A stretch of 64,000 nt of DNA, from positions 13,260-77,259 of the forward strand of contig SUZB01000009.1 of the NCBI GenBank assembly GCA_015060115.1, in the 5' to 3' direction. Every line of letters starts with the position of its first letter. Position 1 is the first letter of the stretch. The notes under the pieces were generated by a model that worked only from the letters and a program-made list of their open reading frames with translations, made no database searches and was not told the origin of the DNA. The stretch comes from Rikenellaceae bacterium (lineage in GTDB: Bacteria > Bacteroidota > Bacteroidia > Bacteroidales > Rikenellaceae). A program made the position numbers and the translations under genes. This document shows, piece after piece, positions 1-64,000 of this stretch.

Positions 1-2
1 CA

Positions 3-1226
3 TCGTACACTATTGCCGTATATGGCGAGGATGAGAGTGGCAACTACAATGTATCGACCAAGGAGTTTATTGTTCCCGTAGCCGAGATTAACGGCTCTGT
101 GGAGCTAAGCATCAATATGGGCACAATCACCGAGACCTCGGCAGAGGCAACACTCACAGCTTCGGAGCAGTGCAAGGTTATCTTCGGCTATGTAGACCCA
201 GTTATAACAGCTGCAGATACAGAGAACCCCTTTGACTTCGAGGGTAAGAGCGACGAGGAGATTAAGCAATATCTTGTGTCTATGCCCCAGTCGGTACCCA
301 CAATCTACAACGAGCCTATATCTCGTCAATTGAGCAACCGTCTGGAGATTGACCATAAGTATTACGCCTATGCCATTGCCATCAAAGATGGTAAGATTGG
401 CGATGTAGCCTTCACCTCATTTAATACCGTGCGTCCCACACTCACAGGCACAGCAAAGATTGTATCGGCCGTAATCGAGGAGCAGACAACACACGACACA
501 CTCTGCGTAAAGCTCACCGTAGAGGGCAACTCGGAGAGAGTACGCCTCTATGCAGCACCCTCTAACGACCACGAAGCATACGCCAATAATCTGGAGTATA
601 TTCTCGATGCAAACGGCTATCAGAACTACCGCGAGGAGTACACCGTTGTTGATGGCGTTGCAACAGCCAATATCAGCATCTATCACCCCGGCGACAGATA
701 CTATCTCTATGCCTCGGCAGTAGACAACGATGGCAATGCGGGCGCTATGGTGTGCGTAGCTCGCTTGGCAGGCTTCGACACCGACTACTACACCACTATC
801 GACGAAATCATCGAGGAGGGCTCGCTTAGCTACAATGGCACAGGCTCGGCGACAATGAGCGTAGAGGTTCTCAGCGACAACGAGGACCGCATCAGCGTTG
901 CGCTCAAGGCCACCAACTTCAGTAGCAATGTTGCAAAGGTGTGGTTCTTCCGCGTAAGTGGCCTAAAGAGCGATATCGAATCACTCATCAAGAGCAACCT
1001 TAAGGAGTACCCTGAGCGTATTTTGGGCTCATACAAGGAGGTTATTGAGGGTAACGAGTATCGCTACGAGGATTCGGGTAGCTCATTTAACCCCAAAATC
1101 GAGTCGTTGCTCAAGTACGACAGTTCGTGGGGTGGCGACATCATCGTGATGACCATTCTCGACACCGCAGGCAAGGTAAAGATTCATAGCTACTATGCAG
1201 CAGGCGCTGGCATCAGCGTTTTGTAA
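3..1226 (+). CDS. 3' part of a large exported/surface protein with Fn3-like beta-sandwich repeats; 5' end lies outside the window
   Basis: The frame of ORF 99..1226 stays open back to base 3 (SYTIAVYGEDESGNYNVSTKEFIVP...). Recurrent domain-end motifs such as YYLYASAVDNDGNAG and YYAYAIAIKDG. Confidence 0.6.
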   Translation, partial: SYTIAVYGEDESGNYNVSTKEFIVPVAEINGSVELSINMGTITETSAEATLTASEQCKVIFGYVDPVITAADTENPFDFEGKSDEEIKQYLVSMPQSVPTIYNEPISRQLSNRLEIDHKYYAYAIAIKDGKIGDVAFTSFNTVRPTLTGTAKIVSAVIEEQTTHDTLCVKLTVEGNSERVRLYAAPSNDHEAYANNLEYILDANGYQNYREEYTVVDGVATANISIYHPGDRYYLYASAVDNDGNAGAMVCVARLAGFDTDYYTTIDEIIEEGSLSYNGTGSATMSVEVLSDNEDRISVALKATNFSSNVAKVWFFRVSGLKSDIESLIKSNLKEYPERILGSYKEVIEGNEYRYEDSGSSFNPKIESLLKYDSSWGGDIIVMTILDTAGKVKIHSYYAAGAGISVL

Positions 1227-1247
1227 CTAAGTGGTAAAAACAAAGAG

Positions 1248-1283
1248 AGGGAGATGACTAAAAAGCAGATTAGTCATCTCCCT
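1248..1283. terminator. Bidirectional terminator-like hairpin, family G copy 1
   Basis: AGGGAGATGACTAA-N8-TTAGTCATCTCCCT between convergent genes; near-identical copies at 6633 and 62098. Confidence 0.75.
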
Positions 1284-1291
1284 TAGTTTTA

Positions 1292-1414
1292 AGAGGTTGA
1301 ATAAAAAGATGTAGTTTTAGGCTTGCGAAGCCCGAAAAACCGCAGTTTACTTAGGCGTAAATGAGGATCTTGAGGGCGAGCGTAACGACAAAATACACTT
1401 TTTATTCAGCCTCT
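1292..1414. repeat. ~123-bp long hairpin element (H)
   Basis: AGAGGTTGAATAAAAAG...CTTTTTATTCAGCCTCT outer stem with inner GTTTAC-TTAGGC-GTAAAT hairpin; ends 6 nt from the symporter stop codon. Confidence 0.6.
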
Positions 1415-1420
1415 AGCCTG

Positions 1421-3130
1421 CTACTCCAAGGCCTGCGAGATGTTGATGATAAAATCACCCATTCGCTCAATCTCCGATACGGTGTCGAGGTAGTATACCG
1501 AGTTGCGGTAGTCGCCCTCGCCACGGTCGATGCGGTAGATCTCCTCCTCACGCAAGGTGTTGCGTAGCTCGTTAATCTCAATCTCGCAGTCGGTAGCCAA
1601 GCGCAAGTCGATAGACTCGAAGTGCTCAGCCTTGAGGTTCTCGATCATCACCTTATATGCGCGGTCTACACGGTCGAGCATCTTCTCGATATTTGCAACC
1701 TGCTCCGCAGAGAACTTCTGCTGGTGCGAGTTACGGCGAGTGAGGATGCGGCTCACAGCCTCGCCCGAGTCGCCAAGGCTCTCCAACTCACCAATAATCT
1801 TATACATACGCTTAGCCTCGGTGCGTGTATCCTCCGAGATGCTATCCTCGGGCAGGGCATTGAGGAACTGCGCAATCTCATACTCTATGCGGTCAGAAAT
1901 CTCCTCGTACTTAACTAACTTAGCACACATCTGCTCGAACTCCTTGTCGCTCTTCGCATTAACAAGCTGGCGAATGTAGCCAAGGCCGTTGCGCGAAATC
2001 TCGGCAAAGTGGATAACCTCGTTGCGTGCCTGACCGATAGCGAGCTCGGCAGTCGAGAGAGGGCCGGCATCGATAAACTTAAGCTTCACTGTATCCTCCT
2101 TATCGCTCTTCTTATCCTTGATAACGCGCTCTACAATCTTCACGATAACGGGCACAAACCAGATAAGGATAGCGGTATTGAAGGTGTTGAAGAGTGTGTG
2201 GAGCATCGAGACACCGTAGAGTGTTGACATACTCTCATCGGCAGTCATTGCAATCTCCGACGAGTGAACAATATCCATTGGGTTGGGCAGACCAAGCCAA
2301 GTGATAACCGTACCTACAAGCATCAGGAAGGGGCGGAAGAGAGCAAGCGCCCAGCATACGCCAAAGAGATTGAAGAGCGTATGTGCCATTGCTGCACGGC
2401 GTGCATTGGCGTTACCTACGGCAGCTGCGATATTTGCAGTGATTGTTGTACCGATATTCTCGCCGAGCACCATCGCAGCACCCATCTCAAAGGGTATCCA
2501 GCCCATATTCACCATAATGAGCGTTAGCGCCATTGTTGCAGATGATGACTGCAACACAAGGGTCAATACCGTACCGAAGACAAGGAAGATAAGCACCGAG
2601 CCAAAGCCATAGCTTGTCCAGTTCTGGATAAATGCCAGCACCTCGGGGGTCTCCTTAAGGTCGGGCACCGACTCCTTCATCAGCGAGAGGCCGAGGAAGA
2701 GGAGCGAGAAGCCTACGATAAGCTCCGAAATGTGGCGACGCTTATCACTCTTCGAGAGGCTGAGGATAAAGCCCACGGCCATAAGGGGCACAGCAAAAAG
2801 CGAAATATCGGCCTTGAAACCGAGCAACGACACAAGCCATGCCGTAACGGTTGTACCGATATTAGCACCCATAATCACGCCTACTGCCTGCGAGAGGGTG
2901 AGTAGACCCGCATTTACAAAACCTACCGTCATCACGGTAGTTGCCGAAGACGACTGAATTACCGTAGTGATGCCAAGACCTGTAAGCACGCCCTTAAAGG
3001 GGTTTGAGGTCATTGCAGTAAGCATACCTCGCATCTTACTACCTGCAGCCTTCTGGAGGCCTGCGCTCATAAGGTTCATTCCGTAGAGGAACATACCGAG
3101 AGCGCCAAGAAGTGTCAAAATTTGTAACAT
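1421..3130 (-). CDS. Na+/phosphate cotransporter family protein (NptA/YjbB-like) with C-terminal PhoU-like domain
   Basis: Duplicated QSSSAT motifs, GANIGTT and GENIGTT, many TM segments, helical soluble C-terminus ending ERMGDFIINI. Confidence 0.92.
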   Translation of the reverse strand: MLQILTLLGALGMFLYGMNLMSAGLQKAAGSKMRGMLTAMTSNPFKGVLTGLGITTVIQSSSATTVMTVGFVNAGLLTLSQAVGVIMGANIGTTVTAWLVSLLGFKADISLFAVPLMAVGFILSLSKSDKRRHISELIVGFSLLFLGLSLMKESVPDLKETPEVLAFIQNWTSYGFGSVLIFLVFGTVLTLVLQSSSATMALTLIMVNMGWIPFEMGAAMVLGENIGTTITANIAAAVGNANARRAAMAHTLFNLFGVCWALALFRPFLMLVGTVITWLGLPNPMDIVHSSEIAMTADESMSTLYGVSMLHTLFNTFNTAILIWFVPVIVKIVERVIKDKKSDKEDTVKLKFIDAGPLSTAELAIGQARNEVIHFAEISRNGLGYIRQLVNAKSDKEFEQMCAKLVKYEEISDRIEYEIAQFLNALPEDSISEDTRTEAKRMYKIIGELESLGDSGEAVSRILTRRNSHQQKFSAEQVANIEKMLDRVDRAYKVMIENLKAEHFESIDLRLATDCEIEINELRNTLREEEIYRIDRGEGDYRNSVYYLDTVSEIERMGDFIINISQALE

Positions 3131-3160
3131 AGTTTATATAGTTTTGTAATTTTCACGACA

Positions 3161-3222
3161 CAAAAATATAGAGCAATAAAAAATCGTGCAATAGCAAAAA
3201 CGAAATGTAACGGATTTGTAAC
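3161..3222 (-). promoter_or_regulatory. Bacteroidetes -7 element with a putative Pho-box-like direct repeat upstream
   Basis: TATTTTTG on the minus strand at 3161-3168; TGTAAC-N5-TGTAAC (11-bp period) at 3206-3222. Confidence 0.45.
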
Positions 3223-3259
3223 ACGATTTTATCGGGAATGAAAAAAGGGAAAGGAGCTA

Positions 3260-3723
3260 TTAGTTATTAGTTGTTAGTTGTTAGAGTTTTTTAGGACCAG
3301 TAAGACCAATAGGACAAGTAGGACTATATGATACCCGACCTCGTAAGGTCCTAAGGTCTTAAGGTCCTATCGGTCTAAAAAAAACGAGAGCAAGCGTTTC
3401 GCCTGCGGGCTAAAGCCCAAGGGGCACAAGGATTCTGAGGGGTCAAAGGGGCGCATTAATAAAGAGAGTTTAGTGAAATTAGGGAATTTAGAGAAGTTAG
3501 GGAAGAGCACTACCAACATTTATCCCTAACCTCACTACACTCCTTAAACTCTCTAAACTCCCTTATAAACCTGCATCCAGTCAGCACACAGCCAATTTCT
3601 TGTCAGAAGGGGCTTAATTTGGATTATCGCAAAAGAATCCCCCAAGGGATAGTACACCTTAGTACAGCCCTTGGGGGATTACTTTTGGGATAGTTCGAAG
3701 GATGCCCCTTATCACAAGAAATT
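3260..3723. repeat. Composite intergenic mosaic: heptamer array, A, B, C and D modules
   Basis: Each module recurs in other spacers of this window (6680-7027, 11806-12227, 17845-18111, 38104-38322, 42196-42507, 53301-53749). Confidence 0.85.
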
Positions 3724-3725
3724 AA

Positions 3726-4424
3726 TTAGTCGCGGTTACCACCCAAAATACGCAACAACATTAGGAATAGGTTGATAAAATCGAGATACAAGGTGAGCGC
3801 ACCAAGAAGAGCGAGCTTATGACCACTCTCATCGGCAGTGCCATACTGCAAGAAGAGTTGCTTAAGCTTCTGGGTATCCCACGCTATAAGGCCGGTAAAG
3901 ATCACCACACCCGCATAAGTCGTTATCCAGTAGATGGTTGATGACTTAAGGAAGATATTGACAACGGTGGCGATAATAAGGCCTATAAGGAGCGTATAGA
4001 GCAGACTGCCCATACGCGAAAGGTCGAGGCGTGTGATATAGCCCACAAGGCTCATAGCGAGGAAAGTGCCCGCAGTAACAAAGAATGTGGTGGCTATGGT
4101 CTCGCCTGTATAGACGAGGAAGATGGAGGAGAATGTAACACCCGTAAGCACCGAATAGAGGATAAATAGGAGTGTTGCCGTGCCCATCGACATCTGCATA
4201 ACGCGCGCCGAGAGCCACAACACAAGGCCCAACTCCGCAAAAAGAAGAATCCATATTGATGCGGGGTTCATAAAGATATACTCAAGGATAGCGGGCGACG
4301 ATGCCACAAACCAAGCCGTAAGACCTGTTACGGCAAGGGCTGCCGCCATCTGAATATAGACGCTCTTAAACAAGCGACCTACAAGCGCATTCGAGGCGCT
4401 CTGTGCTGAAGAGAACTCAATCAT
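3726..4424 (-). CDS. Bax inhibitor-1/YccA family membrane protein
   Basis: Seven hydrophobic segments; C-terminal ALTLYLDFINLFLMLLRILG motif. Confidence 0.92.
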   Translation of the reverse strand: MIEFSSAQSASNALVGRLFKSVYIQMAAALAVTGLTAWFVASSPAILEYIFMNPASIWILLFAELGLVLWLSARVMQMSMGTATLLFILYSVLTGVTFSSIFLVYTGETIATTFFVTAGTFLAMSLVGYITRLDLSRMGSLLYTLLIGLIIATVVNIFLKSSTIYWITTYAGVVIFTGLIAWDTQKLKQLFLQYGTADESGHKLALLGALTLYLDFINLFLMLLRILGGNRD

Positions 4425-4440
4425 AATCCTAATATTTTAG

Positions 4441-4512
4441 TAGCCCCTCCGGGACTCGAACCCGGATTTAAGGTTTAGGAAACCTTCGTTCTATCCCTTG
4501 AACTAAAGAGCC
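4441..4512 (-). tRNA. tRNA-Arg(CCT)
   Basis: Reverse complement folds as a cloverleaf: anticodon arm AAGGT-TTCCTAA-ACCTT, T-arm CCGGG-TTCGAGT-CCCGG; CCA not encoded. Confidence 0.95.
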
Positions 4513-4767
4513 ATTCGAAGATACAAATATAGTACATTTTTTCTTTTTTTCAAAGAGTAATGGAAAAATTGGACTCTTTATAGGTATAAAGACCCATTAG
4601 TATACTATACCATATTACAATTAGAAAATTTTAGGCCAATAATTTCACCCTCGCAAATATAGTATATTTAGTTATTAGTCAAGCATATAGGTAAACATCG
4701 TGTCGATTAACGCAAAAATTAAGAGTAGAAAATCGGTTGAATATTTCCGTTGGTAGCAAAAATTTTG

Positions 4768-4863
4768 TACCTTTGCCCCCGAAACGATGGTGATACAACA
4801 CTATCCTCTAACTGCGAAATTTCGTTTCAGGTGATACAACCAAATTTCTATTTTGTATCTTTG
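4768..4863 (+). promoter_or_regulatory. Two tandem -7 elements upstream of the acyl-CoA ligase, flanking an 11-bp direct repeat
   Basis: TACCTTTG at 4768-4775 and TATCTTTG at 4856-4863; GGTGATACAAC at 4789 and 4830. Confidence 0.5.
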
Positions 4864-4928
4864 TAACGATAATGTGCCGAAAGAGTACCCACAAGGACGA
4901 CAAATATTAACTATACATATATTATATT

Positions 4929-6629
4929 ATGTTGGAGCAAAACCTTATTAAGATCTACGAGCAGAGCTTCCGCGACAACCGCGAGATGGCTGCTATTACC
5001 GACTATTTCAAGGGCGAGACATTCTCGTACTACGAAATGGCCAAGGAGATTGCCAAGTTACACCTTATGTTCAAGGAGGCTGGCGTAGAGAAGGGCGACA
5101 AGATTGCGCTTATCGGTCGTAACAACACCCGTTGGTGCATCAGCTACATCGCCACAATCACCTATGGCGCTATCATCGTGCCTATTCTCCAGGACTTCAA
5201 CCCCAACGATGTAATCAACATTATCAACCATTCGGAGAGTAAGCTCCTATTCTTGGGCGACAACTTCTGGGACGATATTGAGGGCGAGCAGATTCCCGCT
5301 ATCGAGGCGGTATTCTCGCTTACCGACTACCATGTAATCTATGAGAAGAGCGGCGACAAGCTCACCAACTATATGAAGAATATCGTGATGCACTACCGCG
5401 ATGCCTATCCTCGTGGTTTCAGCGCCAACGATATCAAGTATGCCGAGGTTGCCAACGACGAGGTTTGCTTGTTGAACTACACTTCGGGCACCACCGGCTC
5501 ATCTAAGGGTGTTATGCTTACCGTAAACAACCTTACAGGTAACATTCTTTTTGCCCGAGAGATGATTAACCCCGACACCAACGAGCACTTCTTCCGCAAG
5601 GGTGCACGCACACTCTCGTTCCTCCCCTTGGCACACGCCTACGGCTGTACCTTCGACTTCCTCTCGCCCTTGGCGTGCGGTGGCCACATCACCCTTTTGG
5701 GTCGTATCCCCTCGCCCAAGATTTTGGTCGAGGCGATGAAGGTTACCCGTCCCAATATCGTATGCTCGGTACCTCTTATCCTTGAGAAGGTATACCGCAA
5801 GAGTATTCTTCCCCTCTTGGAGAAGGGCCCTATGAGCATTGCGATGCGTATTCCGTTGATTAACACCGCTATCTACTCTACTATCCGCGCTAAGCTTATG
5901 GAGCAGTTTGGTGGTTGCGTCGAGATTTTCATCGTGGGTGGTGCAGCTCTCAACAAGGAGACCGAGGATTTCTTGCGCAAGATTAAGTTCCCCATCACCG
6001 TGGGCTACGGCATGACCGAGTGCGCTCCGCTTATCAGCTTCGAGCTTCCCCAGTACTTCAAGTCGGGCTCGTGTGGCCGTGTGCTTGATGGCTTGTTGGA
6101 GGGCAAGATTGACTCGCGCGACCCTCAGAACATTCCTGGCGAGTTGCTTGTTCGTGGTGAGCATGTAATGAAGGGCTACTACAAGAACGAGGAGGCTACA
6201 AAGGCTGTTTTGGAGGAGGATGGCTGGTTACACACTGGCGATATGTGTACTATGGATGCCGACAAGACCATCTATATCCGAGGCCGTTGCAAGACTATGA
6301 TTCTCACCGGCTCGGGTCAGAATATCTACCCTGAGGAGATTGAGGAGCGCCTCAACAACCTCTATATGGTTGCCGAGTCGTTGGTTATCGAGAACAATGG
6401 TCGTCTCACAGCGCTTGTCGTGCCCGACTATGAGTTGGCAAATGCCGAGGGTGTTAACCTTGAGAATATCCAGGAGATTATGGACGAGAACCTCAAGCAG
6501 CTCAACACTATGGTTGCTTCGTATGAGAAGGTTGCCAATATCGTAATCCACCGCGAGGAGTTTGTTAAGACTCCCAAGCGCTCGATTAAGCGTTACTTGT
6601 ATAGCGCTGAGCGACTTAACCTCAACTAA
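4929..6629 (+). CDS. fadD: Long-chain fatty acyl-CoA ligase (AMP-binding family)
   Basis: YTSGTTGSSKG P-loop, GYGMTE, GWLHTGD and RGRCK adenylate-forming motifs. Confidence 0.88.
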   Translation: MLEQNLIKIYEQSFRDNREMAAITDYFKGETFSYYEMAKEIAKLHLMFKEAGVEKGDKIALIGRNNTRWCISYIATITYGAIIVPILQDFNPNDVINIINHSESKLLFLGDNFWDDIEGEQIPAIEAVFSLTDYHVIYEKSGDKLTNYMKNIVMHYRDAYPRGFSANDIKYAEVANDEVCLLNYTSGTTGSSKGVMLTVNNLTGNILFAREMINPDTNEHFFRKGARTLSFLPLAHAYGCTFDFLSPLACGGHITLLGRIPSPKILVEAMKVTRPNIVCSVPLILEKVYRKSILPLLEKGPMSIAMRIPLINTAIYSTIRAKLMEQFGGCVEIFIVGGAALNKETEDFLRKIKFPITVGYGMTECAPLISFELPQYFKSGSCGRVLDGLLEGKIDSRDPQNIPGELLVRGEHVMKGYYKNEEATKAVLEEDGWLHTGDMCTMDADKTIYIRGRCKTMILTGSGQNIYPEEIEERLNNLYMVAESLVIENNGRLTALVVPDYELANAEGVNLENIQEIMDENLKQLNTMVASYEKVANIVIHREEFVKTPKRSIKRYLYSAERLNLN

Positions 6630-6632
6630 GAG

Positions 6633-6678
6633 AATCAAAGGAGATGACTAAAAAGAAAATTAGTCATCTCCTTTGATT
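6633..6678. terminator. Bidirectional terminator-like hairpin, family G copy 2
   Basis: AATCAAAGGAGATGACTAA-N8-TTAGTCATCTCCTTTGATT directly after the fadD stop. Confidence 0.8.
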
Positions 6679-6679
6679 T

Positions 6680-7027
6680 TAGTTGTTAGTTATTAGTTTT
6701 TAGTTGTTAGAGTTTTTTTTTAAGAGCAGGCGTTTCGCCTGCGGGCTAACGCCCCAAGGGGCAAAAGAAGAGCGAATTTAGAGAGATTAAGGAATTTAGA
6801 GAAGTTAGGGAGTGCGCTACCGACATTTATCCTTAAGCTCACTACACTCCTTAAACTCACTAAATTCCCTAATAAAGCACCTACGGCTCTGCACGACCCA
6901 ATTTGTTGTCAAAAGGTAGTAGATACAACGCTCGGCAAAAAAATGCGGATGGGCTGTACTTTGGCGTACTGCTCATTCGCATTTATTTTTGTTAGCGGCA
7001 GTAGATGCTGCCTTTTCACAACAAATT
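6680..7027. repeat. Composite intergenic mosaic: heptamer array, B, C and D modules
   Basis: Modules match those at 3260-3723. Confidence 0.85.
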
Positions 7028-7397
7028 AAAAGGGCATATCGTCAATCACTCCTGCACCCCCTGCCGAATAACTCTGCTGGGGCTCCTCCATAAAGGGAGG
7101 CATATCCTGCACAGGAGGCTGTGCTGCAGGCTGGAGAGGCTGTACACGCCAAGCACGAACATCGGTATACCAACGACCCTGATAGTTGCGGCTCTCGATA
7201 TCGAATGATACGGTGTACATCTCACCTACGCGGAGTGTAGCAACCTCCTGACCCTTATTCATAAAGGTTACGGCTATCTCCTTGCCATACTGCTTGTTGG
7301 GTTGCTCAAAAACAACGGTCTGACGCTCCCAAGTACCGCGTGCCGACTGACCCGACACAGGAGGGAGAATCTCAATTACTTTACCTTCAAATTCCAT
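7026..7397 (-). CDS. DUF3127 family protein (putative OB-fold ssDNA-binding protein)
   Basis: MEFEGKVIEILP...FDIESRNYQGRWYTDVRAWRV pattern; low-complexity linker and acidic C-terminus DDMPF. Confidence 0.85.
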   Translation of the reverse strand: MEFEGKVIEILPPVSGQSARGTWERQTVVFEQPNKQYGKEIAVTFMNKGQEVATLRVGEMYTVSFDIESRNYQGRWYTDVRAWRVQPLQPAAQPPVQDMPPFMEEPQQSYSAGGAGVIDDMPF

Positions 7398-7424
7398 AGT
7401 CTATTTTTGTTAAATTAATTCGGA

Positions 7425-8195
7425 TTATGCTACCGAGCAGGGTATGCCCAATGCCTCGACACGCTCGGCAATCTTGCGCAGCTCATCCTTCTCGACCTTC
7501 TCCAAAGTCTGGCACGGGGTATCGCGGTCGAGCGAGTAGACCATCACCTGCTTAGGCTTAATCTCCTCGACAAGCTTCAACCACGCCTCAACCTCTTCGT
7601 CGGTGGTGTTATCTACGCGCTTCGAGAGGTATTCGCCACGAAGGAACATCGTCTGCACGATAAGTCTGCCCTCGAAGGCCTTAAGGAGCTCTACGGTGCG
7701 CTCTACGGTGTAGTTGCCCTGAGGCTTGTTGATAAGCTGAACGGTAGAGTCAAATGCCGAGTCGAGTTTGAGGATATTGTTATCAACACGCAAGAGAGCA
7801 CGGCGCACATCGTCACGGTGAATCTGCGTAGCGTTAGACAAAACCGAGACCTTGGCAGCGGGGCAATACCTATCGCGAAGGGCGATGGTGTCGCCGATAA
7901 TCTGCTCAAACTCAGGGTGAAGCGTAGGCTCACCATTTCCTGCAAAGGTGATTACATCGGGTGGCGTGCCATCTTTAACCATCTTCTGCAAGGTCTCAGC
8001 GAGCATCGTGCTGACATCCTCGCGGGCATTGAAACGGCGCTTGCCGGGGTGCTCGTCATTCCAGCCACACTCGCAGTAGATGCAGTCGAAACTACACAAC
8101 TTAGAGTCGATAGGCAGCAAATTGACACCGAGCGATAGGCCCAAGCGGCGTGAGCGGATAGGGCCAAAGATTATGTTGTCGTATAGTGAAGTCAT
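7425..8195 (-). CDS. Radical SAM protein (COG0731-like)
   Basis: FGPIRSRRLGLSLGVNL N-terminus, CSFDCIYC (CxxxCxxC), TFAGNGEPTLHP. Confidence 0.88.
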   Translation of the reverse strand: MTSLYDNIIFGPIRSRRLGLSLGVNLLPIDSKLCSFDCIYCECGWNDEHPGKRRFNAREDVSTMLAETLQKMVKDGTPPDVITFAGNGEPTLHPEFEQIIGDTIALRDRYCPAAKVSVLSNATQIHRDDVRRALLRVDNNILKLDSAFDSTVQLINKPQGNYTVERTVELLKAFEGRLIVQTMFLRGEYLSKRVDNTTDEEVEAWLKLVEEIKPKQVMVYSLDRDTPCQTLEKVEKDELRKIAERVEALGIPCSVA

Positions 8196-8216
8196 AAGGT
8201 TGAAATTTAGTCTTTG

Positions 8217-9413
8217 TTATCTCTTTGAGCCCTTTGCACCACCGAGCTTCGCGCCATGCTTAGCCTGATAGGCAAAGATATTCTCCGAGTAGCTGGTAGT
8301 CTTAAACTCCGAGTCGCGCTTACGCTTAAAGGCGATGGCGATAAGGCGGTCTACAAGCTCGTCGAACTTAACACCCGTAGCCTCCCAGAGGTAGAACGAC
8401 AAGGAGCCGGGAATGGTGTTAATCTCGTTTACATAGATACCGCCATTCGCCTCGTCAATCATAAAGTCGATGCGCGAAACGCCATCACAAGCCAAGACAC
8501 GGAAGGTGTCGCAAGCGGTCTTGCGGATAAAGGCAGTAACATCCTCAGGCAGACGAGCGGGAATCTCGCGCACGGTAGAGTGCATACCCTCCGAGGGCTT
8601 ATTCTTGCCACCACCCAAGTATTTATCCTCGTAGCTGAGAATCTCGCCACTACGCACAGGCGCCTCGCATACCGATGCCTCGCAGTCGTAGTAGTCGCCC
8701 AACACCGAGCAGTTAATCTCCTTAAGGCGCTCGACAAGGCGCTCAACAATGATGCGCTTCGAATACTTAATGGCATTATCCACCGCCACAATAAGCTCCT
8801 CACGGTTGTGAACAGCCTTGATACCTACCGAAGAGCCAAGGTTTGCGGGCTTGACGATAAGGGGATAGTTCAACTTCTCAGAGCGCTCGATGCACGACTC
8901 ACGCTCCGAGAGCCACTCCTTATCCGAGAACCAAGCGTACTCCACAACGGGGATGCCACTCTCCTTAAGAATCATCTTCATCGTAATCTTATCCATACCG
9001 TTTGCCGAGGCAAGCGTATTGGGGCAAGCGTATGGGATACCCGTAAGCTCGATAAGACCCTGGAACGAGCCATCCTCGCCCGATGTGCCGTGCAGACAGG
9101 GAAGGATAACATCAATGGTCGTAGCTACGGCGCTACCAAAGAGGGGCTTACGCACCTTGTAGAGGTTGTTGTCGCCATAGGCGGGGCGGAAATATACCTC
9201 CTCTACCGATGCAAGCAACGCCTTCATATCGCGATAGTTATCCGTTGAGCGGAGCTTGTCGCCAGTATACCAGCGACCCTCCTTTGAGATGTATATAGGC
9301 ACGATGTTATACTTCTCCTCGTTCATCGCTGCCATAGTCTGCGCTGCGGTAATCACCGAAATCTCGTTCTCTACCGAGCGGCCACCAAAAATTACACCTA
9401 CATTAATCTTCAT
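8217..9413 (-). CDS. ddl: D-alanine--D-alanine ligase family ATP-grasp protein
   Basis: FGGRSVENEIS, HGTSGEDG, VKPANLGSSVGI, SRIDF and NEINTIPG motifs. Confidence 0.88.
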   Translation of the reverse strand: MKINVGVIFGGRSVENEISVITAAQTMAAMNEEKYNIVPIYISKEGRWYTGDKLRSTDNYRDMKALLASVEEVYFRPAYGDNNLYKVRKPLFGSAVATTIDVILPCLHGTSGEDGSFQGLIELTGIPYACPNTLASANGMDKITMKMILKESGIPVVEYAWFSDKEWLSERESCIERSEKLNYPLIVKPANLGSSVGIKAVHNREELIVAVDNAIKYSKRIIVERLVERLKEINCSVLGDYYDCEASVCEAPVRSGEILSYEDKYLGGGKNKPSEGMHSTVREIPARLPEDVTAFIRKTACDTFRVLACDGVSRIDFMIDEANGGIYVNEINTIPGSLSFYLWEATGVKFDELVDRLIAIAFKRKRDSEFKTTSYSENIFAYQAKHGAKLGGAKGSKR

Positions 9414-9436
9414 TGCTGTATTTGAGTTTATTTTGT

Positions 9437-10999
9437 TTACTTAAACGAGTCGGGCAGGTCGTTCTCATAGAGCACAACATCGCCCGTCTTGAGTTGGGGT
9501 TGCAGTGCCGCCATAGCCTCTTGGAACGAGGCAACGGTGGCAATCTTTGTCGAATCGTAGCCACCCTCCGATAGACCCGTAGTTATAGCCTCACGATTGA
9601 CCTCATTGACTACAAACACGCCATCGGGGTTGGCGCGAGCGATATCCGAGCCGAAAACACGGTTATTGTCGTACTGCTTAGCACCCATCTCGACAAAGCC
9701 GGGGGTTACGACATACTTTTTGCCATCGGTGGCAAAATCGTGCAACACCTCCAGCGCCATACGCGCACCCGTGGGGTTGGAGTTATAGGCATCGTCAAGA
9801 ATTGTGATGCCACCACTGCGGCGCATACTGAGGCGGTGCTCTACCTGCTCAATCTGCTTAACGGCACGGCGACAAGCATCCACCGAGACACCAAGATGCT
9901 CGGCAATGGCTAAGGCTGCCGTGATATTCAGGATATTACCACGACCAAGGATATGCGTAGCATAGCCCTCGTCTACCCTACCGCCGTGGCTTAGGGCAAA
10001 GGTGGTCTCGGTAGCCGAGTATGCGATATTCGTAGCACGATACTCCGCCTCCGCATTCTCAATGCCATAGGTCAAAGCCTTGATATTATTACTCTTAAGG
10101 TGGCAATATGCCGCTTCGGAGTCGATATTCACAACGCCCACACCACCCTCAGGCAGAGCATCGATAAGCTCAAACTTGGTGCGAGCAACACTCTCCACCG
10201 AGCCAAAGGTTTCGAGGTGCATCTCGCCTACCGAGGTGATGATGCCCATCTCGGGACATACAAGGTCGCAAATCTCCTTGATATCGCCACGCTGCTTAGC
10301 ACCCATCTCCACGATAAAGACTTCGTGGTGGGGCTTAAGGTGCTCACGCACAGTGCGCACAACACCCAAGGTGGTATTGAAGTTACCGGGAGTCATCAGC
10401 ACATTATACCTTTCCGAGAGGATTCGATACAAGAAGTGCTTGGTAGATGTCTTGCCGAAGCTACCCGTGATGCCGATAATCTTCAGATGTGGCATCGAGC
10501 TGAGACGGCGCTTAGCATCGTTGTAGTACCAACGAGTGATGCCCTTTTCCAAAGGACGGTTGATAGCATTGGCAAGGATAATCCAGTAGTCCAAGGTCAT
10601 CAGTAGCAACAGAGGTATTGCAAAACGGTCATCGAGATAGCTTGCGCCAACCATTGCTAAAGCAACAAGCAGATAGCGAGTAAGCAAGAGGCGCTTAACA
10701 CGCATCGTATAGGCAAGTTTTATCTTATACTCAATCTTAAACTCCGCAACGGCGATAACCATCATCCAAAGACCCAACAGCACGAGCACCGCCCAATGGT
10801 GGGTAAAGAGGGTAACGACAGCACCTACCACAGCCAAGAGGTTGGCACGAGAGTGCCACTCGCCACTCTGCTTTAGCCAGCGATTGTAGCGCTCATTACG
10901 ATAGCTATTCTGCTGAAACATCTGCGTAGAATAGCGCACTGTGGCGCTCAAAAATGAAAGCCACGCAAAGCAGAAGAAATATAGTATTACACTCTCCAT
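9437..10999 (-). CDS. murF: MurF-like Mur ligase with N-terminal membrane segments
   Basis: IGITGSFGKTSTK P-loop, NFNTTLG, EMGA, DDAYNSNP; about 140 hydrophobic N-terminal residues. Confidence 0.82.
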   Translation of the reverse strand: MESVILYFFCFAWLSFLSATVRYSTQMFQQNSYRNERYNRWLKQSGEWHSRANLLAVVGAVVTLFTHHWAVLVLLGLWMMVIAVAEFKIEYKIKLAYTMRVKRLLLTRYLLVALAMVGASYLDDRFAIPLLLLMTLDYWIILANAINRPLEKGITRWYYNDAKRRLSSMPHLKIIGITGSFGKTSTKHFLYRILSERYNVLMTPGNFNTTLGVVRTVREHLKPHHEVFIVEMGAKQRGDIKEICDLVCPEMGIITSVGEMHLETFGSVESVARTKFELIDALPEGGVGVVNIDSEAAYCHLKSNNIKALTYGIENAEAEYRATNIAYSATETTFALSHGGRVDEGYATHILGRGNILNITAALAIAEHLGVSVDACRRAVKQIEQVEHRLSMRRSGGITILDDAYNSNPTGARMALEVLHDFATDGKKYVVTPGFVEMGAKQYDNNRVFGSDIARANPDGVFVVNEVNREAITTGLSEGGYDSTKIATVASFQEAMAALQPQLKTGDVVLYENDLPDSFK

Positions 11000-11002
11000 A
11001 CG

Positions 11003-11767
11003 CTACTCGATATTAAGAAATGAGCTCAACGACGAGAACCACAACTCAGGTTGCTCCAACATAGCAAAGTGGCCTGCACCCTCGGCAACAGCCATAATGG
11101 TATCGGGCATCTTGCGCGTCATAATATAGGCATCGGTGATGGGTGTTGCGGTATCCTTATCACCCCAGAAGAGCAAAACAGGCACTTTGACACTCGGCAT
11201 AAGGTGTTGCAAATCTTCGTTTACGACCTTCGACAATATGGCACGCATCATCGGCGTAGCACGGTTGTAGTCCGAAGAGCCCGACTTACGGCGGCGCTGG
11301 TCGATGAGCATCTGCGCCTTCTGCTTGCCGATAAGCAGCGGCAAAAGGCTCTTCATCAGCTTGAACGAGTAGACCTTGTAGTAGTAGCTCGGCTTACGGC
11401 GCGGTTTTACGCCCGCAGCATCGGTGAGCACAACACGCTCCACCTCGTTGCGCGATGCGAAGACGATGGCTACACGACCTCCAAATGAGTGGCCGATAAG
11501 CGTAGGGCGCACAATGCCGAGTTCGCGCACCAACGCCTCAAGAGAGCGGGTATACTCCTCGACACCCCACACCTCGCGAGGCTCGTCGCTTAGGCCAAAG
11601 CCAGCAAAATCGACCGTAACAACACGCTTCGATGCTCGAAGCCACTCGCGTGTAGCCACCCAGATATTGCGATCACAGCCCCAGCCGTGCAACAATATCA
11701 CCGTATCTCCCTCACCCTCAATGGAATAGGCAAGCTCAACACCCTCGTATTTATATCGTGCGTCCAT
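11003..11767 (-). CDS. Alpha/beta fold hydrolase
   Basis: LLHGWG oxyanion motif, GHSFGG nucleophile elbow, GDKD acid, GAGH histidine. Confidence 0.9.
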   Translation of the reverse strand: MDARYKYEGVELAYSIEGEGDTVILLHGWGCDRNIWVATREWLRASKRVVTVDFAGFGLSDEPREVWGVEEYTRSLEALVRELGIVRPTLIGHSFGGRVAIVFASRNEVERVVLTDAAGVKPRRKPSYYYKVYSFKLMKSLLPLLIGKQKAQMLIDQRRRKSGSSDYNRATPMMRAILSKVVNEDLQHLMPSVKVPVLLFWGDKDTATPITDAYIMTRKMPDTIMAVAEGAGHFAMLEQPELWFSSLSSFLNIE

Positions 11768-11805
11768 AAATGCAAAGGTACAAAAAAAAGAGCAAAAAGC
11801 AAAAT

Positions 11806-12227
11806 AGTTGTTAGTTATTAGTTGTTAGTTGTTAGATTTTTTTAGGACCAGTAAGACGGGTAGGACAAGTAGGACAAAATGATACCCGACCTCGTAAGGT
11901 CTTAAGGTCCTACGGTCTTAATGGTCTTAAAAAAGACAACAGAGACGCAGAGACGCAGAGACGCAGAGATAACAGAGAAAGATGATAGCCGACTTCGTTG
12001 TTGTCCCTTTCGTCTCTTTCGTCTCTTTCGTCTCTTTATCCCTAACCTCACTACACTCCTTAAACTCACTAATAGATTTGCATCCAGTCAGCACTCTGCC
12101 AATTTCTTGTCAGAAGGGGCATAATTTGGCGCCGATAAAGAGAAAGAGCGGATGGGACATACTTGGCGTATTTCCCATTCGCTCTTTAGATTGAGGCGCC
12201 GAAGGATGCCCCTTATCACAAGAAATT
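11806..12227. repeat. Composite intergenic mosaic: heptamer array, A, E, half C and D modules
   Basis: A core at 11881, related core at 11984, D arms at 12101-12120 and 12208-12227. Confidence 0.85.
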
Positions 12228-12648
12228 ACGAGAAGTTCTCGGATTGTGAGGCCACCTCCTCCTCCATCTCATTCTGCATCTCCACCATCTGCACAATATC
12301 CTCGGCACGGCTGGCGCCACCCACAGTAACAACCATATTCCACTGCACCTGAATCTGCACAATGCCGTTCATCACCGACAGCGTTCCCATAATCTTGTTC
12401 TCGGGGGCGAGGATAACGACACCATCGACATCGGTATACTCGGCAAAGAACTGTGTGGCAATCACCACATCGAAGATTGAGGGTATGGTGCGAACAACGA
12501 TATTCTGCTGATGACAGCCCATCGCGAGAAGATTGTCGATAAGCGGCATAAGGTGCTCATCGGTATGCTCTTTGAAGTCGCGCACAACGATAACACCAAT
12601 ACGCATATTGGTAGCATCCAATTCGTTACGCAACATGGGCTCCATCAT
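12226..12648 (-). CDS. Degenerate lumazine synthase (RibH)-like protein, probably non-catalytic
   Basis: MRIGVIVV...NIVVRTIPSIFDV...DVDGVVIL follows the N-terminal half of the RibH fold; the GxTxH and RxGxKxGNKG motifs are absent; position next to TPR/recF/DUF721. Confidence 0.65.
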   Translation of the reverse strand: MMEPMLRNELDATNMRIGVIVVRDFKEHTDEHLMPLIDNLLAMGCHQQNIVVRTIPSIFDVVIATQFFAEYTDVDGVVILAPENKIMGTLSVMNGIVQIQVQWNMVVTVGGASRAEDIVQMVEMQNEMEEEVASQSENFS

Positions 12649-12671
12649 AGCGAATAGCAGTTATACAGGGA

Positions 12672-13301
12672 TTACTCCTTGATGAAACGCTGATACTGGC
12701 GCTCAGTTGCGGGGTACTCCTTAACGATATTCTTGTAGCACTCTACCGAAGCAGCCTCATCACCCATAGCGGCATAAACCAAGGCGAGCTTCTCGTTGTA
12801 GGTGATAAATGAGTAGCTATCATCGCTTGCCGAAGCAGCCTTCTTGAAGAGCTCAACAGCGCTCTGCAAGTCGTTCTCCTCAACAGCGATATCGCCACGA
12901 AGACCATAAACCTGAGCGTTGATAAGCTCAGCAGCAGCGCCCTCACCATTAACATACATCTCGAGATACTTCTTAGCATTTACCAAGTCGCCAGCCTTGA
13001 GGTAGTCGGCACCTGCCATATAAGCAGCGTTGTTTGCAACATCGCTACCCTCGAAATCTGCTACAACAGCTGCGAAATCCTCAGCTGTAACAGCAGCAGC
13101 CAAAGCTACGCTTGCAGCCTCATTCTTAGCCTCGGCACGACGCTCAGCCATGCTACGGAATACGAAGTAACCGCATACGATGATACCTACAATAACAAGA
13201 GTCCAAAGAATCTTGTTGCCATACTTGTCGAAGAACAACTCCAACTTACCCTTTGCCTCAACCATTACATCAGCCTCGGCGTTCTTAACATTGTTTGCCA
13301 T
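12672..13301 (-). CDS. Membrane-anchored tetratricopeptide-repeat protein (YfgM-like)
   Basis: One TM segment near the N-terminus followed by Ala-rich TPR-like helices. Confidence 0.8.
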   Translation of the reverse strand: MANNVKNAEADVMVEAKGKLELFFDKYGNKILWTLVIVGIIVCGYFVFRSMAERRAEAKNEAASVALAAAVTAEDFAAVVADFEGSDVANNAAYMAGADYLKAGDLVNAKKYLEMYVNGEGAAAELINAQVYGLRGDIAVEENDLQSAVELFKKAASASDDSYSFITYNEKLALVYAAMGDEAASVECYKNIVKEYPATERQYQRFIKE

Positions 13302-13463
13302 AATAAAGTATAAGTAATTAAATTATTTTTGCTATAGTAACTCGCAAAGGTACAACAAATAGTTTGGATTTCACAATTTTCCCAACAAAAAATATCGCCA
13401 CACTATAAATTATCTTGCGCCATAGCAAAAAAAAGCGTACTTTTGTAGACAAAACCACGATGT

Positions 13464-14552
13464 ATGATACTTGACAAGCTCTCGATAATCAACTTCAAGA
13501 ATATCCGCGATGAGAGGTTGGAGCTCTCGGCGGGCATCAACTGCTTTGTTGGCGACAATGGTGCGGGCAAAACAAACATTATGGATGCCGTAAACTATCT
13601 CGCGTTAGCAAAGTCGATGCACACCATAAGCGACTCGCAGTGCGTAACACATGGCGAGGAGTCCTTCTTGGTCGAGGGCAGTTTCTCAAGCGACAACAAC
13701 CGCTTAGAGCAGGTTGTATGTGGCTATTCACGGCGTGGTGGCAAGATTCTGAAGCGCAACGGCAAGGAGTACGACAAACTCTCGGAGCATGTCGGCCACT
13801 TCCCCATTGTCGTTGTTTCGCCCTCGGATAGCGACCTTATATCCGACTCGGCAGAGGAGCGCCGCAAGTATCTCAACCGCTTTATCTCGCAGACCGACCG
13901 CCAATATCTTGCTGCGGTGATACGCTACAATCAGGCGTTGCAGGAGCGCAACAAGCTACTCAAGGCAAACCCCTCGGAGGAGATGTTGTTAATCTACGAT
14001 ATGATGCTTGACGAGTGTGCAAAGACCATATTTGAGCGCCGTACAAAGGCCGTAGAGCAGCTTCTTCCACTTGTTGAGCGCTACTATGCCCTACTCTCGT
14101 CGGATAGAGAGCGAATAGGTATGCAGTATCGCTCCGACCTTCAGGAGGGGACAATGGCAGATATGTTGCTCGCCTCTCGCCGTAAAGATTTCATCAACGA
14201 GCACACCACCGTTGGCGTACATCGCGACGATGTAATCTTCACCATTTCGGAGTACCCCTTACGCAAGTTTGGCTCACAGGGTCAGCAAAAATCGTTCCTC
14301 GTAGCGCTAAAATTGGCTGAGTATACGCTGCTTGCAGAGCATAACAACGAGAAGCCCATACTACTACTTGACGACCTCTTCGACAAGCTCGATATGGGTC
14401 GCGTGGCACAGCTACTGCGCCTGGTTGGTAGCGAGATGTTTGGCCAAATATTTATCACCGACTGCAACAAGCACCGCCTACAACGCACGCTGAGCGAGGC
14501 GGGTGCCGAGTATAAACTATTTACGATTGCCGAGGGCAAACATCACGAATGA
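13464..14552 (+). CDS. recF: DNA replication/repair protein RecF
   Basis: GDNGAGKTN Walker A, GVHRDD, GSQGQQK signature, LLLDDLFDKLD Walker B. Confidence 0.97.
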   Translation: MILDKLSIINFKNIRDERLELSAGINCFVGDNGAGKTNIMDAVNYLALAKSMHTISDSQCVTHGEESFLVEGSFSSDNNRLEQVVCGYSRRGGKILKRNGKEYDKLSEHVGHFPIVVVSPSDSDLISDSAEERRKYLNRFISQTDRQYLAAVIRYNQALQERNKLLKANPSEEMLLIYDMMLDECAKTIFERRTKAVEQLLPLVERYYALLSSDRERIGMQYRSDLQEGTMADMLLASRRKDFINEHTTVGVHRDDVIFTISEYPLRKFGSQGQQKSFLVALKLAEYTLLAEHNNEKPILLLDDLFDKLDMGRVAQLLRLVGSEMFGQIFITDCNKHRLQRTLSEAGAEYKLFTIAEGKHHE

Positions 14553-14839
14553 GACGAACCAAGACAACAACCATAGGCGAGATACTCAAGGAGTTCTTCG
14601 CCCGCCCCTATGTCGCAGCAAAGGTTGCCGAGGGTCGTCTGCCGGAGTATTGGAAGATGGCGGTAGGTGATGCTGCGGCGAGGGCTACAACCGACATAAA
14701 GTTTGAAAACCATATCCTCACCGTGCGCATCAGCTCCGGCGTAATGCGTCAAGAACTATTCTATCGTCGTGATGACATAGCCGGGCGCATCAACCAGATG
14801 GCAGGCATAGATATTGTGAAGGCTATCATCGTGAAATAG
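14549..14839 (+). CDS. DUF721/DciA family protein
   Basis: Overlaps the recF stop; typical W..AVG...A..T...F....L.V...S...RQEL pattern. Confidence 0.82.
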   Translation: MRRTKTTTIGEILKEFFARPYVAAKVAEGRLPEYWKMAVGDAAARATTDIKFENHILTVRISSGVMRQELFYRRDDIAGRINQMAGIDIVKAIIVK

Positions 14840-14855
14840 AGCTACTGCGTGTAAA

Positions 14856-14898
14856 AGAGATGCCCCGAATAGACCAAGAATCTATTCGGGGCATTTCT
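14856..14898. terminator. Bidirectional intrinsic terminator
   Basis: AGAGATGCCCCGAATAGA-N7-TCTATTCGGGGCATTTCT between convergent genes. Confidence 0.8.
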
Positions 14899-14916
14899 TA
14901 TAGCTAAAGGGTTGGA

Positions 14917-17703
14917 TTACCAAATAATCTCAACCTCCACATCATTGGTAGGATCCCAAGCGAAAGGCTCGTGGAAGTTACCATCCTCACCTACCCATGT
15001 AACATAGATAAGGTGCTCGTCCTTAGTACCATAGAAGAATGAGTTGTAGACACCGGGGAGATTATCCTCATGGTACTCTACCAACTCGTCGAACTCGATA
15101 CGACCATCACCATTAATATCCTCCATCTCTTTCCAAGTACGAGAGTAACCATCCTCCGAGTACTCGCACTTATGGCCACAATCACGCTTACCATTGTCGC
15201 AACCTGCTACAATGTAGGCGATAAGCTTCTCAGGAGTGTTAATATTGGTGTTGTAGTAGTCGCTAATAAGGTTCTCGGGGTGATCAACCATAGAGTAGGC
15301 AACATAACCCTTCTGAGGAGTAGTGTACCATGAGATGTTGAAGAACTCACCATCGTGGGTCTCGCCCATGGTAATCACAGGCTTACCCTCTGCCCAATTC
15401 GCGTCCGAGCGCTTAACCATATTACCGATGTTGGCAATAGGCTCGAAGTAGCAAGTTGCAGGGTGCGAAGCAACGCCATCAGCATCAATAGCCACGCATA
15501 CAAGCACATACTCGGTCTCGGTGTTAAGACCCTTAAGGAAGATATTGCCATCAACGAGGGCGTTATCTGCATCCGCAGTATCGTAAATATCCGAAGCACC
15601 AGCATACTGAATGATGTACTCACCAGCCTTCTTCGCTGTGCCACCATACTGCTCCTTCCACTTAGCATCGTTAAGAGCGCAATAGATGTAACGGTAGCTT
15701 ACAGCGCCATCGCACGACACAGCGATAAGGGTGTTATCTACCTTGTAGTCTACAAGCGTGAGGGCAACCTCAAGCTCGTTGTAAACGAAGCTCTTTGTGG
15801 TGTACTCCTGCTTGAATACCTTACCAATCTTACCATCGGTATCGACAGCAACAGCGAAGAATGTTACCTTCTCGCCGGGCTCAGTGCCCTTATAGCTTGC
15901 CTTTACGGTCTGATTAGAGATAACCTGAGTACCCTCCGAAAGGAGCATCTCAAGAATGTAGCTGTCATCGGGGTATGCAGTAGCCATATACGAGGGCATA
16001 GCATTGTAGAAAATCATAATATGCTCGCCATCGGTATCAAGCTCCATATCGATAGACTTATACTCGACAACAGGCTCACCAACTACCTCTATAGCGAGGT
16101 TACCACCCTCGGTGAAGCCCTGAGTAGAGAATGTCCAGTTAAGCACATTATCCTCAAGGATTACGCGCGAGTCGTTCTTTGCGATATACCAGAATACATA
16201 CTCAGTGTCGTAGTTCAACTCCTGTGAAGAGCCCAAAAGCTCAAGCAACGAACCTGAATAGTTCACATCCACGCCAGTGGCATTCAGATAGCTGTAGTTC
16301 TCGGTGTAGTACGCCGCAAGCTCTGCTGCATTAAACTCATCGGCCTTGGTAACGCCAAGCATATAGCCCTCCGAGCCCTTAACCTCAAACTTAACATCTA
16401 CATCGAAGAACGATGCATCAGCAACAGAGAACTTAACAGAGCTATGAGTGTAAGAGACTGTCGTTAGCTCCCTGCTATCAACATACAAGTCGCCATTCTC
16501 ATCGGTGCGAGGAGCGATATACCAGAAGACATACTCGGTACCTGCCACCATAGCCTGCGAACGCAATTCGCTATAAGGCACAAACTCGGTGAATGTCTCC
16601 ATAAACGAGAGTTGATATACATACTGAGAGGTACCACCGCCAAGAACATTGTTACAGCTGTTAATCATAGTGTCGGCCTTGAAGCTCGATGCGGGAATAA
16701 TACCACAAAGAATGTAGTTGGTGCCGTAGCCAGCCTCGATATATACACCCTCGTTGGTAAAGTATGCGTTAGCGGGATTTGTCGAGAGCTTGATGCTGGC
16801 GATTGCCGATGAGCCGTTGTTGAATACGACCATAAGCTTTGCAACACCGCTGTTTACAGCCTCGCCATTTGCAATCGCCTCATACTCAGGAGCTGAGAAG
16901 TCGAGAGTCATACGGTTGTTCTTGGCATCGAGCGTAACCTCGCACTCCCAACCCTTGGGAGTAGTGGTCATAAAGTCTGCTACATCGTCAATCTCGAGTG
17001 CGAAGGGCATCTGAGAGCCATAAGGCACAAACATTGAGTCGAAGGGCAAAACGAGCTTACCATTCTGCATGCCGAGCTTCATTGTCGAGCCATCAGCAAA
17101 GGTGATTGTGCAGTACAAAGGCTGAGGGTTACCCTCTGAATCAACCTGCCAGTCAGAGTATGTAACAACGACATCCTTGATGATGCTATCTGCGGTAGAC
17201 TCCTCGTAGCCGGTCTTAATCCAAGTCTTGCCACCATCGAACGATACCTCGATAGCGCCATCTACCACCTGAGTCATAGGTGCTACATCCGATACGGGCA
17301 CCTTCTGGTTGCCTACCATAATGGGGTTCGCATTGCCAAGGCCATCGTACATAGCCCAGTAGAGCACTCCGTTCTCGCTATACACGGTAACGATTCTGTC
17401 GGGTAGCTTATCACCCTTGGGGTATACCGAAATCTTGGTGCCATCAGACAAGGTAATCTGCTTGCTACCATCGGCCTGCTGCTGTACATCGGTAACAGTA
17501 ACCTGACCATTGACGAGCTCCTTGATAGCGTTGAGCTCCGACTCAATCGATGCACGCAAGTCAGCAAGCTCCTGCTTGATGTTGTTAATCTCGTTCCACA
17601 AATCGGTATCGTCGTACTGACACGATACTGCTGATGTGGCGAGCATCGCTACCACTGCCAAAGAGGCCGCGATAGACTTGATGTTACATAAAAATTTTTT
17701 CAT
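14917..17703 (-). CDS. Large surface lipoprotein with DUF4988-like N-terminal coiled coil and Fn3-like repeats
   Basis: Start moved to MKKFLCN at 17703; lipobox AVSC followed by QYDDTDLWNEINNIKQELADL; FFAVAVDTDG and LVCVAIDADG domain ends. Confidence 0.7.
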   Translation of the reverse strand: MKKFLCNIKSIAASLAVVAMLATSAVSCQYDDTDLWNEINNIKQELADLRASIESELNAIKELVNGQVTVTDVQQQADGSKQITLSDGTKISVYPKGDKLPDRIVTVYSENGVLYWAMYDGLGNANPIMVGNQKVPVSDVAPMTQVVDGAIEVSFDGGKTWIKTGYEESTADSIIKDVVVTYSDWQVDSEGNPQPLYCTITFADGSTMKLGMQNGKLVLPFDSMFVPYGSQMPFALEIDDVADFMTTTPKGWECEVTLDAKNNRMTLDFSAPEYEAIANGEAVNSGVAKLMVVFNNGSSAIASIKLSTNPANAYFTNEGVYIEAGYGTNYILCGIIPASSFKADTMINSCNNVLGGGTSQYVYQLSFMETFTEFVPYSELRSQAMVAGTEYVFWYIAPRTDENGDLYVDSRELTTVSYTHSSVKFSVADASFFDVDVKFEVKGSEGYMLGVTKADEFNAAELAAYYTENYSYLNATGVDVNYSGSLLELLGSSQELNYDTEYVFWYIAKNDSRVILEDNVLNWTFSTQGFTEGGNLAIEVVGEPVVEYKSIDMELDTDGEHIMIFYNAMPSYMATAYPDDSYILEMLLSEGTQVISNQTVKASYKGTEPGEKVTFFAVAVDTDGKIGKVFKQEYTTKSFVYNELEVALTLVDYKVDNTLIAVSCDGAVSYRYIYCALNDAKWKEQYGGTAKKAGEYIIQYAGASDIYDTADADNALVDGNIFLKGLNTETEYVLVCVAIDADGVASHPATCYFEPIANIGNMVKRSDANWAEGKPVITMGETHDGEFFNISWYTTPQKGYVAYSMVDHPENLISDYYNTNINTPEKLIAYIVAGCDNGKRDCGHKCEYSEDGYSRTWKEMEDINGDGRIEFDELVEYHEDNLPGVYNSFFYGTKDEHLIYVTWVGEDGNFHEPFAWDPTNDVEVEIIW

Positions 17704-17844
17704 AAAGATAAATATTTGGTTAAAATTCGTTATTGCCTGCTCAGCTATAAAACTATCCAATTGTAAATTGATGTCATTTCAACTTACAAACATAGTAACA
17801 AATTTTGTTTTTTCCAAAAATTGGGTGCGATTAGGTAAGAATGG

Positions 17845-18111
17845 TTAGCTGTTAGTTATTAGTTGTTAGAGATTTTTTTAAGACGAGTAAGACAAGTAGG
17901 ACAAATAAGACATAGTATGATACCCGACCTCGTATTGGTCCTAAGGTCTTATCGTCTTAATGGTCTTAAAAACTCTCTGCGCTCCCCCCAGGAGCGCATC
18001 TAACAACTAATAACTAATAACTAACAACTAAAAAAGAGCGAATGGAATACTCAAAATATCCATTCGCTCTTATCGCTTAGAGGTCGCAATGGCCTCTTAT
18101 CACAACAAATT
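17845..18111. repeat. Composite intergenic mosaic: heptamer array, A, inverted heptamer array and half D
   Basis: A core at 17919; CTAACAA array at 18000-18031; terminator hairpin at 18034-18071; stop-adjacent arm to 18111. Confidence 0.8.
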
Positions 18112-18583
18112 ACCTTCTATTGTTCTTGGGCGCCTCCTTGCCACTGGCAGCCTGAGCCTCAGCCTTGACGCGAGCAATCTCCGACTTGGCCTGAGCTACA
18201 CGGCTCTTGTGGTCCTCAACGATAGACTTGGTCTTAGCCTTGGCAGCAGCAACCTCCTGCTTGGTGCGGGCAGACTCCTGCTTGTAGCGCTCGGTAGCCG
18301 ACTTAAGCTCGGCCTTGGCCTTAGCAACACGAGCCTTCTGCTCCTCGACAACGCGGCGATAGTTCTCCTTAACCTCCTGAAGGTCAGACTTTACAAGATT
18401 AAGACGGCTCTCGGCAGCATCAACTGTAAGACGCTCCTCCGACTTAGCCTCCTCAACAGCACGGCGCTGGTCGATAACGGTGTTGTCGTAGAGTGCCTGA
18501 GCCTCAGCGATGGTGCGAGGCGACTGTGCCGAAACGGCGCTCACTGCGAGGAGCGCAACGATAGTAAACAAGAATTTCTTCAT
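18110..18583 (-). CDS. Secreted coiled-coil protein with three ~43-aa repeats
   Basis: Signal peptide MKKFLFTIVALLAVSAVSA-Q; Ala/Lys/Glu-rich; VEEAKSE, VAKAKAE and VAQAKSE spaced 43 aa apart. Confidence 0.8.
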   Translation of the reverse strand: MKKFLFTIVALLAVSAVSAQSPRTIAEAQALYDNTVIDQRRAVEEAKSEERLTVDAAESRLNLVKSDLQEVKENYRRVVEEQKARVAKAKAELKSATERYKQESARTKQEVAAAKAKTKSIVEDHKSRVAQAKSEIARVKAEAQAASGKEAPKNNRR

Positions 18584-18641
18584 ATCTTTAATGATTTAGA
18601 TTTTTTCTTGAGAACAAAGATAATATTTTTACGCTGAATAA

Positions 18642-18675
18642 CAAAAAAAGTCCACCACTTTTTCGGTGGCGGACT
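18642..18675 (-). terminator. Intrinsic terminator of the glucan locus
   Basis: Minus-strand AGUCCGCCAC...GUGGUGGACU followed by a U-tract. Confidence 0.7.
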
Positions 18676-18701
18676 AATAAATTGCATCGCAAGATGCTAC
18701 A

Positions 18702-20567
18702 CTATCGCTCAAACTCTACGATAAGAGCCGTTGCGGGAGCAACCTTGGCGTGCGACATATCAACGCTCTTGCCCGTAACGACATCCTTACCAACCTTGAG
18801 GTCGGCGCTAATCTCCGAGTAGCGCTGCCAAGGCACAATACGCTCGTCGTCGGAGTTGTTGATATATACAAACACCACGCTCTCATCATTATAGCGGAAG
18901 TAGGCGTAGGTATTGTCGCGGTCGATAAAGTGAAGTGTCTTGCCGCTATGGATAACCTCCTTAGTCTTACGCCAGTTCATAAGTGTGCGAGTGTAGTCGA
19001 AGACATCCTTCTCTTCGCCCTTATGCTCGGCACGGTCGAAGAGATTTAGCTTGTCGCCCTCCCAGCCACCGGGGAAGTCCACACGCAGGGTGGGATGACC
19101 CTTAGAGCGGTCGGTAGAGCGGAACATAAGTTCATCGCCATAGAGCATCTGGGGCATACCTCGCATAGTGCAGAGCATAGCCGCCACGAGCTTCATACGG
19201 CGGGCATCACCCTCGACAACATCGCCCACGCGGTCGGTATCGTGGTTGCCGGCCATAATCATCATATTGCTAAGGTCGTGATATACAAAGTCGTGCGAAA
19301 GAACATCATAGATGCGGGTCATACCCTTGCCCCAATCGAACTTATTGCCACCCTCGGTCATAGCGGCACGGATAGCATCGTGCAACGGGAAATCCATAAT
19401 AGACTTAAGGTGTGAGTTGAAGCCATCTTTGTTGTAGTTGCCACCCTGCCAATATGCTAACTGAGGGATAGAGGCGGTCCACACCTCGCCCACGATATTG
19501 AAGTTAGGGTACTCGTCCATAACAGCCTTGCACCACTGGCTCATAGGCATCTTCTCGTTGTAGGGATAGGTATCGACACGGAAGCCATCGAGGCCCGAAA
19601 ACTCAATCCACCATATAGCCCACTGCTGGAAGTAGCGCAAGAGGTAGGGGTTGTCGAGGTTCATATCTGCCATTGAGCGATCAAACCAGCCACTCTCCAT
19701 CTGATAGAGGTCCGAAGCCGAGGCGTTGAAGTCCATATTCGTTGAGAATGTCCAGTTTGACTGGGTGTACTTATCCCACTGGTGAGTCCAATCCTCGAAG
19801 GGCTGGTCGTTGTACCACCAATGCGATGTCGAGCTATGGTTGGGCACAATATCCATAATCACCTTAAGGCCACGCTTGTGGCACTCCTCAACATACTCCT
19901 TGAAGAGGTCGTTGGTGCCATAACGGGGGTCGATAAGGTAGTAGTCGCTGCACGAATAGCCATGATACGATGCGCCATTCTCATCATCGAGCAACATAGG
20001 CGTAGACCAGATAGCCGTAGCACCAAGGTCTGCGATGTAGTCTAAGTGGTCGATAATACCCTGAATATCACCACCGTGACGACGACCGGGATTAGAGCGA
20101 TTTACCTTCTCTACGGTATTCCAAGTAGAGTCGTTTGACTCATCGCCATTAGCGAAGCGGTCGGGCATAATAAGGTAGACAAAGTCTGCCGTAGTGAAGC
20201 TCTTGCGAAGGCGTGAGCCCTCCTCACGAGAGGCGATGGTGTAGCTACGGTCGTAGCTGCGCTTGCCGTCCGAGAAGCGTAGGATATAGTCGCCAGCAAC
20301 AGCATCCTCGGCAATATCTACATCAATAAAGAGGTAGTTGGGGCTGTCGGCACGATGCACGGCACGCACCTTAACACCCTGATTAGCGGGCAAAATATCG
20401 ACATCAAATGCCGAGATACCCTCGCCATTTGCCATAAGCTGCAAGGGCATATTCATACCCACCCACCACGACAGTGGCTCAAGGTGGCGCAACTCAAACT
20501 TAGGCTTTGCGGCCGTTACGGAGAGGGCCACAGCCAACAACATAATAATAGAGATTACTTTCTTCAT
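18702..20567 (-). CDS. susA: GH13 neopullulanase/cyclomaltodextrinase (SusA-like), periplasmic
   Basis: Signal peptide; HLEPLSWWVGM N-domain; MPDRFANGD, DGFRVDTYPY, VGEVW and GNHDTDR catalytic regions. Confidence 0.85.
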   Translation of the reverse strand: MKKVISIIMLLAVALSVTAAKPKFELRHLEPLSWWVGMNMPLQLMANGEGISAFDVDILPANQGVKVRAVHRADSPNYLFIDVDIAEDAVAGDYILRFSDGKRSYDRSYTIASREEGSRLRKSFTTADFVYLIMPDRFANGDESNDSTWNTVEKVNRSNPGRRHGGDIQGIIDHLDYIADLGATAIWSTPMLLDDENGASYHGYSCSDYYLIDPRYGTNDLFKEYVEECHKRGLKVIMDIVPNHSSTSHWWYNDQPFEDWTHQWDKYTQSNWTFSTNMDFNASASDLYQMESGWFDRSMADMNLDNPYLLRYFQQWAIWWIEFSGLDGFRVDTYPYNEKMPMSQWCKAVMDEYPNFNIVGEVWTASIPQLAYWQGGNYNKDGFNSHLKSIMDFPLHDAIRAAMTEGGNKFDWGKGMTRIYDVLSHDFVYHDLSNMMIMAGNHDTDRVGDVVEGDARRMKLVAAMLCTMRGMPQMLYGDELMFRSTDRSKGHPTLRVDFPGGWEGDKLNLFDRAEHKGEEKDVFDYTRTLMNWRKTKEVIHSGKTLHFIDRDNTYAYFRYNDESVVFVYINNSDDERIVPWQRYSEISADLKVGKDVVTGKSVDMSHAKVAPATALIVEFER

Positions 20568-20573
20568 ACTAAT

Positions 20574-21860
20574 CTATTTCTTCACTAAAATACGGTAACT
20601 CCACGGAGCGAGATCCTGCTCGAAATGCTCCTTAAGCTCTTCCTTCTCGCCTGTAAGGGCATCACGGTAATCACCCGCATAGATGCCTGTATGGAAGTCT
20701 GCGTGGATAGTATATGGCGAGAGGTTGACAATGGCAACAACACGGCTACCCTCGACCTCGCGCACAAAGCTAAACATACAATCCTTGGCGTTGTTCTCAA
20801 TCTCGACCATCTCGCCACCCACAGCGCCCGCAGCTAAGGCTCGCTCGCTATGCTTCAGCGCAGCCAAGCGACGATATAGCTCCGTAGTGCGGTTTTCGCG
20901 ATAGCTATCCTCAGGGATAGGGTCGCGGTCGAAGAACTTAAACGAATGGTTGTAGCCCACCTCCTGACCGGTATAGATAAGAGGCATTGTCGAGGGCATA
21001 AGGAAGGTCATAGCGGTCATCGTCTCCAACGAAGCACCAAACCTATCCTGCTCCGAGCCACTCCACGAATTTTCGTCGTGGTTCGAGGTAAAGCTCATAC
21101 GGATGGCCTCCTTGGGGTACTTCTTTCGCTCCGAGTGGATAGCATTGCGCATATCCCACACACGGCGTGCACCCTTGGCAATATCGACCATAATATGGTG
21201 GATATTCCACTGGTAGCTGGCGTTAAAGGCACGGTCGAAGAGGTTGTCCTCCTCGGCCTCGGCCAACATAAAGATGTCGGGCTTGATGCGGTGTAGCTCA
21301 GTAGAGACCTCCTGCCAAAACTCGATGGGCACCAACATCGCCATATCGCAACGGAAGCCATCGATGCCGAACTCCTCGACCCAGTAGCGCATAGCATCTA
21401 TCTGTCCGAGCCAGACATCGTGGTTCGAGTAGTTGAGCTTTGCGGTATCTGTCCAATCCCAAGGCACCTTAGCCACACCCTGCTCATCGCGCTCATACCA
21501 GTCGGCAGGGCGCTCCGTAAGCCATCGTGCATCGCGTGCCGTATGGTTGGCCACCCAGTCGAGCAAAACCCTCATACCGAGGGCGTGAGCCGCCTTGACG
21601 AAGGCCCTAAAATCAGCTTCAGAGCCAAACTCAGGGTTAATATTTTTGTAGTCCTTGATTGAATAGTAAGAGCCAAGGCTACCTTTGCGCCCCGCCTCGC
21701 CAATAGGGTAGATGGGCATTAGCCATATAGCATCGATGCCGATAGAGCGCAGAAAAGCGAGTCGCTCGGTGGCGGCACGAAATGAGCCTTCGGCGGTGAG
21801 TTGTCGTATGTTCATCTCGTAGAGCACTGCGCTATGGCTCCACTCAGGGTTTGTGTACAT
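20574..21860 (-). CDS. GH13 alpha-amylase family protein without signal peptide
   Basis: LDWVANH, DGFRCDMA, MLAEA and SNHDENSW motifs. Confidence 0.9.
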   Translation of the reverse strand: MYTNPEWSHSAVLYEMNIRQLTAEGSFRAATERLAFLRSIGIDAIWLMPIYPIGEAGRKGSLGSYYSIKDYKNINPEFGSEADFRAFVKAAHALGMRVLLDWVANHTARDARWLTERPADWYERDEQGVAKVPWDWTDTAKLNYSNHDVWLGQIDAMRYWVEEFGIDGFRCDMAMLVPIEFWQEVSTELHRIKPDIFMLAEAEEDNLFDRAFNASYQWNIHHIMVDIAKGARRVWDMRNAIHSERKKYPKEAIRMSFTSNHDENSWSGSEQDRFGASLETMTAMTFLMPSTMPLIYTGQEVGYNHSFKFFDRDPIPEDSYRENRTTELYRRLAALKHSERALAAGAVGGEMVEIENNAKDCMFSFVREVEGSRVVAIVNLSPYTIHADFHTGIYAGDYRDALTGEKEELKEHFEQDLAPWSYRILVKK

Positions 21861-21888
21861 TGCCTGTTTTGGTGTAAAAAGAGAAAAA

Positions 21889-21927
21889 GAGCGACTAAAA
21901 GAGCCACGATTGCCCTCTTAGTCGCTC
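21889..21927 (-). terminator. Terminator/attenuator hairpin between the two paralogous GH13 genes
   Basis: GAGCGACTAAAAGAG...CTCTTAGTCGCTC, followed by a U-rich tract on the minus strand. Confidence 0.6.
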
Positions 21928-21937
21928 GATAAGTTTA

Positions 21938-23338
21938 CTACTTCGCAAGAAGCATATACTGCCAAGGAGCAAGCTCCATCTGCTCGCCAGCAACGATGCT
22001 CTTCTTCTCGCCACAGATGCAGTCGTAGTCGCCAGCAACAGCCTCGGTGAATGTTACAACCTGAGGCTCAGCCGAGAAGTTGAACAAGCAGAAAACCTTG
22101 TTCTCCTCGTTCTCGCGAGTGAATGCCAAGACTGCCTCAGGAGCGCCCTCAAGATATACCACGGGGGCAACAACAGCGCCAGCAGCCAACGCAGAGTTCT
22201 CGTGACGGAAAGCACACAACGCCTTGTAGAAGTCGCGGTACTCCTTGCCATACTCCCTATCAACAAGCTCTACAACAGAGTCCTTCTCGAAGAACTGCAA
22301 ACGGCGGTTAAGACCAATCTCCTGACCAGTGTAGATAAGGGGCTGACCCTTAGGCAACACGAAAGTAAGGGCTGCGAAGGTCTTGTGCGCATCACCCATA
22401 CGCTCCATCTCAGTGCCAGCCCAAGAGTTCTCGTCGTGGTTCGAGGTGAACATAAGACGCATAGCGGGTGCGGGGTACTTCTCGTCATCGCGAGCGATGT
22501 AGTCCTTCAAATCCTGAACCGTCTTTGCATCGGTCTTGATGGTGCCATCACCGGCAACATTCTTAGTCTCGCTACCACCCTTAGCCATAGCGTTGAAGAT
22601 GTGGTGGAGCTCCCAAGCGTAGGTAGCGTCGAAGTCGCTATCGTGCAACCAAGTCTCCTCGCCCTCAGCCAAGAGGTAAACATCGGGGTTGATGGCGCGA
22701 ACCTCCTCCCAAGCCCTCTTCCAGAAGTCGCCGGGGACATTCATCGCAACATCGCAACGGTAGCCATCTACACCCTTCTCAATCCAGAACTTGAGGGCAT
22801 CGAGCATAGCAGCACGCATATCCTCGTTCTTGTAGTCGAGCTTGGCGATATCTGTCCAGTCGTACTCTACGATAGGAAGGCCTGTTGCCTCGTCCATAAC
22901 ATACCAATCCTTCTTGCCCTCTTTCCACCAGTTGGCATCGCGTGAGGTGTGGTTGGCAACCCAGTCGATGATAACCTTGAGGCCAAGGTCGTGAGCCGTA
23001 GCAAGGAACTTATCGAAGTCCTCCATAGTACCGAACTCAGGGTTGATGGCCTTGTAGTCGATAATCGAGTAGTATGAGCCAAGAGTACCCTTACGGCCAT
23101 CTACGCCGATAGGGCTGATGGGCATAAGCCATACGATATCAACGCCCATATCCTTCAAAACGGGCAGGTAGGCCTCTGCTGCAGCAAAGGTACCCTCCTC
23201 GGTAGCCTGACGAATGTTGAGCTCGTAAACTACCGAATTGTACTTGTCAAATGCGGGGCTCTCTGCCACCTTCTCGGCGTTGCCTACACAACCTACCAAT
23301 GTTGCAACGAGTGCAACCAAAGCAAATAGTCTCTTCAT
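21938..23338 (-). CDS. GH13 alpha-amylase family lipoprotein (paralogue of 20574-21860)
   Basis: Lipobox LVGC; IDWVANH, DGYRCDVA, LLAEG and SNHDENSW motifs. Confidence 0.9.
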   Translation of the reverse strand: MKRLFALVALVATLVGCVGNAEKVAESPAFDKYNSVVYELNIRQATEEGTFAAAEAYLPVLKDMGVDIVWLMPISPIGVDGRKGTLGSYYSIIDYKAINPEFGTMEDFDKFLATAHDLGLKVIIDWVANHTSRDANWWKEGKKDWYVMDEATGLPIVEYDWTDIAKLDYKNEDMRAAMLDALKFWIEKGVDGYRCDVAMNVPGDFWKRAWEEVRAINPDVYLLAEGEETWLHDSDFDATYAWELHHIFNAMAKGGSETKNVAGDGTIKTDAKTVQDLKDYIARDDEKYPAPAMRLMFTSNHDENSWAGTEMERMGDAHKTFAALTFVLPKGQPLIYTGQEIGLNRRLQFFEKDSVVELVDREYGKEYRDFYKALCAFRHENSALAAGAVVAPVVYLEGAPEAVLAFTRENEENKVFCLFNFSAEPQVVTFTEAVAGDYDCICGEKKSIVAGEQMELAPWQYMLLAK

Positions 23339-23358
23339 AACTCTATTTTTTTGTTAAT

Positions 23359-25491
23359 TTATTTGTTTACAACGATATAACCATAAGCGGGTAGGTTAAT
23401 CTTAACCTTGCCACCACCACAGCACTCAACAGCTGCACCATCTGTTGCAATTGCGGTCTCGAAGCCACGACACTCGCCACACTCAACAGCCGAGCATACG
23501 ACAAATGAGGGCAACTCAGCGATAACCTCAGCCTCCGTATCGCGAACATTCATCGCTACAACAGCCCAGTCGCCCATATAGTGGCGGATAAATACCCAAA
23601 CGGCATCGTCAGAGTAGAGTGTGCGGTAGTCGCCATACATCAAAGGCATCGACTCGCGGCGCTCCTTGAAGAGGGCCTTGGTCTGCTCCAACTCCTTAGC
23701 CTGATAGTCGTTGGCGCACTCGAAGGTCATCATATCGCGGTTATCGGGGTCGTTAGCACCGGGAACACCATACTCGTCACCCTGATAGATACACGGAACA
23801 CCGGGAACTGTCGAGATAATAGCCTTCATAAGCTGCAAGCCTGCGTGGCCCTTGTCCATATCGCCTACTACAACCTCGCGGTGCCAGCCCTCAGCCTTGT
23901 CATCGGGGCACCAGAGCGACATATCACCACCTGCCAACGAGATAAAGCGGGGCTTATCGTGGTTGCCGGTGATGTTACCCATAGTGTGGTGTGAGCCATA
24001 GGCTGCCTCAGACTCCTCTACGGTGCGCACGATCTCCTGCATCGAGCGGTTGGTATCAACGATAACATCGCGTGAGGTGTGGTAGAGGTTGAAGTCGAAC
24101 TGCGAGTCAATCATACCTGTCTTGACATACGAGCCGATAAGCTCAACATCGCCATAGGTCTCGCCAATCTGCCACAAGGCACGGTCGGGCATCTCCGACT
24201 TCATCTTATGTGTAAGCATACGCCAGTAGTTCAACGGAATATGCTTGCACGCATCGTGGCGATAGCCATCGAAGTCGAAGTTACGCACCCAGTAGAGCGC
24301 TGTGTCGGTCATAGGGTCGCATACCTCCTCACGGCGTGTGTCGAGTGTAGGGATATGCTCATCAAACCAAGTGGTGAGGCGTGTTTCGCCGTCCCACTGA
24401 CCGATATTCTTGCGACCATCGGGCAAGTAGAGGTCGGTAGTCCAATCGGGGTGCTCCTTGAGCACGGGAGAGTCGATATGGAGGTGGTTAGCCACATAGT
24501 CGAGGATAACATTCATCTCGCCATCGTGAGCCGTAGCGAGCATCGTGCGAAGCTCCTCATCGGTGCCGAAGCGCTCATCAACCTTGGTGTTGTAGATGGG
24601 CCAGTAGCCGTGATAACCAGAGAACTTGGTGTCGGGATTAACATTCTGACCCCAAGCATCGTAGGGATTCTGCGTAATGGGCGAAATCCAGATTGTGGTG
24701 ATGCCCAAATCGGTAAAGAAGCCGTCGTTAATCTTCGCGGTGATACCCGCAATGTCACCACCCTGATAATCAACCTTGTCCAACACCTCTGGAGAGTTTA
24801 TCTTCCAGTCGTTGGCCTTATTGCCGTTGTTGAAGCGGTCAATCATCAACGAGTAGAGAATCTGCGACTGGTTGTCCTGACGGCGGATAAGCGCAGGGTC
24901 GGTAACAACCTCGCCATACTCCAAAGGAAGAAGAATGTCGTTGAAACGACCCTCCTCCGAGGCAGCGAACACGCGGATTACTGAGCGCTGAAAATCCTTA
25001 GCGCGAGCGGGGATAGTAACCTCGATAGCGTTATCCAAGAGCTTTACGCCCTCTAAACGCACATTCTGCCACATTGCCAATGCCTCCTTTACGGGTGCGG
25101 TAGTAGCAATCGAAACCACGCCATTCTCGGCCTTAGTGGTAGACATATAGCTACCCTTGGTATCACGCGAGCCACCCAAGATAACGATAGAGAGGGTCTC
25201 CTCGCCGTGAAGAACATCGATAGTCGATACCAAAGCCTCGTCGATAGCCGTAACCTCAAACTCCGACCAATCCTCAGTTAGGGCATTGAGCGACAAGCGC
25301 TCATCAGCGGTCGTTACGCCATCGGCACCCACCCACTGGGGGTAGTAGTCGGTAAGATAGTGAGCCGTAGTGCCCGCCTTGATGGACATAGGCACAACCG
25401 CAGCTGCATTGCCACGCTCAAACTTTGCCTCAGGCTGAGCACAGCCTACGACAACGAGCGCAAGGGCAATAGTAGAAAAAATCTTTCTCAT
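23359..25491 (-). CDS. GH13 alpha-amylase family lipoprotein with N-terminal accessory domain
   Basis: Lipobox VVGC; IDRFNNG, LDYVANH, DGYRHDACKH, IGETY and GNHD motifs. Confidence 0.88.
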   Translation of the reverse strand: MRKIFSTIALALVVVGCAQPEAKFERGNAAAVVPMSIKAGTTAHYLTDYYPQWVGADGVTTADERLSLNALTEDWSEFEVTAIDEALVSTIDVLHGEETLSIVILGGSRDTKGSYMSTTKAENGVVSIATTAPVKEALAMWQNVRLEGVKLLDNAIEVTIPARAKDFQRSVIRVFAASEEGRFNDILLPLEYGEVVTDPALIRRQDNQSQILYSLMIDRFNNGNKANDWKINSPEVLDKVDYQGGDIAGITAKINDGFFTDLGITTIWISPITQNPYDAWGQNVNPDTKFSGYHGYWPIYNTKVDERFGTDEELRTMLATAHDGEMNVILDYVANHLHIDSPVLKEHPDWTTDLYLPDGRKNIGQWDGETRLTTWFDEHIPTLDTRREEVCDPMTDTALYWVRNFDFDGYRHDACKHIPLNYWRMLTHKMKSEMPDRALWQIGETYGDVELIGSYVKTGMIDSQFDFNLYHTSRDVIVDTNRSMQEIVRTVEESEAAYGSHHTMGNITGNHDKPRFISLAGGDMSLWCPDDKAEGWHREVVVGDMDKGHAGLQLMKAIISTVPGVPCIYQGDEYGVPGANDPDNRDMMTFECANDYQAKELEQTKALFKERRESMPLMYGDYRTLYSDDAVWVFIRHYMGDWAVVAMNVRDTEAEVIAELPSFVVCSAVECGECRGFETAIATDGAAVECCGGGKVKINLPAYGYIVVNK

Positions 25492-25524
25492 ATTTGTTTG
25501 TGTTTTAGTAATTTATCTCTCGCG

Positions 25525-26802
25525 TTATTCGATATCCAACATCCAGTCGATACCCTCGTGGAGGTTGTTTTGGTTGGTAAAGTCCCAGTAGGAGTTATTC
25601 TCCCAAGTAGAGCCGTAGCCCCAAGCAGCGGGATAGGTATAGAGTCCTGTGCCGTGTCCCTGTGCCTTGCCCTCCAAGAGGTCGGGCAGCGACTCTGTGC
25701 CCCAGGTGATTACGCCGATACCGCCACCCCTCTTTACATCTTCGGCCAACGCCCTTAGCCACTCGCGCTGCTTGGCGGGAGTGTAGTTCGTAGTGTTTGT
25801 GGCATCGTTCCAGTCGGGGTAGTTGTACGAATTGTCGCACCAGTCGCCCATCCACTGACCTGCTACGGTGCCTGTGGTGAACGAGTGTGCTGTTTCGAGC
25901 ACCATAATAGGCTTGCCATACTTCGACTGCATAGCCTTGCCCAATGCCTCAAAGTTGGCATAAGAGCCCATCGAGTGGCCGATATTTGTGCCGGGATACC
26001 ACGACAGAGCGATAATATCGAAGTTGGTGCAACCACTCTCGGTGTAGGTATCCATATAGCCCAACTTTGCAGGGTTGGCGATATGCAGTGCCGAGAGAAT
26101 ATCGAGCTCATACTTGCGGGCAAAGTCACGAACTGCCGTATGGCCATAGTTTAGCAGGCGTGCTGTGCGTGCGCCATCGTGCGTGCCGTTGAGCAAGAAG
26201 CCGATATTAACCTCGTTGCCCACAGCCACAATCTTGAGGTCGATACCCTCTTTATGGAGCGCCTCCAACGACTCTAAGACCCAGTTGTAAAGCTCGCCAC
26301 CGAGCGTCACCTCGTCTAACGACTTCCAATCCTCAGGGATATTGTTGTGCGTAGCGCCCGTAGAGGAGTATTTGTCGTAGTCGGGCTTAAGCGTAAGCAT
26401 AATGTCGAGACCCTCGGCCTGGGCGCACTTGGCATCCTCCACCACACGGGGCATAAGTTGCCAGTCAATCGTAACACCGTTAATCTCGGCAAATGGCTCA
26501 CGGTCGAGCTGCAAGCGCACAATGTTTGCACCGTGATTTTTGATAGATGTATAGGGGTTGGTCACCTCGCCACCCTCGCGGTACTCCAAACCGAAGTCTA
26601 TCATATAGTTAGCAAACGACATTGTCGTTCCCTTGTAGAACTTCTCCACATCGGGCATAGGCTCTGGTTCGGGTTCTGGCTTAGGGTCGGGCACAGGCTT
26701 CTCCGGATTTGGGTCATCGGGGAATACTGGCTTATCATCGCCACCACACGCCACCGCCATAAGCATCGCAAGGGGCAACACTGCCCAAAGTAACTTTTTC
26801 AT
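25525..26802 (-). CDS. GH53-like (endo-beta-1,4-galactanase family) lipoprotein
   Basis: Start moved to MKKLLWAV at 26802; lipobox AVAC, Pro-rich linker; GANIVRL, VAVGNEVN (acid/base), LSWYP and KPIMVLETA (nucleophile) clan GH-A motifs. Confidence 0.72.
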   Translation of the reverse strand: MKKLLWAVLPLAMLMAVACGGDDKPVFPDDPNPEKPVPDPKPEPEPEPMPDVEKFYKGTTMSFANYMIDFGLEYREGGEVTNPYTSIKNHGANIVRLQLDREPFAEINGVTIDWQLMPRVVEDAKCAQAEGLDIMLTLKPDYDKYSSTGATHNNIPEDWKSLDEVTLGGELYNWVLESLEALHKEGIDLKIVAVGNEVNIGFLLNGTHDGARTARLLNYGHTAVRDFARKYELDILSALHIANPAKLGYMDTYTESGCTNFDIIALSWYPGTNIGHSMGSYANFEALGKAMQSKYGKPIMVLETAHSFTTGTVAGQWMGDWCDNSYNYPDWNDATNTTNYTPAKQREWLRALAEDVKRGGGIGVITWGTESLPDLLEGKAQGHGTGLYTYPAAWGYGSTWENNSYWDFTNQNNLHEGIDWMLDIE

Positions 26803-26823
26803 AGTCGGTATTCGTTTGTTAGG

Positions 26824-26890
26824 GGTTGGGAGGCCGATCAAAGCCGCCCAACCAAAGGATAGTATCGCGTGCGCAGGCACGCGATACTAT
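26824..26890. other. Two adjacent intercistronic hairpins
   Basis: GGTTGGG-a-GGC...GCC-g-CCCAACC and a perfect 14-bp stem ATAGTATCGCGTGC-GCAG-GCACGCGATACTAT. Confidence 0.65.
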
Positions 26891-26901
26891 ATTTAAGGTA
26901 A

Positions 26902-29361
26902 TTAGAGTGCGGGAGTTGCACCGTCAGCCATTACCCAGATGGTCATATCCGAAACACGGAAATAAACATCATAAGCAACGCCAACCTCGCCATTAACAAA
27001 GATGTTAGAACCGCCATCAAGTACAATAGCAGCACCAAGCTCACGAACAGTTGTGTCGGTCACACCGTAGCTTGTATCCCAAGAATAGTTCTTACGAACC
27101 TTAAATGCAAGACCCTCATTGTTGGCATTTGCAAATACAACATCCTGAGCAACCAAAAGGTCACCAGCCTCAACGAAAACTACATCAGAGTTCCAGTTGC
27201 CTGACTGGAAGTCACCAATAACGCTCCAAGTGTCAGCACCTGCAGTAGGATCAGAAGCACCTGCAACAGCTAAGATAAGCTTAGAAGCTGCGGGGTTGAA
27301 GTAGAAGTCGTAATCACCAGCGTCGATCCACATATCAGCGCCACCATAGGTCAAAGCGTTCTCACCAAGAGTAAGCTTCGAGCCATCGTTACCATACTTC
27401 TCGTCCCAAGCGTCGTTCAAACGGATAAGCAACTTACCCTCTGCAGGGATATTGAGAGCCTCGGTAACATACCAGCCATCGCCACGAGCTACGAGGTCAA
27501 CATCAGAAGCCCAACCGTTGAAGTCACCGATAAGACCATAGGTAGTCTCTGCGGGAGGCTCTGGAGTAACAGGAGCCTCACCGTTAACAGTGTAGTTCCA
27601 CTTGCCACCCTCGTTGTCTGTAAGAGTGATAACAACATCATCATTAAGAACAATATCCTTGATATCTACAGTCTGATCGCCGTTGCCATTGTTCAAAACA
27701 ATACTTACAGTCTTACCATAAGCAGTTGCATCGAACTGGTATACGAAGTAGTCACCCTCAGCAGTCATAGCAGTACCAGACCAAGAACCAGCAAACTCGC
27801 CAAGGTCGCCCCAACCGTAGATGTTGCAGTTCTCCCAGCCAGCAGCCTTAACATCAGCGTACACCTTCACAGCCTTAGCATCAGAGGGAAGAGTAGGATC
27901 GGCAGCACCAGCAGTCATTACATACAACTCCGAAGCCTCAGGGTTGAAGTAGAAGTCGTAAGTGCCAGCAGCAATAAACATATCCTTACCCTCTGCAGTA
28001 AGAGTATTCTTAGCATCAATTGTCACAAATGTGTTATCCTCAGCGAAACCAAACTTGTTTGACCAAGCATCGTTCAAACGGATAAGGAACTTGTTCTCCT
28101 CACCCTCAGCAGCATTCATAACAACATCCTCGACAACATACCAACCATCGCCACGAGCAACAAGGTCAACATCGGGCTCACCCCAACCATTGAATGAACC
28201 AATAAGACCATAGGTAGTCTCGGTGGGAGGCTCAGGAGTAGTGCCAGTACCAGCGCCAGTATCCTCATCAGTGCCGAAGTTCTTAGCGTTCAACTCGATA
28301 AGACCAGTTACAGGGTTGAAGTATACACGATACTGACCAGCAGGAACAGCGATATTGTCGCCACCCATTGCGCAGTCAACACCCCAGTTGATGTCCCAAG
28401 CAGCATCTGCACGGAACTTCATCTCGGTAGCCTCAGCAACATCGATATCAGCATAGAAACGAGTCCACTTAGGGTTGTACTCCATAACGATGTCACTCTC
28501 CCAGTTGCCGTTGAGACCGATGATACCGATCTGGTCAGCGCCCCAAGACTTCTTCAATACCAAAGTGGTGTTGTCGAACTCAAATGCGTAGAAACGCTTA
28601 GCGTAACGCATAATATCCTGTGAACCACCACCAGTGATAAGCTGGATAGATGCGGGCTCGTCAACCTCGGTAGCCTTGGTCTCCTCACCCCAGTTGCAAC
28701 TATCGTCCCAACCAGCGATACCTGTGAGCTTGAAGCCAGTGTTAGCCAATGATACGCCCTCAGCATCTGCGAAGTCTACGATACCTGCGAAGGTAGTGCC
28801 AGTAGCGTTGTAGTCGAAGAGGAACTGAGTCTTTGAGTGATCCCAACCGCAGTAGTTACCGATAACCCAAACCTTCTCGAACTTCTCGGTGGGCAATACA
28901 TCAGCAACATACGACTTAAAGGTTGCCTTAACAACATTTGACATAAGGTCAGTACCTGCAACAGCAGCACCCTTGTCGGTGTTGAGGTTAGCAACAACAG
29001 CGAAGTAGAGATCTACCTCTGTGCCAGCCTCAGCGAAGTCCAAAGCTACGACATTAAGGTCGGCCTGAGTAAGAGTGATGGTAGCATCAGCAAAAGCTGC
29101 CTTTGCCTTCTTCATATCTGCCATATCCTCCGACTTAGAGATGTAGAGGTTATGTGCGTTAGCAGTAGCTACACCAAAATCAGCCTTGGTGTACTCAACA
29201 ACGATGTCAGCACCGCCATCCGAAAGCTCGCAACCCTCGATAGCACCCAAAGTGGGAGCTACAGCGTTCTCGGGATTATACTGCACATCGATATGCTCCT
29301 GGGTACAAGATGCAAAAGCAAGACCCGTAAGAGCGATAATGCTATATAATAACTTTTTCAT
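26902..29361 (-). CDS. SusE/SusF-like multi-module glucan-binding outer-membrane lipoprotein
   Basis: Lipobox FASC; SusE-type N-terminus; repeated IGxFNGW...K/R-N/D-xxW...GxYxxYFNP modules; CBM26-like NIYGWG...WSGTAM...VLNNG segment. Confidence 0.8.
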   Translation of the reverse strand: MKKLLYSIIALTGLAFASCTQEHIDVQYNPENAVAPTLGAIEGCELSDGGADIVVEYTKADFGVATANAHNLYISKSEDMADMKKAKAAFADATITLTQADLNVVALDFAEAGTEVDLYFAVVANLNTDKGAAVAGTDLMSNVVKATFKSYVADVLPTEKFEKVWVIGNYCGWDHSKTQFLFDYNATGTTFAGIVDFADAEGVSLANTGFKLTGIAGWDDSCNWGEETKATEVDEPASIQLITGGGSQDIMRYAKRFYAFEFDNTTLVLKKSWGADQIGIIGLNGNWESDIVMEYNPKWTRFYADIDVAEATEMKFRADAAWDINWGVDCAMGGDNIAVPAGQYRVYFNPVTGLIELNAKNFGTDEDTGAGTGTTPEPPTETTYGLIGSFNGWGEPDVDLVARGDGWYVVEDVVMNAAEGEENKFLIRLNDAWSNKFGFAEDNTFVTIDAKNTLTAEGKDMFIAAGTYDFYFNPEASELYVMTAGAADPTLPSDAKAVKVYADVKAAGWENCNIYGWGDLGEFAGSWSGTAMTAEGDYFVYQFDATAYGKTVSIVLNNGNGDQTVDIKDIVLNDDVVITLTDNEGGKWNYTVNGEAPVTPEPPAETTYGLIGDFNGWASDVDLVARGDGWYVTEALNIPAEGKLLIRLNDAWDEKYGNDGSKLTLGENALTYGGADMWIDAGDYDFYFNPAASKLILAVAGASDPTAGADTWSVIGDFQSGNWNSDVVFVEAGDLLVAQDVVFANANNEGLAFKVRKNYSWDTSYGVTDTTVRELGAAIVLDGGSNIFVNGEVGVAYDVYFRVSDMTIWVMADGATPAL

Positions 29362-29398
29362 TTCGTTTAGTTTTACTTATTTGATACTAACTCGCCTT

Positions 29399-31051
29399 TT
29401 AGTAACCAGCGTTCTGCTTAAGGTTAGAGTTTGCGTTAACATCTGCGGGGGGCAAGGGGAAGAGGTTGCGGTAGTCAGCAACAGCTACACCCTCCTTAAC
29501 AGAGCCCTTATACTCCCAAAGATAGTCAGCAGTAGTGAACTGACCAAAGCGGATAAGGTCAGAACGGCGGTGACCCTCCCACAAAAGCTCACGACCACGC
29601 TCGTCAAGAACATCCTGAGCAGTGAAAGATGATACCTTCTCAAGACCTGCACGCTCACGAACAGCGTTCAAAGCAGCAAGACCCTTGGCGTTGTCAGCAG
29701 CACCACGAGCAGCGCACTCAGCCAACATAAGGTAGGCATCAGCAACACGGAACAATGGGAAGTCAGTATCTACGAAACCAGTGGTCTGAGCAGCAGAGCC
29801 GTCGTGGTTAACATTGCGGAACTTCATAGACTTGTAACCACCCGAAGTGAAGTTGAAGATATCAACGATCACCTTATCATAAGCGGTGAAGAACATAGCA
29901 CGAGCATCACCCTCCTCATAAAGATCTGCGATCTCCTTGGTAACAGACAAACCACCCCAACCAGAAGAGATACCAGCCTCAGCAGCATTCATATCACCAC
30001 CAGTACCAGCGAAGATAAGGAAGTTGGTGCCACCATAAGAGGTAGTGTTGATACCATCGTGAGGAACAGCGAAGATAATCTCGTTGCGAGCGCCGAAAGT
30101 AGAGTTTGCAGTACGGAGGTGGTTATCTGCGCAGAACAAAAGCTCAAAACCATTGATCTCTACCTCTATTGGCTCATCATTCTCATCAAGCATTGGCTCA
30201 CCATTATCATCAAGAACCGCGAGTGTAATTGACTGCTGCAAATCGTAATTATCGACAAGGTCCTCGCAGATAGCAGCACAATCAGCATAACGATCCTCGC
30301 CAACATAAACCTCAGCGTTAAGGTACAACTTCGCAAGAATCATCTTAACGAAGCCCTTGTCGCAACGGCCATAAACATTAGTACCCTCGGCTGCAAGGTC
30401 GTTACCCTCGATAAGCTCCTTACACTCCTTCTCAAGCCAAGCGAAGAGGTCCGCACGATTGATCTGACGAGGACCCTGAGCGCCTACAGCGTCGTTCTCA
30501 GTAGCGAAAGGCACATTACCGAACATATCGATAGCGTGGTAGTAAGACAAAGCACGCAAAGCACGAGCCTCAGCAATCAAAGCACCCTTGTTCTGGAACT
30601 CGACGCCAGCAGGGTTAGCCTCGACCTGACGGATAAGCTCGTTGCAGAGGCTTACCTGATAGAAAATACGGTAGTACATAGCAACGATAAACTGGTTAGA
30701 TGCCTGCCAGTTCATATTGTGCATATCGGGCAGACCAGTATCATTCCAGCAGCAAGTAGCCTCGTCAGTGGTCAAACACTGGAGGTTGAAGTAAGCACGG
30801 AGGTACTGACCGAAACCACCGTCAACACCATTGATATCGGGGCCACCGTTAGCACCATCTGATGATGAGCAAGCAAGACCCTGGTAGCACTTTGCAAGCA
30901 AAGCCTCGAAAGCCGCCTCGTCCTTCAAGACATCCTGAGGAAGCTGCACATTAGGATCGATGGGAGTGGTCTCCAAATCCTTAACGCACGAGCTCAAGCC
31001 GAGAGTGAAAACTCCGGCAACAGCCAACATTAAAACTTTAATATTTTTCAT
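29399..31051 (-). CDS. susD: SusD/RagB family lipoprotein (starch-SusD-like)
   Basis: Lipobox LSSC; EARALRALSYY, LAKLYLNAEVY, FRVADAYL and ERGRELLWEGHRRSDLIRFG motifs. Confidence 0.95.
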   Translation of the reverse strand: MKNIKVLMLAVAGVFTLGLSSCVKDLETTPIDPNVQLPQDVLKDEAAFEALLAKCYQGLACSSSDGANGGPDINGVDGGFGQYLRAYFNLQCLTTDEATCCWNDTGLPDMHNMNWQASNQFIVAMYYRIFYQVSLCNELIRQVEANPAGVEFQNKGALIAEARALRALSYYHAIDMFGNVPFATENDAVGAQGPRQINRADLFAWLEKECKELIEGNDLAAEGTNVYGRCDKGFVKMILAKLYLNAEVYVGEDRYADCAAICEDLVDNYDLQQSITLAVLDDNGEPMLDENDEPIEVEINGFELLFCADNHLRTANSTFGARNEIIFAVPHDGINTTSYGGTNFLIFAGTGGDMNAAEAGISSGWGGLSVTKEIADLYEEGDARAMFFTAYDKVIVDIFNFTSGGYKSMKFRNVNHDGSAAQTTGFVDTDFPLFRVADAYLMLAECAARGAADNAKGLAALNAVRERAGLEKVSSFTAQDVLDERGRELLWEGHRRSDLIRFGQFTTADYLWEYKGSVKEGVAVADYRNLFPLPPADVNANSNLKQNAGY

Positions 31052-31074
31052 AATACATTTACGATTTTAGACCA

Positions 31075-34000
31075 TTAGAAATTGAACTTCACACCGAGGA
31101 TATAGGTGCGGGGACGAGGATACATATTGTTATCGATACCACCTGCAATCTCAGGATCGATACCCTTGTAACCAGTCAAAGTAGCAACATTCGATACAGT
31201 ACCGAACAAGTCGAGAGTGAGGTCACGGTCGCAAGCCTTACCGAGGTTGAAGCGATAGCTCAAAGTGATGTTATCGAGCTTCAAGAACGATGCATTGCGA
31301 ACATAGTAGTCTGACAAATACTGACCCGAAGAGCGGAAGTTTGTCTGAGGAGCAGTAACAACACGGTTGTTGGTGAAGTTGTTTGTCCAAAGGTCGGTCA
31401 AGAGCTCACCATTAGAGTCGATATTGTTGTAAACATAGTTACCGATGTTAGCGTGAGCCGAGATAGCAAGTGTAAGAGCCTTCCACGAAAGCTGAGTGTT
31501 GAAACCTACGGTTACATCGGGAGCAGCCTTCTTGTATACATACTTATCCTTCTCGTTAACAACGCCATCCTCGTTACGGTCTACATACAAGCCCTCGATA
31601 GGTCTACCCTCAGCATCGTAAATCTGCTGGTATACATAGAACGAGTTAGTAGGCTGACCAGTCTGGTGTACCTGGCAAGTACCACCAACACCGCCTGAGT
31701 AACCACCGGTATCAACACCGTAGTAGCCCTCAGCCTCGTCGTCGTTGGTCAAACGAGTAATCTCGTTGCGGTTCCAAGCAACATTAGCACCGATATTCCA
31801 GTACCAATCCTTAGTCTGGATAGCAACAGCGTTCAACTCAAACTCAACACCGATATTCTTCAAGTCACCGATGTTTGCGTTGAGGTAGTTGGTAAGGTTA
31901 GCACCAGCAGGCACGGGGGTGAAGTTAAGCAAGTCCTTAGTCTCACGATAGTAGAAGTCGGCGCTTGCAGTGATACGGTTGTCAACGAAACCGAAGTCGA
32001 TACCTGCGTTGTAAGTGGTGGTAGTCTCCCACTTAAGGTCGGCGTTGTAGCCTACGGGCTTAATGGGGAAGATCAAACCAGCACCCTCTGCGTAACCACC
32101 GAATGGGTAGTATGAACCGAGGGTATTGTTATAATAGGTAGGAAGTGCGTCGTACAAGCCACCTACATCCTGCTGACCAGTCTGACCGTAGCTCAAACGA
32201 ACCTTCAAAGCTGAGATAGCATCCTTGTCCTCCAAGAACGACTCATTTTTAGCATTCCAAGCCAAAGCTACTGATGGGAAGATACCCCACTTGTTGTTAG
32301 CAAAACGCGATGTACCATCGGCACGAACAGTAGCAGTTACCGAGTAGCGGTTAGCGTAAGAGTAGTTAGCACGACCGAAGAACGATACGAGGAAGTACTC
32401 ACCCTTAGAGGTCTTAGGCTCTGAGAGGTAGTAGTTAGCTGCGGTGTTCTCCAAAGCTACATAAGGCTCCTTAGAGTCTACATCCCACTTCGCAACATCT
32501 GCAACACGCATTGTCTCGTTGAAGTTAGAGTAGTAGTAGTGCTGCCAAGAGTAACCTGCCATAATATCGAATGAGTGGTCACCCAAAGTCTTAGCATAAG
32601 CAGCGTAGAACTCCAAAGTCTGGTCGCGCTTGAGCTGTGAGTAGTTGGTGTGTGAACCCGAACCTGCCTCAGCAGTAGCGTGGCGTGACTGCTCAGTACC
32701 GGGAGCCACATCTACAGTGCCGTTAGACTTCGAAACATCGACACCAAGGTTAAGGTTAAGACGAAGATCCTCCAAACCGTGAATCTTATAGTCGATCTGG
32801 GCGTTACCTACGAAACGCTTAGCGTTAGCGAGGTCTACCTTATCCTCAAGCAAAGCTACGGGGTTCTGGTTAGCCATTGTGTTATGCTTACCATCGACAC
32901 CACGCCAAGTGTAGCGGCCATTGATGCCACCCTCCTCGTCAGAGAGGTATACGGGCTTGGTGGGGTCGAACTGAACAGCCTGAGATACCGCGCCAGTGTT
33001 AGCAAAGCGGGTATCCATAATCATACCCTTACCGTTAAGGCTGATAGTAAGGTGGTTGTCCAACAATACAGGGTTAAGGTTAACCGAGAGAGTGTGACGA
33101 GACATATTAGATGTCTTCAAAGTACCATCCTGATTCAAATAACCGTAAGAAACACGGTAGGGAAGGTGGTTCTTCTCGCCCATCTTGATGTTGCCGGTAA
33201 GCGATACATTACCCTCGTAAGACTGAGCGAGCTGATAGATCTCGCGCTGCCAATCGGTGTTGATATAGTTGCCGTTAGCGTCGGTGTACTTGGTAGCCGA
33301 GCGGTAAGCATCAGTATCCTGAGTACCGTAGTACCACTCCAAAGTCTGACGCATCTCGTCGCCGGTCATAACATCAACATACTTGGCGTTCTGGCTCAAC
33401 GATGCTGTGAAATCAACAGCTACATGAGGAGCACCATTGTCGTACTTCGAACCCTTCTTGGTGGTGATGATGATGACACCGTTAGATGCACGCGAACCGT
33501 AGATAGCTGTAGCCGAAGCATCCTTCAATACGGTGAATGACTCGATATCCGAGGGGTTGATAGATGCCAAAGCGTTACCTACGCCCGAAATACCTGAGTT
33601 AGAGATGGGAAGACCATCGACAACAACCAAGGGATCGTTCGAAGCGTTGAGTGACGAACCACCACGGATACGGATCTGTGCTGCTGAACCGGGGGCACCA
33701 TCACCAGAGGTGATAACAACACCTGCAGACTTACCACGGAGCAAGTCGGTGGGCGATGTTGCAAGACCCTTGTTGGTCTGGTCAGCCTTTACGGTAGAGA
33801 TCGAACCTGTAAGGTCGTTCTTCTTTACTACACCGTAACCGATGACAACGACATCGTCAATCATCTCAGAATCCTCCTCGAGGACTACATTCTGAAGCAA
33901 CTCAGAAGAGGCCACCAAAGAGACTGACTTGTAACCAATGAAGCTGATTACAACCACAGAGTCAGCGCTGTTAACATGCAGCACATACTGACCATTAAGA

Positions 34001-34176
34001 TCGGTGGTTACACCGTTTGTCGTGCCCTGCTCAACAACAGAAGCACCGATAACCGGTGATCCGGTAGTATCAACTACCACACCTTTGACCTCGTATTTGC
34101 TCTGGGCAAACACTTGGGCGGGAACTGCCATCGCGATGAGGGCAAGACCCAAACACATAGTTAAGAATTTTCTCAT
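31075..34176 (-). CDS. susC: SusC/RagA family TonB-dependent transporter
   Basis: VVVIGYG, IRIRGGSS...NDPLVVVDG, VLKDASATAIYGSRASNGVIIITTKKG, KWETT and C-terminal YPRPRTYILGVKFNF. Confidence 0.97.
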   Translation of the reverse strand: MRKFLTMCLGLALIAMAVPAQVFAQSKYEVKGVVVDTTGSPVIGASVVEQGTTNGVTTDLNGQYVLHVNSADSVVVISFIGYKSVSLVASSELLQNVVLEEDSEMIDDVVVIGYGVVKKNDLTGSISTVKADQTNKGLATSPTDLLRGKSAGVVITSGDGAPGSAAQIRIRGGSSLNASNDPLVVVDGLPISNSGISGVGNALASINPSDIESFTVLKDASATAIYGSRASNGVIIITTKKGSKYDNGAPHVAVDFTASLSQNAKYVDVMTGDEMRQTLEWYYGTQDTDAYRSATKYTDANGNYINTDWQREIYQLAQSYEGNVSLTGNIKMGEKNHLPYRVSYGYLNQDGTLKTSNMSRHTLSVNLNPVLLDNHLTISLNGKGMIMDTRFANTGAVSQAVQFDPTKPVYLSDEEGGINGRYTWRGVDGKHNTMANQNPVALLEDKVDLANAKRFVGNAQIDYKIHGLEDLRLNLNLGVDVSKSNGTVDVAPGTEQSRHATAEAGSGSHTNYSQLKRDQTLEFYAAYAKTLGDHSFDIMAGYSWQHYYYSNFNETMRVADVAKWDVDSKEPYVALENTAANYYLSEPKTSKGEYFLVSFFGRANYSYANRYSVTATVRADGTSRFANNKWGIFPSVALAWNAKNESFLEDKDAISALKVRLSYGQTGQQDVGGLYDALPTYYNNTLGSYYPFGGYAEGAGLIFPIKPVGYNADLKWETTTTYNAGIDFGFVDNRITASADFYYRETKDLLNFTPVPAGANLTNYLNANIGDLKNIGVEFELNAVAIQTKDWYWNIGANVAWNRNEITRLTNDDEAEGYYGVDTGGYSGGVGGTCQVHQTGQPTNSFYVYQQIYDAEGRPIEGLYVDRNEDGVVNEKDKYVYKKAAPDVTVGFNTQLSWKALTLAISAHANIGNYVYNNIDSNGELLTDLWTNNFTNNRVVTAPQTNFRSSGQYLSDYYVRNASFLKLDNITLSYRFNLGKACDRDLTLDLFGTVSNVATLTGYKGIDPEIAGGIDNNMYPRPRTYILGVKFNF

Positions 34177-34224
34177 AGTGTTTAGTGTTAGTTAATAATA
34201 AAGTTAGTAAATATGTTTGGTTTG

Positions 34225-35577
34225 TTATTTCGCCTTGCGAGTAGAGATGCCGAATACCGCAACAGCCGCCAAAAGAAGCGATACGCCAGCGATAACGAGC
34301 ATCATAATCTGACCGCTCTGCACCTCGGTTGCTACACCATTCGAGATAAGCTCCACCTTCTCGCCACCAAAGGTCTTGAGGAGGAAGCCACCAACCAACG
34401 CGGCAACAATCTGAGGAAGGCAGATTGTGCAGTTGAACAATCCGAGGTATGAGCCCATAGACTTACCCGAAAGTGAGTTGGTGAGCATCGCAAAGGGCAT
34501 AGCAAGCATAGCAGCCCAAGCGCAACCGATGAGAATGAACGAAAGGAACAAGAGATACTGGTTGTGGATAAAGTATGTCGAGATAAAGCCCACAGCACCG
34601 AGCACGAGGCTAAGTGAGTAGCCCACCTTTACATTCTTGAACATAGGTAGCACCATAGCCCAGAGGATTGAGCCGATAGCCTGCACGGCGAACAACACGC
34701 CAGTCCAGTTACCTGCCTCTTGGAAGCCCTCAGACTTGGGATCGAGAGCGCCCCAAACAGTTTCGGCGATACCACCGGTCGTATTATTCCACATATAGAG
34801 GAATGCAAACCAGCAGAAGAACTGCACAAGACCAATCTGCCAAAATGCCTTAGGCGCGTGGAGCAAGAGGTGGATAAGGTTGGTCTTCTCCTCCTTCTCC
34901 TCCTCCTTGATGCCGTGGAAACGAGCATACTCCTCGGGATTCATCTCCTTTACGGTAAATCCTGTGTAGAGCACGCAGAGGATAAGGATAAGCGCACCGA
35001 TGTAGAACGACCAAGTAACCGAGGGAGGAATCTGACCCTCAGGAGCGATATTCGCAACACCGAAGAATGTGAAGATGTAGGGGAAGAGGTAGCCTACCAA
35101 CGAGCCAGCGTTGCACAAGAGGCTCTGGATTGAGTAAGCCTTTGTCTTCTGCTCCTCATTGACCATATCGCCCACCATCATCTTGAAGGGCTGCATAGCC
35201 ATATTAATCGAGGTGTCGAGCAACATCAGCATAATAGCGCCAAATGCCAACGCCGCCTTGACGGTCATATCGAAGCTGCCTGAGTTGGGCAACAACGCCA
35301 TAACGATAATGGCAACGATAGCACCAATATAGAGGTAGGGCTTACGACGACCCCACTTACACCAAGTCTTGTCGCTCATTGAGCCTACGATAGGCTGCAC
35401 AATCATACCCATCAATGGGGGTAGAATCCAGAAAAAGCTCAAGGTGTGGGGGTCAGCACCAAGAGTTGCGAAGATGCGGCTAATGTTTGCACTCTGCAAA
35501 GCATAGGCAATCTGAACACCGAAGAATCCGAAGCTCAAATTCCACATCTGCCAAAATGAAAGATTAGGTTTTTGCAT
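34225..35577 (-). CDS. MFS sugar transporter (maltose/sucrose, SLC45-like)
   Basis: WNLSFGFFGVQIAYALQ, QPIVGSMSDKTW...GRRKPY, LDTSINMAMQPF and GLFNCTICLPQ motifs. Confidence 0.9.
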   Translation of the reverse strand: MQKPNLSFWQMWNLSFGFFGVQIAYALQSANISRIFATLGADPHTLSFFWILPPLMGMIVQPIVGSMSDKTWCKWGRRKPYLYIGAIVAIIVMALLPNSGSFDMTVKAALAFGAIMLMLLDTSINMAMQPFKMMVGDMVNEEQKTKAYSIQSLLCNAGSLVGYLFPYIFTFFGVANIAPEGQIPPSVTWSFYIGALILILCVLYTGFTVKEMNPEEYARFHGIKEEEKEEKTNLIHLLLHAPKAFWQIGLVQFFCWFAFLYMWNNTTGGIAETVWGALDPKSEGFQEAGNWTGVLFAVQAIGSILWAMVLPMFKNVKVGYSLSLVLGAVGFISTYFIHNQYLLFLSFILIGCAWAAMLAMPFAMLTNSLSGKSMGSYLGLFNCTICLPQIVAALVGGFLLKTFGGEKVELISNGVATEVQSGQIMMLVIAGVSLLLAAVAVFGISTRKAK

Positions 35578-35986
35578 AGTTATTGTTTGTGTTTTTTGTA
35601 AATTTTTTCATTTTTATTGGTAAAATCAGCCTGTGTCCGAAGACTAAAATTCACCATCGTGAGAGGCGTGTTTGTAAAATATTTTAATAATTATGTAAAA
35701 AATATTAAAAACTACATACTCTCATCAATACAAATTTGTAAAAAAAAATGTAAACTACCAAATATATCATACCCAAAGGGTATAAATTTTGCGACGAATA
35801 GCCAAAATAGCCAACCGAATGGAGTATTGGAATTATAGAACAATGCAAAAGGGTCAAATAACTATGTCGAGGAAATCGCCAAAAGTGGAGAATAACGACA
35901 GACGAGTAGAGAAAAAAGAGATGTGGTTAGATTTTGTTTTTTGCGATTAATTTCTTAACTTTGCAAAAATGAGCACTTAACCAAAG

Positions 35987-37327
35987 ATGAAGAGACAAAA
36001 TATATCGAACATCGCCATTATCGTCATCTTCGCCCTGCTACACTTCGCAGTAGCCATTATCGGACGAATGATGGACTACAACGATGATATCCCACTTACG
36101 ATTCTTACCATCACTATGGTCATTGTCGTTTCGATGCGCAACCAAACCCGTATCGAGCTAATGGGTATCCTGACGCTTGTCTGCACCATTCTTGGCTTTC
36201 TTATCGGCTCGTGGCTCTGGCAACCGATTAGCAAGATTTTGGGTAACGACATCATAGCGCCAGCCATCTCGACATTTATAATCACTATTCTGCTCGGCCT
36301 TATGACCCACAATATAACGCTGAGCAACAAGCGTTTCCGTAACACGGGAACTACCTGGCAACCATCTGTTCGCAATATTATCATCGTAGCCCTCTCGATT
36401 CTCGTTATTCGCCTTGTCTATGTGGCGCTATTCCGCGTTGAGATCTTCTCGGAGGGTATGCTCTATGTTACGCTCTCGGAGATTATGAGCAACTCGTGGG
36501 CGGTAATTCTCCTTATCACGGGCAACATCGTGATTATGATGCGTTTTCAGAAGTGGCGCAACCGAGGCGTAGTGCTTATGACTTGGATTACGGCGATTGT
36601 CATCATTACATCGCTTGTCAGCTACTACGACCTGCCAAATATGGAGTCTCCGGCGGCATCACCAAGTGAGCTTATAATATTGTTGCCATCGGCACTTCTG
36701 CTTGAAATTCTGGTCTTTACAATATGCTATTTGGTGCAGACCACACGCATATCACGCCTTCAGTTAAGCCGTTCGGAGTATCAGTACGAGAGGCTAAAAC
36801 AGCAGATAAATCCGCACTTTCTGTTCAACTCGCTCAACATCCTCGACTATTTAGTGCAGGAGCAGGAGACCGAGCGTGCCAGCACCTTTATTCGCAAACT
36901 GGCAAACATCTATCGTTATATGTTGCGCAACGACGAGAAGCCGTTGGTTAAGATTGGCGAGGAGCTCGACTTTACCAAGATGTATATCGACCTGCTACGC
37001 GAGAGATTTATCGAGGGAATGGTCTTTGTAATAGATATTGACGAGAACCTCTACGATAAGAGTATCGTGCCCTGTTCACTCCAGCTATTGGTCGAAAATG
37101 CTACTAAACATAACATCGTGTCGGCAGAGTCGCCATTGACCATAAAGATAAAGTGCGATGAAGAGTTTATAACGGTTAGCAACAACCTCCAAGAGCGCAC
37201 GCATGGTCAGCCATCAACGCACCTTGGATTGGCAAATATACGCCGACAATATATGGATATCACACGCCGTGAGATATTTGTAGAAAAGACTGAAAATGAG
37301 TTTATTGTAAAACTTCCGATAATATGA
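35987..37327 (+). CDS. LytS/YehU-type membrane sensor histidine kinase
   Basis: Multi-TM N-terminus; LKQQINPHFLFNSLN H-box, LQLLVENATKH N-box. Confidence 0.92.
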   Translation: MKRQNISNIAIIVIFALLHFAVAIIGRMMDYNDDIPLTILTITMVIVVSMRNQTRIELMGILTLVCTILGFLIGSWLWQPISKILGNDIIAPAISTFIITILLGLMTHNITLSNKRFRNTGTTWQPSVRNIIIVALSILVIRLVYVALFRVEIFSEGMLYVTLSEIMSNSWAVILLITGNIVIMMRFQKWRNRGVVLMTWITAIVIITSLVSYYDLPNMESPAASPSELIILLPSALLLEILVFTICYLVQTTRISRLQLSRSEYQYERLKQQINPHFLFNSLNILDYLVQEQETERASTFIRKLANIYRYMLRNDEKPLVKIGEELDFTKMYIDLLRERFIEGMVFVIDIDENLYDKSIVPCSLQLLVENATKHNIVSAESPLTIKIKCDEEFITVSNNLQERTHGQPSTHLGLANIRRQYMDITRREIFVEKTENEFIVKLPII

Positions 37328-38097
37328 TAAAGGTACTTATCGTCGAAGACGAAATCCCCGCACAACTTACCCTGCGTCGCCTTATCGAGCGCTGTTGCCC
37401 CGATAGCCACATTGTCGAGATGCTCACCTCGGTGAAAACAACCATAAAATGGTTAGAGGAGAACCCCGAGGGTGCCGATGTAATTTTTATGGATGTCGAA
37501 CTTTCAGATGGTGTCTGCTTCGACATCTTCGACAAGGTTGAAATCAACGCCAATGTTATAATCACCACCGCCTACGAGAACTACGCCATCAACGCCTTTA
37601 AGCGTGATACGCGCGACTACTTGTTGAAGCCTATTGACGAAAAGGAGCTAAGCCGTGCATGGGAGCGTTGCCGTGAGCGTATCGAGGCTAAAAATGCCCA
37701 TAATATCGAGGCTCTGCTCGATATGGTGCGCCAGAAGTCTTCTAATGACAAAACCTTCAAGAAGCGTTTTATTGTCAAGGCTGGCGACAAAATTGTGATT
37801 ATTCCCGTCGAGGAGATTGCCTACTGCTACTCGGAGGATAAGAGCACCTATGCTGTAAATCGCAACGGCACACACCGCCTCTTGGACTACTCGTTGGATA
37901 CGGTGCAGGAGATGCTTGATCCCACGCTATTCTTCCGTATATCACGCAGTTGCATAGTGTCAATAAGTGCTATTGACAGTATCTCTAAGCACCTCGGTAC
38001 ACGCCTTAAACTCCAGCTCAACCCACGCTCGGAGGAGGATGTTATCGTTAGCCGTAGCCGCACCTCGGACTTCTTGGAATGGCTCGACAAGAATTAG
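37324..38097 (+). CDS. LytTR family response regulator
   Basis: IVEDE, FMDVELSDG receiver; YLLKP; FFRISRSCIV LytTR DNA-binding domain. Confidence 0.95.
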   Translation: MIKVLIVEDEIPAQLTLRRLIERCCPDSHIVEMLTSVKTTIKWLEENPEGADVIFMDVELSDGVCFDIFDKVEINANVIITTAYENYAINAFKRDTRDYLLKPIDEKELSRAWERCRERIEAKNAHNIEALLDMVRQKSSNDKTFKKRFIVKAGDKIVIIPVEEIAYCYSEDKSTYAVNRNGTHRLLDYSLDTVQEMLDPTLFFRISRSCIVSISAIDSISKHLGTRLKLQLNPRSEEDVIVSRSRTSDFLEWLDKN

Positions 38098-38103
38098 AGG
38101 AGA

Positions 38104-38322
38104 GAGCAGGCTTTCGCCTGCGGGCTATGCCCCAAGGGGCAAAAGGGTTCAAAGGGAAAAAAGGGGTGGTAAGGTTAGCAGGAGTCTTGATAGTCTTACC
38201 CACCTTGAGGTTAGCACGCACGCTCTATCTCCCCTTGTGCCTCTTGTGCCCCTCAGCTTCAGCTGGCGCTCCCCAGAGCGCAACTCTAAAAACTAAAAAC
38301 TAACAACTAGCAACTAACAACT
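38104..38322. repeat. Composite intergenic mosaic: B module, AAGGGG/CCCCTT-type arms and inverted heptamer array
   Basis: GAGCAGGCTTTCGCCTGCGGGCTATGCCCCAAGGGGC matches 3388 and 6724. Confidence 0.75.
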
Positions 38323-38489
38323 CTCACCTATATCGGGGATAGTTCATTTTTTGTGAGCTACCCCCGTTTTGTTTGCTCATTTAGATTTTTTTTGTAACTT
38401 TGCAAAAATATGTGCGCATGTATATGCGTGCGTGGTTGCGCGCGTAGCGTGTGCAACGGAGCAAACGATAACAAATAAAACGCAATAAT

Positions 38490-39293
38490 ATGAAGTATTT
38501 CAAACTCTTAGCCTTGGCAGTAGCCATTATCCTCGCCTCGTGTAATGCGCAGGAGCGAGTGCTCTACTTGCAGGATGTGGAGAACGGCTCGGAGATTAAC
38601 CTCCCCGAGAACTACCTTATCCGCCTCAAGCCTCTCGACCAGATTACCGTTGTGGTAAACTCTAAAAATCCTGAGTTGGCCGTTCCGTTCAACACCTCGA
38701 CAAGCTATTCGAGCTTGACAGGTAACACAGTATCTTCGACAGCCACATCGAGCAGCTTGCAGATTCTTACTGTTGATGATCGTGGCTATATCGATATGCC
38801 CATCATTGGCGAGATAAAGTGCGCCGGTAAGACCCGTGAGGAGGTGGCAAGCGACATTGAGCAGAAGATTAAGGAGGGTGGATATATCGCCGACCCCAAG
38901 GTCAATGTACGCTTTGCCGACCTTACAATATCGATTATCGGTGAGGTGGCACGCCCCGGTCGCTACGACATCAAGAAGGACCAGCTCACAATCTTCGAGG
39001 CATTAGCATTGGCTGGCGATATGACCATCTATGGTAATCGTGAGGATGTTGCCGTTATCCGCGAGCAGAATGGCAAGAATGTGATTACGAAGCTCGACCT
39101 TCGTTCGCAGGATATCTTCTCTTCGCCCTGCTTCTATCTCCAGCAGAACGATGTTATCATCGTAAGTCCCAACAAGTATAAGGCTGCAACTGCCGAGATT
39201 AACCAGAATCGCTCGTTCTGGATCTCGTTGGCATCAACAGGTATCTCGTTGGCATCGCTTGTGATGACCATTATCCTCGCAACTAAACCCTAA
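38490..39293 (+). CDS. wza: Polysaccharide export outer-membrane lipoprotein (Wza-like)
   Basis: Lipobox LASC; D.ITVVV, VDDRGYIDMPIIGEI, IIGEVARPG and YLQQNDVIIV motifs. Confidence 0.9.
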   Translation: MKYFKLLALAVAIILASCNAQERVLYLQDVENGSEINLPENYLIRLKPLDQITVVVNSKNPELAVPFNTSTSYSSLTGNTVSSTATSSSLQILTVDDRGYIDMPIIGEIKCAGKTREEVASDIEQKIKEGGYIADPKVNVRFADLTISIIGEVARPGRYDIKKDQLTIFEALALAGDMTIYGNREDVAVIREQNGKNVITKLDLRSQDIFSSPCFYLQQNDVIIVSPNKYKAATAEINQNRSFWISLASTGISLASLVMTIILATKP

Positions 39294-39315
39294 TATTCAG
39301 CATCATAATAGCACT

Positions 39316-41745
39316 ATGACCGAATACAACGAAAACATTGAGCGTGAGAGCACATCATCGTTGCCCCGCTTCACACTCTACGACTTTGTGCAGCTGATTC
39401 TTTCGAATTGGTATTGGTTTGCACTATCAATCATCGTATGCTGCCTCTGCGCCGCATTCTATCTTCGTCGCACAGCGCCTGTCTATCAGCGTAGCGCCTC
39501 GGTGCTCGTGAAGGACTCGCGTAAGGGCTCTGCAGCCGAGGTTGTCGCATTTAGCGATATTATGGGCGGTATGGGTCGTCGCTCGGTAGACAACGAGGTA
39601 TATATTCTTCAATCTCGCCGCCTAATGGAGGAGGTTGTCAAGCGTTATGACCTTGGCACCAACTACTCGGTGTCGGGTCGTATCCGCACCTCGGATATCT
39701 ACGGCAGCACACCTCTGCTTGTGAAGTTTATCACCGCAGCACCCAGCGATGCAGGCTCGTTTAAGTACACCATCAAGAAAGATGGCAAGGTTGCAATAGA
39801 TGATTTCCGCGACCGCAAGGGCGAGGAGCAGAGCTTCAAGGCTACTGCCGAGGTGGGCGATACAATCACCACGCCTCTTGGCAAGATTGTATTTGTGCCT
39901 ACACCCTACATCGACCAGTACACCGACAAGAGGGTAAATGTTACGAAGTATCCTCTCAACGAGATTACGGAGGCCTACCGCAAGCGTTTGCAGTGCAATA
40001 TTACCGATAAGATGGCATCGGTAATCAATATCTCGATGACAGATGTTGTGCCCAAGCGTGCCGAGGATGTTATCAACGGTATCATCGATGCCTACAATGC
40101 CGATGCTATCAACGATAAGCGCGAGATATCGAACCTTACGGAGAAGTTTATCAACGAGCGACTGCTCACCCTCGGTCAGGAGCTTAATGTTGCCGATGAC
40201 GAGATTGCATCGTTCAAGAAGGAGAACCGCATCTATAGTCCTCAGGAGGAGGCATCGTTGAGCGCCGAGGAGATTGCTCGCCTCAAGAAGGAGTCGATGT
40301 CGTTGGAGGGTAGCTTGGAGATTGCGCAGTATATCCTCGACTATGTGCGTAACGACGCTTCGGGCAGCAGCCTTATCCCCGCAGCCACAGTCTCGATGAG
40401 TGGCGCATCGTCGGCTCTCGCTTCGCAGATTGATATGTACAACACCAATGTGCTGAACTATCAGCGCCTCTTGGCTGAGTCTTCGGAGAATAGCCCCGTT
40501 ATTATGGACCTCAAGGCTCAGATTTCGTCTGTTCGTGGCGCTATCATCACCTCTTTGGAGTCGCATATCGAGGGTCTTAAGTTGCAGATTGCCAATGTAA
40601 GTAGCGAGCAGCGCAAGGCCGATTCGCGTATGACAAGCTCGCCTACCAAGGAGAAGGAGCTACTCTCGATTACTCGTCAGCAGAAGGTTAAGGAGGAGCT
40701 ATATATCTACCTGCTTACCAAGCTTGAGGAGAATGCCCTCACGGGAGCTACTGCCGAGAGCAACGCTCGCGTTATCGACTTGGCGTATGGTAGCAACCGC
40801 CCCATCAGCCCCCGCTCGATGATGATCTACCTTATGGCGTTGGTTATTGGTGCTATCATTCCCTTCGTCATTCTCTACATTATGGAGCTTCTGAACACCA
40901 CAGTGCGTTCACGCCGTGAGGTTGAGGAGGCATTGTCAGCACCCTTCCTTGGCGATATTCCACGCTTCGAGGGCAAGGCTGACTACAATGTTGTGGTTAA
41001 AGAGAATAGCCGTGATGTCATCTCTGAAGCATTCCGCATCTTGCGCACCAACATCAACTTTATGTCGGTGGACCGCAATATGCAGGTTATCACGCTCACC
41101 TCGTCAATTCCTCATAGCGGTAAGACCTTTATATCGACCAACCTCGCTATGACATTGGCCATTTCGGGCAAGAAGGTGTTGCTTATGGACCTTGACCTTC
41201 GTCGTCGCACCCTCTCAAAGCAGATGGGTCATCGCAACGACCGCCGAGGCCTCACAAGCTACCTTTCGGGTACGCTCTCGTCGTTGAACGATGCTATCTC
41301 TAAGACATCGTTGCACGACAACCTCGATATGATGTACGCCGGTCCTCAGCCACCCAACCCCTCGGAGATGCTTATGTCGCAGCGTGTGGATGCTATGATG
41401 GCAGAGTTGCGCAAGATGTACGACTACATCATCATCGACAATGTCCCCGCTATGGCTGTTGCCGATGCAATGATTATCGACCGCTTCGTAGACCTCACCA
41501 TCTATGTTGTGCGTCAGGGTAACCTCGACCGTCGCCAGTTGCCCGATATCGAGCAGCTCTACCGCGAGAAGAAGTTTAATAATATGGCCATCGTGCTCAA
41601 TGGCGTGAGCCACAACCGCAGCTCTTATGGCTACGGTTACGGCTATAGTTACAGCTACAACTACTACTACAACGAGGATAAGGAGTACTCGGTATGGCAG
41701 CGCCGTCTGCACCGATTAAAGGGTCTCTTTAAGAAGCGCCACTAA
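39316..41745 (+). CDS. wzc: Polysaccharide co-polymerase/BY-kinase (Wzc-like)
   Basis: Two TM segments around a large periplasmic domain; EAFRILRTN, TSSIPHSGKTF Walker A, DLDLRR, IIIDNVP; Tyr cluster YGYGYGYSYSYNYYY. Confidence 0.93.
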   Translation: MTEYNENIERESTSSLPRFTLYDFVQLILSNWYWFALSIIVCCLCAAFYLRRTAPVYQRSASVLVKDSRKGSAAEVVAFSDIMGGMGRRSVDNEVYILQSRRLMEEVVKRYDLGTNYSVSGRIRTSDIYGSTPLLVKFITAAPSDAGSFKYTIKKDGKVAIDDFRDRKGEEQSFKATAEVGDTITTPLGKIVFVPTPYIDQYTDKRVNVTKYPLNEITEAYRKRLQCNITDKMASVINISMTDVVPKRAEDVINGIIDAYNADAINDKREISNLTEKFINERLLTLGQELNVADDEIASFKKENRIYSPQEEASLSAEEIARLKKESMSLEGSLEIAQYILDYVRNDASGSSLIPAATVSMSGASSALASQIDMYNTNVLNYQRLLAESSENSPVIMDLKAQISSVRGAIITSLESHIEGLKLQIANVSSEQRKADSRMTSSPTKEKELLSITRQQKVKEELYIYLLTKLEENALTGATAESNARVIDLAYGSNRPISPRSMMIYLMALVIGAIIPFVILYIMELLNTTVRSRREVEEALSAPFLGDIPRFEGKADYNVVVKENSRDVISEAFRILRTNINFMSVDRNMQVITLTSSIPHSGKTFISTNLAMTLAISGKKVLLMDLDLRRRTLSKQMGHRNDRRGLTSYLSGTLSSLNDAISKTSLHDNLDMMYAGPQPPNPSEMLMSQRVDAMMAELRKMYDYIIIDNVPAMAVADAMIIDRFVDLTIYVVRQGNLDRRQLPDIEQLYREKKFNNMAIVLNGVSHNRSSYGYGYGYSYSYNYYYNEDKEYSVWQRRLHRLKGLFKKRH

Positions 41746-41751
41746 TAAATT

Positions 41752-42138
41752 ATGGATAACTCGATGATTATCGCCGTGGACTTTGACGGCACATGTGTCG
41801 AGCACGACTACCCCGATGTAGGACTTGATGTCGAGGGTGCAGTCGATACGCTCAAGGCACTTGTTGCCAAGGGGCATCGTCTGATACTCTTCACCATGCG
41901 CTCGGGCAAGAAGTTGGAGGCTGCCGAGCGCTGGTTTAAGGAGCGTAAGATTGAGCTTTGGGCATCTAACCGCAACCCTGAGCAGGAGGAGTGGACAGAG
42001 TCTGCAAAGGTGTATGCCCACCTCTATATCGATGACTCGGCGTTGGGCTGTCCGATTATGTTTATTGATGGTGTCCGTCGCCCTGTTGTCAATTGGACAA
42101 AGGTGCGCCAACAGTTGGAATACGACGGCGTACTGTAA
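41752..42138 (+). CDS. Small capless HAD-superfamily protein
   Basis: IIAVDFDGT motif I, ILFTMR motif II, K and YIDD motifs III/IV. Confidence 0.8.
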   Translation: MDNSMIIAVDFDGTCVEHDYPDVGLDVEGAVDTLKALVAKGHRLILFTMRSGKKLEAAERWFKERKIELWASNRNPEQEEWTESAKVYAHLYIDDSALGCPIMFIDGVRRPVVNWTKVRQQLEYDGVL

Positions 42139-42157
42139 GCACCATACCTTATATAAT

Positions 42158-42190
42158 AAAGGTCTACTTCCGCTTTAGGAGTAGACCTTT
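42158..42190 (+). terminator. Intrinsic terminator of wza-wzc-HAD
   Basis: AAAGGTCTACTTC-N7-GGAGTAGACCTTT followed by Ts. Confidence 0.8.
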
Positions 42191-42195
42191 GATTT

Positions 42196-42507
42196 TAGTT
42201 GTTAGTTGTTAGATATTAGTTGTTAGATTTAGGACCAGTAAGACGATAAGAAAAAATTGTGATACCCGACCTCGTAAGGTCTTAAGGTCTTAAGGTCCTA
42301 AGGTCCTAAAAAAATCCTAAAGTCCTAAAGTCCTAAGGTCTTATCGGTCAAAAACAGAGAAAATTTCATAGAAAACGCAGTTAAGGCAATCAGCCCTCCT
42401 TGAATCCTCCCTGAACACACACCTAAAATAAATGACGGATGTGAGATACTCAAGTATTCCCATCCGCCATTCTAACTAAAGCTGACGCACCTATATCACA
42501 ACAGATT
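42196..42507. repeat. Composite intergenic mosaic: heptamer array, expanded A and half D
   Basis: A core at 42261 with an expanded run of GTC(C/T)TAA(G/A) units; hairpin at 42431-42471; stop-adjacent arm to 42507. Confidence 0.78.
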
Positions 42508-43210
42508 AAGATGCGATAGCGCAGTACTGGTTGTATTTGCGCATTACCTGCGACACATAACCCAAAGTCTGCTTGCTGCCGGTAAACTTACCACTCTTGA
42601 CGATGTCAAGCTCATAGTAGGCGGGATCGGCCTTGAGTTGTAGGTAGCGGCTCACATCGCCCCAAGAGTTGGGGTTGGCGCCCTCGTAACGCGCAAGGCG
42701 ACGGGCATCAAGGACATGACCGATACCGGCATTGTAGCTTGCGAGGATGATGCTCAGACGATCTTCCGTAGGCGTAGCCGCAGGAATACGGAGCATATCG
42801 GCAAGCTCGGTAAGGAGCATACCGGCGAGACGAATATTTGTCTCGGTATCGTCGATATCATCGACAGGAACATTGAAGTGGCGAGCCACAACGGGGCGAA
42901 TCTGCATAATGCCGGCTGCACCCTGGCTCGACACGAGGTTCTCAATAAAGCGCGACTCGCTATAGGCGATAGCACTCATCAAACGCCAATCCTGACCCTC
43001 CTCCTCGCCGACCTTCTGCATAATGGGGTCGAAACGCGAGATTACCCACTCCTCGACCATCTCGGCGGGTGTGGCAACGGGTGTGGGTGCTACCTCCTCT
43101 ACGGGCTCCACCTCGTGAAGCGCAACGGGGGTAGTGGCGTTACCCACTGATGATTCATAAATCGCAAGTGCTGCGACAGAAAGAATCACAAACGATACTC
43201 TTCTTAACAT
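42506..43210 (-). CDS. Lytic transglycosylase (SLT domain, MltF C-terminal-like)
   Basis: AIAYSESRF (catalytic E), GAAGIMQI, LASYNAG motifs. Confidence 0.9.
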   Translation of the reverse strand: MLRRVSFVILSVAALAIYESSVGNATTPVALHEVEPVEEVAPTPVATPAEMVEEWVISRFDPIMQKVGEEEGQDWRLMSAIAYSESRFIENLVSSQGAAGIMQIRPVVARHFNVPVDDIDDTETNIRLAGMLLTELADMLRIPAATPTEDRLSIILASYNAGIGHVLDARRLARYEGANPNSWGDVSRYLQLKADPAYYELDIVKSGKFTGSKQTLGYVSQVMRKYNQYCAIAS

Positions 43211-43252
43211 TGTTTAGTAGTTTGTGGGCTGCTAAACGGCGTGTACTCACCA

Positions 43253-45421
43253 TTAGTCGTAGAACGACCACGAGATACCAAACTTGAACATTCTTGGGTT
43301 TAGCGGGTAGCGTGCTACCTGGAAATATTCGCCATTACCGAAGAGGTTTTGGTTCAAGTGCTGGAATTTCAATAATATACGCATACGCTTCCACTTGGCC
43401 GACACAAAGGCGTCGATGTAGGGGTAGTTGCCTACCTTAACCTCGCGCTGATTGAAGAAGACCGAGAGTGCAGGGTTGTAGCTCGGAGCATAGTAGGCCG
43501 TGTTGAAACGACCGTCCAAGCCAATCTGCACACGCAACACATCGCGCACAACCCAAAACTCGTAGTAGTACGAGAGGTAGGCGCTAAGAAGTGGTACGGG
43601 AAGCACACTCTCATTGGATGAGAACTGCACCAATGCCCTATGATCCAGATGGAGTCCCTTGATACGGAAATCCTTGCGAGCGTACAAACTCGTGAGGCTC
43701 ACTGTGCCCGCGTGCTGTGCTACGCGGCTGTCATTGCCGTAATATAGCATATTGCCCATTACGCCCTGCCAAAAGCCCAACTCAAGAGCTATGTCAGGCA
43801 CTGCAAAGTTCACCTCGAAACGAGTTTCAGACTCCTTAGAGAAGGAGTTAAACCAAGTATAGTGGTTTGAGAATAGATTCTCCTGCCAGTAGCCCGGCGA
43901 GCGTAGCTCCTGACGGAACTTACCGGAGAGAATCAGGGGATGTTCGCGAATGAAGGCTCGGAGGGTAATATCGGCACCCACCGAGAGATCACCGCCACGA
44001 TAGCCAGAAGGGTGGTATTTGGCATTAACACCCCAGTCGGCATATCGTTTAATCTTACCACCCGTAGAACCATAGATATACCACGAGTGGCGCTTGTCCT
44101 TGGTCATCTTACCCGATATATAGTCTTTCAACCTGAGGTAAGAGTAGGTATGTATGTCGTAGCCGATGCCCGCATCGATAGTCGAGACTATGCCGTTGCG
44201 GTCCCACGGCTGGATTTGTACAAATAGTTTGTTCGAGAGCAGTCGCTCCGAGATAGAGTCGCGTGTAGTCTCAGGTGTGATAAACCAGTCCTCGTAGTAT
44301 TCGAGGCCATCAACCTTCACCCACTTGCCCGTCTCCTCATCGTACTCGCCACGCTCATTGGAGTAGGTAGCCCTCTTGTCGGTATAGACCTTCGACCAAG
44401 TGTTGTACTCCAACTGATGGCCGATATATACTGCCGAGAGGTCGGCAATCGAGAAGTCGTACTCGGTAACACGCTCCAAAGGTATTGCAAAGGCCTGCTT
44501 AAGGACTACGGCGTGGTTGCGATAGTGGTTGTGCGCCTCGGCCTTAGCCAGACGCATAGGCACACCTGAGGGCATCTCAAAGGTGGTATCGGCAATAGCC
44601 CACTCTCCAACAACACCACCATTCTCACGAGTGGTAATCGTATTGTTCATATAGGCGGCATGCACCGAATAACGCTTGCCCGTATGCGCCACAGCCACCG
44701 AGAGAGCGTGATTCTTGGTTCGTTGCCAGTCATAACGGCCCATCGTACTGCGGGCCTTGTAGACAACATTTGCCGAGGTCGAGGGGTTGATATTCTGCGA
44801 ATGTACCAACTCGAAGTGCTCCTCACGGTAGCGCTTCTGTCCCGACTCCAAGTACATCATATTCGTGAGTGGCTTCTTGGCGTTGTAGAATGGCACATTC
44901 TCCAAGCGTGCCGTGTAGGCATCGTAGCTTCGGGCAAACGAGAAGTCGCGATCCTGACTGCGGTCAAACCAGTTGACAGCCTGTGATGACTGGCCGAGGC
45001 CACCAAGCGCCATATCGCCAACGCCCTTGCGGTAGAAGACATAGTCGATACGCCAGTCGGCAAGCGTGGTATCCAGAGGCTCGATATTCACTCGGTTGTA
45101 GTAGCGGTCGATATGCCACTTCCAGTTAGGCAGGGCACGCACCGTGTCGTTGAAGTAGTAGGACTCCAAGGGTCGGCGGAAGCGCTTCTCCTTCTCGGTA
45201 GAGTCCGCCTGTACGCCCTCCATACCCTCTTCGCCCATCATATCCTGACCCATACCGGGAAGACCATTCATACCCATAGAGTTGTCCGTGCCAAAACCTT
45301 GGCGCTGTTGCTCACGCTGGGCACGAGCCAAAGATGCGGCATCCAACTGGGCATACGACGACAGAGGCAGCAAGATTGCCACCGCCAAAGATATGACCAT
45401 TATCAACCGCGTAAATCTCAT
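43253..45421 (-). CDS. Putative outer-membrane porin (Bacteroidetes Porin_10-like)
   Basis: Signal peptide; alternating beta-strand pattern; C-terminal YP.NPRMFKFGISWSFYD. Confidence 0.8.
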   Translation of the reverse strand: MRFTRLIMVISLAVAILLPLSSYAQLDAASLARAQREQQRQGFGTDNSMGMNGLPGMGQDMMGEEGMEGVQADSTEKEKRFRRPLESYYFNDTVRALPNWKWHIDRYYNRVNIEPLDTTLADWRIDYVFYRKGVGDMALGGLGQSSQAVNWFDRSQDRDFSFARSYDAYTARLENVPFYNAKKPLTNMMYLESGQKRYREEHFELVHSQNINPSTSANVVYKARSTMGRYDWQRTKNHALSVAVAHTGKRYSVHAAYMNNTITTRENGGVVGEWAIADTTFEMPSGVPMRLAKAEAHNHYRNHAVVLKQAFAIPLERVTEYDFSIADLSAVYIGHQLEYNTWSKVYTDKRATYSNERGEYDEETGKWVKVDGLEYYEDWFITPETTRDSISERLLSNKLFVQIQPWDRNGIVSTIDAGIGYDIHTYSYLRLKDYISGKMTKDKRHSWYIYGSTGGKIKRYADWGVNAKYHPSGYRGGDLSVGADITLRAFIREHPLILSGKFRQELRSPGYWQENLFSNHYTWFNSFSKESETRFEVNFAVPDIALELGFWQGVMGNMLYYGNDSRVAQHAGTVSLTSLYARKDFRIKGLHLDHRALVQFSSNESVLPVPLLSAYLSYYYEFWVVRDVLRVQIGLDGRFNTAYYAPSYNPALSVFFNQREVKVGNYPYIDAFVSAKWKRMRILLKFQHLNQNLFGNGEYFQVARYPLNPRMFKFGISWSFYD

Positions 45422-46144
45422 TTATTCAGCCTTTTCAGTTTTAGTGAACAACCAACGAAGAGTTGATATTGCGATATATAGAACGATTATTGCAAGGATT
45501 GAGTATGTCGAAACGATGAAAATTAGCGCAAGCGACAACAAAATAAATGCGTATCGCAACTCGTTACCCTTAATGCCAAAGCCTTTGAACTTTAGCGAGA
45601 ACATACGAATAGGACTTACCAAGAGCAACGAAGCGACAACAGCAATAACGAGCAACCACTCTGCACCCAGCGCTATATGTCCCGACTCCTGAAGTACGGC
45701 CAACGATAGGAGCATCAAGGCGTTAGCTGGTGTAGGCAAACCCTCAAACTCCGAGGTCTGCGTGGTGTCGATATTGAACTTGCCGAGGCGCAATGCCGAG
45801 AATGCAGCGACTATAAGCGCGATATACGAAAGAGGCTCAATTACCTCAGCGCCAAGGCCAAAGGCGCTATCTGAAGAGCGAACAAGGTCGAACATCACGA
45901 CTGCGGGCACCAAGCCAAACGAGATATCATCGGCCAACGAGTCGAGCTGAACACCGAGGGGTGAAATCTGGTTGAGCAGACGAGCTACTAAGCCATCGAA
46001 GAAGTCGAAGATGGCCGAAGCGACAATAAGCCACAAGGCAAGCTGATAGTCGTGGTACTGCAAAACGGCTACAACAGCGCCGGCGCCAGCGAGCAAGTTC
46101 GCCATTGTCAGCAAGTTAGGCAGTGTAAAAAGTCTAATTTTCAT
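45422..46144 (-). CDS. pssA: CDP-diacylglycerol--serine O-phosphatidyltransferase
   Basis: DFFDGLVAR...GVQLDSLADDISFG CDP-alcohol motif, LRLGKFN, FEGLPTPA. Start at 46144 preferred; 46180 is possible. Confidence 0.88.
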   Translation of the reverse strand: MKIRLFTLPNLLTMANLLAGAGAVVAVLQYHDYQLALWLIVASAIFDFFDGLVARLLNQISPLGVQLDSLADDISFGLVPAVVMFDLVRSSDSAFGLGAEVIEPLSYIALIVAAFSALRLGKFNIDTTQTSEFEGLPTPANALMLLSLAVLQESGHIALGAEWLLVIAVVASLLLVSPIRMFSLKFKGFGIKGNELRYAFILLSLALIFIVSTYSILAIIVLYIAISTLRWLFTKTEKAE

Positions 46145-46277
46145 TGTTTCTTGGTCTTTATAAAAACTCTTATTGCTCAACTATTTTCTTAGAAAATAGG
46201 GTCAAAGAGATTGCAAAGATACGAAAAAATTTTTATCTTTGTATAAATTTGTAAAATTTAACACTCTACATAGCGCT

Positions 46278-47351
46278 ATGAATAGTAATCGTTACTGTGT
46301 GATAATGGCGGGTGGCATAGGCTCTCGCTTCTGGCCGATGAGCCGTCAGAGCCACCCCAAGCAGTTCCTGGATATGCTCGATACAGGACGCTCGTTCATT
46401 CGTCATACCTACGAAAGATTTGCCAAAATTATCCCATCTAAGAACTTCATAGTCGTTACAAATCGCCGTTACAAGCACCTTGTCAAGGAGCATATCCCGG
46501 AGATTAGCGATGAGCAGATTTTGTGCGAGCCGATAGGTCGAAATACTGCGCCGTGCATCGCATACGCTGCATATACACTGCGCAAGGCGAACCCCAATGC
46601 CGAGATGATAGTTACTCCCTCGGACCACTTGATACTCAACGAGGAAGAGTTCTATTCTACGGTTGAGTCGTGTCTTGATTTTATCGCCACGACGCCCGCG
46701 TTGATGACCATTGGTATTAACCCCACACGCCCCGAAACAGCCTACGGATACATACAGCGCTCGAACAAAAAACAGATAAGTCGCGTAAAGTGTTTTACCG
46801 AGAAACCTAACCGCGAAATGGCCGAGGCATTTTTGGAGTGTGGCGAATTTTTGTGGAACTCCGGAATCTTTATTTGGAGCGTTCGGGATATTATCGCCGC
46901 TATCGAGCAATACCTTCCCGATCACGCCACGCTATTCTCCTCTATTGCCGATGATTTGGGCACGGAGCGCGAGGAGCGAGCCATAGAGAAAGTGTTCTCG
47001 GAGTGCAAGGCGATATCTATCGACTATGGCGTTATGGAGCGTGCCGAAAATGTATATGTCCGCACAGGCAACTTCGGCTGGAGCGATGTCGGCACTTGGG
47101 GTGCGGTCTATCACCAATCGCGCAAGGATAGCTATGCCAACGCATCGAATGGCGGTGTGGTAAAGACCTATGATACACGCAACACACTGATTAACATTCC
47201 GAAAGAGAAGGTCGCAGTAGTTAGCGGACTAAAAGATTATATCGTTATAGACACCGAAGATGTTTTGATGATATGCCCTCGCCACGAGGAGCAGAGCATC
47301 AAGAGTTTTATCGAGGATGTGAAGTACGACACTGGCGATAAACACATCTAA
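46278..47351 (+). CDS. manC: Mannose-1-phosphate guanylyltransferase
   Basis: IMAGGIGSRFWPMSR...PKQFL, EPIGRNTAP, FTEKP, WNSGIF, WSDVGTW. The TTG at 46239 is part of a -7 element, so ATG 46278 is preferred. Confidence 0.92.
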   Translation: MNSNRYCVIMAGGIGSRFWPMSRQSHPKQFLDMLDTGRSFIRHTYERFAKIIPSKNFIVVTNRRYKHLVKEHIPEISDEQILCEPIGRNTAPCIAYAAYTLRKANPNAEMIVTPSDHLILNEEEFYSTVESCLDFIATTPALMTIGINPTRPETAYGYIQRSNKKQISRVKCFTEKPNREMAEAFLECGEFLWNSGIFIWSVRDIIAAIEQYLPDHATLFSSIADDLGTEREERAIEKVFSECKAISIDYGVMERAENVYVRTGNFGWSDVGTWGAVYHQSRKDSYANASNGGVVKTYDTRNTLINIPKEKVAVVSGLKDYIVIDTEDVLMICPRHEEQSIKSFIEDVKYDTGDKHI

Positions 47352-47531
47352 TCACTGAGTGCCGAGAGGTGAGTAGTGAGTAATAGAGTAGGCATTGCTT
47401 GCTCTATTTTTTGTCAATAGACAACAAAATAAGCTACTTTGGCGTTGATATTGTCAATAAAATGTTATAAACAACTACCGGTAGAGGTTTATTTCAGAGA
47501 AATAATAAGTACCTTTGCCGCGTAAAATTGT

Positions 47532-49958
47532 ATGGATATGAATAACAGAGATAAAGATTTTGATGAAATGCACTTGGTGCCAGAGCTCTTTGATGGCAAG
47601 CATCAGGTGATACCTATTGTTTCGGGTGGCGATGACACCATCGAGGAGGTTAAGCTTCCCGAGGTTCTTCCCATTCTTACGCTTCGTAGCTCGGTAATCT
47701 TCCCCGGCTCGGTTACACCCATCACGGTGGGTCGTGCCAAGTCTATCGCCTTGGTGCGTGCGGTGGAGGCTGCCGATGGCCTATTAGGTGCTGTGTTGCA
47801 GATAGATAGCGAGGTGGAAGACCCACAGCCCGATGATATGCACAAGATTGGTACTTCGGCACGCATCCTCAAGATTTTGGAGATGCCCAACGGCAACCTC
47901 ACGGTAATTCTTGCAGGTTTGGAGAAGATCGAGGTAGGCGAATATATCACCACTCAGCCCTATTTCAAGGCGACAATCACCCCTATTCAAGACTCTACGC
48001 CCGACCCTAAGAGTGTGGAGTTTGCAGCGTTGGTGGACTCTATCAAGGAGGTGGCGTTGAGCATTATCAACATCTCGCCCTCGATGCCCAAGGAGGCGGC
48101 ATTTGCTATCAAGAACCTCGATTCGAGCCGAGCTATCGTAAACTTCATCTGCTCGAATATGGACCTTACAGATGACGACCGTCAGCATCTCTTGGAGGCA
48201 CCCGGCCTCTTGGCGCGTTCACGCCGTCTGTTGGAGATTTTGGTGCGTGAGCAGCAGTTGGCCGAGCTTAAGAACGACATTCAGAACAAGGTTAAGCAGG
48301 ATATCGACAAGCAGCAGCGCGACTACTACCTCCAGCAGCAGATGCGCGTAATTCAGGACGAGTTGGGTGATGGCGTAGATGCCGACATCAACAATCTCCG
48401 CGAGGCGGGCAAAAAGAAGAAGTGGTCGAAGGCCACCGCCGAGCTCTTCGACAAGGAGGTGTCGAAGCTCGAAAGGCTCAACCCCGCAGTTGCCGAGTAC
48501 TCGGTGCAGATGAACTACCTGCAACTTATGCTCGACCTTCCTTGGGAGGAGATGACCGAAGATAGACTCGACCTTGCGCTCGTCAAGGAGCAGTTGGACA
48601 AGGACCACTTCGGCTTGGAGGAGGTCAAGGAGCGCCTGTTGGAGCACCTTGCCGTAATCAAGCTCAAGGGCGACCTTAAATCACCCATCCTCTGCCTCTA
48701 CGGCCCTCCGGGAGTGGGTAAGACATCGTTGGGCAAGTCGGTAGCGGAGGCTATGGGCCGTAAGTTTGGCCGTATCTCGCTTGGTGGCTTGCACGATGAG
48801 TCGGAGATTCGTGGCCACCGCCGTACCTACATCGGTGCTATGCCTGGCCGTATCATCGAGACTATCAAGCGTTGTGGTGCCTCTAACCCTGTGATTATCC
48901 TCGACGAGATCGACAAGGTATCTCGCTCGAACCATGGCGACCCCTCGAGCGCCCTTTTGGAGGTTCTCGACCCTGAGCAGAATACCACATTCCACGATAA
49001 CTACCTCGATACGGAGTATGACCTCTCGAAGGTGCTGTTTATCGCTACGGCGAACAATGTAAACAACATCTCGGCAGCGTTGCGCGACCGTATGGAGATG
49101 ATAAATATTCCCGGATACATCCTTGAGGACAAGGTATTTATCGCGCAAAACCATTTGGTAAAGAAGCAGCGCGATGCTCACGGTGTAGCCGATGACAAGC
49201 TCTCGCTTACGGACGATGCTATTGTCTCGATTATCGAGGACTACACCCGTGAGTCGGGTGTTCGTGGTCTTGATAAGCAGATAGCGAAGATTGCACGCAA
49301 CCGTGCCAAGACCATCGCCTTTGAGGAGGAGTTCAAAACGACACTCGACAAGGGCGACTTGGAGCCTATCTTGGGCAAGCCCAAGTTCCGCAACGACCGA
49401 TACGACATCGCTGGTATGCGTGGCGTGGTTACGGGTCTTGCGTGGACCGAGGTGGGTGGCGACATCCTCTATATCGAGTCGATTCTCACCCCCGGCAAGG
49501 GCAAACTAAGCCTTACGGGTAACCTCGGCGATGTGATGAAGGAGTCGGCAACTATCGCCTACGAGTGGGTTATGGCGCATCACGAGGAGCTGGGCATCGA
49601 CCGAAAGATGTTCGAGGAGAACGACATCAATATTCATGTTCCCGAGGGCGCAATACCCAAGGACGGCCCCTCGGCAGGTATTACGATGGTAACATCTATC
49701 GTCTCGACATTTACGGGCCGTGAGGTCAAGGAGCGTATTGCGATGACTGGCGAGACCACTTTGCGTGGTCGTGTAACGGCTGTTGGTGGCATCAAGGAGA
49801 AGATTTTGGCTGCTAAGCGTGCCGGTATCACCGAGCTTATCCTTTCGGACGAGAACCGCAAAGATATCGAGGAGATTAAGGAGGAGTACCTCTGTGGCCT
49901 CAAGTTCCACTATGTGCGTACCAACAACGAGGTCATAGATTTGGCACTCTGCAAATAA
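47532..49958 (+). CDS. lon: ATP-dependent Lon protease
   Basis: [33 protein letters not shown] (catalytic Ser) and GGIKEK (Lys). Confidence 0.98.
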
Positions 49959-49970
49959 TATTTTAGGGCT

Positions 49971-51815
49971 ATGCGCTTGAGGGAGTTTATCGAGAAGTTA
50001 GAGGGAGAGGGTGAACTACTGCGCATCACTGCGCCAGTCAGCACCCGCTTTGAGATTACCGAGATTACCGACCGCATCTCTAAGATGGAGGGCGGTGGCA
50101 AGGCTATTCTCTTTGAGAATACAGGCACCCCCTACCCTGTGCTGATGAACTCTATGGGCTCGGATAGGCGCATGGCTATGGCTCTTGGCGTAGAGGATTT
50201 GGAGGATATCTCGCGCCGTATCGACAACCTGCTAAAGGGGGTGATGTCGCCCAAAGATAGCCTTGTCGATAAGCTCCGTATGTTGCCCCTCTTGGCCGAT
50301 GTTGCCAAGTGGTTTCCTCGTAAGTCGAGTGGCCGTGGAGAGTGTCAAGAGGTAGTGTGGCGTGGCGAGGATGCCAACCTCAGCAGACTCCCGATACTCA
50401 CCTCGTGGGCAGCCGATGGAGGGCCATTTATCACCCTCCCTATGGTCTGCACCAAAGATCCCGAAACGGGTATTCCCAATATGGGAATGTATCGTATGCA
50501 GCTATTTGATAACCATACAACAGGTATGCACTGGCATCGCCATAAGACCGGTGCTCGCCACTACGATGGCTATAAGCGCTTAGGTAAGCGTATGCCCGTA
50601 AGTGTTGCTCTCGGTGGCGACCCCGCATACATTTACTCCGCTACGGCACCTATGCCCGACAATATGGACGAGATGCTGTTGGCAGGTATGTTGCGCCAGC
50701 GCCCTGTGAAGATGGTAAAGTGTCTGACAAACGATATTTGGGTGCCTGCCGACTGCGACTTTGTCTTGGAGGGGTGGGTAGACCCCTCAGAGGAGCTCGC
50801 TGTAGAGGGCGCTTTTGGCGACCATACGGGCTTCTACTCGCTCACCGACCTATATCCCCGATTCCACATCGAGGCTATCACCTCGCGCCGTGATGCGGTA
50901 TATCCCGCTACCATCGTAGGCGTGCCGCCAATGGAGGATGCCTATATCGCCAAGGCTACCGAGCGCATCTTCCTTGCCCCTATTCGCCTCGCTATTCAGC
51001 CTGAGGTGCGCGACCTCTATATGCCTATGGAGGGTACGGCGCACAACCTCGCCCTTGTCTCTATCGCCAAGCGCTACGAGGGTCAGGCAGCAAAGGTTGC
51101 TCAGGGCTTGTGGGGTGCAGGACAGATGATGTTCAATAAGTACTTGGTTATCACGCCCGAAACGACAAATCTGCGCAACCGAGAGGAGATTTTCCGCCTG
51201 CTTCGTGGCCTTGACCCCAAGCGCCACTTGATACACTCCGAAGGTATCCTCGATGTTCTCGACCACTCATCGCCAACAACGGGCTATGGCGCAAAACTCG
51301 CCATCGACCTTACGGATATCGACCTAAAGAGAGTTCCTATTTCGTTCCCCGCACCGCGCACAGCACGCCCAGTGGGTGGTGTCGAGCTCTTCAATACCGA
51401 GCTTACGCGCGAAACAGGACTCTTGATACTCTATGCCGAGTGGGAGTGGCACGAAACGATAGATGTAGAGCGCTATCTTACAGAAAATAACATTGAGGGC
51501 ATCAAGTATGTCGCACTCTTCGATCGTGGTGCTGCGGGACACATGCGAGCTTCGGACCTGCTCTGGCTTGCAGCGGCTAACACTGACCCTAAGCGCGATA
51601 TTCGTCTCTTTGGCGATGTCGTGATTATCGATGCCCGCTCTAAGCGCCCCGGCTATGGCAATAACCCCAAGCGTTTCCCCAATGTCGTTACCTCGTCTAC
51701 TGATACAATCCACTATGTCGATGAGCGCTGGGCAGAGTATGGCATTGGCGAGTTGGTGGAGTCGCCATCAAGGCGCTATCGTAAATTGTGGCTCTCGGAG
51801 GGTGCAGAGTGGTAG
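49971..51815 (+). CDS. ubiD: UbiD family prFMN-dependent decarboxylase (menaquinone-biosynthesis type)
   Basis: GGKAILFE, NMGMYRMQ, HWHRHKTGA, VEGAFGDHTGFY, VGVPPMED motifs. Confidence 0.88.
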   Translation: MRLREFIEKLEGEGELLRITAPVSTRFEITEITDRISKMEGGGKAILFENTGTPYPVLMNSMGSDRRMAMALGVEDLEDISRRIDNLLKGVMSPKDSLVDKLRMLPLLADVAKWFPRKSSGRGECQEVVWRGEDANLSRLPILTSWAADGGPFITLPMVCTKDPETGIPNMGMYRMQLFDNHTTGMHWHRHKTGARHYDGYKRLGKRMPVSVALGGDPAYIYSATAPMPDNMDEMLLAGMLRQRPVKMVKCLTNDIWVPADCDFVLEGWVDPSEELAVEGAFGDHTGFYSLTDLYPRFHIEAITSRRDAVYPATIVGVPPMEDAYIAKATERIFLAPIRLAIQPEVRDLYMPMEGTAHNLALVSIAKRYEGQAAKVAQGLWGAGQMMFNKYLVITPETTNLRNREEIFRLLRGLDPKRHLIHSEGILDVLDHSSPTTGYGAKLAIDLTDIDLKRVPISFPAPRTARPVGGVELFNTELTRETGLLILYAEWEWHETIDVERYLTENNIEGIKYVALFDRGAAGHMRASDLLWLAAANTDPKRDIRLFGDVVIIDARSKRPGYGNNPKRFPNVVTSSTDTIHYVDERWAEYGIGELVESPSRRYRKLWLSEGAEW

Positions 51816-51819
51816 AGTG

Positions 51820-52917
51820 ATGCGTGAGACAACGAAGCAAAATATCCGAGGAGCACTAATCCTTATCCCGTTGGTCATCATCGCTATGGCGTTGATGCTC
51901 CTTGCACGACCCAACGGAAGAGAGATTGCGACACCCGATATTGCCGAGCGAGCCGAGGTCGCTGCCGACTCTATCTCGCACTTCTCGGCCTTCGACCCCA
52001 ACACTGCCGACTATCGCACAATGACCGAGGCGGGACTACCGCGAAATATCGCTGTCAGCATCCTTAAGTGGCGTGAGGCGGGCAAAGTGTTTCGCATAAG
52101 GGAGGATGTGGCGCTCTGCTACGGTATGACCGACTCGTTGTACTTCCTTATTGAGCCATATATTATCATTGGCGAGGAGTTTCGCATCAAGCCCTCAAAC
52201 AACTATCGCAGAGAGCATTACGACAATCACTCGGAGCAAGGTCGCTCGCTTGACTCTATAACATATACCCCATTTCTTATCGACACCGCTACGGCAGACT
52301 ATCTGCTTTCTCTCGGCTTGTCGCGCCGTGAGGCCGAACTTGTGGTGCGCTATCGTGAGATGATTGGTGGCTACCGCTCTATGGAGGAGTTTGCGGAGTG
52401 CTACGCCGTAGATAGCGCAATGGCCGAGCGCCTGCGCCCCTATATCATATTTCCGAAGCGCGACACCATCGCTACGCTTCGCTCGAAGCGTGAGGAGATT
52501 AGCTTTCCTATAAACATCAACACTGCTGACTCGGCAACCTTGCGCCGAGTGCGTGGCATAGGCGCTAAGAGCGTTGGAGATATTCTGCGTTACCGCGAGT
52601 TGCTCGGTGGATACTACTCCGTAGAGCAAATTTCGGAGCTTGATGTGGTTACAGACGAGAATTTTCGCATAATTTCCCAACAAATTTATGCTGATAGTGT
52701 TGATATTAAAAAAATAAGTATTAACTTTGCGAGCCCAAAAGTATTGGAGGTTCACCCATATCTGTCGAACCGAATGCTTAGGCGAATTATTAACAAACGC
52801 GAATTGAAAGGAGGTTGGAGTACCATTCAAGAGATGATTGATGATGACATATTCACCGAGGAGGAGGCAGCGAGAGTTGCACCCTATCTTGATTTTGGTA
52901 CAGACCTATATAAATAA
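51820..52917 (+). CDS. ComEA-like helix-hairpin-helix protein
   Basis: N-terminal TM; FDPNTAD, ININTADSATLRRVRGIG and YRELLGGY HhH repeats. Start moved to ATG 51820. Confidence 0.85.
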   Translation: MRETTKQNIRGALILIPLVIIAMALMLLARPNGREIATPDIAERAEVAADSISHFSAFDPNTADYRTMTEAGLPRNIAVSILKWREAGKVFRIREDVALCYGMTDSLYFLIEPYIIIGEEFRIKPSNNYRREHYDNHSEQGRSLDSITYTPFLIDTATADYLLSLGLSRREAELVVRYREMIGGYRSMEEFAECYAVDSAMAERLRPYIIFPKRDTIATLRSKREEISFPININTADSATLRRVRGIGAKSVGDILRYRELLGGYYSVEQISELDVVTDENFRIISQQIYADSVDIKKISINFASPKVLEVHPYLSNRMLRRIINKRELKGGWSTIQEMIDDDIFTEEEAARVAPYLDFGTDLYK

Positions 52918-53058
52918 AAGGAGCGTCACTACCCAAGATAGCGAGGTTATCGAGGGTAACAAACAAAGGGGAGTGAGCCGAGAAGGCTCAGGCGGAGACA
53001 GCCCAAAAGAGTCTTAAGAAACAAAAACGATTTATAACTTAAAAAAAAGAATAGAATT

Positions 53059-53250
53059 ATGATTATTATGCCTGTTAAGGAGGGTGAGAACATCGAGCGC
53101 GCCCTCAAGAAGTTTAAGCGTAAGTATGAGCGTACTGGTGTTTTGAAGGAGTTGCGTCGTCGTCAGTACTTCACAAAGCCCTCAATCGCAAAGCGCGAGG
53201 CTATGCAGCGTGCTATCTATGTAGAGCACACTTACCGTCAGGAGGAGTAA
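53059..53250 (+). CDS. rpsU: 30S ribosomal protein S21
   Basis: VKEGENIERALKKFKRK...ELRRRQYFTKPS. Confidence 0.97.
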   Translation: MIIMPVKEGENIERALKKFKRKYERTGVLKELRRRQYFTKPSIAKREAMQRAIYVEHTYRQEE

Positions 53251-53269
53251 TCCATAGCTGATAAGAGAG

Positions 53270-53302
53270 TAGGTCGATCCATCGGGTCGGCCTATTTTTT
53301 TT
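53270..53302 (+). terminator. Intrinsic terminator of rpsU
   Basis: TAGGTCGATCC-ATC-GGGTCGGCCTA plus a T8 tract. Confidence 0.85.
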
Positions 53303-53468
53303 AGTTGTTGGTTGTTAGAGATGCGCAGAGCTATTAAGACCATTAGGACTTTAAGACCTTAGGACTTTACGAGGTCGGGGATCATATTTCTTCTTAATGG
53401 TCTTACTCGTCTTATCGTCTTATGGTCTTATGGTCTTATCATCTTAATATCTCTAACAACTAACAACT
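53301..53468. repeat. Inverted A module bracketed by heptamer arrays
   Basis: ACGAGGTCGGGGATC at 53369-53383 is the reverse complement of the A core with one change. Confidence 0.8.
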
Positions 53469-53749
53469 CTCTCGGTCATTCTGAACGAAGTGAAGAATCT
53501 ATCGGTTAGTAAGACCATCGACTGCCCACAAAACCTTGAGATCCTTCGTTGCACTCAGGATGACACCCACTAACAACTAATAACTAACAACTAACAACTA
53601 AAAACTAACAACTCTCTCGGTCATTCTGAACGAAGTGAAGAATCTATCGGTTAGTAAGACCATCGACTGCCCACAAAACCTTGAGATCCTTCGTTGCACT
53701 CAGGATGACACCCACTAACAACTAATAACTAACAACTAACAACTAAAAA
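53458..53749. repeat. Perfect 145-bp tandem duplication carrying a 90-bp REP-like hairpin (F)
   Basis: GTCATTCTGAACGAAGTGAAGAATCT...AGATCCTTCGTTGCACTCAGGATGAC at 53475-53564 and 53620-53709. Confidence 0.92.
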
Positions 53750-53800
53750 TTAACCACTCTACTTGCTTATTTCGCTGATTTTTTATAACTTTGTGCTATA

Positions 53801-55538
53801 ATGGATAGTGTGTCGAAACTCGCAGAGCGTATGGGTGGAATTAGAGAGTATATAGCTAATGCGTTGGGCAGCCGGGGGGCAATATCGCGGTGCGGTTGTC
53901 TGGGTGCTATTGTGGCGTGTATGTTCGTGGCGGTAGGTTGCGCCACAGATAAGCGGAGTGCGGAGCTTATCGCCTATGCCGAGGAGATTGCAATGGAGTT
54001 GCCCGACTCGGCGCTAAGGGTGGTGCAGAGCATCGACCCTGAGAGTGTGCGCGGCAGGCACGACCGAGCACACTATAAGCTCGTTGTTGCCGAGGCGCAC
54101 TACTATCGTGATTTGATTCCCAATCGAGACTCTATCGCTCAACCGCTGTTCGACTACTATATTGAGAGCGATAACCACGCCGAGCGTGCTCGCGCACTAT
54201 ATCAGCACGCCCTTGTTATGCAGGCCGAGGGCGAGAATGCCCGTGCTATGTTCTCGCTTTTGGAGGCCGAAAAGTCGCTTTCGCACCTCGACAATCCTCG
54301 CCTCTTGGGTCTTGTGCATCGCACAATGGGCGAGATTTATGGTGCAGAGTGTCTATTCCAAAATGCTTTGGAGGAGTATCAGAAATCAAAGGAGTATTTT
54401 GATAAGGCAGAGTTACCTATTCATAGTGCATACGCCACCTATGACATTGCAATCATTTATAATAGAATGCGCGATTTTGAAGCAGCAATTAAGATGCTTT
54501 TGATTGCTGAAGATGAATTTGGGAGGCTTAATGAATATGGACATATGTTTGACACTCAAATTGAGTTATGCTATAACTATATCCAGCTGAATGATTATTC
54601 AAATTGTAGAAATATATTTAATAGGATAAAAACTCATAATTTAAACACTTATAGTCTATGTGATTATTATTGTATATCTGCAATACTATCTGCTATAGAT
54701 GGCAATTTAAATCAAGCTTATCTTCTATTAAACAGGGCAAAACAAGAATTAATAATCAATCCAATGCAACTTGCATATGCTGAATATATAATTATTAGGT
54801 TGCAAGGAAATGATACAGAAGCCTTGAATTTTCATCTGCAGATGGTTGCTGAACAAGATAAATTCGTCTTTAATGCTATAAATAACTCTTTGCTGCAGAG
54901 TCAGGTTGATTTGTTATCTGACCAAGTGGCAAGCACTAAGGAGATTCAACAGAAGACTCGTTTTATAAATTATCTACTCACAATACTGTCCGTGGGTATT
55001 GTGCTAATATTTATATATTATATAAAGGATAAACAACATAAGCACAAAGTGGAGATAGCACAAAGTATGGCGATAGCATCAGAACTTCGCAATATTCTTA
55101 CACTTAAAGATAGTGAGATTCTAAGTCAGCAAAATATCATAGAGCAGCTCTTTGCTTCACGCTTCGACACTATTGATAAGCTAAGTTGTGCCTATTTTGA
55201 GGCTCAAGGCTTTAATAACGAGAAGCAGAGAATCTATCGTGAGGTCTCATCTTTGATTGATGATATTAGTTCCGACAAAAAAAGCAATTAAGAGGATGGA
55301 GGATTTTGTGAATACCTACAAAGATAACCTAATGTTAAAATTCCGTTCTTCAATTCCAAATGCTACGGAAGATGATACGCAACTTTACTTATATATGGCA
55401 CTTGGTTTCTCACCTCGCGCTATTAGTATATTTATGAAGAAGAGTGTAGATGCAGTCTATAATCTTAAATCTCGACTGCGTCATAAGATAATAAAAAGTA
55501 ACTCTCAATATATAGAAATACTTCTCGGCGTGTTGTAG
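53801..55538 (+). pseudogene. TPR-TM-HTH membrane-anchored regulator split by a +1 frameshift in an A7 run
   Basis: ORF 53801-55291 ends SSDKKSN*. The overlapping +1 frame continues KKAIKRMEDFVN...GFSPRAISIF...VYNLKSRLR (LuxR-like HTH). Removing one A from 55277-55283 fuses them. Confidence 0.75.
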
Positions 55539-55623
55539 TAACTTGTTGATTTTTAGCAATCTACCGTGCAATATTTGTGTATTGTATATAACTAATTGAT
55601 ATTCAATTAGTTACAACTGCGTT

Positions 55624-55661
55624 AAATGGGCTGATAGAAATTAAAATATATCAGCCCATTT
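55624..55661 (+). terminator. Terminator-like hairpin
   Basis: AAATGGGCTGATA-N12-TATCAGCCCATTT followed by ATTTT. Confidence 0.6.
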
Positions 55662-55787
55662 ATTTTACTGATTTTCAGAGTGTTATAAATGCGTAGTGAT
55701 AGATTTTTGAGGGTATAAATTTAAGGTTTTAATATGTTAATGCAGTAACTTTGCAGTAGGTTAAACAATCTCGAAAATCTTTATGTT

Positions 55788-56156
55788 ATGAAAAAGCTAA
55801 TTACTCTTTTATCTGCAATTTTAATTGCATCGGTGGCTATTGCGGATAATCCGAAGCCAACGAATCCTTTTGGACCTATTCCGATTAACCCGAAACCATT
55901 AAATCCGAATCCCAAACCTAAATCACTTACTGCCGTTATTGAGGCAAGCTACTTTAATGGTGCATTGACCGTGGTATTTAATGCTGACCTTGGCGATGCC
56001 GATATTGTAGTTAGCAACCTTACGACTGACGAGATGTGGAGCGATAGTGTTTCGGGTGTTGGTGCAACAACACTTCTCCTCTCAGGCGAAGAGGGTTATT
56101 ATGAGATTCTAATTTATACCGATTGTGGAGAGTACACGGGAGAGTTCGAGATTTAG
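55788..56156 (+). CDS. Small secreted DUF3244-like Ig-fold protein with Pro/Asn-rich N-terminus
   Basis: Signal peptide; NPKPTNPFGPIPINPKPLNPNPKP; C-terminal G.YEILI...GEYTGEFEI. Confidence 0.7.
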   Translation: MKKLITLLSAILIASVAIADNPKPTNPFGPIPINPKPLNPNPKPKSLTAVIEASYFNGALTVVFNADLGDADIVVSNLTTDEMWSDSVSGVGATTLLLSGEEGYYEILIYTDCGEYTGEFEI

Positions 56157-56161
56157 AACAC

Positions 56162-56210
56162 GGCTGACCACTCCGCGCTATCGCAAGCGCCATAGCGCGG
56201 AGCATCAGCC
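56162..56210. terminator. GC-rich intercistronic hairpin
   Basis: GGCTGA..CTCCGCGCTAT...ATAGCGCGGAG..TCAGCC. Confidence 0.55.
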
Positions 56211-56298
56211 CTCAGAGCATCTACGGACAAGGTATACAAAAATGTTAGACCGAGCAAGGCACTCGGCAACACCATTATAAATTAAAAAAAGTAGAGCT

Positions 56299-57051
56299 AT
56301 GAAACGATTATTACTATCATTGGCCGTTGTAGCAGTAGCTGCTATATCGTGCCAAAAGGAGTATTTGCCCGCAAGGGACAATACTAACGAAGATGTAAGT
56401 AACCCAACACCTGAGAACTCAGGAGTAAAAAGCGAAATATTGGGTTACTGGACAGTAACGGCTGAGTCTGAAGCATACGACATTATCGAAGTGTCGTCTT
56501 TATATTTCTGGGAAGATGGCAGCGGATACCTTGCAAATGACTCATCACGCCTCGATGGAAGCTTTGTAGGACTCAATCGCAGCGGGTTTGAGTGGAAAGT
56601 AGAAGGCGATAACCTGTACTTGACATACCCCAGAGAAGAGCCCATAATGATTACTTATAGTATTGAATACAATACACTCACATTGGTAAGCGAGGATAAC
56701 GGTGTTAAGCATGAAACGATTTTTAACAAGCAGAAGGAGGCAGACCATCGCTTTATGGGTGATTGGGATATTACTAAGAAGGTAGGCGATAAATACCACA
56801 ATGAACATATCGAATTTGTGACACCTAATGATTGTTTTACTTACTATGTTGTATATACAGATCTCAATCTGCCACCCACTGAACAAAATGCACATCCTGT
56901 ATGGTACAAGTACGAATTTGACAACAACACCATTACGATGACCAATGTTCAGTATGGTGGAACAAGCAAGAAAGAGTACAAAATCGAGGGTACTAAGCTA
57001 TATCTCAATGGAGAGTGCTATTCAAACTTCAAGAAAGAGAATGGCTTCTAA
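56299..57051 (+). CDS. Lipoprotein with two lipocalin-like beta-barrel domains
   Basis: Lipobox AISC; ILGYWTV and FMGDWDI strand-1 motifs; W/Y.VEGDNL.L-type repeats. Confidence 0.65.
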   Translation: MKRLLLSLAVVAVAAISCQKEYLPARDNTNEDVSNPTPENSGVKSEILGYWTVTAESEAYDIIEVSSLYFWEDGSGYLANDSSRLDGSFVGLNRSGFEWKVEGDNLYLTYPREEPIMITYSIEYNTLTLVSEDNGVKHETIFNKQKEADHRFMGDWDITKKVGDKYHNEHIEFVTPNDCFTYYVVYTDLNLPPTEQNAHPVWYKYEFDNNTITMTNVQYGGTSKKEYKIEGTKLYLNGECYSNFKKENGF

Positions 57052-57073
57052 AAATAACTAAGTTTTAGCCTTT

Positions 57074-57104
57074 ACAGCCCGACCGCGAAAAACGGTCGGG
57101 CTGT
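57074..57104. terminator. Bidirectional intrinsic terminator
   Basis: ACAGCCCGACCG-N7-CGGTCGGGCTGT between convergent genes. Confidence 0.85.
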
Positions 57105-57118
57105 TATTGTTTTAAGGC

Positions 57119-57808
57119 CTACTTTAGTTCAAACTTGGCTTGAATGGTGTGGCTGATTTTTGAGCCGGCAAACTCCATAGGTTCGGGGGCTGCCTCTTCG
57201 GCAATAGCATCGTAGTTAATGCTTGCAATACCGCGAATCTTCATCGAAGAGTTAGTGTTAAAGACTACATCGCCATTCGAGTTATAGTCGTGGATATAGG
57301 TACAGCGACCGATAGACTGGTCGATAGCCTCGGCCAAGACCTCGGCATTGCGCTTAGCATCGCGGATAGCCTCACGGCGAAGCTCCTCACGAATGGTGTC
57401 TATGTCGGTGCAAGTAGCGCTCTTAAGCGACACGCTATGCAGATTAAGCGGCTCAAGCGTAGCAAAGGCACTCGCCAAATCCTCGGCACCAAAGACCACC
57501 AACTCATAGAAGCGTGTAGCATAGGCGCCACGACGGTTGTAGGCGCTAAAATTATCCTTGAAGCACAACGCCTCATCGGTATCGAAGCCTGCCGATTTGA
57601 GCGCCTTGGTCATCGTGCGCTCCTGCTCATCAAGCGACATACGGCCCTTAGAGTCGCTCTCGTTGATGGTGATAGCGAGGGTGAACTTATTGGGTATAAC
57701 AATACGGTCGGCATAGCCATTTACAACAACCTCGTTGCTCTCAGGCTCGTGTGCCGACACGCCAAAGGCAACAACAAGCGCCATAGCGCATAAAAAGAGT
57801 CTTTTCAT
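57119..57808 (-). CDS. SIMPL (DUF541) domain periplasmic protein
   Basis: Signal peptide; V.V.G.A...V.P, RREAIRDAKRNAEVLAEA, IGRCTYI pattern. Confidence 0.85.
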   Translation of the reverse strand: MKRLFLCAMALVVAFGVSAHEPESNEVVVNGYADRIVIPNKFTLAITINESDSKGRMSLDEQERTMTKALKSAGFDTDEALCFKDNFSAYNRRGAYATRFYELVVFGAEDLASAFATLEPLNLHSVSLKSATCTDIDTIREELRREAIRDAKRNAEVLAEAIDQSIGRCTYIHDYNSNGDVVFNTNSSMKIRGIASINYDAIAEEAAPEPMEFAGSKISHTIQAKFELK

Positions 57809-57956
57809 AGAGTAAAATATTTAGGATTTGTACCTAACTAACGCCTAAGACAGACGGGATATTGTGCGGCACAGCAAGTTGTGCTTGGCCCAAGCATTGT
57901 ATCAGCAGAGGAGGGAGTGGGCCATAAGATAGGGATTGAGCGGCGCAACTACAAAG

Positions 57957-58040
57957 AAAATACCGAGGGACTGTAACATTACAACCCTCGGTATTTTACC
58001 TTTTGGATAGACCGCAGATGCGGCTTTATCACAAGAAATT
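57957..58040 (-). terminator. rpsT terminator plus stop-adjacent D arm
   Basis: AAAATACCGAGGG...CCCTCGGTATTTT; TAATTTCTTGTGATAAAGCCGCATC begins at the stop codon. Confidence 0.8.
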
Positions 58041-58290
58041 AAAGTGCATTTACATGCAAAGCCAATGAGCTCTTCAAGTTAGCAGCCTTGTTCTTGTGGA
58101 TAATATTGGTCTTAGCCAACTTGTCCAACATTGAGCTTACCTTGGGAAGCAATGCCTCAGCAGCTGCACGCTCAGTGGTGTTACGCAATGCCTTTACAGC
58201 GTTACGAGCAGTCTTGTGATAAAGACGGTTGTGCGCACGCTTGGTAATGGTCTGACGAATTCTCTTCTTCGATGACTTGTGATTTGCCAT
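58039..58290 (-). CDS. rpsT: 30S ribosomal protein S20
   Basis: [13 protein letters not shown]...[20 protein letters not shown]. Confidence 0.98.
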
Positions 58291-58607
58291 AGTTCTAAAT
58301 CTTTTTTTTATTTTTACTTTTAAATAATTCTGTGTTTCCCGGCTTTTCAGATTCTCCGACCTTGGTAACAGCCCCTACATCGACATTTTTAAGTAGGTTA
58401 GCACTTATTACCTATGTGGTCCTCTCCTCCTATTTTTGACCACTGCGACAATCACCTTCACGAGGCATATCGCTTATCGGCATCTGAACACTGCCCTGCC
58501 GGGCGGCAACTTTTTTGACAGCCGTAGCTGCTTTCGGATAGGCGTAAAGCCCGCTCCTAAAATCTTCCAAACCGCACGCACCATACCGAAATATGACGCG
58601 CCAAGTG

Positions 58608-58679
58608 CAGCCCGTAGGAGAGTCGAACTCCTCTTTCAAGAATGAAAATCTTGCGTCCTAACCGATAGACGAACGGGCC
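58608..58679 (-). tRNA. tRNA-Glu(TTC)
   Basis: GGCCCGT/ACGGGCT acceptor stem, CAAGA-TTTTCAT-TCTTG anticodon arm, AGGAG-TTCGACT-CTCCT T-arm. Confidence 0.96.
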
Positions 58680-58789
58680 AAACCACTAACACTCACTAAA
58701 AGTGAGCGAATTAGCGGTGCGAAGGTACGCAAAATTTTCTATATAGCAAAATGTTTTTCGAAAGTTTTGCAAAAACTCGGTAAAAAAAC

Positions 58790-59548
58790 TTATTTACAGA
58801 GCTTTATCGACTGTGTAGCAGCATCAAACGAGACATATTCGCTATCGAAAAGTCGCTCGATATTGCCCGAAGCAATCATCTCAGCAGTAGGCAGATGGTG
58901 AAGCACAGGCGTATCCACCAAGGCGATAGAGTCGGCAAGCGAGAGTGCGATATCCAACTCGTGTGTCGAGAATATTATGCACTTACCCTCATCGTGCGCC
59001 AAGCGACTAAGGAGCGTGCAAAGCTCATAGCGGTTAGGCAGGTCGAGAAAGGCGGTAGGCTCATCGAGCAAGATAATAGGCGTATCCTGCGCCAAGGCAC
59101 GGGCAATCATCACACGCTGACACTCGCCATCGGACAATGTAGCGACCATACGCCGAGACATATTTTCGACACCCGCAATCTGCATAGAACGCTCTATAAC
59201 GCGCTCATCATCAGCCCTAAGACGACCCATCCAGTCGGTATATGGAGAGCGACCAACAGCCACCAAGTCATAAACCGTAAGTGCCTCAACATCTATGCGT
59301 TCTGTATTCACGAAGGCGACACGGCGGGCAAGCTCAACGCTCGATAGCGTAGATATTTCGTGGCCATCAACCACAACCTCGCCTCCCTGCACCTTCCCCA
59401 AGGCGGCAATAGCACGCAGCAGCGTACTCTTGCCTGTGCCGTTACGACCAAGGAGAGCCGTCATAGTGCCACAGGCAAAGCGTGCCGAGGCATTGCTAAT
59501 AAGCGTGCGCTCAGCAAACGAAAGGCATATATCACGAAGCTCTATCAT
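58790..59548 (-). CDS. ABC transporter ATPase (FepC/BtuD-like)
   Basis: GRNGTGKST, LSDGECQR, LLDEPT, STHELD motifs. Confidence 0.93.
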   Translation of the reverse strand: MIELRDICLSFAERTLISNASARFACGTMTALLGRNGTGKSTLLRAIAALGKVQGGEVVVDGHEISTLSSVELARRVAFVNTERIDVEALTVYDLVAVGRSPYTDWMGRLRADDERVIERSMQIAGVENMSRRMVATLSDGECQRVMIARALAQDTPIILLDEPTAFLDLPNRYELCTLLSRLAHDEGKCIIFSTHELDIALSLADSIALVDTPVLHHLPTAEMIASGNIERLFDSEYVSFDAATQSIKLCK

Positions 59549-60570
59549 TGGCAGTTACGGTTACGCAGTACAACAATAATTATAATCGGAATACCCAGCA
59601 ACGAGGTGATAGTGTTGATAGGCAACATCACACCTCCACGCGCTACAATATCGCAAGCCACACAGCATATAAGCATCGACACAGCACCCCACAACATAGA
59701 GGCGGGCATCAACACACGGTGGTCAGCCGTGCGGAAGGTCATACGCGCAAGATGAGGTATAGCGAGGCCGATAAAGCCGATAGGACCACAAAATGCCGTT
59801 ACGCTACCGGCAAGGAGCGTAGTCGAAAGGAAGATAACGACCCTCGAACGCGCCACACGCAAGCCCATAGTACGGGCATAGCTCTCGCCCAAGAGCAACA
59901 TATTGAGAGACTTAATGGCGACAATGGCAAGCAGAAGACCGATAACAACGGCGGGGAGCATAACGCTCAAATCATCGACCGTTACGGTCGAAAGCGAGCC
60001 CATAGTCCACACCACAAAGGCCTTTAACGACTCCTCGGTGCCGAGATACTGCAAGATGCCGACAACAGAGCTAATAGCCGAGCCGAGCATCATACCGAGG
60101 ATAAGTATCACATTGATATTCTTTATCCTACGCGACAGAAACATTACAAGAACGAGGATAACAGCCGAGCCTATCCACGCCATACCCGTAAGGCCAAGGC
60201 GCATAAATACCGAGCCAGACAGAGCACCGACAACAGGTGCAGCAAGCGTGAAGAGAGCCACGCCAAGGCTTGCGCCAGAGTTGATACCAAGGACATAAGG
60301 GCCAGCGAGGGGGTTGCGGAAGAGGGTCTGCATCTCTAAACCACTTGCCGCCAACGCCATACCAGCAGCTATAGCAACAACGACCTTCGGCAGACGCAGT
60401 TCGCAGACGATAGTGCGATACTCATCCGTAGTAGCGCCACCCACAAGCGCTGCCCAAACATCGCTAAGGGCGATATCCGTAGTGCCAATAGCGAGGTCGC
60501 CAATGGCCAGGGCCACCAGCGCTATCGAGAGTAGGACAAAGAGTATATTTTGTGAACGGCTATTCATCAT
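59545..60570 (-). CDS. FecCD/BtuC family ABC permease
   Basis: LRLPK, QTLFRNPLAGPYVLGINSGA, LGESYARTMG and GPIGFIGL motifs. Confidence 0.93.
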   Translation of the reverse strand: MMNSRSQNILFVLLSIALVALAIGDLAIGTTDIALSDVWAALVGGATTDEYRTIVCELRLPKVVVAIAAGMALAASGLEMQTLFRNPLAGPYVLGINSGASLGVALFTLAAPVVGALSGSVFMRLGLTGMAWIGSAVILVLVMFLSRRIKNINVILILGMMLGSAISSVVGILQYLGTEESLKAFVVWTMGSLSTVTVDDLSVMLPAVVIGLLLAIVAIKSLNMLLLGESYARTMGLRVARSRVVIFLSTTLLAGSVTAFCGPIGFIGLAIPHLARMTFRTADHRVLMPASMLWGAVSMLICCVACDIVARGGVMLPINTITSLLGIPIIIIVVLRNRNCQ

Positions 60571-60574
60571 ATTT

Positions 60575-61705
60575 CTACCTTAGGCGATGGTGATAGTAGA
60601 GGTTATCATCTTCGCCATGCACAATCTTAACCATATCTTCAAGCACAACATCCGGGCGCACAATGGCCGACTCCCAAAAGTCGCTACCACCCGCCAAGGT
60701 ACGGCGGGCGTTGTTGTTGTAGACATCGCCACGCTCCACAACAGCACTGCGAGCAAAGTGGGGTGCCGACTGCCTTAGCTCGTCAAGTGTGCTACACTGT
60801 CCGACATTTAGCCAAAGGTCGGCCTTAGAAACAAGCATATAGGCCTCCTCAAGGCTGATACCCACCGAGCCGGCTGTTTTATTACAACCTTTATATATAT
60901 AGGTGCCACCGGCATCCTCCAAGAGATGCACCATATAGCTATCGTCAGAGGGCATATACCACACCTCTTGGTAGGGCGTGTTAAACATCACCTTGGGGCT
61001 ATTCGCAGAGCGCACCACCCCATCGCGTACAGCATTGTAGCGCTCTACAATCTCCGAGAACATCTGCTCACCCTGCGTGCGGCAACCCATAATCTCGGCT
61101 ACGGCAACCAACCACTCAGCCTTGCCAAGTGGCGACTGCTCGGTATAGTCGCCAAGGTAGAGATAGGGCAAATGCAACTCGCGCAACTTGGCAGTAAGAG
61201 CGGTATTCTCGGCACTTACGCCATAGAGCAACACCACATCGGGGCGCAAAACAACCAATGCCTCATAGTCCAACGAGCTGTCGTAGCCAACATCCTTAAC
61301 CTTAGGGTTGCCCGCAATAGCCTCCGACATAATATATTGCTTGCCCGAGACACCCACGATACTCTCCGACCTGCCCAGTAGCTCGATCATCGCTATATGG
61401 CTTGTCGACATACAAACCACGCGCTCAGCCCGACCTACAATATATTGACCATCGTAGCCCTCGGCACTCGCCTTATCCGAGAATATCGCCAACGACTGCT
61501 CCACGACAGCATCACCCTGCCAAGGGCGCGACACCCGAATAAGGCTATTTGAGGCATCATCGCCCAATATTTCGTAGCCCAAAGCGTAGCTCGGTGCATA
61601 AACCGAATGGTCGAACGAAACTTTTGCCGACCCTTCTCTTCCCGTGCAACTCGCACATAACGAGCCAATTAACACAACAAGAGCTATCTTGACACTGAAT
61701 TTCAT
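60575..61705 (-). CDS. Iron-siderophore/cobalamin ABC substrate-binding lipoprotein (BtuF-like)
   Basis: Lipobox CASC; ERVVCMSTSH, QSPLGKAEW and FWESAIVRPD motifs. Confidence 0.9.
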   Translation of the reverse strand: MKFSVKIALVVLIGSLCASCTGREGSAKVSFDHSVYAPSYALGYEILGDDASNSLIRVSRPWQGDAVVEQSLAIFSDKASAEGYDGQYIVGRAERVVCMSTSHIAMIELLGRSESIVGVSGKQYIMSEAIAGNPKVKDVGYDSSLDYEALVVLRPDVVLLYGVSAENTALTAKLRELHLPYLYLGDYTEQSPLGKAEWLVAVAEIMGCRTQGEQMFSEIVERYNAVRDGVVRSANSPKVMFNTPYQEVWYMPSDDSYMVHLLEDAGGTYIYKGCNKTAGSVGISLEEAYMLVSKADLWLNVGQCSTLDELRQSAPHFARSAVVERGDVYNNNARRTLAGGSDFWESAIVRPDVVLEDMVKIVHGEDDNLYYHHRLR

Positions 61706-61785
61706 ACCTCAAAGGTACATTTTTTTTGCGATAAATTTGCACAATTCAAAAAAAAGTTATTATCTTTGCACTCGCAAAACCAGTT

Positions 61786-61860
61786 CGGGATGTAGCTCAG
61801 CCCGGTTAGAGTACACGTCTGGGGGGCGTGTTGTCGCAAGTTCGAATCTTGTCATCCCGA
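61786..61860 (+). tRNA. tRNA-Pro(GGG)
   Basis: CGGGATG/CATCCCG acceptor stem, CACGT-CTGGGGG-GCGTG anticodon arm, TTCGAAT T-loop; promoter TATCTTTG at 61761. Confidence 0.95.
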
Positions 61861-62083
61861 CAAAGCTGAGTAAGCCAAGGTCCTCAATCAAAAGATTGAG
61901 GACTTTTTGTTTGTTATACGCACTGATGCTTGCATCAAAGGGTGTATGGCAAACAGAAAGTAGTCGCTTGCGACAAGTGCCTTGGCGACGAAAGCTTTGT
62001 GCAGGCCATTAAGGGAGCGTCCAAGATGGGCGTTAAGCGGAGCAGACTTCGGTCTGCGTAGTAGCCAATCTTGTCATCCCGAC
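61845..62083. mobile_element. Miniature or relic tRNA-targeted insertion bounded by a 17-bp direct repeat of the tRNA-Pro 3' end
   Basis: AATCTTGTCATCCCGAC at 61845-61861 and 62067-62083. Confidence 0.6.
61880..61908 (+). terminator. Intrinsic terminator after tRNA-Pro
   Basis: GTCCTCAATC-AAAA-GATTGAGGAC-TTTTT. Confidence 0.85.
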
Positions 62084-62097
62084 CAATTTGAGTAGGT

Positions 62098-62129
62098 GGA
62101 GATGACTAAAAAGCAAATTAGTCATCTCC
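62098..62129. terminator. Bidirectional terminator-like hairpin, family G copy 3
   Basis: GGAGATGACTAA-N8-TTAGTCATCTCC. Confidence 0.75.
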
Positions 62130-62187
62130 TTTAGTTTAAGTCATTGATTTATCCGTTAGGTGCAAGCACCCACAACAGCCTTTCTTT

Positions 62188-63399
62188 CTATTGTGTTACT
62201 CTTTGTGCCCAAGCTGTGGCGCGCCAAGCCTTGGCAGTTTCGGGACAGTCGGTCTCTTGGAGAATATAGCACGACAAGCCCGAGTAGTGTTCAATAGGAA
62301 TATAGGCATCATCAGTACCTGTTACGGTAAAGAAGGTATCGGTGTTGCCCGAGTAGACCACAACATCCGAAAGAGTCTTATTGAAATTCTCCAATGTAGC
62401 ACCCGATGCAACACTCTCGACATAATCACCCAAGTCGAAATATAGATGATAGCTAAAATTGTCGTAGGGCTGAATCATACCAACATCAACAGCCTTAGCC
62501 TCATTATATACCGCCTTCATTGCATCGGCAAGGGCATCTATCTTGCTACAATCAATAAGTGCAATTGTGCCTGACGAGTCGCGATAATACTCCATATAGG
62601 CTTCACAGACCTCTTTTAGCTTATGGTCGGTGCGCTCAAAGAGCATAGGCAAGAAATCTTCATAAGGGAAGCCTGCGCCCAAAATCTCTGTTGGCGAGGC
62701 AACAACATAGTCCGCCAAGTTGCGTATATCGTATAGACACTCTATATTTGCCATCATACAGGCATCGAAGATAATATAGCGGAAATGGGTGCTGCCAAGC
62801 GCCTCCACCAACTCAGGAATCTCCATACAATCTGCATCATCCTGACCATAGAACAGAGGCTCGGCAACAGGCTCCGAGGCACGGCTACCCTCACCCAAGA
62901 GGTAGACATCATAGAGGTCGGCAGGGACCCAACCGCCACCATGCGACGACATAATAAGGCCGTAGCTATCGGCAGGCGCCTCCTCCTTCATTCGCTCGAC
63001 TACACCTCGCAAAAAATCCTTATCCACCGTAGAGGTCGATGTAGGGTACTCCTCGATAAGGCGCTGCTTAGCCATACCATCGTCGAGGTACAGCTCCGTA
63101 AGGCGAGTATAGTTGCCGCGGTCATAAAACAGAAGGATACGGCCAATGTCAGTGGGGACATCGTAGTAAGCTGTGATGATACGCTGCATGTTGGAGTCCA
63201 AAAACTCGGCAAGACCATTGTTTCCCTGCATAATAATCATTAGCGTATGGCTCTCGGTCAGAGGCCCAGGAACAGGTTGCTCTTTACCATTGTCAGGGTT
63301 GGGGGTCTCGTGAGGCTTCTCATTCTCACATGCTACAATAGCAAACGAAAGCGCTACAAACAACAAAGTAAAAAGGGTACTCTTTTTCACCATATTCAT
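62188..63399 (-). CDS. Clostripain-family (C11) cysteine peptidase lipoprotein
   Basis: Lipobox IVAC; SSHGGGW (His), IFDACMMA (Cys), VASPTEI and YFDLGDY motifs. Start is 63399 or 63393. Confidence 0.88.
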   Translation of the reverse strand: MNMVKKSTLFTLLFVALSFAIVACENEKPHETPNPDNGKEQPVPGPLTESHTLMIIMQGNNGLAEFLDSNMQRIITAYYDVPTDIGRILLFYDRGNYTRLTELYLDDGMAKQRLIEEYPTSTSTVDKDFLRGVVERMKEEAPADSYGLIMSSHGGGWVPADLYDVYLLGEGSRASEPVAEPLFYGQDDADCMEIPELVEALGSTHFRYIIFDACMMANIECLYDIRNLADYVVASPTEILGAGFPYEDFLPMLFERTDHKLKEVCEAYMEYYRDSSGTIALIDCSKIDALADAMKAVYNEAKAVDVGMIQPYDNFSYHLYFDLGDYVESVASGATLENFNKTLSDVVVYSGNTDTFFTVTGTDDAYIPIEHYSGLSCYILQETDCPETAKAWRATAWAQRVTQ

Positions 63400-63750
63400 A
63401 ATAATATAAGATTAGCAATTAGTCTCATTAGACATCTATCGACCACAAAAGTAAAAAAAAATTTCATCTATCCATAGAGTTTTACAAAAAAACTATTTAT
63501 TAAATATTTATAGCAAATAATTAAAAATATTTTTTATTTATATTTTTTGCATTTATATTTGGAAATTATTCTTTTTTATTATACTTTTGGTCGTCAAAAA
63601 GATGTGTTAGGAGTTGCTGTGAGTCCGTTTTCATCAATAAAAATAGCAATATTTTTAAGGCGCGATGCACACCTCTAAAAATTAACCAGCTGAAAGACAA
63701 TACAGAAAACAGATAACCAAATAAAGTAAAAGCCTATGAGAATACAAAAA

Positions 63751-64000
63751 ATGATGAAAGCACTATTTGCTGCTTTTCTGGTTGTGGCAACCATCGCATG
63801 CGAGAAAGAGCCCACCAACAAACCCAACGAGCAGGAGAAAGAGCCTACGCTATCGGTTGAGATTAGCGAGGTATCGGCCACATCGTTTAGCTTTATAATA
63901 GAGGCGACAGATGCCCAGAACATAAAGTACCTCGTAACGGAGGGTAGCGTTGCTCCCGATGCTGAGGAGGTGATCGCCGAGGGTACAACTACTGAGGCGG
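63751..64000 (+). CDS. 5' part of a lipoprotein with an Fn3-like first domain; runs off the window
   Basis: My translation: MMKALFAAFLVVATIAC-EKEPTNKP...LSVEISEVSATSFSFIIEATDAQNIKYLV; no stop before base 64000; TATACTTTTG-type promoter upstream near 63580. Confidence 0.75.
   Translation, partial: MMKALFAAFLVVATIACEKEPTNKPNEQEKEPTLSVEISEVSATSFSFIIEATDAQNIKYLVTEGSVAPDAEEVIAEGTTTEA

Follow-up and report, generated by a model that had tools for sequence, protein, structure and literature searches.

Palindromic repeats of the REP/REPIN, ERIC and Correia types are well studied in Proteobacteria and Neisseria. The element described here (D), found at gene ends in a window of 64,000 nucleotides from a Rikenellaceae bacterium (GCA_015060115.1 SUZB01000009.1:13260-77259; positions are counted from the first nucleotide of this window), has features in common with several of them. 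As in the REPIN/REP-RAYT system, D is non-autonomous and intergenic and forms a long hairpin in which the arms are conserved, the middle varies and pairing is kept by compensating changes; it is subject to a strand-specific constraint, has a short conserved tag by the hairpin foot and no target-site duplication, and occurs as singlets (the half copies of D) and arrays, often near stop codons and terminators. On the folding strand the conserved tail of D adjoins the hairpin foot on its 5' side, an arrangement reminiscent of REPs, in which a tag accompanies a hairpin. D differs in that its arms are not self-palindromic REPs, the GTAG/CGTC tag is absent, it is larger (127 nt plus the tail), its junction with the gene is exact (T|AA), its orientation relative to the gene is fixed, its core is terminator-like, its folding strand is mostly the leading-strand template, and no RAYT was found in 0.96 Mb of sampled loci. 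ERIC/IRU (127 bp) and YPAL are, like D, imperfect palindromes of this size in transcribed intergenic regions, often abutting stop codons, and the effects of ERIC on upstream mRNA are reportedly orientation-dependent. ERIC has one consensus throughout and a TA target duplication, whereas D has many covarying subfamilies, no target-site duplication, strand-asymmetric wobble pairs and a terminator-like core; D is set apart from ERIC by description. Correia (NEMIS) and RUP/BOX elements share with D a length of ~100-150 bp, terminal inverted repeats and hundreds of copies at gene ends, and can be terminators or RNase III targets, but TA duplications and a parent IS family are known for Correia and RUP, which lack the covarying subfamilies, strict orientation and stop-codon register of D. 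BIMEs of E. coli, like the intergenic regions in which D is one module, are mosaics of several repeated hairpin modules with strain-variable composition; the modules and the taxon are different, and the protein partners of BIMEs are IHF and gyrase.

Since D has neither the tag nor the palindromic arms of a REP, no target-site duplication as in a DDE MITE, and neither the boxes nor the cassettes of attC sites, it is not assigned here to any named family. It is filed as an element of the palindromic-repeat kind, a relative of the known bacterial palindromic repeats, distinguished by its stop-codon register, gene-relative orientation, covarying subfamilies, strain-level replacement and template-strand constraint.

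The window contains three full copies and two half copies of D (Table 1). The coordinates, lengths and 20-bp arms of the full copies are exactly those given in a preliminary description of the window, and other details given there also proved correct: both arms of copy 2 change together (C-G to G-C at position 6, and GGGGC/GCCCC to GGTAG/CTGCC), all three copies keep the C·C mismatch at arm position 11, and the wobble pairs of the full copies are G·T on the + strand. The arm was said to overlap or approach stop codons, and indeed the codons at 7026-7028 and 12226-12228 share the last TT of an arm, while 2 nt separate the arm from that at 3726-3728; in the DUF3127 gene, for example, the TAA consists of the gene's own T (7028) and the last two arm bases of copy 2 (7026-7027). 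Absent from the preliminary description are the half copies, the tandem arrays, the asymmetric 5' tail of ~25 nt, the terminator-like core, and the status of D as one module of a strain-variable intergenic mosaic. Each half copy consists of the proximal arm, a terminator-like hairpin and a T-run, the distal arm being absent from both; the half-copy type of 18030-18111 recurs 3' of DUF3127 in other strains. With at most 3 mismatches allowed, the window has 7-8 arm motifs where 0.1-0.15 would be expected, and none of 100 shuffles has as many. All five copies adjoin the 3' ends of - strand genes, and in four of the five the TAA is made of the gene's T and the first two bases of D, the fifth stop codon being 2 nt off.

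Table 1. Copies of D, their parts and the adjoining genes in the 64-kb window.
Feature	Position	Strand	Remarks
D full copy 1	3594..3723 (130 nt)	+	CM 106 bits; end-to-end fold
D copy 1 parts	arms 3594-3613, 3704-3723; core hairpin and flanking A/T runs 3630-3687	+	
D copy 1 5' tail	3567..3593	+	AAACCTGCATCCAGTCAGCACACAGCC; C-rich motif class ..GCACnnnnCC
Bax1-I/YccA-like gene	3726..4424	-	adjoined by D copy 1
D full copy 2	6900..7027 (128 nt)	+	CM 98.9 bits; end-to-end fold
D copy 2 parts	arms 6900-6919, 7008-7027; core 6936-6991	+	arms with compensating changes
D copy 2 5' tail	6874..6899	+	AAAGCACCTACGGCTCTGCACGACCC
DUF3127 gene	7026..7397	-	adjoined by D copy 2; last of five co-directional ORFs
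D full copy 3	12101..12227 (127 nt)	+	CM 129 bits; end-to-end fold
D copy 3 parts	arms 12101-12120, 12208-12227; core 12137-12189	+	
D copy 3 5' tail	12076..12100	+	ATTTGCATCCAGTCAGCACTCTGCC
DMRL-synthase (RibH-like) gene	12226..12648	-	TAA overlapped by D copy 3
D half copy	18030..18111	+	terminator-like hairpin 18030-18075, gene-proximal arm 18092-18111
157-aa ORF	18110..18583	-	TAA (18110-18112) overlapped by half-copy arm
D half copy	57953..58040	+	terminator-like hairpin 57953-58006, gene-proximal arm 58020-58040
rpsT (ribosomal protein S20) TAA	58039-58041	-	overlapped by arm of half copy 57953-58040

Copies 1, 2 and 3 each fold end to end into one hairpin of ~60 bp, with minimum free energies (MFE) of -75.5, -64.9 and -74.5 kcal/mol on the + strand (z of -11.1, -9.7 and -12.6, respectively) and of -65.3, -47.0 and -65.9 kcal/mol on the - strand. 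The hairpin begins with a basal stem of 10 bp (P1, AATTTSTTGT/ACAASAAATT), followed by a symmetric internal loop with C·C and G·A mismatches, by the stems P2 and P3, which flank a tandem G·A (AGAT opposite AGAT), by A-rich and T-rich bulges, by a G+C-rich core stem (commonly ..GGATGGG/CCCATTC..), and at the apex by a 4-bp stem with an invariant TAC...GTA.

The D family is abundant, with many copies in Alistipes gut bacteria. A two-arm pattern matched at least 115 stretches in ~55 MAGs of the species-representative genomes scanned; among the matches listed, 113 stretches are labeled Alistipes, 1 Rikenellaceae and 1 Bacteroidetes only, and the Alistipes source MAGs are from ruminant and human guts. 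These stretches yield 131 pattern copies of 123-133 nt, and an nhmmer profile search of 0.9 Mb gave 162 full copies plus 46 partial ones, many of them in tandem arrays of 2-5. No copies were found in IMG/VR contigs, GenBank phages or PLSDB plasmids. A comparison with Rfam, which the preliminary description had recommended, gave no hit at the gathering threshold of any of 4227 models (the best was ssNA-helicase RNA, 20.6 bits versus 41.5), and a full-text literature search found no description of such an element in Alistipes or Rikenellaceae. The proposal of an uncharacterised repeat family thus stands, its matches being confined, among those listed, to Alistipes, Rikenellaceae and the one Bacteroidetes-labeled MAG.

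All stems of D are maintained by compensating changes. In the alignment of 131 copies, 94.7% of cells are standard pairs, versus 76% with partners shuffled and 42-51% with partners slid; both sides have changed in 25 of 39 pairs, and the covariation score is 0.49 versus 0.16 for shuffled partners, none of 500 shuffles reaching the observed value. The covariation noticed between the three copies of the window is real. Arm position 6, for instance, is C-G in 73 copies, G-C in 54 and mismatched in 4. The invariance of C11/A12 and T119/C120 in these 131 copies is imposed by the two-arm search pattern; 131 of the 162 full copies found by pattern-free nhmmer still satisfy that pattern.

The register of D relative to stop codons is as consistent across the family as in the window. 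TAA is formed by the T of the ORF and the initial AA of D in 69 of the 131 copies, and lies one base upstream in a further 12, often as TAATAA. For ~90% of copies an ORF of at least 50 codons ends within 30 nt; such an ORF is missing at 14 of the 131, several of which lie in the interior of arrays. It is always one and the same arm that the ORF reads into, and both orientations of D are found inside single 8-kb stretches, tracking the gene (L059, L109). Empty orthologous sites in other species retain the same T, the stop codon being TAG or TAA, and in species without the palindrome a G-rich motif like the tail sometimes directly adjoins the stop codon. The flank logos (..ACCC on the left, A on the right) contain no direct repeat, in agreement with the earlier statement that no target-site duplication is evident. 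About 70% of non-tandem copies have a C-rich tail of ~25 nt 5' of the left arm on the + strand (AAAC...AGCACCACGACCC), with the motif ..GCACCACGACCC and no GTAG or CGTC at the hairpin foot; because this tail is one-sided, D is asymmetric. The ..GCACnnnnCC class of tail is present 5' of most copies. Neither a conserved promoter on the + strand nor conserved sequence past ~25 nt was found upstream of D, and tandem copies have a self-complementary AATT in common. When the tail motif was sought elsewhere than beside D, the fuzzy scan was too permissive and returned mostly coding-region noise, with a few usable cases abutting a stop codon as T|AG.

Across strains and species, the same stop codon carries different subfamilies, arrays, recombinant hybrids and half copies. 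Orthologous gene ends of different species have different subfamilies at the same nucleotide. At ribH, contigs with an identical protein and 98.8-99.0% identity over 1.9 kb carry different D variants, which differ throughout the stems, at roughly a quarter of positions as judged by eye, with all stems still paired; the tail of the replaced D differs too, as do the tails in other strains with a different subfamily, and the replacing D has a near-identical counterpart 3' of another gene in a roe-deer MAG. At DUF3127, ten strains with an identical protein and flanks 97.2-98.2% identical have intergenic regions of 271-570 nt that begin with the same arm at the stop codon and continue with full, half, tandem or hybrid D, the crossover points of the hybrids lying in the conserved apical block and the arms. 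At yccA, D copies are identical in identical strains, and one contig (L135) departs from the others exactly at the distal arm, with an identical D and a different tail, which may reflect a rearrangement or an assembly chimera. At rpsT, the 15-nt proximal arm is retained at the stop codon even though the downstream sequence, the terminator and the next gene differ among contigs, which hints at a role of this arm in its own right, either in the mRNA or as a putative binding site. No pair of filled and empty sites was seen among near-identical strains, the empty sites being those of other species. Short-read assemblies of Alistipes break or may be mis-joined at D repeats, and the arms interrupt unitigs. 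Assembly chimerism at repeats could account for part of the mosaic, L135 being a possible case. Because of the breaks and possible mis-joins, the turnover described here rests on independent MAGs and on contigs that reach from one unique flank to the other.

The pairing constraint on D acts on the strand complementary to the mRNA, i.e. the template strand. In MFE folds of the 131 copies there are 577 G·U pairs on the + strand versus 52 on the gene-sense (-) strand, and the + strand has the more stable fold in 121 of the 131, by 13.8 kcal/mol on average (mean MFE -69.6 versus -55.8). With DNA energy parameters the + strand is more stable in 129 of the 131 copies. In a fixed consensus structure, G·T exceeds A·C in every helix by 4-9:1 (P2, 160:22; P3, 244:26; core, 119:19) and by ~8:1 overall on the strand antisense to the gene, and the excess persists after clustering at 80% identity (155:20; 36 of 37 clusters). 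The tandem G·A (AGAT/AGAT) is likewise favorable only on the + strand. Thus, the bias toward the strand antisense to the adjoining gene, first remarked in the wobble pairs of the window, is general, and other hairpin modules of the same intergenic regions have no G·T/A·C strand asymmetry. Mutation bias was considered as a source of the G·T excess and rejected: the known asymmetries of transcription and replication run the other way and are much too small to produce it, and the asymmetry is therefore read as selection for template-strand pairing. The mismatch-repair spectrum, as a filter on which mismatches survive, is inconsistent for either strand. The well-folding strand is C-rich at 53 of 68 loci after removal of the coding-strand effect (p = 4e-6; regression intercept -0.031), and is thus usually the leading-strand template, a placement that may merely reflect the leading-strand bias of the adjoining genes.

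D copies sit at operon ends. Their core stem has an A-run on one side and a T-run on the other, with a mean of 4.8 T among the 8 nt after the stem in the direction of the gene and 4.4 in the other, and because T-runs lie on both sides of the core hairpin, D resembles a bidirectional terminator. From this shape we infer a putative terminator function of the core. A stand-alone hairpin with a D-like apex lies 3' of another gene. A simple terminator scan flags the core of copy 1 only, the loop limit of the scan being such that D cores are missed. In metatranscriptome contigs (Logan contigs, which are unstranded and broken at the arms), the distal arm is seemingly missing for copy 1 and abundant for copy 3, of which both arms are present. 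The ratio of repeat depth to single-copy-gene depth over D is no higher in RNA runs than in DNA runs. Three other candidate functions for the arm were considered and dropped. To contain a Bacteroidetes promoter (TAnnTTTG), the arm would need one more base, or else a TA found in just ~8% of copies; no coding-type conservation supports a read-through peptide from the arm; and the segments of it that match the 16S 3' end, with which it might have paired, are not colinear.

The preliminary description regarded D as a MITE or as a structured RNA family. Of the former proposal, the terminal inverted repeats and the uncharacterised status of the family have held up, but no matching transposase, cargo, target-site duplication or filled/empty site pair was found. 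Specifically, the 0.96 Mb of sampled loci contain no Y1/HUH or other transposase (by a HUH/Y motif regular expression and by tblastn with IS200 and IS608 TnpA queries), none flanked by the same arms, as had been envisaged, and no arm pair flanking ORF-sized cargo; nor do they contain an IS with D-like ends. A single-copy partner gene would rarely fall within a sample of 0.96 Mb. The Bacteroidetes have a RAYT subclass of their own, 2.6, with 'atypical secondary structures' (PMC6006769).

Taken together, these features suggest, tentatively, that D may well be a non-autonomous repeat of the REPIN/ERIC/BIME class that is propagated or exchanged at the DNA level by way of a strand-specific hairpin. 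The order of parts on the gene strand is the T of the stop codon, a 20-nt proximal arm starting with AA, P2, P3, the core hairpin with its A-run and T-run, the mirror stems, the distal arm and the ~25-nt tail. For the host, D might serve as an operon terminator or insulator, possibly a bidirectional one, while as DNA it would persist and spread through copies that insert or are replaced at the stop-codon junction and that recombine with one another. What is constrained would be the template-strand hairpin, recognized or favored as single-stranded DNA, and the candidate agent is a strand-specific enzyme, for which the best precedent would be a Y1/HUH RAYT-like transposase; replication-linked hairpin dynamics might act instead. 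Elements of the IS200/IS605 type favor the lagging-strand template, and the leading-strand-template placement of the well-folding strand of D, being opposite to this preference, counts against such DNA-level propagation, as do the lack of a target-site duplication, of a filled/empty pair among near-identical strains and, in the 0.96 Mb sampled, of a transposase or cargo, the low exposure of the template strand, which is the least exposed during transcription, and the persistence of the 15-nt rpsT arm, which it does not explain. It is unlikely, but conceivable, that D is more specifically the substrate of a folded-single-strand recombination or transposition system, RAYT-like or attC-like, that docks on the first base of the stop codon; to our knowledge, no such system has been described in Bacteroidota.

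Several other explanations were weighed against DNA-level propagation. D terminators might be shuffled without any dedicated machinery, by homologous recombination, gene conversion, unequal crossing-over and quasipalindrome template switching, the covariation of the arms being a by-product of arm-to-arm copying. Such concerted evolution would account for the hybrid crossovers in the apical block and arms, for arrays that grow and shrink between strains, for the same subfamilies at unrelated loci and for stand-alone terminators with a D-like apex, and would accord with the lack of a transposase, target-site duplication or cargo in the 0.96 Mb sampled. We consider it rather unlikely, since it explains neither the 8:1 ratio of G·T over A·C nor the exact T|AA junction of over half of the copies nor the first arrival of D at many unrelated stop codons, and arms of 20 nt are short for RecA-dependent exchange. 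Nor does a structured antisense RNA seem likely, in which the + strand would be made from heterogeneous upstream promoters or by convergent or divergent read-through, and would serve as an RNase III substrate, as a roadblock that keeps antisense transcription out of the gene or as a regulator acting in cis-antisense on its 3' end: there is no conserved promoter or sequence past ~25 nt upstream, the core hairpin and T-run would end the transcript before the second arm, the depth of RNA runs is no higher than that of DNA runs, so that DNA carry-over could explain the signal, and no Rfam family matches at threshold. What speaks for an antisense RNA is that G·U makes up 10.5% of + strand pairs (a share typical of structured RNAs) and is the majority state at 29-115 and 57-89, that TAC...GTA at the apex and the internal loops show conservation, and that contigs from metatranscriptomes include each of the two arms of copy 3. 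It is likewise unlikely that D functions instead in the sense mRNA as a 3'-UTR element that couples translation termination to transcription termination or decay, its distal half being a mirror image at the DNA level only. The model for this is the REPs near stop codons in E. coli, whose stable hairpin starts, like that of D, inside the stretch covered by the ribosome at termination; when they are no more than 15 nt from the stop codon, such REPs reportedly cause ribosome stalling and tmRNA tagging. A sense role would suit the proximal arm, which is always transcribed with the gene, includes part of the stop codon (post-stop context UAAU), is retained together with exactly the terminator in half copies, and is kept over 15 nt at the rpsT stop codon where everything downstream is different. 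The sense-strand hairpin of D is the weaker one, in contrast to that of the stop-adjacent REPs: it contains A·C and C·U mismatches, its fold is ~14 kcal/mol weaker, RNA-level selection on it predicts the opposite asymmetry, and there would be no reason for a paired distal half.

Two further explanations invoke a particular recombinase. D resembles an integron attC site, i.e. a folded single-strand site for a tyrosine recombinase, here one that would exchange 3' modules or downstream DNA at stop codons, in its size (the VCR is reportedly about 123-129 nt, and the other attC properties compared here are likewise as reported), its conserved arms and variable centre, its conserved mismatches (an unpaired C·C and a G·A near the arms), its position at the ORF stop codon, the antisense orientation of its folding (bottom) strand relative to the ORF, the location of that strand mostly on the leading-strand template, and the synteny or sequence breakpoints at the ends of its arms. 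The folding strand of attC sites in chromosomal integrons is reportedly on the leading-strand template. Yet the arms of D depart from the R''/R' consensus (RYYYAAC/GTTRRRY), L boxes are lacking, the mismatches are symmetric only and extrahelical bulges are absent, no integrase was seen nearby, and the adjoining genes are not cassette arrays but core housekeeping genes with promoters, conserved synteny and long intergenic regions (rpsT, ribH, yccA-like, DUF3127), all of which makes an attC-like site very unlikely. A classical cut-and-paste MITE, derived from a DDE IS (IS630, IS5 or similar) that recognizes the 20-bp terminal inverted repeats, is the least credible origin of all, despite those repeats, the small size, the many copies and the self-complementary AATT common to tandem copies, for the flanks (..ACCC / A) exclude a TA or TTAA duplication, D keeps strictly to one orientation relative to the gene, its interior diverges yet stays paired, the strands are asymmetric, and no IS with D ends occurs in 0.96 Mb.

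If D is indeed served by a folded-single-strand system, Alistipes strains could swap terminator or 3'-UTR cassettes, and sometimes downstream DNA, between genes and genomes, and the leading-strand-template placement would restrain this activity, as in chromosomal integrons. The D data set is unusually clean, with dozens of covarying subfamilies, an exact stop-codon register, strict orientation and strong strand asymmetry, and allows a direct test of whether such an element acts as RNA or as single-stranded DNA and whether it is selfish or domesticated. The strain-variable 3' ends derived from D could be strain markers, and D probably marks operon ends, which is relevant to the annotation and engineering of these gut bacteria.

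The palindromic repeat D is one of several repeated hairpin modules from which the intergenic mosaics are built. These modules are flanked by runs of the heptamer TAGTTGT, which reads CTAACAA on the opposite strand, and the runs pair with one another across modules. Their period of seven places a stop codon in all frames of both strands; a possible analogue is the heptamer TAACTGA repeated in Beggiatoaceae (PMC4679880). A tandemly duplicated 145-bp unit adjoins heptamer runs and lies upstream of an ORF at 53801..55291(+).

In the second hairpin module, 9-mers (TAGGACNNG) pair with 8-mers (TAAGGTCY) and enclose the conserved loop TGATACCCGACCTCG; its two strands fold about equally well, in contrast to those of D. 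The third hairpin module (GGGAGTTTAGAGAGTTTAAGGAG... paired to ...CTCCTTAAACTCTCTAAACTCCC) directly adjoins the tail of D, and its repeat number varies from strain to strain.

Repeated modules of the window and tandem D arrays of compared contigs
Feature	Position	Remark
TAGTTGT runs	3244-3302, 6670-6728, 11795-11853, 38272-38336, 42172-42230, 53556-53765	
TAGTTGT run	17829-17873	inverted partner 18000-18050
145-bp unit	53453-53742	tandem duplicate, 99% identity
Second hairpin module	3283-3383, 11834-11934, 17861-17973, 42221-42357	
Third hairpin module	3455-3570, 6770-6880, about 12039-12075	
G+C-rich module AGAGCAGGCGTTTCGCCTGCGGGCTAA.GCCCCAAGGGG	3387-3424, 6723-6760, 38102-38139	inside mosaics
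Hairpin with D-like apex (CCGCAGTTTACTTAGGCGTAAATGAGG)	about 1330-1375	downstream of ORF 1421..3130(-)
Terminators GGAGATGACTAAAAAG.AAATTAGTCATCTCC	1250-1293, 6640-6683, 62098-62141	distinct from D
Tandem D arrays	L011:3516-4029, L039:6714-7227, L018:2369-2627, L001:4421-4673	2-5 copies

The tandem arrays combine D copies of different subfamilies, joined either at a self-complementary AATT common to adjacent copies or by AAACA-like linkers. Some of the full copies (L019, L080, L081, L063) have ahead of them a short unit that consists of a solo left arm and a tail. Comparison of contigs (L135:1829-2470 versus L134; L139, L142, L145 and L148 versus L140, L141, L143, L144, L146 and L147) indicates that sequences are identical or nearly so up to a D arm and that neighbourhoods differ beyond it: past yccA, one set carries L33/L28/DUF4295 and the other a Na/Pi cotransporter, while past rpsT one set has a TPP-riboswitch-like leader with a thiD-like kinase and the other a SIMPL-domain gene. 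These switches could be either rearrangements at the arms or assembly chimeras.

The hairpin with a D-like apex, for which an Rfam search returned no match, has the top depth in metatranscriptome contigs (3000-5000, versus 20-60 for genes). The GGAGATGACTAAAAAG.AAATTAGTCATCTCC terminators are situated 10-24 nt past the stops of + strand genes; since this family is separate from D and is itself repeated, the terminators of this genome are repeated families.

What the first reader, a model, noticed from the sequence alone, without database searches (positions are those of the whole stretch)
3291..3377. Family A: hairpins with 8-9-nt periodic arms around an invariant 15-bp core
Seen: core GATACCCGACCTCGT at 3330, 11881, 17919 and 42261, and inverted with one change at 53369-53383. 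The left arm is made of TA(A/G)GAC units and the right arm of GTC(C/T)TA units. Unit number varies by copy and is strongly expanded at 42276-42349. The loop core is more conserved than the stem, the opposite of an ordinary terminator. Inference: the core is a recognition or cleavage site for a trans-acting protein (REP/RAYT-like), and the arms expand by slippage.
Basis: partly seen in the sequence, partly recalled or inferred. Interest (0 to 1): 0.65.

Follow-up and report, generated by a model that had tools for sequence, protein, structure and literature searches.

The report
Alistipes hairpin repeats flanking four-helix-bundle genes
The hairpins are real copies of an undescribed non-coding repeat of gut Alistipes (depth about 100 times that of single-copy DNA), and in related bacteria rows of the same hairpin flank a small four-helix-bundle gene of unknown function, which makes that protein the best candidate for the factor that recognises them.

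Summary
Five copies plus one variant of an 85-125-nt hairpin lie in the window. Each has 8-9-nt periodic arms around GATACCCGACCTCGT.

The family is widespread in ruminant and other gut Alistipes. I found 62 distinct copies in MAGs and metagenomes. In the window's own metagenomes the core's summed contig depth is about 100 times that of unique flanks.

The core stays identical where arms, unit numbers and flanking genes diverge. It also occurs with a quite different arm type. Copies are present or absent at comparable sites, form tandem rows, and sit as one optional module in a fixed-order mosaic of hairpin modules.

Nothing supports an RNA gene or terminator: there is no fixed orientation, no strand bias in folding and no Rfam match.

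New result: in 11 of 12 lineages sampled by protein, not by repeat, a 181-aa four-helix-bundle "suffix" gene has such hairpins just upstream. In 10 of the 11 whose downstream flank was held, they also follow the gene. This gene belongs to the PF05635/TIGR02436 family of 23S-rRNA-intervening-sequence and Avd proteins. Arm type tracks protein subgroup.

Best reading: a REP/BIME-like repeat whose partner is this protein. Binding and the means of spread are inferred.

The parts
3287..3384 (+). Family A copy 1: T-run 3287-3292, left arm 3292-3327 (4 units), core 3330-3344, right arm 3345-3377 (4 units), A-run 3377-3384
   Evidence: -36.0 kcal/mol, z -5.3
11837..11934 (+). Family A copy 2: T-run, left arm 11843-11877, core 11881-11895, right arm 11896-11929, A-run
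   Evidence: -38.8 kcal/mol, z -5.5; orthologous copy in L097
11940..12037 (+). Variant copy with E-type arms (CAGAGACG x3.8 / GTCTCTTTC x3.9) around GATAGCCGACTTCGT (11984-11998)
   Evidence: -41.4 kcal/mol, z -4.9. E-type arms carry the exact family A core in L014 and L050. An 8-nt unit is missing at 11940 in 3 of 4 runs.
17873..17972 (+). Family A copy 3, core 17919-17933. It is nested with a GC hairpin (17975-17999) between TTAGTTG arrays (17845-17870) and CTAACAA arrays (18000-18031).
   Evidence: -32.0 kcal/mol, z -4.8
42228..42354 (+). Family A copy 4, core 42261-42275. The left arm is short and the right arm is expanded to about 8 units (42276-42349).
   Evidence: period 8, 7.9 copies; z -2.8
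53334..53449 (-). Family A copy 5, inverted, core 53369-53383 with one change (GATCCCCGACCTCGT), downstream of the rpsU-like gene
   Evidence: The syntenic locus L121 has two copies at this site.
3258..3286 (+). TTAGTTG heptamer array that precedes the hairpin. The same arrangement is seen at 11805-11835, 17845-17870 and 42195-42226; reverse arrays lie at 18000-18031 and 53453-53468.
6679..6745 (+). Paralogous mosaic without module A: heptamers, then T9, then directly AAGAGCAGGCGTTTCGCC. This is the within-genome 'empty' form.
47352..47531 (.). Spacer with no family A copy here, while the syntenic spacer of L121 holds one (core at L121 6611, GAGACAGT-type arms)

Best explanation
Family A is one module of a REP/BIME-like system of non-coding hairpin repeats in gut Alistipes. 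Each unit is a T-run, 3-5 units of TA(A/G)GAC-N3, an apical core (GATACCCGACCTCGT), 3-8 units of the complementary GTC(C/T)TA, and an A-run. The unit acts at the DNA level, or equally on either strand, not as a directional RNA signal. The constant core, and probably the periodic arms, are recognised by a small four-helix-bundle 'suffix' protein. This protein belongs to PF05635/TIGR02436 with TIGR04258, the family of the 23S-rRNA-intervening-sequence protein S23p and of the retroelement protein Avd. In relatives its gene is flanked by rows of the same hairpin, as RAYT genes are flanked by their REPs and ssnA by its NTS repeats.

Shown: the family, its copy number, its modular gain and loss, the constraint on the core, and the linkage between the gene and the hairpins.

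Inferred: that the protein binds the hairpins; that arm units change by slipped-strand mispairing; and that the two arms are kept complementary by intrastrand template switching (quasipalindrome correction).

Unknown: the enzyme or process that copies units to new sites.
For: The family is real and dispersed. There are 6 matches against 0.11 expected in the window, and 62 distinct copies in Alistipes MAGs and gut metagenomes. In DNA runs that hold the window's strain at 100% identity, depth at the core is 120x and 94x that of unique flanks.

The core is constrained. 30 of 30 core bases are identical at an orthologous spacer that is 74.7% identical overall. The exact core also occurs inside unrelated E-type arms (L014, L050). 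Every hairpin found by its arms alone carries the core.

The unit is an optional module. The module order is fixed: heptamers, A, GC module, 9-nt hairpin, stop-codon element. A is cleanly absent at 6679-6745. One syntenic spacer is filled in L121 and empty in the window, and another holds one copy against two. Tandem rows have a period of about 108 nt.

The gene is linked to the hairpins. In L139, L134 and L130 the 181-aa gene has family A copies on both sides, co-oriented with it. I then took homologues by protein only. L169 (97% identity) has 4 copies upstream and 1 downstream. L187, L181 and L185 have core variants. L170 and L188 have A arms with a diverged core. L171-175, L176-180, L182 and L184 have other periodic-arm hairpins on both sides. 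By eye this gives 11 of 12 lineages upstream, and 10 of the 11 whose downstream flank was held. A crude automatic score gave 16 of 24 flanks against 3 of 19 window spacers.

Arm type tracks protein subgroup: 80% identity or more goes with A arms, 66-72% with E arms, 64% or less with other arms.

The protein family is supported by TIGR04258 at 65 bits (cut-off 40) and TIGR02436 at 30.1 bits (cut-off 24). The AlphaFold model has pLDDT 88, and its top fold matches are 2GSC and 2RLD, both S23p family. The gene appears in a metatranscriptome contig.
Against: No binding or activity data exist.

The window itself has no such gene. The P0001 orthologue is absent at 90% or more nucleotide identity from the window's own metagenomes.

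The match between arm type and protein subgroup could be shared descent. Several loci are syntenic (DUF4988 ... BACON).

One homologue (L189, 88% identity) overlaps an hsdM-like gene and has no upstream hairpin. L185 has none downstream.

The gene could simply prefer to sit in hairpin-rich spacers.

The core varies less neatly with the protein than the arms do. The Pfam hit (30.5 bits) is below the gathering score of 33.8.
Confidence: 0.5

Rival explanations
1. The four-helix-bundle gene is a small cassette that settles or recombines preferentially in pre-existing hairpin rows, or uses the hairpin as an attachment-like site. The linkage then reflects target choice. The protein does not read the hairpins, and solo hairpins are independent selfish or neutral repeats.
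For: The gene is flanked by direct repeats of a whole 'terminator plus hairpin' block in L130, L139 and L169. This is what insertion or recombination within a row would give. The cassette is present upstream of the TPR_21/ribH-like operon in L170-175 and L188 but absent at the same junction in the window (13302-13463) and in L159-168. One chimeric copy sits in an hsdM-like operon.
Against: Flanks are complete hairpins, not half-arms, and no target duplication is seen. The linkage holds across hairpin families with unrelated cores and periods of 8, 9, 10 and 11 nt. The largest rows (4-5 units) are found only beside the gene.
Confidence: 0.2
2. Classical REP/RAYT logic: a Y1 HUH transposase encoded elsewhere in the genome recognises the hairpin, cuts at or near the core and spreads it through single-stranded DNA.
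For: These are dispersed extragenic palindromes in mosaic clusters. Bacteroidetes have their own RAYT subclass (2.6) with atypical structures (PMC6006769). GTAG occurs inside many arm units (GTAGGAC).
Against: There is no fixed GT[AG]G foot. The size is 85-125 nt against 20-40. The conserved part is the apex. Published subclass 2.6 motifs are short GC hairpins such as GCTAGCGCGAGCGTCCCGCTCGTG. No HUH...Y..NP signature occurs in 232 kb. Rows flank a different gene.
Confidence: 0.12
3. A host cis-element that works as RNA: a terminator, insulator, UTR stabiliser, RNase III site or small RNA whose conserved loop pairs with or binds a factor.
For: Copies lie between the upstream gene's terminator and the next promoter. 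Metatranscriptome contigs contain them. The related 23S intervening sequences are RNase III substrates (PMC4990558).
Against: Orientation relative to flanking genes is mixed in the large set, roughly 9 against 7 for co-directional flanks. The U-run precedes and the A-run follows the hairpin on either strand, so neither transcript has a terminator tail. The two strands fold about equally well (33 against 27). There is no Rfam match. RNA depth relative to flanks (106x and 15x) does not exceed the DNA ratio of about 100x.
Confidence: 0.1

Closest known systems
REP sequences, BIMEs and REPINs with RAYT (TnpA-REP) genes (PMC3733652, PMC6006769, PMC3116915)
   Same: High-copy extragenic palindromes. 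Mosaic clusters of modules in a fixed order. Tandem rows. Rows of the repeat flank a small single gene whose lineage goes with the repeat type (REPtron logic).
   Different: No GT[AG]G or CGTC foot. Three times longer. Periodic 8-9-nt arms. The conserved part is apical. The flanked gene is a four-helix-bundle protein with no known catalytic motif, not a Y1 HUH enzyme.
ORF-bearing 23S rRNA intervening sequences (Coxiella burnetii, Leptospira; PMC4990558)
   Same: The same protein family (S23p, PF05635) is tied to a long stem. Short tandem repeats (heptamer GACAGAT) vary in number between strains. The element has been proposed to be selfish or mobile.
   Different: There the gene lies inside one stem-loop within rRNA, which RNase III excises. 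Here the gene lies between complete hairpins in ordinary spacers, and about 100 gene-less hairpins are dispersed.
Ssn nucleases and NTS repeats (PMC11893778)
   Same: A repeat present in hundreds of copies is specifically linked to, and surrounds, one small gene whose product recognises it. Different homologues have different cognate sequences.
   Different: Ssn is a GIY-YIG single-strand nuclease with shown activity. NTS is a short motif, not a periodic-arm hairpin.
Small dispersed repeats (SDR) embedded in tandem heptamer arrays of Nostocaceae (Elhai et al. 2008). Recalled from memory; the paper is not held. It is cited in PMC5861425 and PMC4390886.
   Same: A 15-27-nt constant unit sits at the centre of hairpins built from short tandem repeats, inside inverted heptamer arrays, with nested and modular arrangements.
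   Different: Different phylum and sequences. No protein partner was reported. Membership is excluded by taxon and sequence.
TwoAYGGAY RNA motif (RF01731; bioRxiv 10.64898/2026.09.22.753630)
   Same: Multi-copy hairpins with invariant terminal loops, flanked by short degenerate tandem repeats and REP rows. Function unknown.
   Different: No Rfam match here. Found in Proteobacteria. It has directional RNA structure with covariation.
Avd of diversity-generating retroelements (PMC10053308)
   Same: Homologous four-helix-bundle fold. A nucleic-acid-handling accessory protein that works with a specific structured RNA or DNA.
   Different: Avd acts with a reverse transcriptase beside template and variable repeats. 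No reverse transcriptase lies near any locus examined.

Membership tests
REP/RAYT (REPIN) | 20-40-bp palindrome with a conserved GT[AG]G (or CGTC) tetranucleotide at the foot | tested here: not met
   Units are 85-125 nt with T-run and A-run feet. GTAG occurs only inside some arm units. The conserved block is apical.
REP/RAYT (REPIN) | A Y1 HUH (RAYT) gene in the genome, flanked by the cognate repeat | tested here: inconclusive
   No HUH...Y..NP signature in 232 kb of window plus loci.
REP/BIME | Extragenic, high copy number, mosaic clusters of modules | tested here: met
   All window copies lie in spacers. Depth is about 100x. Module order is fixed, with optional modules.
MITE | Terminal inverted repeats as the conserved part, plus target-site duplication | tested here: not met
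   No duplication at filled versus empty sites. The ends vary in unit number, and the centre is the conserved part.
23S rRNA intervening-sequence-type element | A PF05635 (S23p) gene associated with the stem | tested here: met
   Met in relatives (L130, L134, L139, L169 and others). Not in this window.
23S rRNA intervening-sequence-type element | Gene enclosed in the loop of one stem, inserted in an rRNA helix | tested here: not met
   The gene lies between complete hairpins in protein-gene spacers.
Rho-independent terminator | GC-rich hairpin followed by a U-tract on the transcribed strand | tested here: not met
   The T-run is 5' and the A-run 3' of the hairpin on both strands. Separate canonical terminators lie upstream.
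Known RNA families (Rfam 15) | Covariance-model match | tested here: not met
   Only 3 tRNAs at gathering score in the window. Only microRNA-like noise in array loci at E of 1 or less.
Four helix bundle suffix protein (TIGR04258 with TIGR02436) | Score above NCBIfam cut-offs, and an S23p-like fold | tested here: met
   65.1 bits (cut-off 40) and 30.1 bits (cut-off 24). Fold matches to 2GSC and 2RLD with probability 1.00. Pfam PF05635 at 30.5 bits is just under its gathering score of 33.8.

The most novel reading that the evidence does not exclude
PF05635 four-helix-bundle 'suffix' proteins are the sequence-specific partners of periodic-arm hairpin repeats. Each protein lineage reads its own arm unit and/or apical core and governs the maintenance or spread of about 100 gene-less hairpins per genome. 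This would be a transposase-free protein-repeat system parallel to RAYT/REP and Ssn/NTS. It would also give the long-orphan S23p/Avd-like family, and the 23S intervening sequences, a function.
Probability: 0.35. Interest if true: 0.85.

Novelty: new variant of a known kind. Interest (0 to 1): 0.68.

Why it matters
Alistipes is a major gut genus, and these repeats fill a large share of its longer spacers and break short-read assemblies there. No paper in the searched library describes the family.

More broadly, PF05635 proteins (S23p of rRNA intervening sequences, relatives of Avd) have had no known function outside retroelements for 30 years. A reproducible link between one subfamily and cognate hairpin repeats yields a simple bench test: binding assays with arm or core swaps. 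It may also explain how short periodic repeats and palindromes arise and stay matched.

If the protein is a programmable reader of periodic DNA or RNA, it would also be of interest as a tool.

Tried and rejected
1. My first guess was cyanobacterial SDR/STRR repeats. This was wrong on the organism. Earlier notes, MAG titles and a source name point to Alistipes. The resemblance is kept only as an analogy.

2. Orientation tied to transcription. It is 5 of 5 in the window, but this comes from the fixed module order anchored at stop codons. Orientation is mixed in the large set.

3. Strand-specific RNA folding through G-U pairs. There is none: 33 against 27, and no dependence on gene direction.

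4. A shared CCGAC apical determinant across hairpin families. CCGAC is not enriched at hairpin apices outside families A and E.

5. tRNA-derived core. The 3 window tRNAs do not match.

6. Phage origin. The 17 viral hits are all chance matches with no arms.

8. Strain-level filled and empty alleles from Logan contigs and exact-protein look-ups. Contigs break at the repeats.

9. Two automatic detectors of periodic-arm hairpins were too insensitive. A third was crude.

10. Co-abundance test for the gene in the window's metagenomes. The P0001 orthologue was not there.

Full report
OBSERVATION

The 15-mer GATACCCGACCTCGT occurs exactly at 3330, 11881, 17919 and 42261 on the + strand. It occurs with one change at 53369-53383 on the - strand and with two changes at 11984. 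That is six matches against 0.11 expected from shuffles.

Around each core the left flank consists of TA(A/G)GAC-N3 units and the right flank of N2-3-GTC(C/T)TA units. Tandem Repeats Finder reports period 9 and period 8 arrays of 3-4 units, and 7.9 units at 42275-42340.

The elements fold into single long hairpins of -29 to -41 kcal/mol. The z-scores are -4.3 to -5.5 for the four full copies and the variant, and -2.8 for the lopsided copy at 42261.

- Each hairpin has a T-run before it and an A-run after it. Because of the symmetry this is true on both strands, so neither transcript would have a terminator tail.
- In the window every copy follows a TTAGTTG heptamer array. Two copies (17919, 53369) are enclosed, together with a small GC hairpin, between TTAGTTG and CTAACAA arrays.
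- The copy at 11984 has unrelated arms (CAGAGACG / GTCTCTTTC) around a core with two changes.

ORGANISM AND SPREAD

I first took the heptamers for cyanobacterial repeats. That was wrong. Earlier notes on this genome name Alistipes. Within a mostly chance-level pattern scan of species genomes, six loci from four Alistipes MAGs (goat, yak and others) carry the core in the same hairpin context.

A longer pattern found 28 metagenome contigs. Of these, 25 carry real elements; they include Alpine ibex gut contigs. Together this gives 62 distinct copies, of which 43 have the exact core.

In two DNA runs that hold the window's strain without a single difference, summed contig depth at the core is 1654 against 13.8, and 8751 against 93.3, for the unique flanks. 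That is about 100-fold. Other species in the sample may contribute, so this is an upper estimate of copies per genome. The window's own density (5-6 per 64 kb) is of the same order.

No copy was found in viral contigs, and there is no Rfam match.

ANATOMY ACROSS COPIES

There are two forms.
- Type 1, as in the window: the arms abut the core.
- Type 2: an extra GATGGTYRCGGACAACGNN lies before the core. It is an imperfect inverted copy of the core and pairs with CCCGACCTCGT. It is sometimes expanded by (CAACRGC)n.

The exact core also sits inside E-type arms in L014 and L050, and inside GAGACAGT-type arms in L121. Conversely, every hairpin that I located by TA(A/G)GAC/GTCYTA arms alone has the core at its apex.

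Ascertainment inflates the core's conservation (1.83 bits per position, against 0.30 for the left arm and 0.69 for the right). An unbiased case exists, however. The orthologous spacer in L097 is 74.7% identical to the window over 403 nt. It has 5 and 3 arm units instead of 4 and 4. Yet both cores (family A and the E variant, 30 of 30 bases) are unchanged. At 75% identity this has a chance of about 2 in 10,000. The core is therefore under sequence constraint or is homogenised, while the arms turn over.

MODULAR GAIN AND LOSS

An alignment of seven spacers shows a fixed module order: heptamers, T-run, A hairpin, A-run, a GC module, a 9-nt-periodic hairpin, and the stop-codon-docked element.
- Module A is cleanly missing at 6679-6745: T9 is followed at once by AAGAGCAGGCG.
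- The E hairpin replaces two modules at 11940.
- The GC module is missing in L117.

No target duplication is visible. The AAGA microhomology at the junction fits deletion as well as insertion.

L121 is syntenic with window 43.5-53.3 kb at 70-77% identity. There the spacer matching 47352-47531 holds a copy that the window lacks, and the rpsU-distal spacer holds two copies where the window has one. An 8-nt arm unit at 11940 is absent in three of four metagenomes. Tandem rows of 4-5 units with a period of about 108 nt occur in L134, L139 and L169.

WHAT IT IS NOT
- Orientation relative to flanking genes looked absolute in the window (5 of 5 antisense). This follows from the fixed module order anchored at stop codons. 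In the larger set, co-directional flanks split about 9 to 7.
- The two strands fold equally well (33 against 27), whatever the gene direction.
- RNA contigs contain the element, but their depth ratio (106x and 15x) does not exceed the DNA ratio.
- These points argue against a directional RNA element, a terminator or an abundant small RNA.
- REP/RAYT membership fails on the foot motif, size and layout. Published Bacteroidetes RAYT-linked motifs are short GC hairpins. No HUH/Y1 signature is present in 232 kb.

THE GENE BESIDE THE DENSEST CLUSTERS

The rows in L139 and L134, and two single copies in L130, flank the same 181-aa gene on both sides and are co-oriented with it. Each flank is a repeat of 'terminator plus hairpin'.

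The protein matches TIGR04258 (four helix bundle suffix domain, 65 bits, cut-off 40), TIGR02436 (30.1 bits, cut-off 24) and PF05635 (30.5 bits, just under the gathering score of 33.8). An AlphaFold model (pLDDT 88) is closest to 2GSC and 2RLD, the S23p-family structures. The profile search also touches 2GSC.

This is the family of the ORF in 23S rRNA intervening sequences. In Coxiella that ORF lies in a 28-bp stem with a variable number of tandem heptamers (PMC4990558). It is also the family of Avd of diversity-generating retroelements (PMC10053308).

UNBIASED TEST

Those loci had been selected for the repeat, so I sampled homologues by protein instead. The search returned at least 7986 homologues at E of 1e-10 or less. 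Many sit on contigs of about 1 kb, as expected if repeats break the assembly on both sides. I then read their flanks.

| Locus (protein, % identity to P0001) | Upstream flank | Downstream flank |
|---|---|---|
| L169 (P0003, 97%) | four family A units | one family A unit |
| L187 (P0009, 80%) | A arms with GATGCCCGACTTCGT | an A-arm hairpin without the core |
| L170 and L188 (P0007 and P0006, 82-83%) | A arms with a diverged core (TTTGTCCGCAACCATC) | the same |
| L171-175 (P0017, 72%) | E arms with GATACTCGAGTTTCT | the same |
| L185/186 (P0026, 69%) | E arms with GATGCTCGACTTCGT | none |
| L181 (P0040, 66%) | E arms with GATACCCGACTTCGT | A arms with two core variants |
| L176-180 (P0057, 64%) | CGGGACNN / AGTCTCG arms (up to about 25 units) around a GC hairpin | the same |
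| L182/183 (P0055, 62%; a source names it as Alistipes) | 11-nt arms around GGATAACGCAATCAGYCCTCC | the same |
| L184 (P0094, 58%) | 10-nt ATAGGAAGAG arms, two units | two units |
| L189 (P0008, 88%; chimeric) | none; the gene overlaps an hsdM-like gene | contig ends in the terminator |

The 11-nt core of L182/183 belongs to a module also present in the window at 42355-42415.

By eye, 11 of 12 lineages have a periodic-arm hairpin just upstream, and 10 of the 11 whose downstream flank was held have one just downstream. About 6 of 19 long spacers in the window have one. A crude automatic score gave 16 of 24 flanks against 3 of 19 spacers.

Arm type follows protein subgroup: 80% identity or more goes with A arms, 66-72% with E arms, 64% or less with others. 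Several loci are syntenic, so shared descent may explain part of that pattern. The enrichment of hairpins at the flanks is the firmer result.

The cassette is itself present or absent. It lies upstream of the TPR_21/ribH-like operon in L170-175 and L188, but not in the window (13302-13463) or its close strains.

The window has no such gene. The P0001 orthologue is not in the window's metagenomes at 90% or more nucleotide identity, though it is in a metatranscriptome contig. Whether this genome has a cognate paralogue is open.

MECHANISM

Shown:
- a dispersed, modular hairpin family;
- a constrained apical core;
- fast change in unit number;
- tight linkage of such hairpins to four-helix-bundle suffix genes.

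Inferred:
- The protein, whose solved relatives are ring-forming pentamers (PMC4990558, citing Lin 2006), binds the core and/or the periodic arms.
- Units are gained and lost by slipped-strand mispairing.
- The two arms stay complementary through intrastrand template switching at quasipalindromes, an established mutational route in bacteria (my own knowledge).
- Rows grow near the gene, as REPs do near RAYT.

Unknown: how units reach new sites, and whether the system is selfish or serves the host.

The main rival is that the gene merely prefers hairpin-rich spacers.

COMPARISON AND NOVELTY

The element works like REP/BIME with a REPtron-like gene, and like Ssn/NTS (PMC11893778). It shares its protein family with the 23S intervening sequences, and its look with the cyanobacterial small dispersed repeats. 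It meets the membership criteria of none of them.

I found no description in the searched literature. Earlier notes of this scan report similar links between four-helix-bundle genes and inverted 7-8-nt arrays in other genomes. I reached the link independently and treat those notes as leads only. One of them is marked as partly fallen.

I rate this a new variant of a known kind. My confidence in the full explanation is 0.5: about 0.95 for the repeat family, about 0.8 for the gene linkage, and about 0.45 for direct binding.

Noticed in passing
window 17975-17999, 38262-38290, 53313-53331; L119, L126, L129: A short GC hairpin (CTGCGCTC-loop-GAGCGCAACTCT) recurs directly beside CTAACAA heptamer arrays. 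In size and style it looks more like the published Bacteroidetes RAYT-linked motifs than family A does.
   Followed up: no
window 42355-42415: The module ACGCAGTTAAGGCAATCAGCCCTCC followed by CCTCCCTGAA units belongs to the 11-nt-periodic hairpin family that flanks the four-helix-bundle gene P0055 in an Alistipes MAG (L182/L183).
   Followed up: partly
window 53453-53760: A 145-bp tandem duplication (2.1 copies, 98% identical). Each copy holds an ACTAACA heptamer array. It lies between family A copy 5 and the promoter of the gene at 53801.
   Followed up: no
window 13302-13463 versus L170-L175, L188: Relatives carry a four-helix-bundle gene with its hairpins upstream of the TPR_21/ribH-like operon. 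The window and its close strains (L159-L168) have recF-like next to TPR there and no cassette.
   Followed up: partly
window 3121-3762: Contigs in two metagenomes (X15, X18) join 3121 to 3762. In those strains the whole 640-bp repeat-filled spacer is absent or replaced.
   Followed up: no
L189 676-1218: A chimeric four-helix-bundle gene. The 3' part is near-identical to P0001. The 5' part is different and overlaps (ATGA) the end of an hsdM-like methylase gene, with no upstream hairpin.
   Followed up: no
L130, L134, L139, L169-L188: One terminator sequence (CGGAGCTTCCC-loop-GGGAGGCTCCG plus a T-run) recurs before hairpins and after four-helix-bundle genes across many lineages. It seems to be a repeated module in its own right.
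   Followed up: no
L055 1960-2100, 5110-5200; L115; L128: Long arrays of ACTGGGGA octamers (G-rich) directly follow family A right arms in goat and ibex Alistipes.
   Followed up: no

Follow-up and report, generated by a model that had tools for sequence, protein, structure and literature searches.

Unpaired copies of a stop-codon motif in Alistipes are 5' half units of a dispersed repeat, probably kept as stop codon and terminator

Six genes in the window, by which we mean the whole 64-kb stretch of DNA analysed here, end in a shared motif. With up to one mismatch allowed, TAATYTSTTGTGA matched the window six times, against a mean of 0.35 matches in shuffled sequence, and none of 100 shuffles reached six. 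All six matches lie on the minus strand, which is the gene strand in each case, and at gene ends; plus-strand gene ends are too few in the window for a comparison of strands, and the GC skew merely tracks the gene strand. The genes concerned are functionally unrelated and encode Bax1-I, a DUF3127 protein, a DMRL-synthase-like protein, a 157-aa repeat protein with no Pfam match, an SLT transglycosylase and ribosomal protein S20 (rpsT). In the last five of these, the leading TAA of the motif is the in-frame stop of a real open reading frame, whereas the Bax1-I gene (3726-4424) has its own TAA 4 nt upstream of the motif. The initial annotation had described a common 3' layout at the stops of six unrelated genes; the six unrelated gene ends stand, but the motif supplies the stop at only five of them.

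Three of the copies have a mirror arm, TCTGACAASAAATT, at +114 to +117 and are referred to hereafter as full copies. They occupy, on the minus strand, 12100-12228 (5' arm, central hairpin and 3' arm TCTGACAAGAAATT), 6899-7028, which carries a G variant in both arms (TTTGTTG / CAACAAA), and 3593-3724, where the TAA of the gene starts 4 nt ahead of the TAA of the repeat with one base between them. Tandem stops 0-1 nt apart, made of the gene's TAA or TAG followed by the TAA of the unit, were seen in the window (3724-3728) and at L026, L039, L063 and L111, so the unit abuts the end of the reading frame even where it does not supply the stop. The remaining copies, at 18112, 42508 and 58041, have no mirror arm. 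The initial annotation had reported the motif at these three genes as unpaired, and the sequences that it gave for them were exact.

At rpsT, the motif TAATTTCTTGTGATA (58027-58041, minus strand) represents the 5' arm of the repeat, and its TAA (58039-58041) is the rpsT stop. It is followed on the same strand by a small local hairpin of the 5' arm (hp1; GCCGC-ATCT-GCGGT in the fold, 58011-58024), which aligns to the GCCGCAATCTGCGGC segment of full copies, and by a central hairpin (57957-57997) that together with the T-run TTTTCTTT (57953-57997 in all) is the predicted intrinsic terminator of rpsT. At the apex of this hairpin the GTAC..GTAC of the family has diverged to GTAA..TTAC, turning the internal apex loop of the family into an 18-bp stem with one bulge, and the hairpin is more stable in the sense than in the antisense direction (-26.7 versus -22.3 kcal/mol). 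At the gene for the 157-aa protein, the motif TAATTTGTTGTGATA (18098-18112, minus strand) supplies the TAA stop and precedes hp1 (AGAGG..CCTCT, 18079-18097) and a central hairpin (18035-18070) with a run of six T, the two hairpins and T-run covering 18030-18097. A mismatch of A and C that is found in the family is here an A-T pair (CCATTCGC), and a heptamer array lies directly 3' of the T-run. At the SLT gene, the stop is the TAA of a motif variant, TAATCTGTTGTGATA (42494-42508, minus strand), and the central hairpin GGCGGATGGGAATAC..CACATCCGTC with its T-run ATTTATTTT occupies 42425-42471 on the same strand, the A.C mismatch being replaced by a G-C pair.

A strong hairpin and a T-run follow each unpaired copy, with the onset of the T-run about 37-44 nt past the stop, and the stability of the hairpins corresponded to z-scores of -3.3 to -6.0. 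Over the 600 nt examined at the rpsT copy, no sequence agreed with the distal consensus at more than 9 of 14 positions, which is the chance level. For the copies at 18112 and 42508 the best match was 11 of 14 and fell in heptamer arrays at +242 and +281, compared to the canonical +114 to +117. No complement of its own 5' arm was found within 120 nt past the hairpin at any of the three, whereas full copies scored 18-41 in the same test. These folds and distal-arm tests bear out the inner hairpin with a gene-sense U-tract and no distal arm that had been noted from the sequence. A simple ungapped terminator scanner, run on part of the stretch, did not list the hairpins at 58041 and 42508 although both lie inside that part, probably because their stems bear a bulge or a mismatch. 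The heptamer arrays themselves, (CTAACAA/CTAATAA)n at 17829-17873 and 42186-42230 on the minus strand, open with TCTAACAACTAATA. This sequence agrees in 11 of 14 positions with the A variant of the distal arm (TCTAACAACAAATT), from which the arrays might have arisen.

The full copies belong to a repeat family, element D of the initial annotation, with a regular layout: a TAA with the arm AATTTSTTGTGATA, a local hairpin that is specific to the subfamily, the central hairpin with its T-run, and the mirror arm. A scan of a species collection (one genome per species) for TAATTTSTTGTGATA returned at least 119 loci. Among the matches listed, about 40 came from Alistipes or Rikenellaceae MAGs, mostly from ruminant gut, and as read by eye nearly all of these lie at an in-frame TAA after a long open reading frame, with a distal arm at +115 to +121. 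Matches in other phyla, read in the same way, have short open frames and no mirror arm, and look like chance. A protein 98% identical to part of the SLT protein of the window bears the source label Alistipes sp. From these loci and the window we collected 48 full units of 128-135 nt, representing about 30 species. In 44 of 48 copies the S position of one arm agrees with that of the other (p = 2.6e-9), and the arms differ by a fixed asymmetry, GTGATA in the gene-proximal arm versus GTCAGA in the mirror arm. No other part of the family is as well conserved among these species as the motif, which in Alistipes always lay outside genes and in a single orientation with respect to the gene. Some units are arranged head to tail in rows. 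There is no target-site duplication: the unit is preceded by T, and the position that follows the 3' arm is variable (C in 19, T in 15 and others in 14 of the 48). Rfam reported only tRNAs in the window, the best matches of the repeat reaching 15-21 bits against gathering scores of at least 40, and no relevant description of such an Alistipes repeat turned up in the literature searched. This family of repeats of about 128 nt, common in gut Alistipes, seems to be undescribed.

Units of related form were seen elsewhere. In some strains a D-type full unit that starts with TTCTTTGTTGTGATA rather than TAATTTG lies about 80 nt past the Peptidase_C11 stop (L014:6141-6275, also L016 and L020); it is absent from the window (near 62090-62190) and from others, and the spacer between Peptidase_C11 and tRNA-Pro is a strain-specific mosaic of modules throughout. 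At L074 (minus strand, first 320 nt) and L134, a full unit is followed by three tandem 48-nt repeats, each consisting only of the 3' arm (CCCTTCTGACAAGAAATT) and AGGTCGTGGGGCTAATTAATGTTAGATGCG. These repeats are orphan mirror arms that have multiplied on their own.

The unpaired copies of the window share more with this family than the motif. When the motif was excluded and nt 16-90 were aligned to full copies, the scores were 42 for rpsT (against L104:2649-2779), 30 for 18112 (against 12100-12228) and 45 for 42508 (against L063:4755-4882), with shuffled maxima of 27, 26 and 24, respectively. The alignments extend over the arm's local hairpin and the central one as far as the T-run, such that the three copies match the first 90 nt or so of the roughly 128-nt repeat. 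Descent from element D, as the initial annotation had supposed, is well supported by these scores. Like full members, the three have the 5' arm (T)AATTTSTTGTGAWA no more than 4 nt away from the stop, in gene orientation, and are homologous past the arm, through the hp1 region and the central hairpin. They have no mirror 3' arm TCTRACAASAAATT at about 115-121 nt past the stop, and the preference for folding on the opposite strand and the retained A.C mismatch that characterise full copies are not found in the halves. With the mirror arm and any residue of it absent, we regard the three as partial copies, here called halves, and not as full members.

Halves of this kind are a minority in the family. 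A scripted census of Alistipes sequence totalling about 369 kb counted 43 5' arms that have a partner, and sorting of the unpaired hits by hand, in which chance hits and diverged pairs were discarded, left seven clean 5' halves and about five true 3'-only orphans. The seven comprise the three in the window, the rpsT half of a sister lineage, L095 (the second unit of a row), L098 and L128. None of the seven retains a complement of its own arm, and in our own alignment to the nearest subfamilies, which is not a scored test, every one of the seven loses its similarity to the family no more than a few bases from the T-run. Several census units have a mirror arm that is decaying through point changes. 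Nowhere in the window, the species scan or the census did the motif lack other parts of the unit. The halves total only six to eight, and three of them came from a search with the exact motif, which favours young copies. Two further structures were noted. In the half at L128:6960-7010 the central hairpin has an inverted orientation with respect to the arm, its apex reading GGGATAGTAC..GTACAGCCC where the family usually has the reverse complement, GGGCTGTAC..GTACTATCCC. At L239:1251-1320 (also L240-L246), a 302-aa gene that lies upstream of thiD and ends in TAG is followed by a terminator, AAAAAATGCGAATGGGCAG..GTCCATTCGCATTTTTTT, whose stem is that of the family central hairpin with the A.C mismatch repaired and with neither arm; we read this arm-less hairpin as a later stage of the half-copy series.

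Full copies and halves differ in the strand on which they fold best. For full units, the strand opposite the gene gives the more stable fold (mean -70.3 versus -56.0 kcal/mol; 44 of 48 copies; Wilcoxon p = 5e-9), and the central hairpin alone is antisense-favoured in 43 of 48. The fixed asymmetries account for this: besides GTGATA versus GTCAGA in the arms, the central stem contains AATGG..CCATC, whose A.C mismatch was kept in 30 of 31 type I full copies as read by eye and which, being a mismatch in the gene sense, is a G.U pair on the opposite strand. The long outer stem had been suspected in the initial annotation not to be an mRNA structure, and the preference of full copies for the opposite strand is in line with this. 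In gene-end halves the preference is reversed, the central hairpin being sense-favoured in five of six (Mann-Whitney p = 7e-5 against full copies; a first version of the comparison with fixed coordinates gave Fisher p = 1.6e-4). The mismatch is repaired in three halves and in two ways, by C to T at 18112 and L098 and by A to G at 42508; either repair yields a full pair in the mRNA sense. The number of T residues after the stem did not differ significantly between halves and full copies (p = 0.08), a comparison that is blurred by pairing of an A-run with the T-run. The contrast in strand preference between full copies and halves, the retained mismatch and its repairs are new here.

Variation among close strains was informative at rpsT. 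In eight haplotypes of the lineage of the window, the half unit from stop to T-run had 2 variable sites in 90, compared to 17 in 143 for the rest of the rpsT spacer (p = 0.012) and 6 in 249 for the rpsT coding sequence; the spacer past the T-run was five times more variable than the half unit. The rpsT half unit is kept as a whole. The motif itself had no variable site in its 15 nt, which is too short to test. The loci that encode an identical S20 protein form two lineages with about 96% identity upstream. The first has the half unit of the window and a SIMPL gene downstream. The second (type B) has the motif too, followed by a different half unit and, downstream, thiD with a leader; the two lineages diverge exactly after TAATTTCTTGTGATA.

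The rearrangement between these lineages has some further features. A block of Peripla_BP_2, FecCD, ABC, tRNA-Glu and rpsT has different surroundings on both sides in L011/L015/L018 and in L012-L020, again in lineages about 96% identical. The downstream breakpoint of the block falls right after the 15-nt motif, and the matching junction ahead of thiD falls at a T-run. A reciprocal crossover between two motif copies was considered for this rearrangement and rejected: the other junction, upstream of thiD (L239-L246), has no motif, and the shared sequence there starts at a T-run. About 70 nt past the rpsT stop, the terminator loop of type B reads ACTGGAT in some strains and ATCCAAT in others (L001/L004 versus L007/L010); the latter is nearly the reverse complement of the former, as if the loop had flipped between the arms of its stem.

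The motif did not follow the rpsT stop in any of 80 related loci with 63-95% protein identity, including the closest two at 95% and 93%. The relative at 95% carries another module of the same repeat mosaic, and the rpsT spacers of both close relatives are not alignable past the stop, so that an empty site is not definable there. In two metatranscriptomes, assembled RNA contigs cross the rpsT hairpin and continue into the following gene, for which read-through or DNA are possible sources; at a full copy, RNA contigs break at the repeat, and their depths sum many copies and species.

The other two gene ends were equally changeable. The motif TAATTTGTTGTGATA at the gene for the 157-aa protein is identical in L140, L141 and L143 and absent from allele L142, which encodes an identical protein between flanks that are about 98% identical. 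L142 has another local hairpin and another family-like terminator, and it is homologous again at the T-run and heptamer array. In the final two Arg codons, five of six bases are different (AGAAGG versus CGCCGA; L142:1660-1675 versus 18110-18125 of the window), so the replaced tract enters the coding sequence by a few bases. At the SLT gene, the nearest relative (L224, about 95% DNA identity) has two full tandem units of another subfamily, and a relative at 79% (L232-L237) has a plain terminator, with similarity returning at the T-run. L238 has the same half as the window, with the variant motif TAATCTGTTGTGATA, inside a recombinant 3' segment; the motif is unchanged between the two although the neighbouring hp1 region changes. 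The 5' part of the L238 gene is 64-88% identical to the window (42506-43900) and its last 500 nt are 91-100% identical, a mosaic that indicates recombination within the gene. At rpsT, the 157-aa gene and the SLT gene, the motif is lineage-specific and replaceable.

Repeats with some of these properties are known from other bacteria. In REPINs, an inverted doublet of arms is the replicating unit, and REP singlets have been described as defunct remnants (Bertels and Rainey 2011, PMC3116915). The Alistipes family resembles that system in that a hairpin-forming inverted doublet replicates and single arms read as immobile remnants, in its tandem rows, in an arm that holds the most conserved word, and in the excess of inverted doublets over singlets (43 paired arms versus seven halves and about five 3'-only copies in about 369 kb). 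It differs in that the arm consensus has no GTAG or CGTC tag, GTAC being present only at the apex of the central hairpin; the unit is longer, has a third (central) hairpin and sits on stop codons in one orientation to the gene; and its remnants retain the central hairpin, re-optimised for the mRNA strand. By analogy, the halves may be to full units what REP singlets are to REPINs, with the re-tuning of the hairpin to the mRNA strand as the addition.

Host use of part of an element is known for Correia elements of Neisseria, ERIC and other MITE-like repeats, which can terminate transcription or stabilise mRNA; target-site duplications (TA in Correia) flank these elements, whose position has no fixed register to a stop codon. 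As in those families, the Alistipes repeat is small, palindromic and co-transcribed with, or ending, neighbouring genes. Unlike Correia or Tc1-like MITEs, it has inverted ends but no flanking duplication, and it folds better opposite the gene. The attC sites of integrons are imperfect palindromes right after an open reading frame, in one orientation, with conserved ends, a variable middle and unpaired bases that mark the active strand, and the Alistipes unit is alike in each of these respects, including one strand marked by fixed unpaired bases. We rejected attC identity since the arms fit neither core (RYYYAAC / GTTRRRY), and host genes such as rpsT are ordinary chromosomal genes rather than cassettes; no integrase lies nearby within the window. 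Like canonical intrinsic terminators, the halves end in a GC-containing hairpin and a gene-sense T-run at the place where the gene needs a terminator, and on the predicted fold they qualify as such. They are unlike them in that the hairpin and the preceding 40 nt are copies of a dispersed repeat and not specific to the locus.

We consider it probable that the halves are immobilised 5' parts of the repeat that have been kept as stop codon and terminator, and that the motif is not an independent 3'-UTR signal. The opposite-strand fold of full copies would be what the copying or recombination machinery reads. Half copies would have cleanly lost everything past the T-run of the central hairpin, possibly by deletion or replacement between two T-runs, that of the unit and that of the former native terminator, and would then be unable to propagate. 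The host gene would keep the half for its stop codon and for the intrinsic terminator predicted from the folds, and the central hairpin, freed of the constraints of the repeat, could be repaired to full pairing in the mRNA sense. The motif, as the terminal sequence of the repeat, would persist because it is located between stop and terminator and because the copies are young. In this form, with the unit as terminator, the co-option by the host gene that the initial annotation had suggested holds well, given hairpins tuned to the mRNA strand and an rpsT half that varies like coding DNA. Two observations sit less easily with it. The motif is unchanged in the rpsT half and at the SLT gene, and could itself be constrained; the pattern comes from small numbers (by our own estimate p is roughly 0.1-0.15 per locus), and gene conversion among many copies would produce it too. 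The clean ends at the T-run in seven of seven halves are unlike random decay, and either deletion between T-runs or the installation of terminator-ending stretches would explain them.

Installation is the basis of an alternative that we regard as unlikely: the stretch from stop to terminator may be put in place or exchanged as a single cassette, whether through template switching, through site-specific exchange at the motif or through a process defined by RNA ends, with the motif as the left junction and the T-run as the right. Halves would then be primary products rather than remnants, and full copies a further elaboration or a parallel product. The T-run boundaries of the halves, an unscored alignment result, agree with this, as do alleles at two genes that differ between the stop (or the last two codons) and the T-run within flanks that are 95-100% identical, the two half subfamilies at rpsT in sister lineages with a break right after TAATTTCTTGTGATA, and yet another subfamily at the SLT gene of the nearest relative. 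However, the arm asymmetry and A.C mismatch common to the 48 full copies from about 30 species point to full-length ancestors, and the independent, differing repairs of the mismatch are those expected of derived forms. The L142 tract extends with synonymous changes into the last two codons, which allelic recombination of diverged lineages fits better, the rearrangement between types A and B is not a reciprocal exchange at motif copies, and 3'-only fragments and point-decayed distal arms exist too. A related idea, that the moving or exchanged unit is the transcribed 3' UTR from stop to terminator end, with the 15-nt motif also serving as a rearrangement breakpoint as at rpsT, strikes us as rather unlikely.

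We give similarly little credence to a motif that is a functional cis element, selected after loss of the distal arm as a protein or sRNA site in the mRNA, a stop-codon context, or a DNA recognition site for the enzyme of the repeat, which would make gene ends landing pads. The conservation of the motif across the family suits such a role, although its place at the end of a mobile repeat explains this equally well. So do its invariance at rpsT and SLT next to a changing hp1 region, the repeated occupation of the same gene ends by different subfamilies, and the prediction that, in transcripts ending at the central hairpin, the first 9 nt or so of the motif are unpaired on average. That prediction differs among the three halves, the host genes have no function in common, and in tandem rows the nearest stop codon is over 120 nt away from the motif. 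Above all, the motif never occurs alone, and it is missing from the rpsT orthologues and from same- or similar-protein alleles of the other two genes, L142 with its identical protein and the SLT relative with its plain terminator among them. The single-stranded 3'-UTR signal acting on its own that the initial annotation had proposed is for the most part not supported, and the conservation at rpsT orthologues that it had suggested looking for was not found; this absence is one half of the outcome that it had itself named as refuting the signal.

That the halves are neutral wreckage with no present role, not yet decayed at genes that terminate elsewhere, seems very unlikely. One motif is already substituted (TAATCTG at 42508) and the rpsT apex has lost the GTAC..GTAC signature of the family, as wreckage might; but the rpsT half varies as little as coding DNA while the spacer past its T-run does not, the hairpins have been repaired toward perfect sense pairing rather than degraded, and no other hairpin with a T-run lies between the three stops and the next gene. 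DNA uptake signals, such as the DUS of Neisseria and the USS of Pasteurellaceae, often form inverted pairs that double as terminators, and they occur in both orientations and also inside genes. We rejected an uptake-type signal (for DUS in general, see PMC2397512) as extremely improbable, in spite of a short word conserved across the genus and often paired in inverted orientation around a terminator, and of a comEA-like HHH_3 gene in related loci, since the Alistipes copies are all extragenic, in a single orientation and anchored to stops, within a unit of about 128 nt that has further conserved parts.

Returning to the reading of the halves as immobilised repeat parts kept as stop and terminator, words such as this motif should be annotated as marks of gene ends and terminators and not as regulatory sites. 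A gene end in these bacteria can be in one of four states, with a plain terminator, one or more full units, a half unit as terminator, or a bare hairpin, and these states interchange between close strains. The repeat sites are hot spots where alleles replace one another and where at least one rearrangement has taken place, which matters for strain typing and assembly. The preference of full copies for folding in antisense points to a single-strand, strand-specific step in the propagation of the repeat, and strand preference offers a simple sequence test that may separate copies serving the repeat from copies serving the host. What had been a puzzling shared 3'-UTR word becomes the readable life cycle of a repeat family, and it is the family itself, together with the strand switch that would mark its domesticated copies, that holds the most interest.
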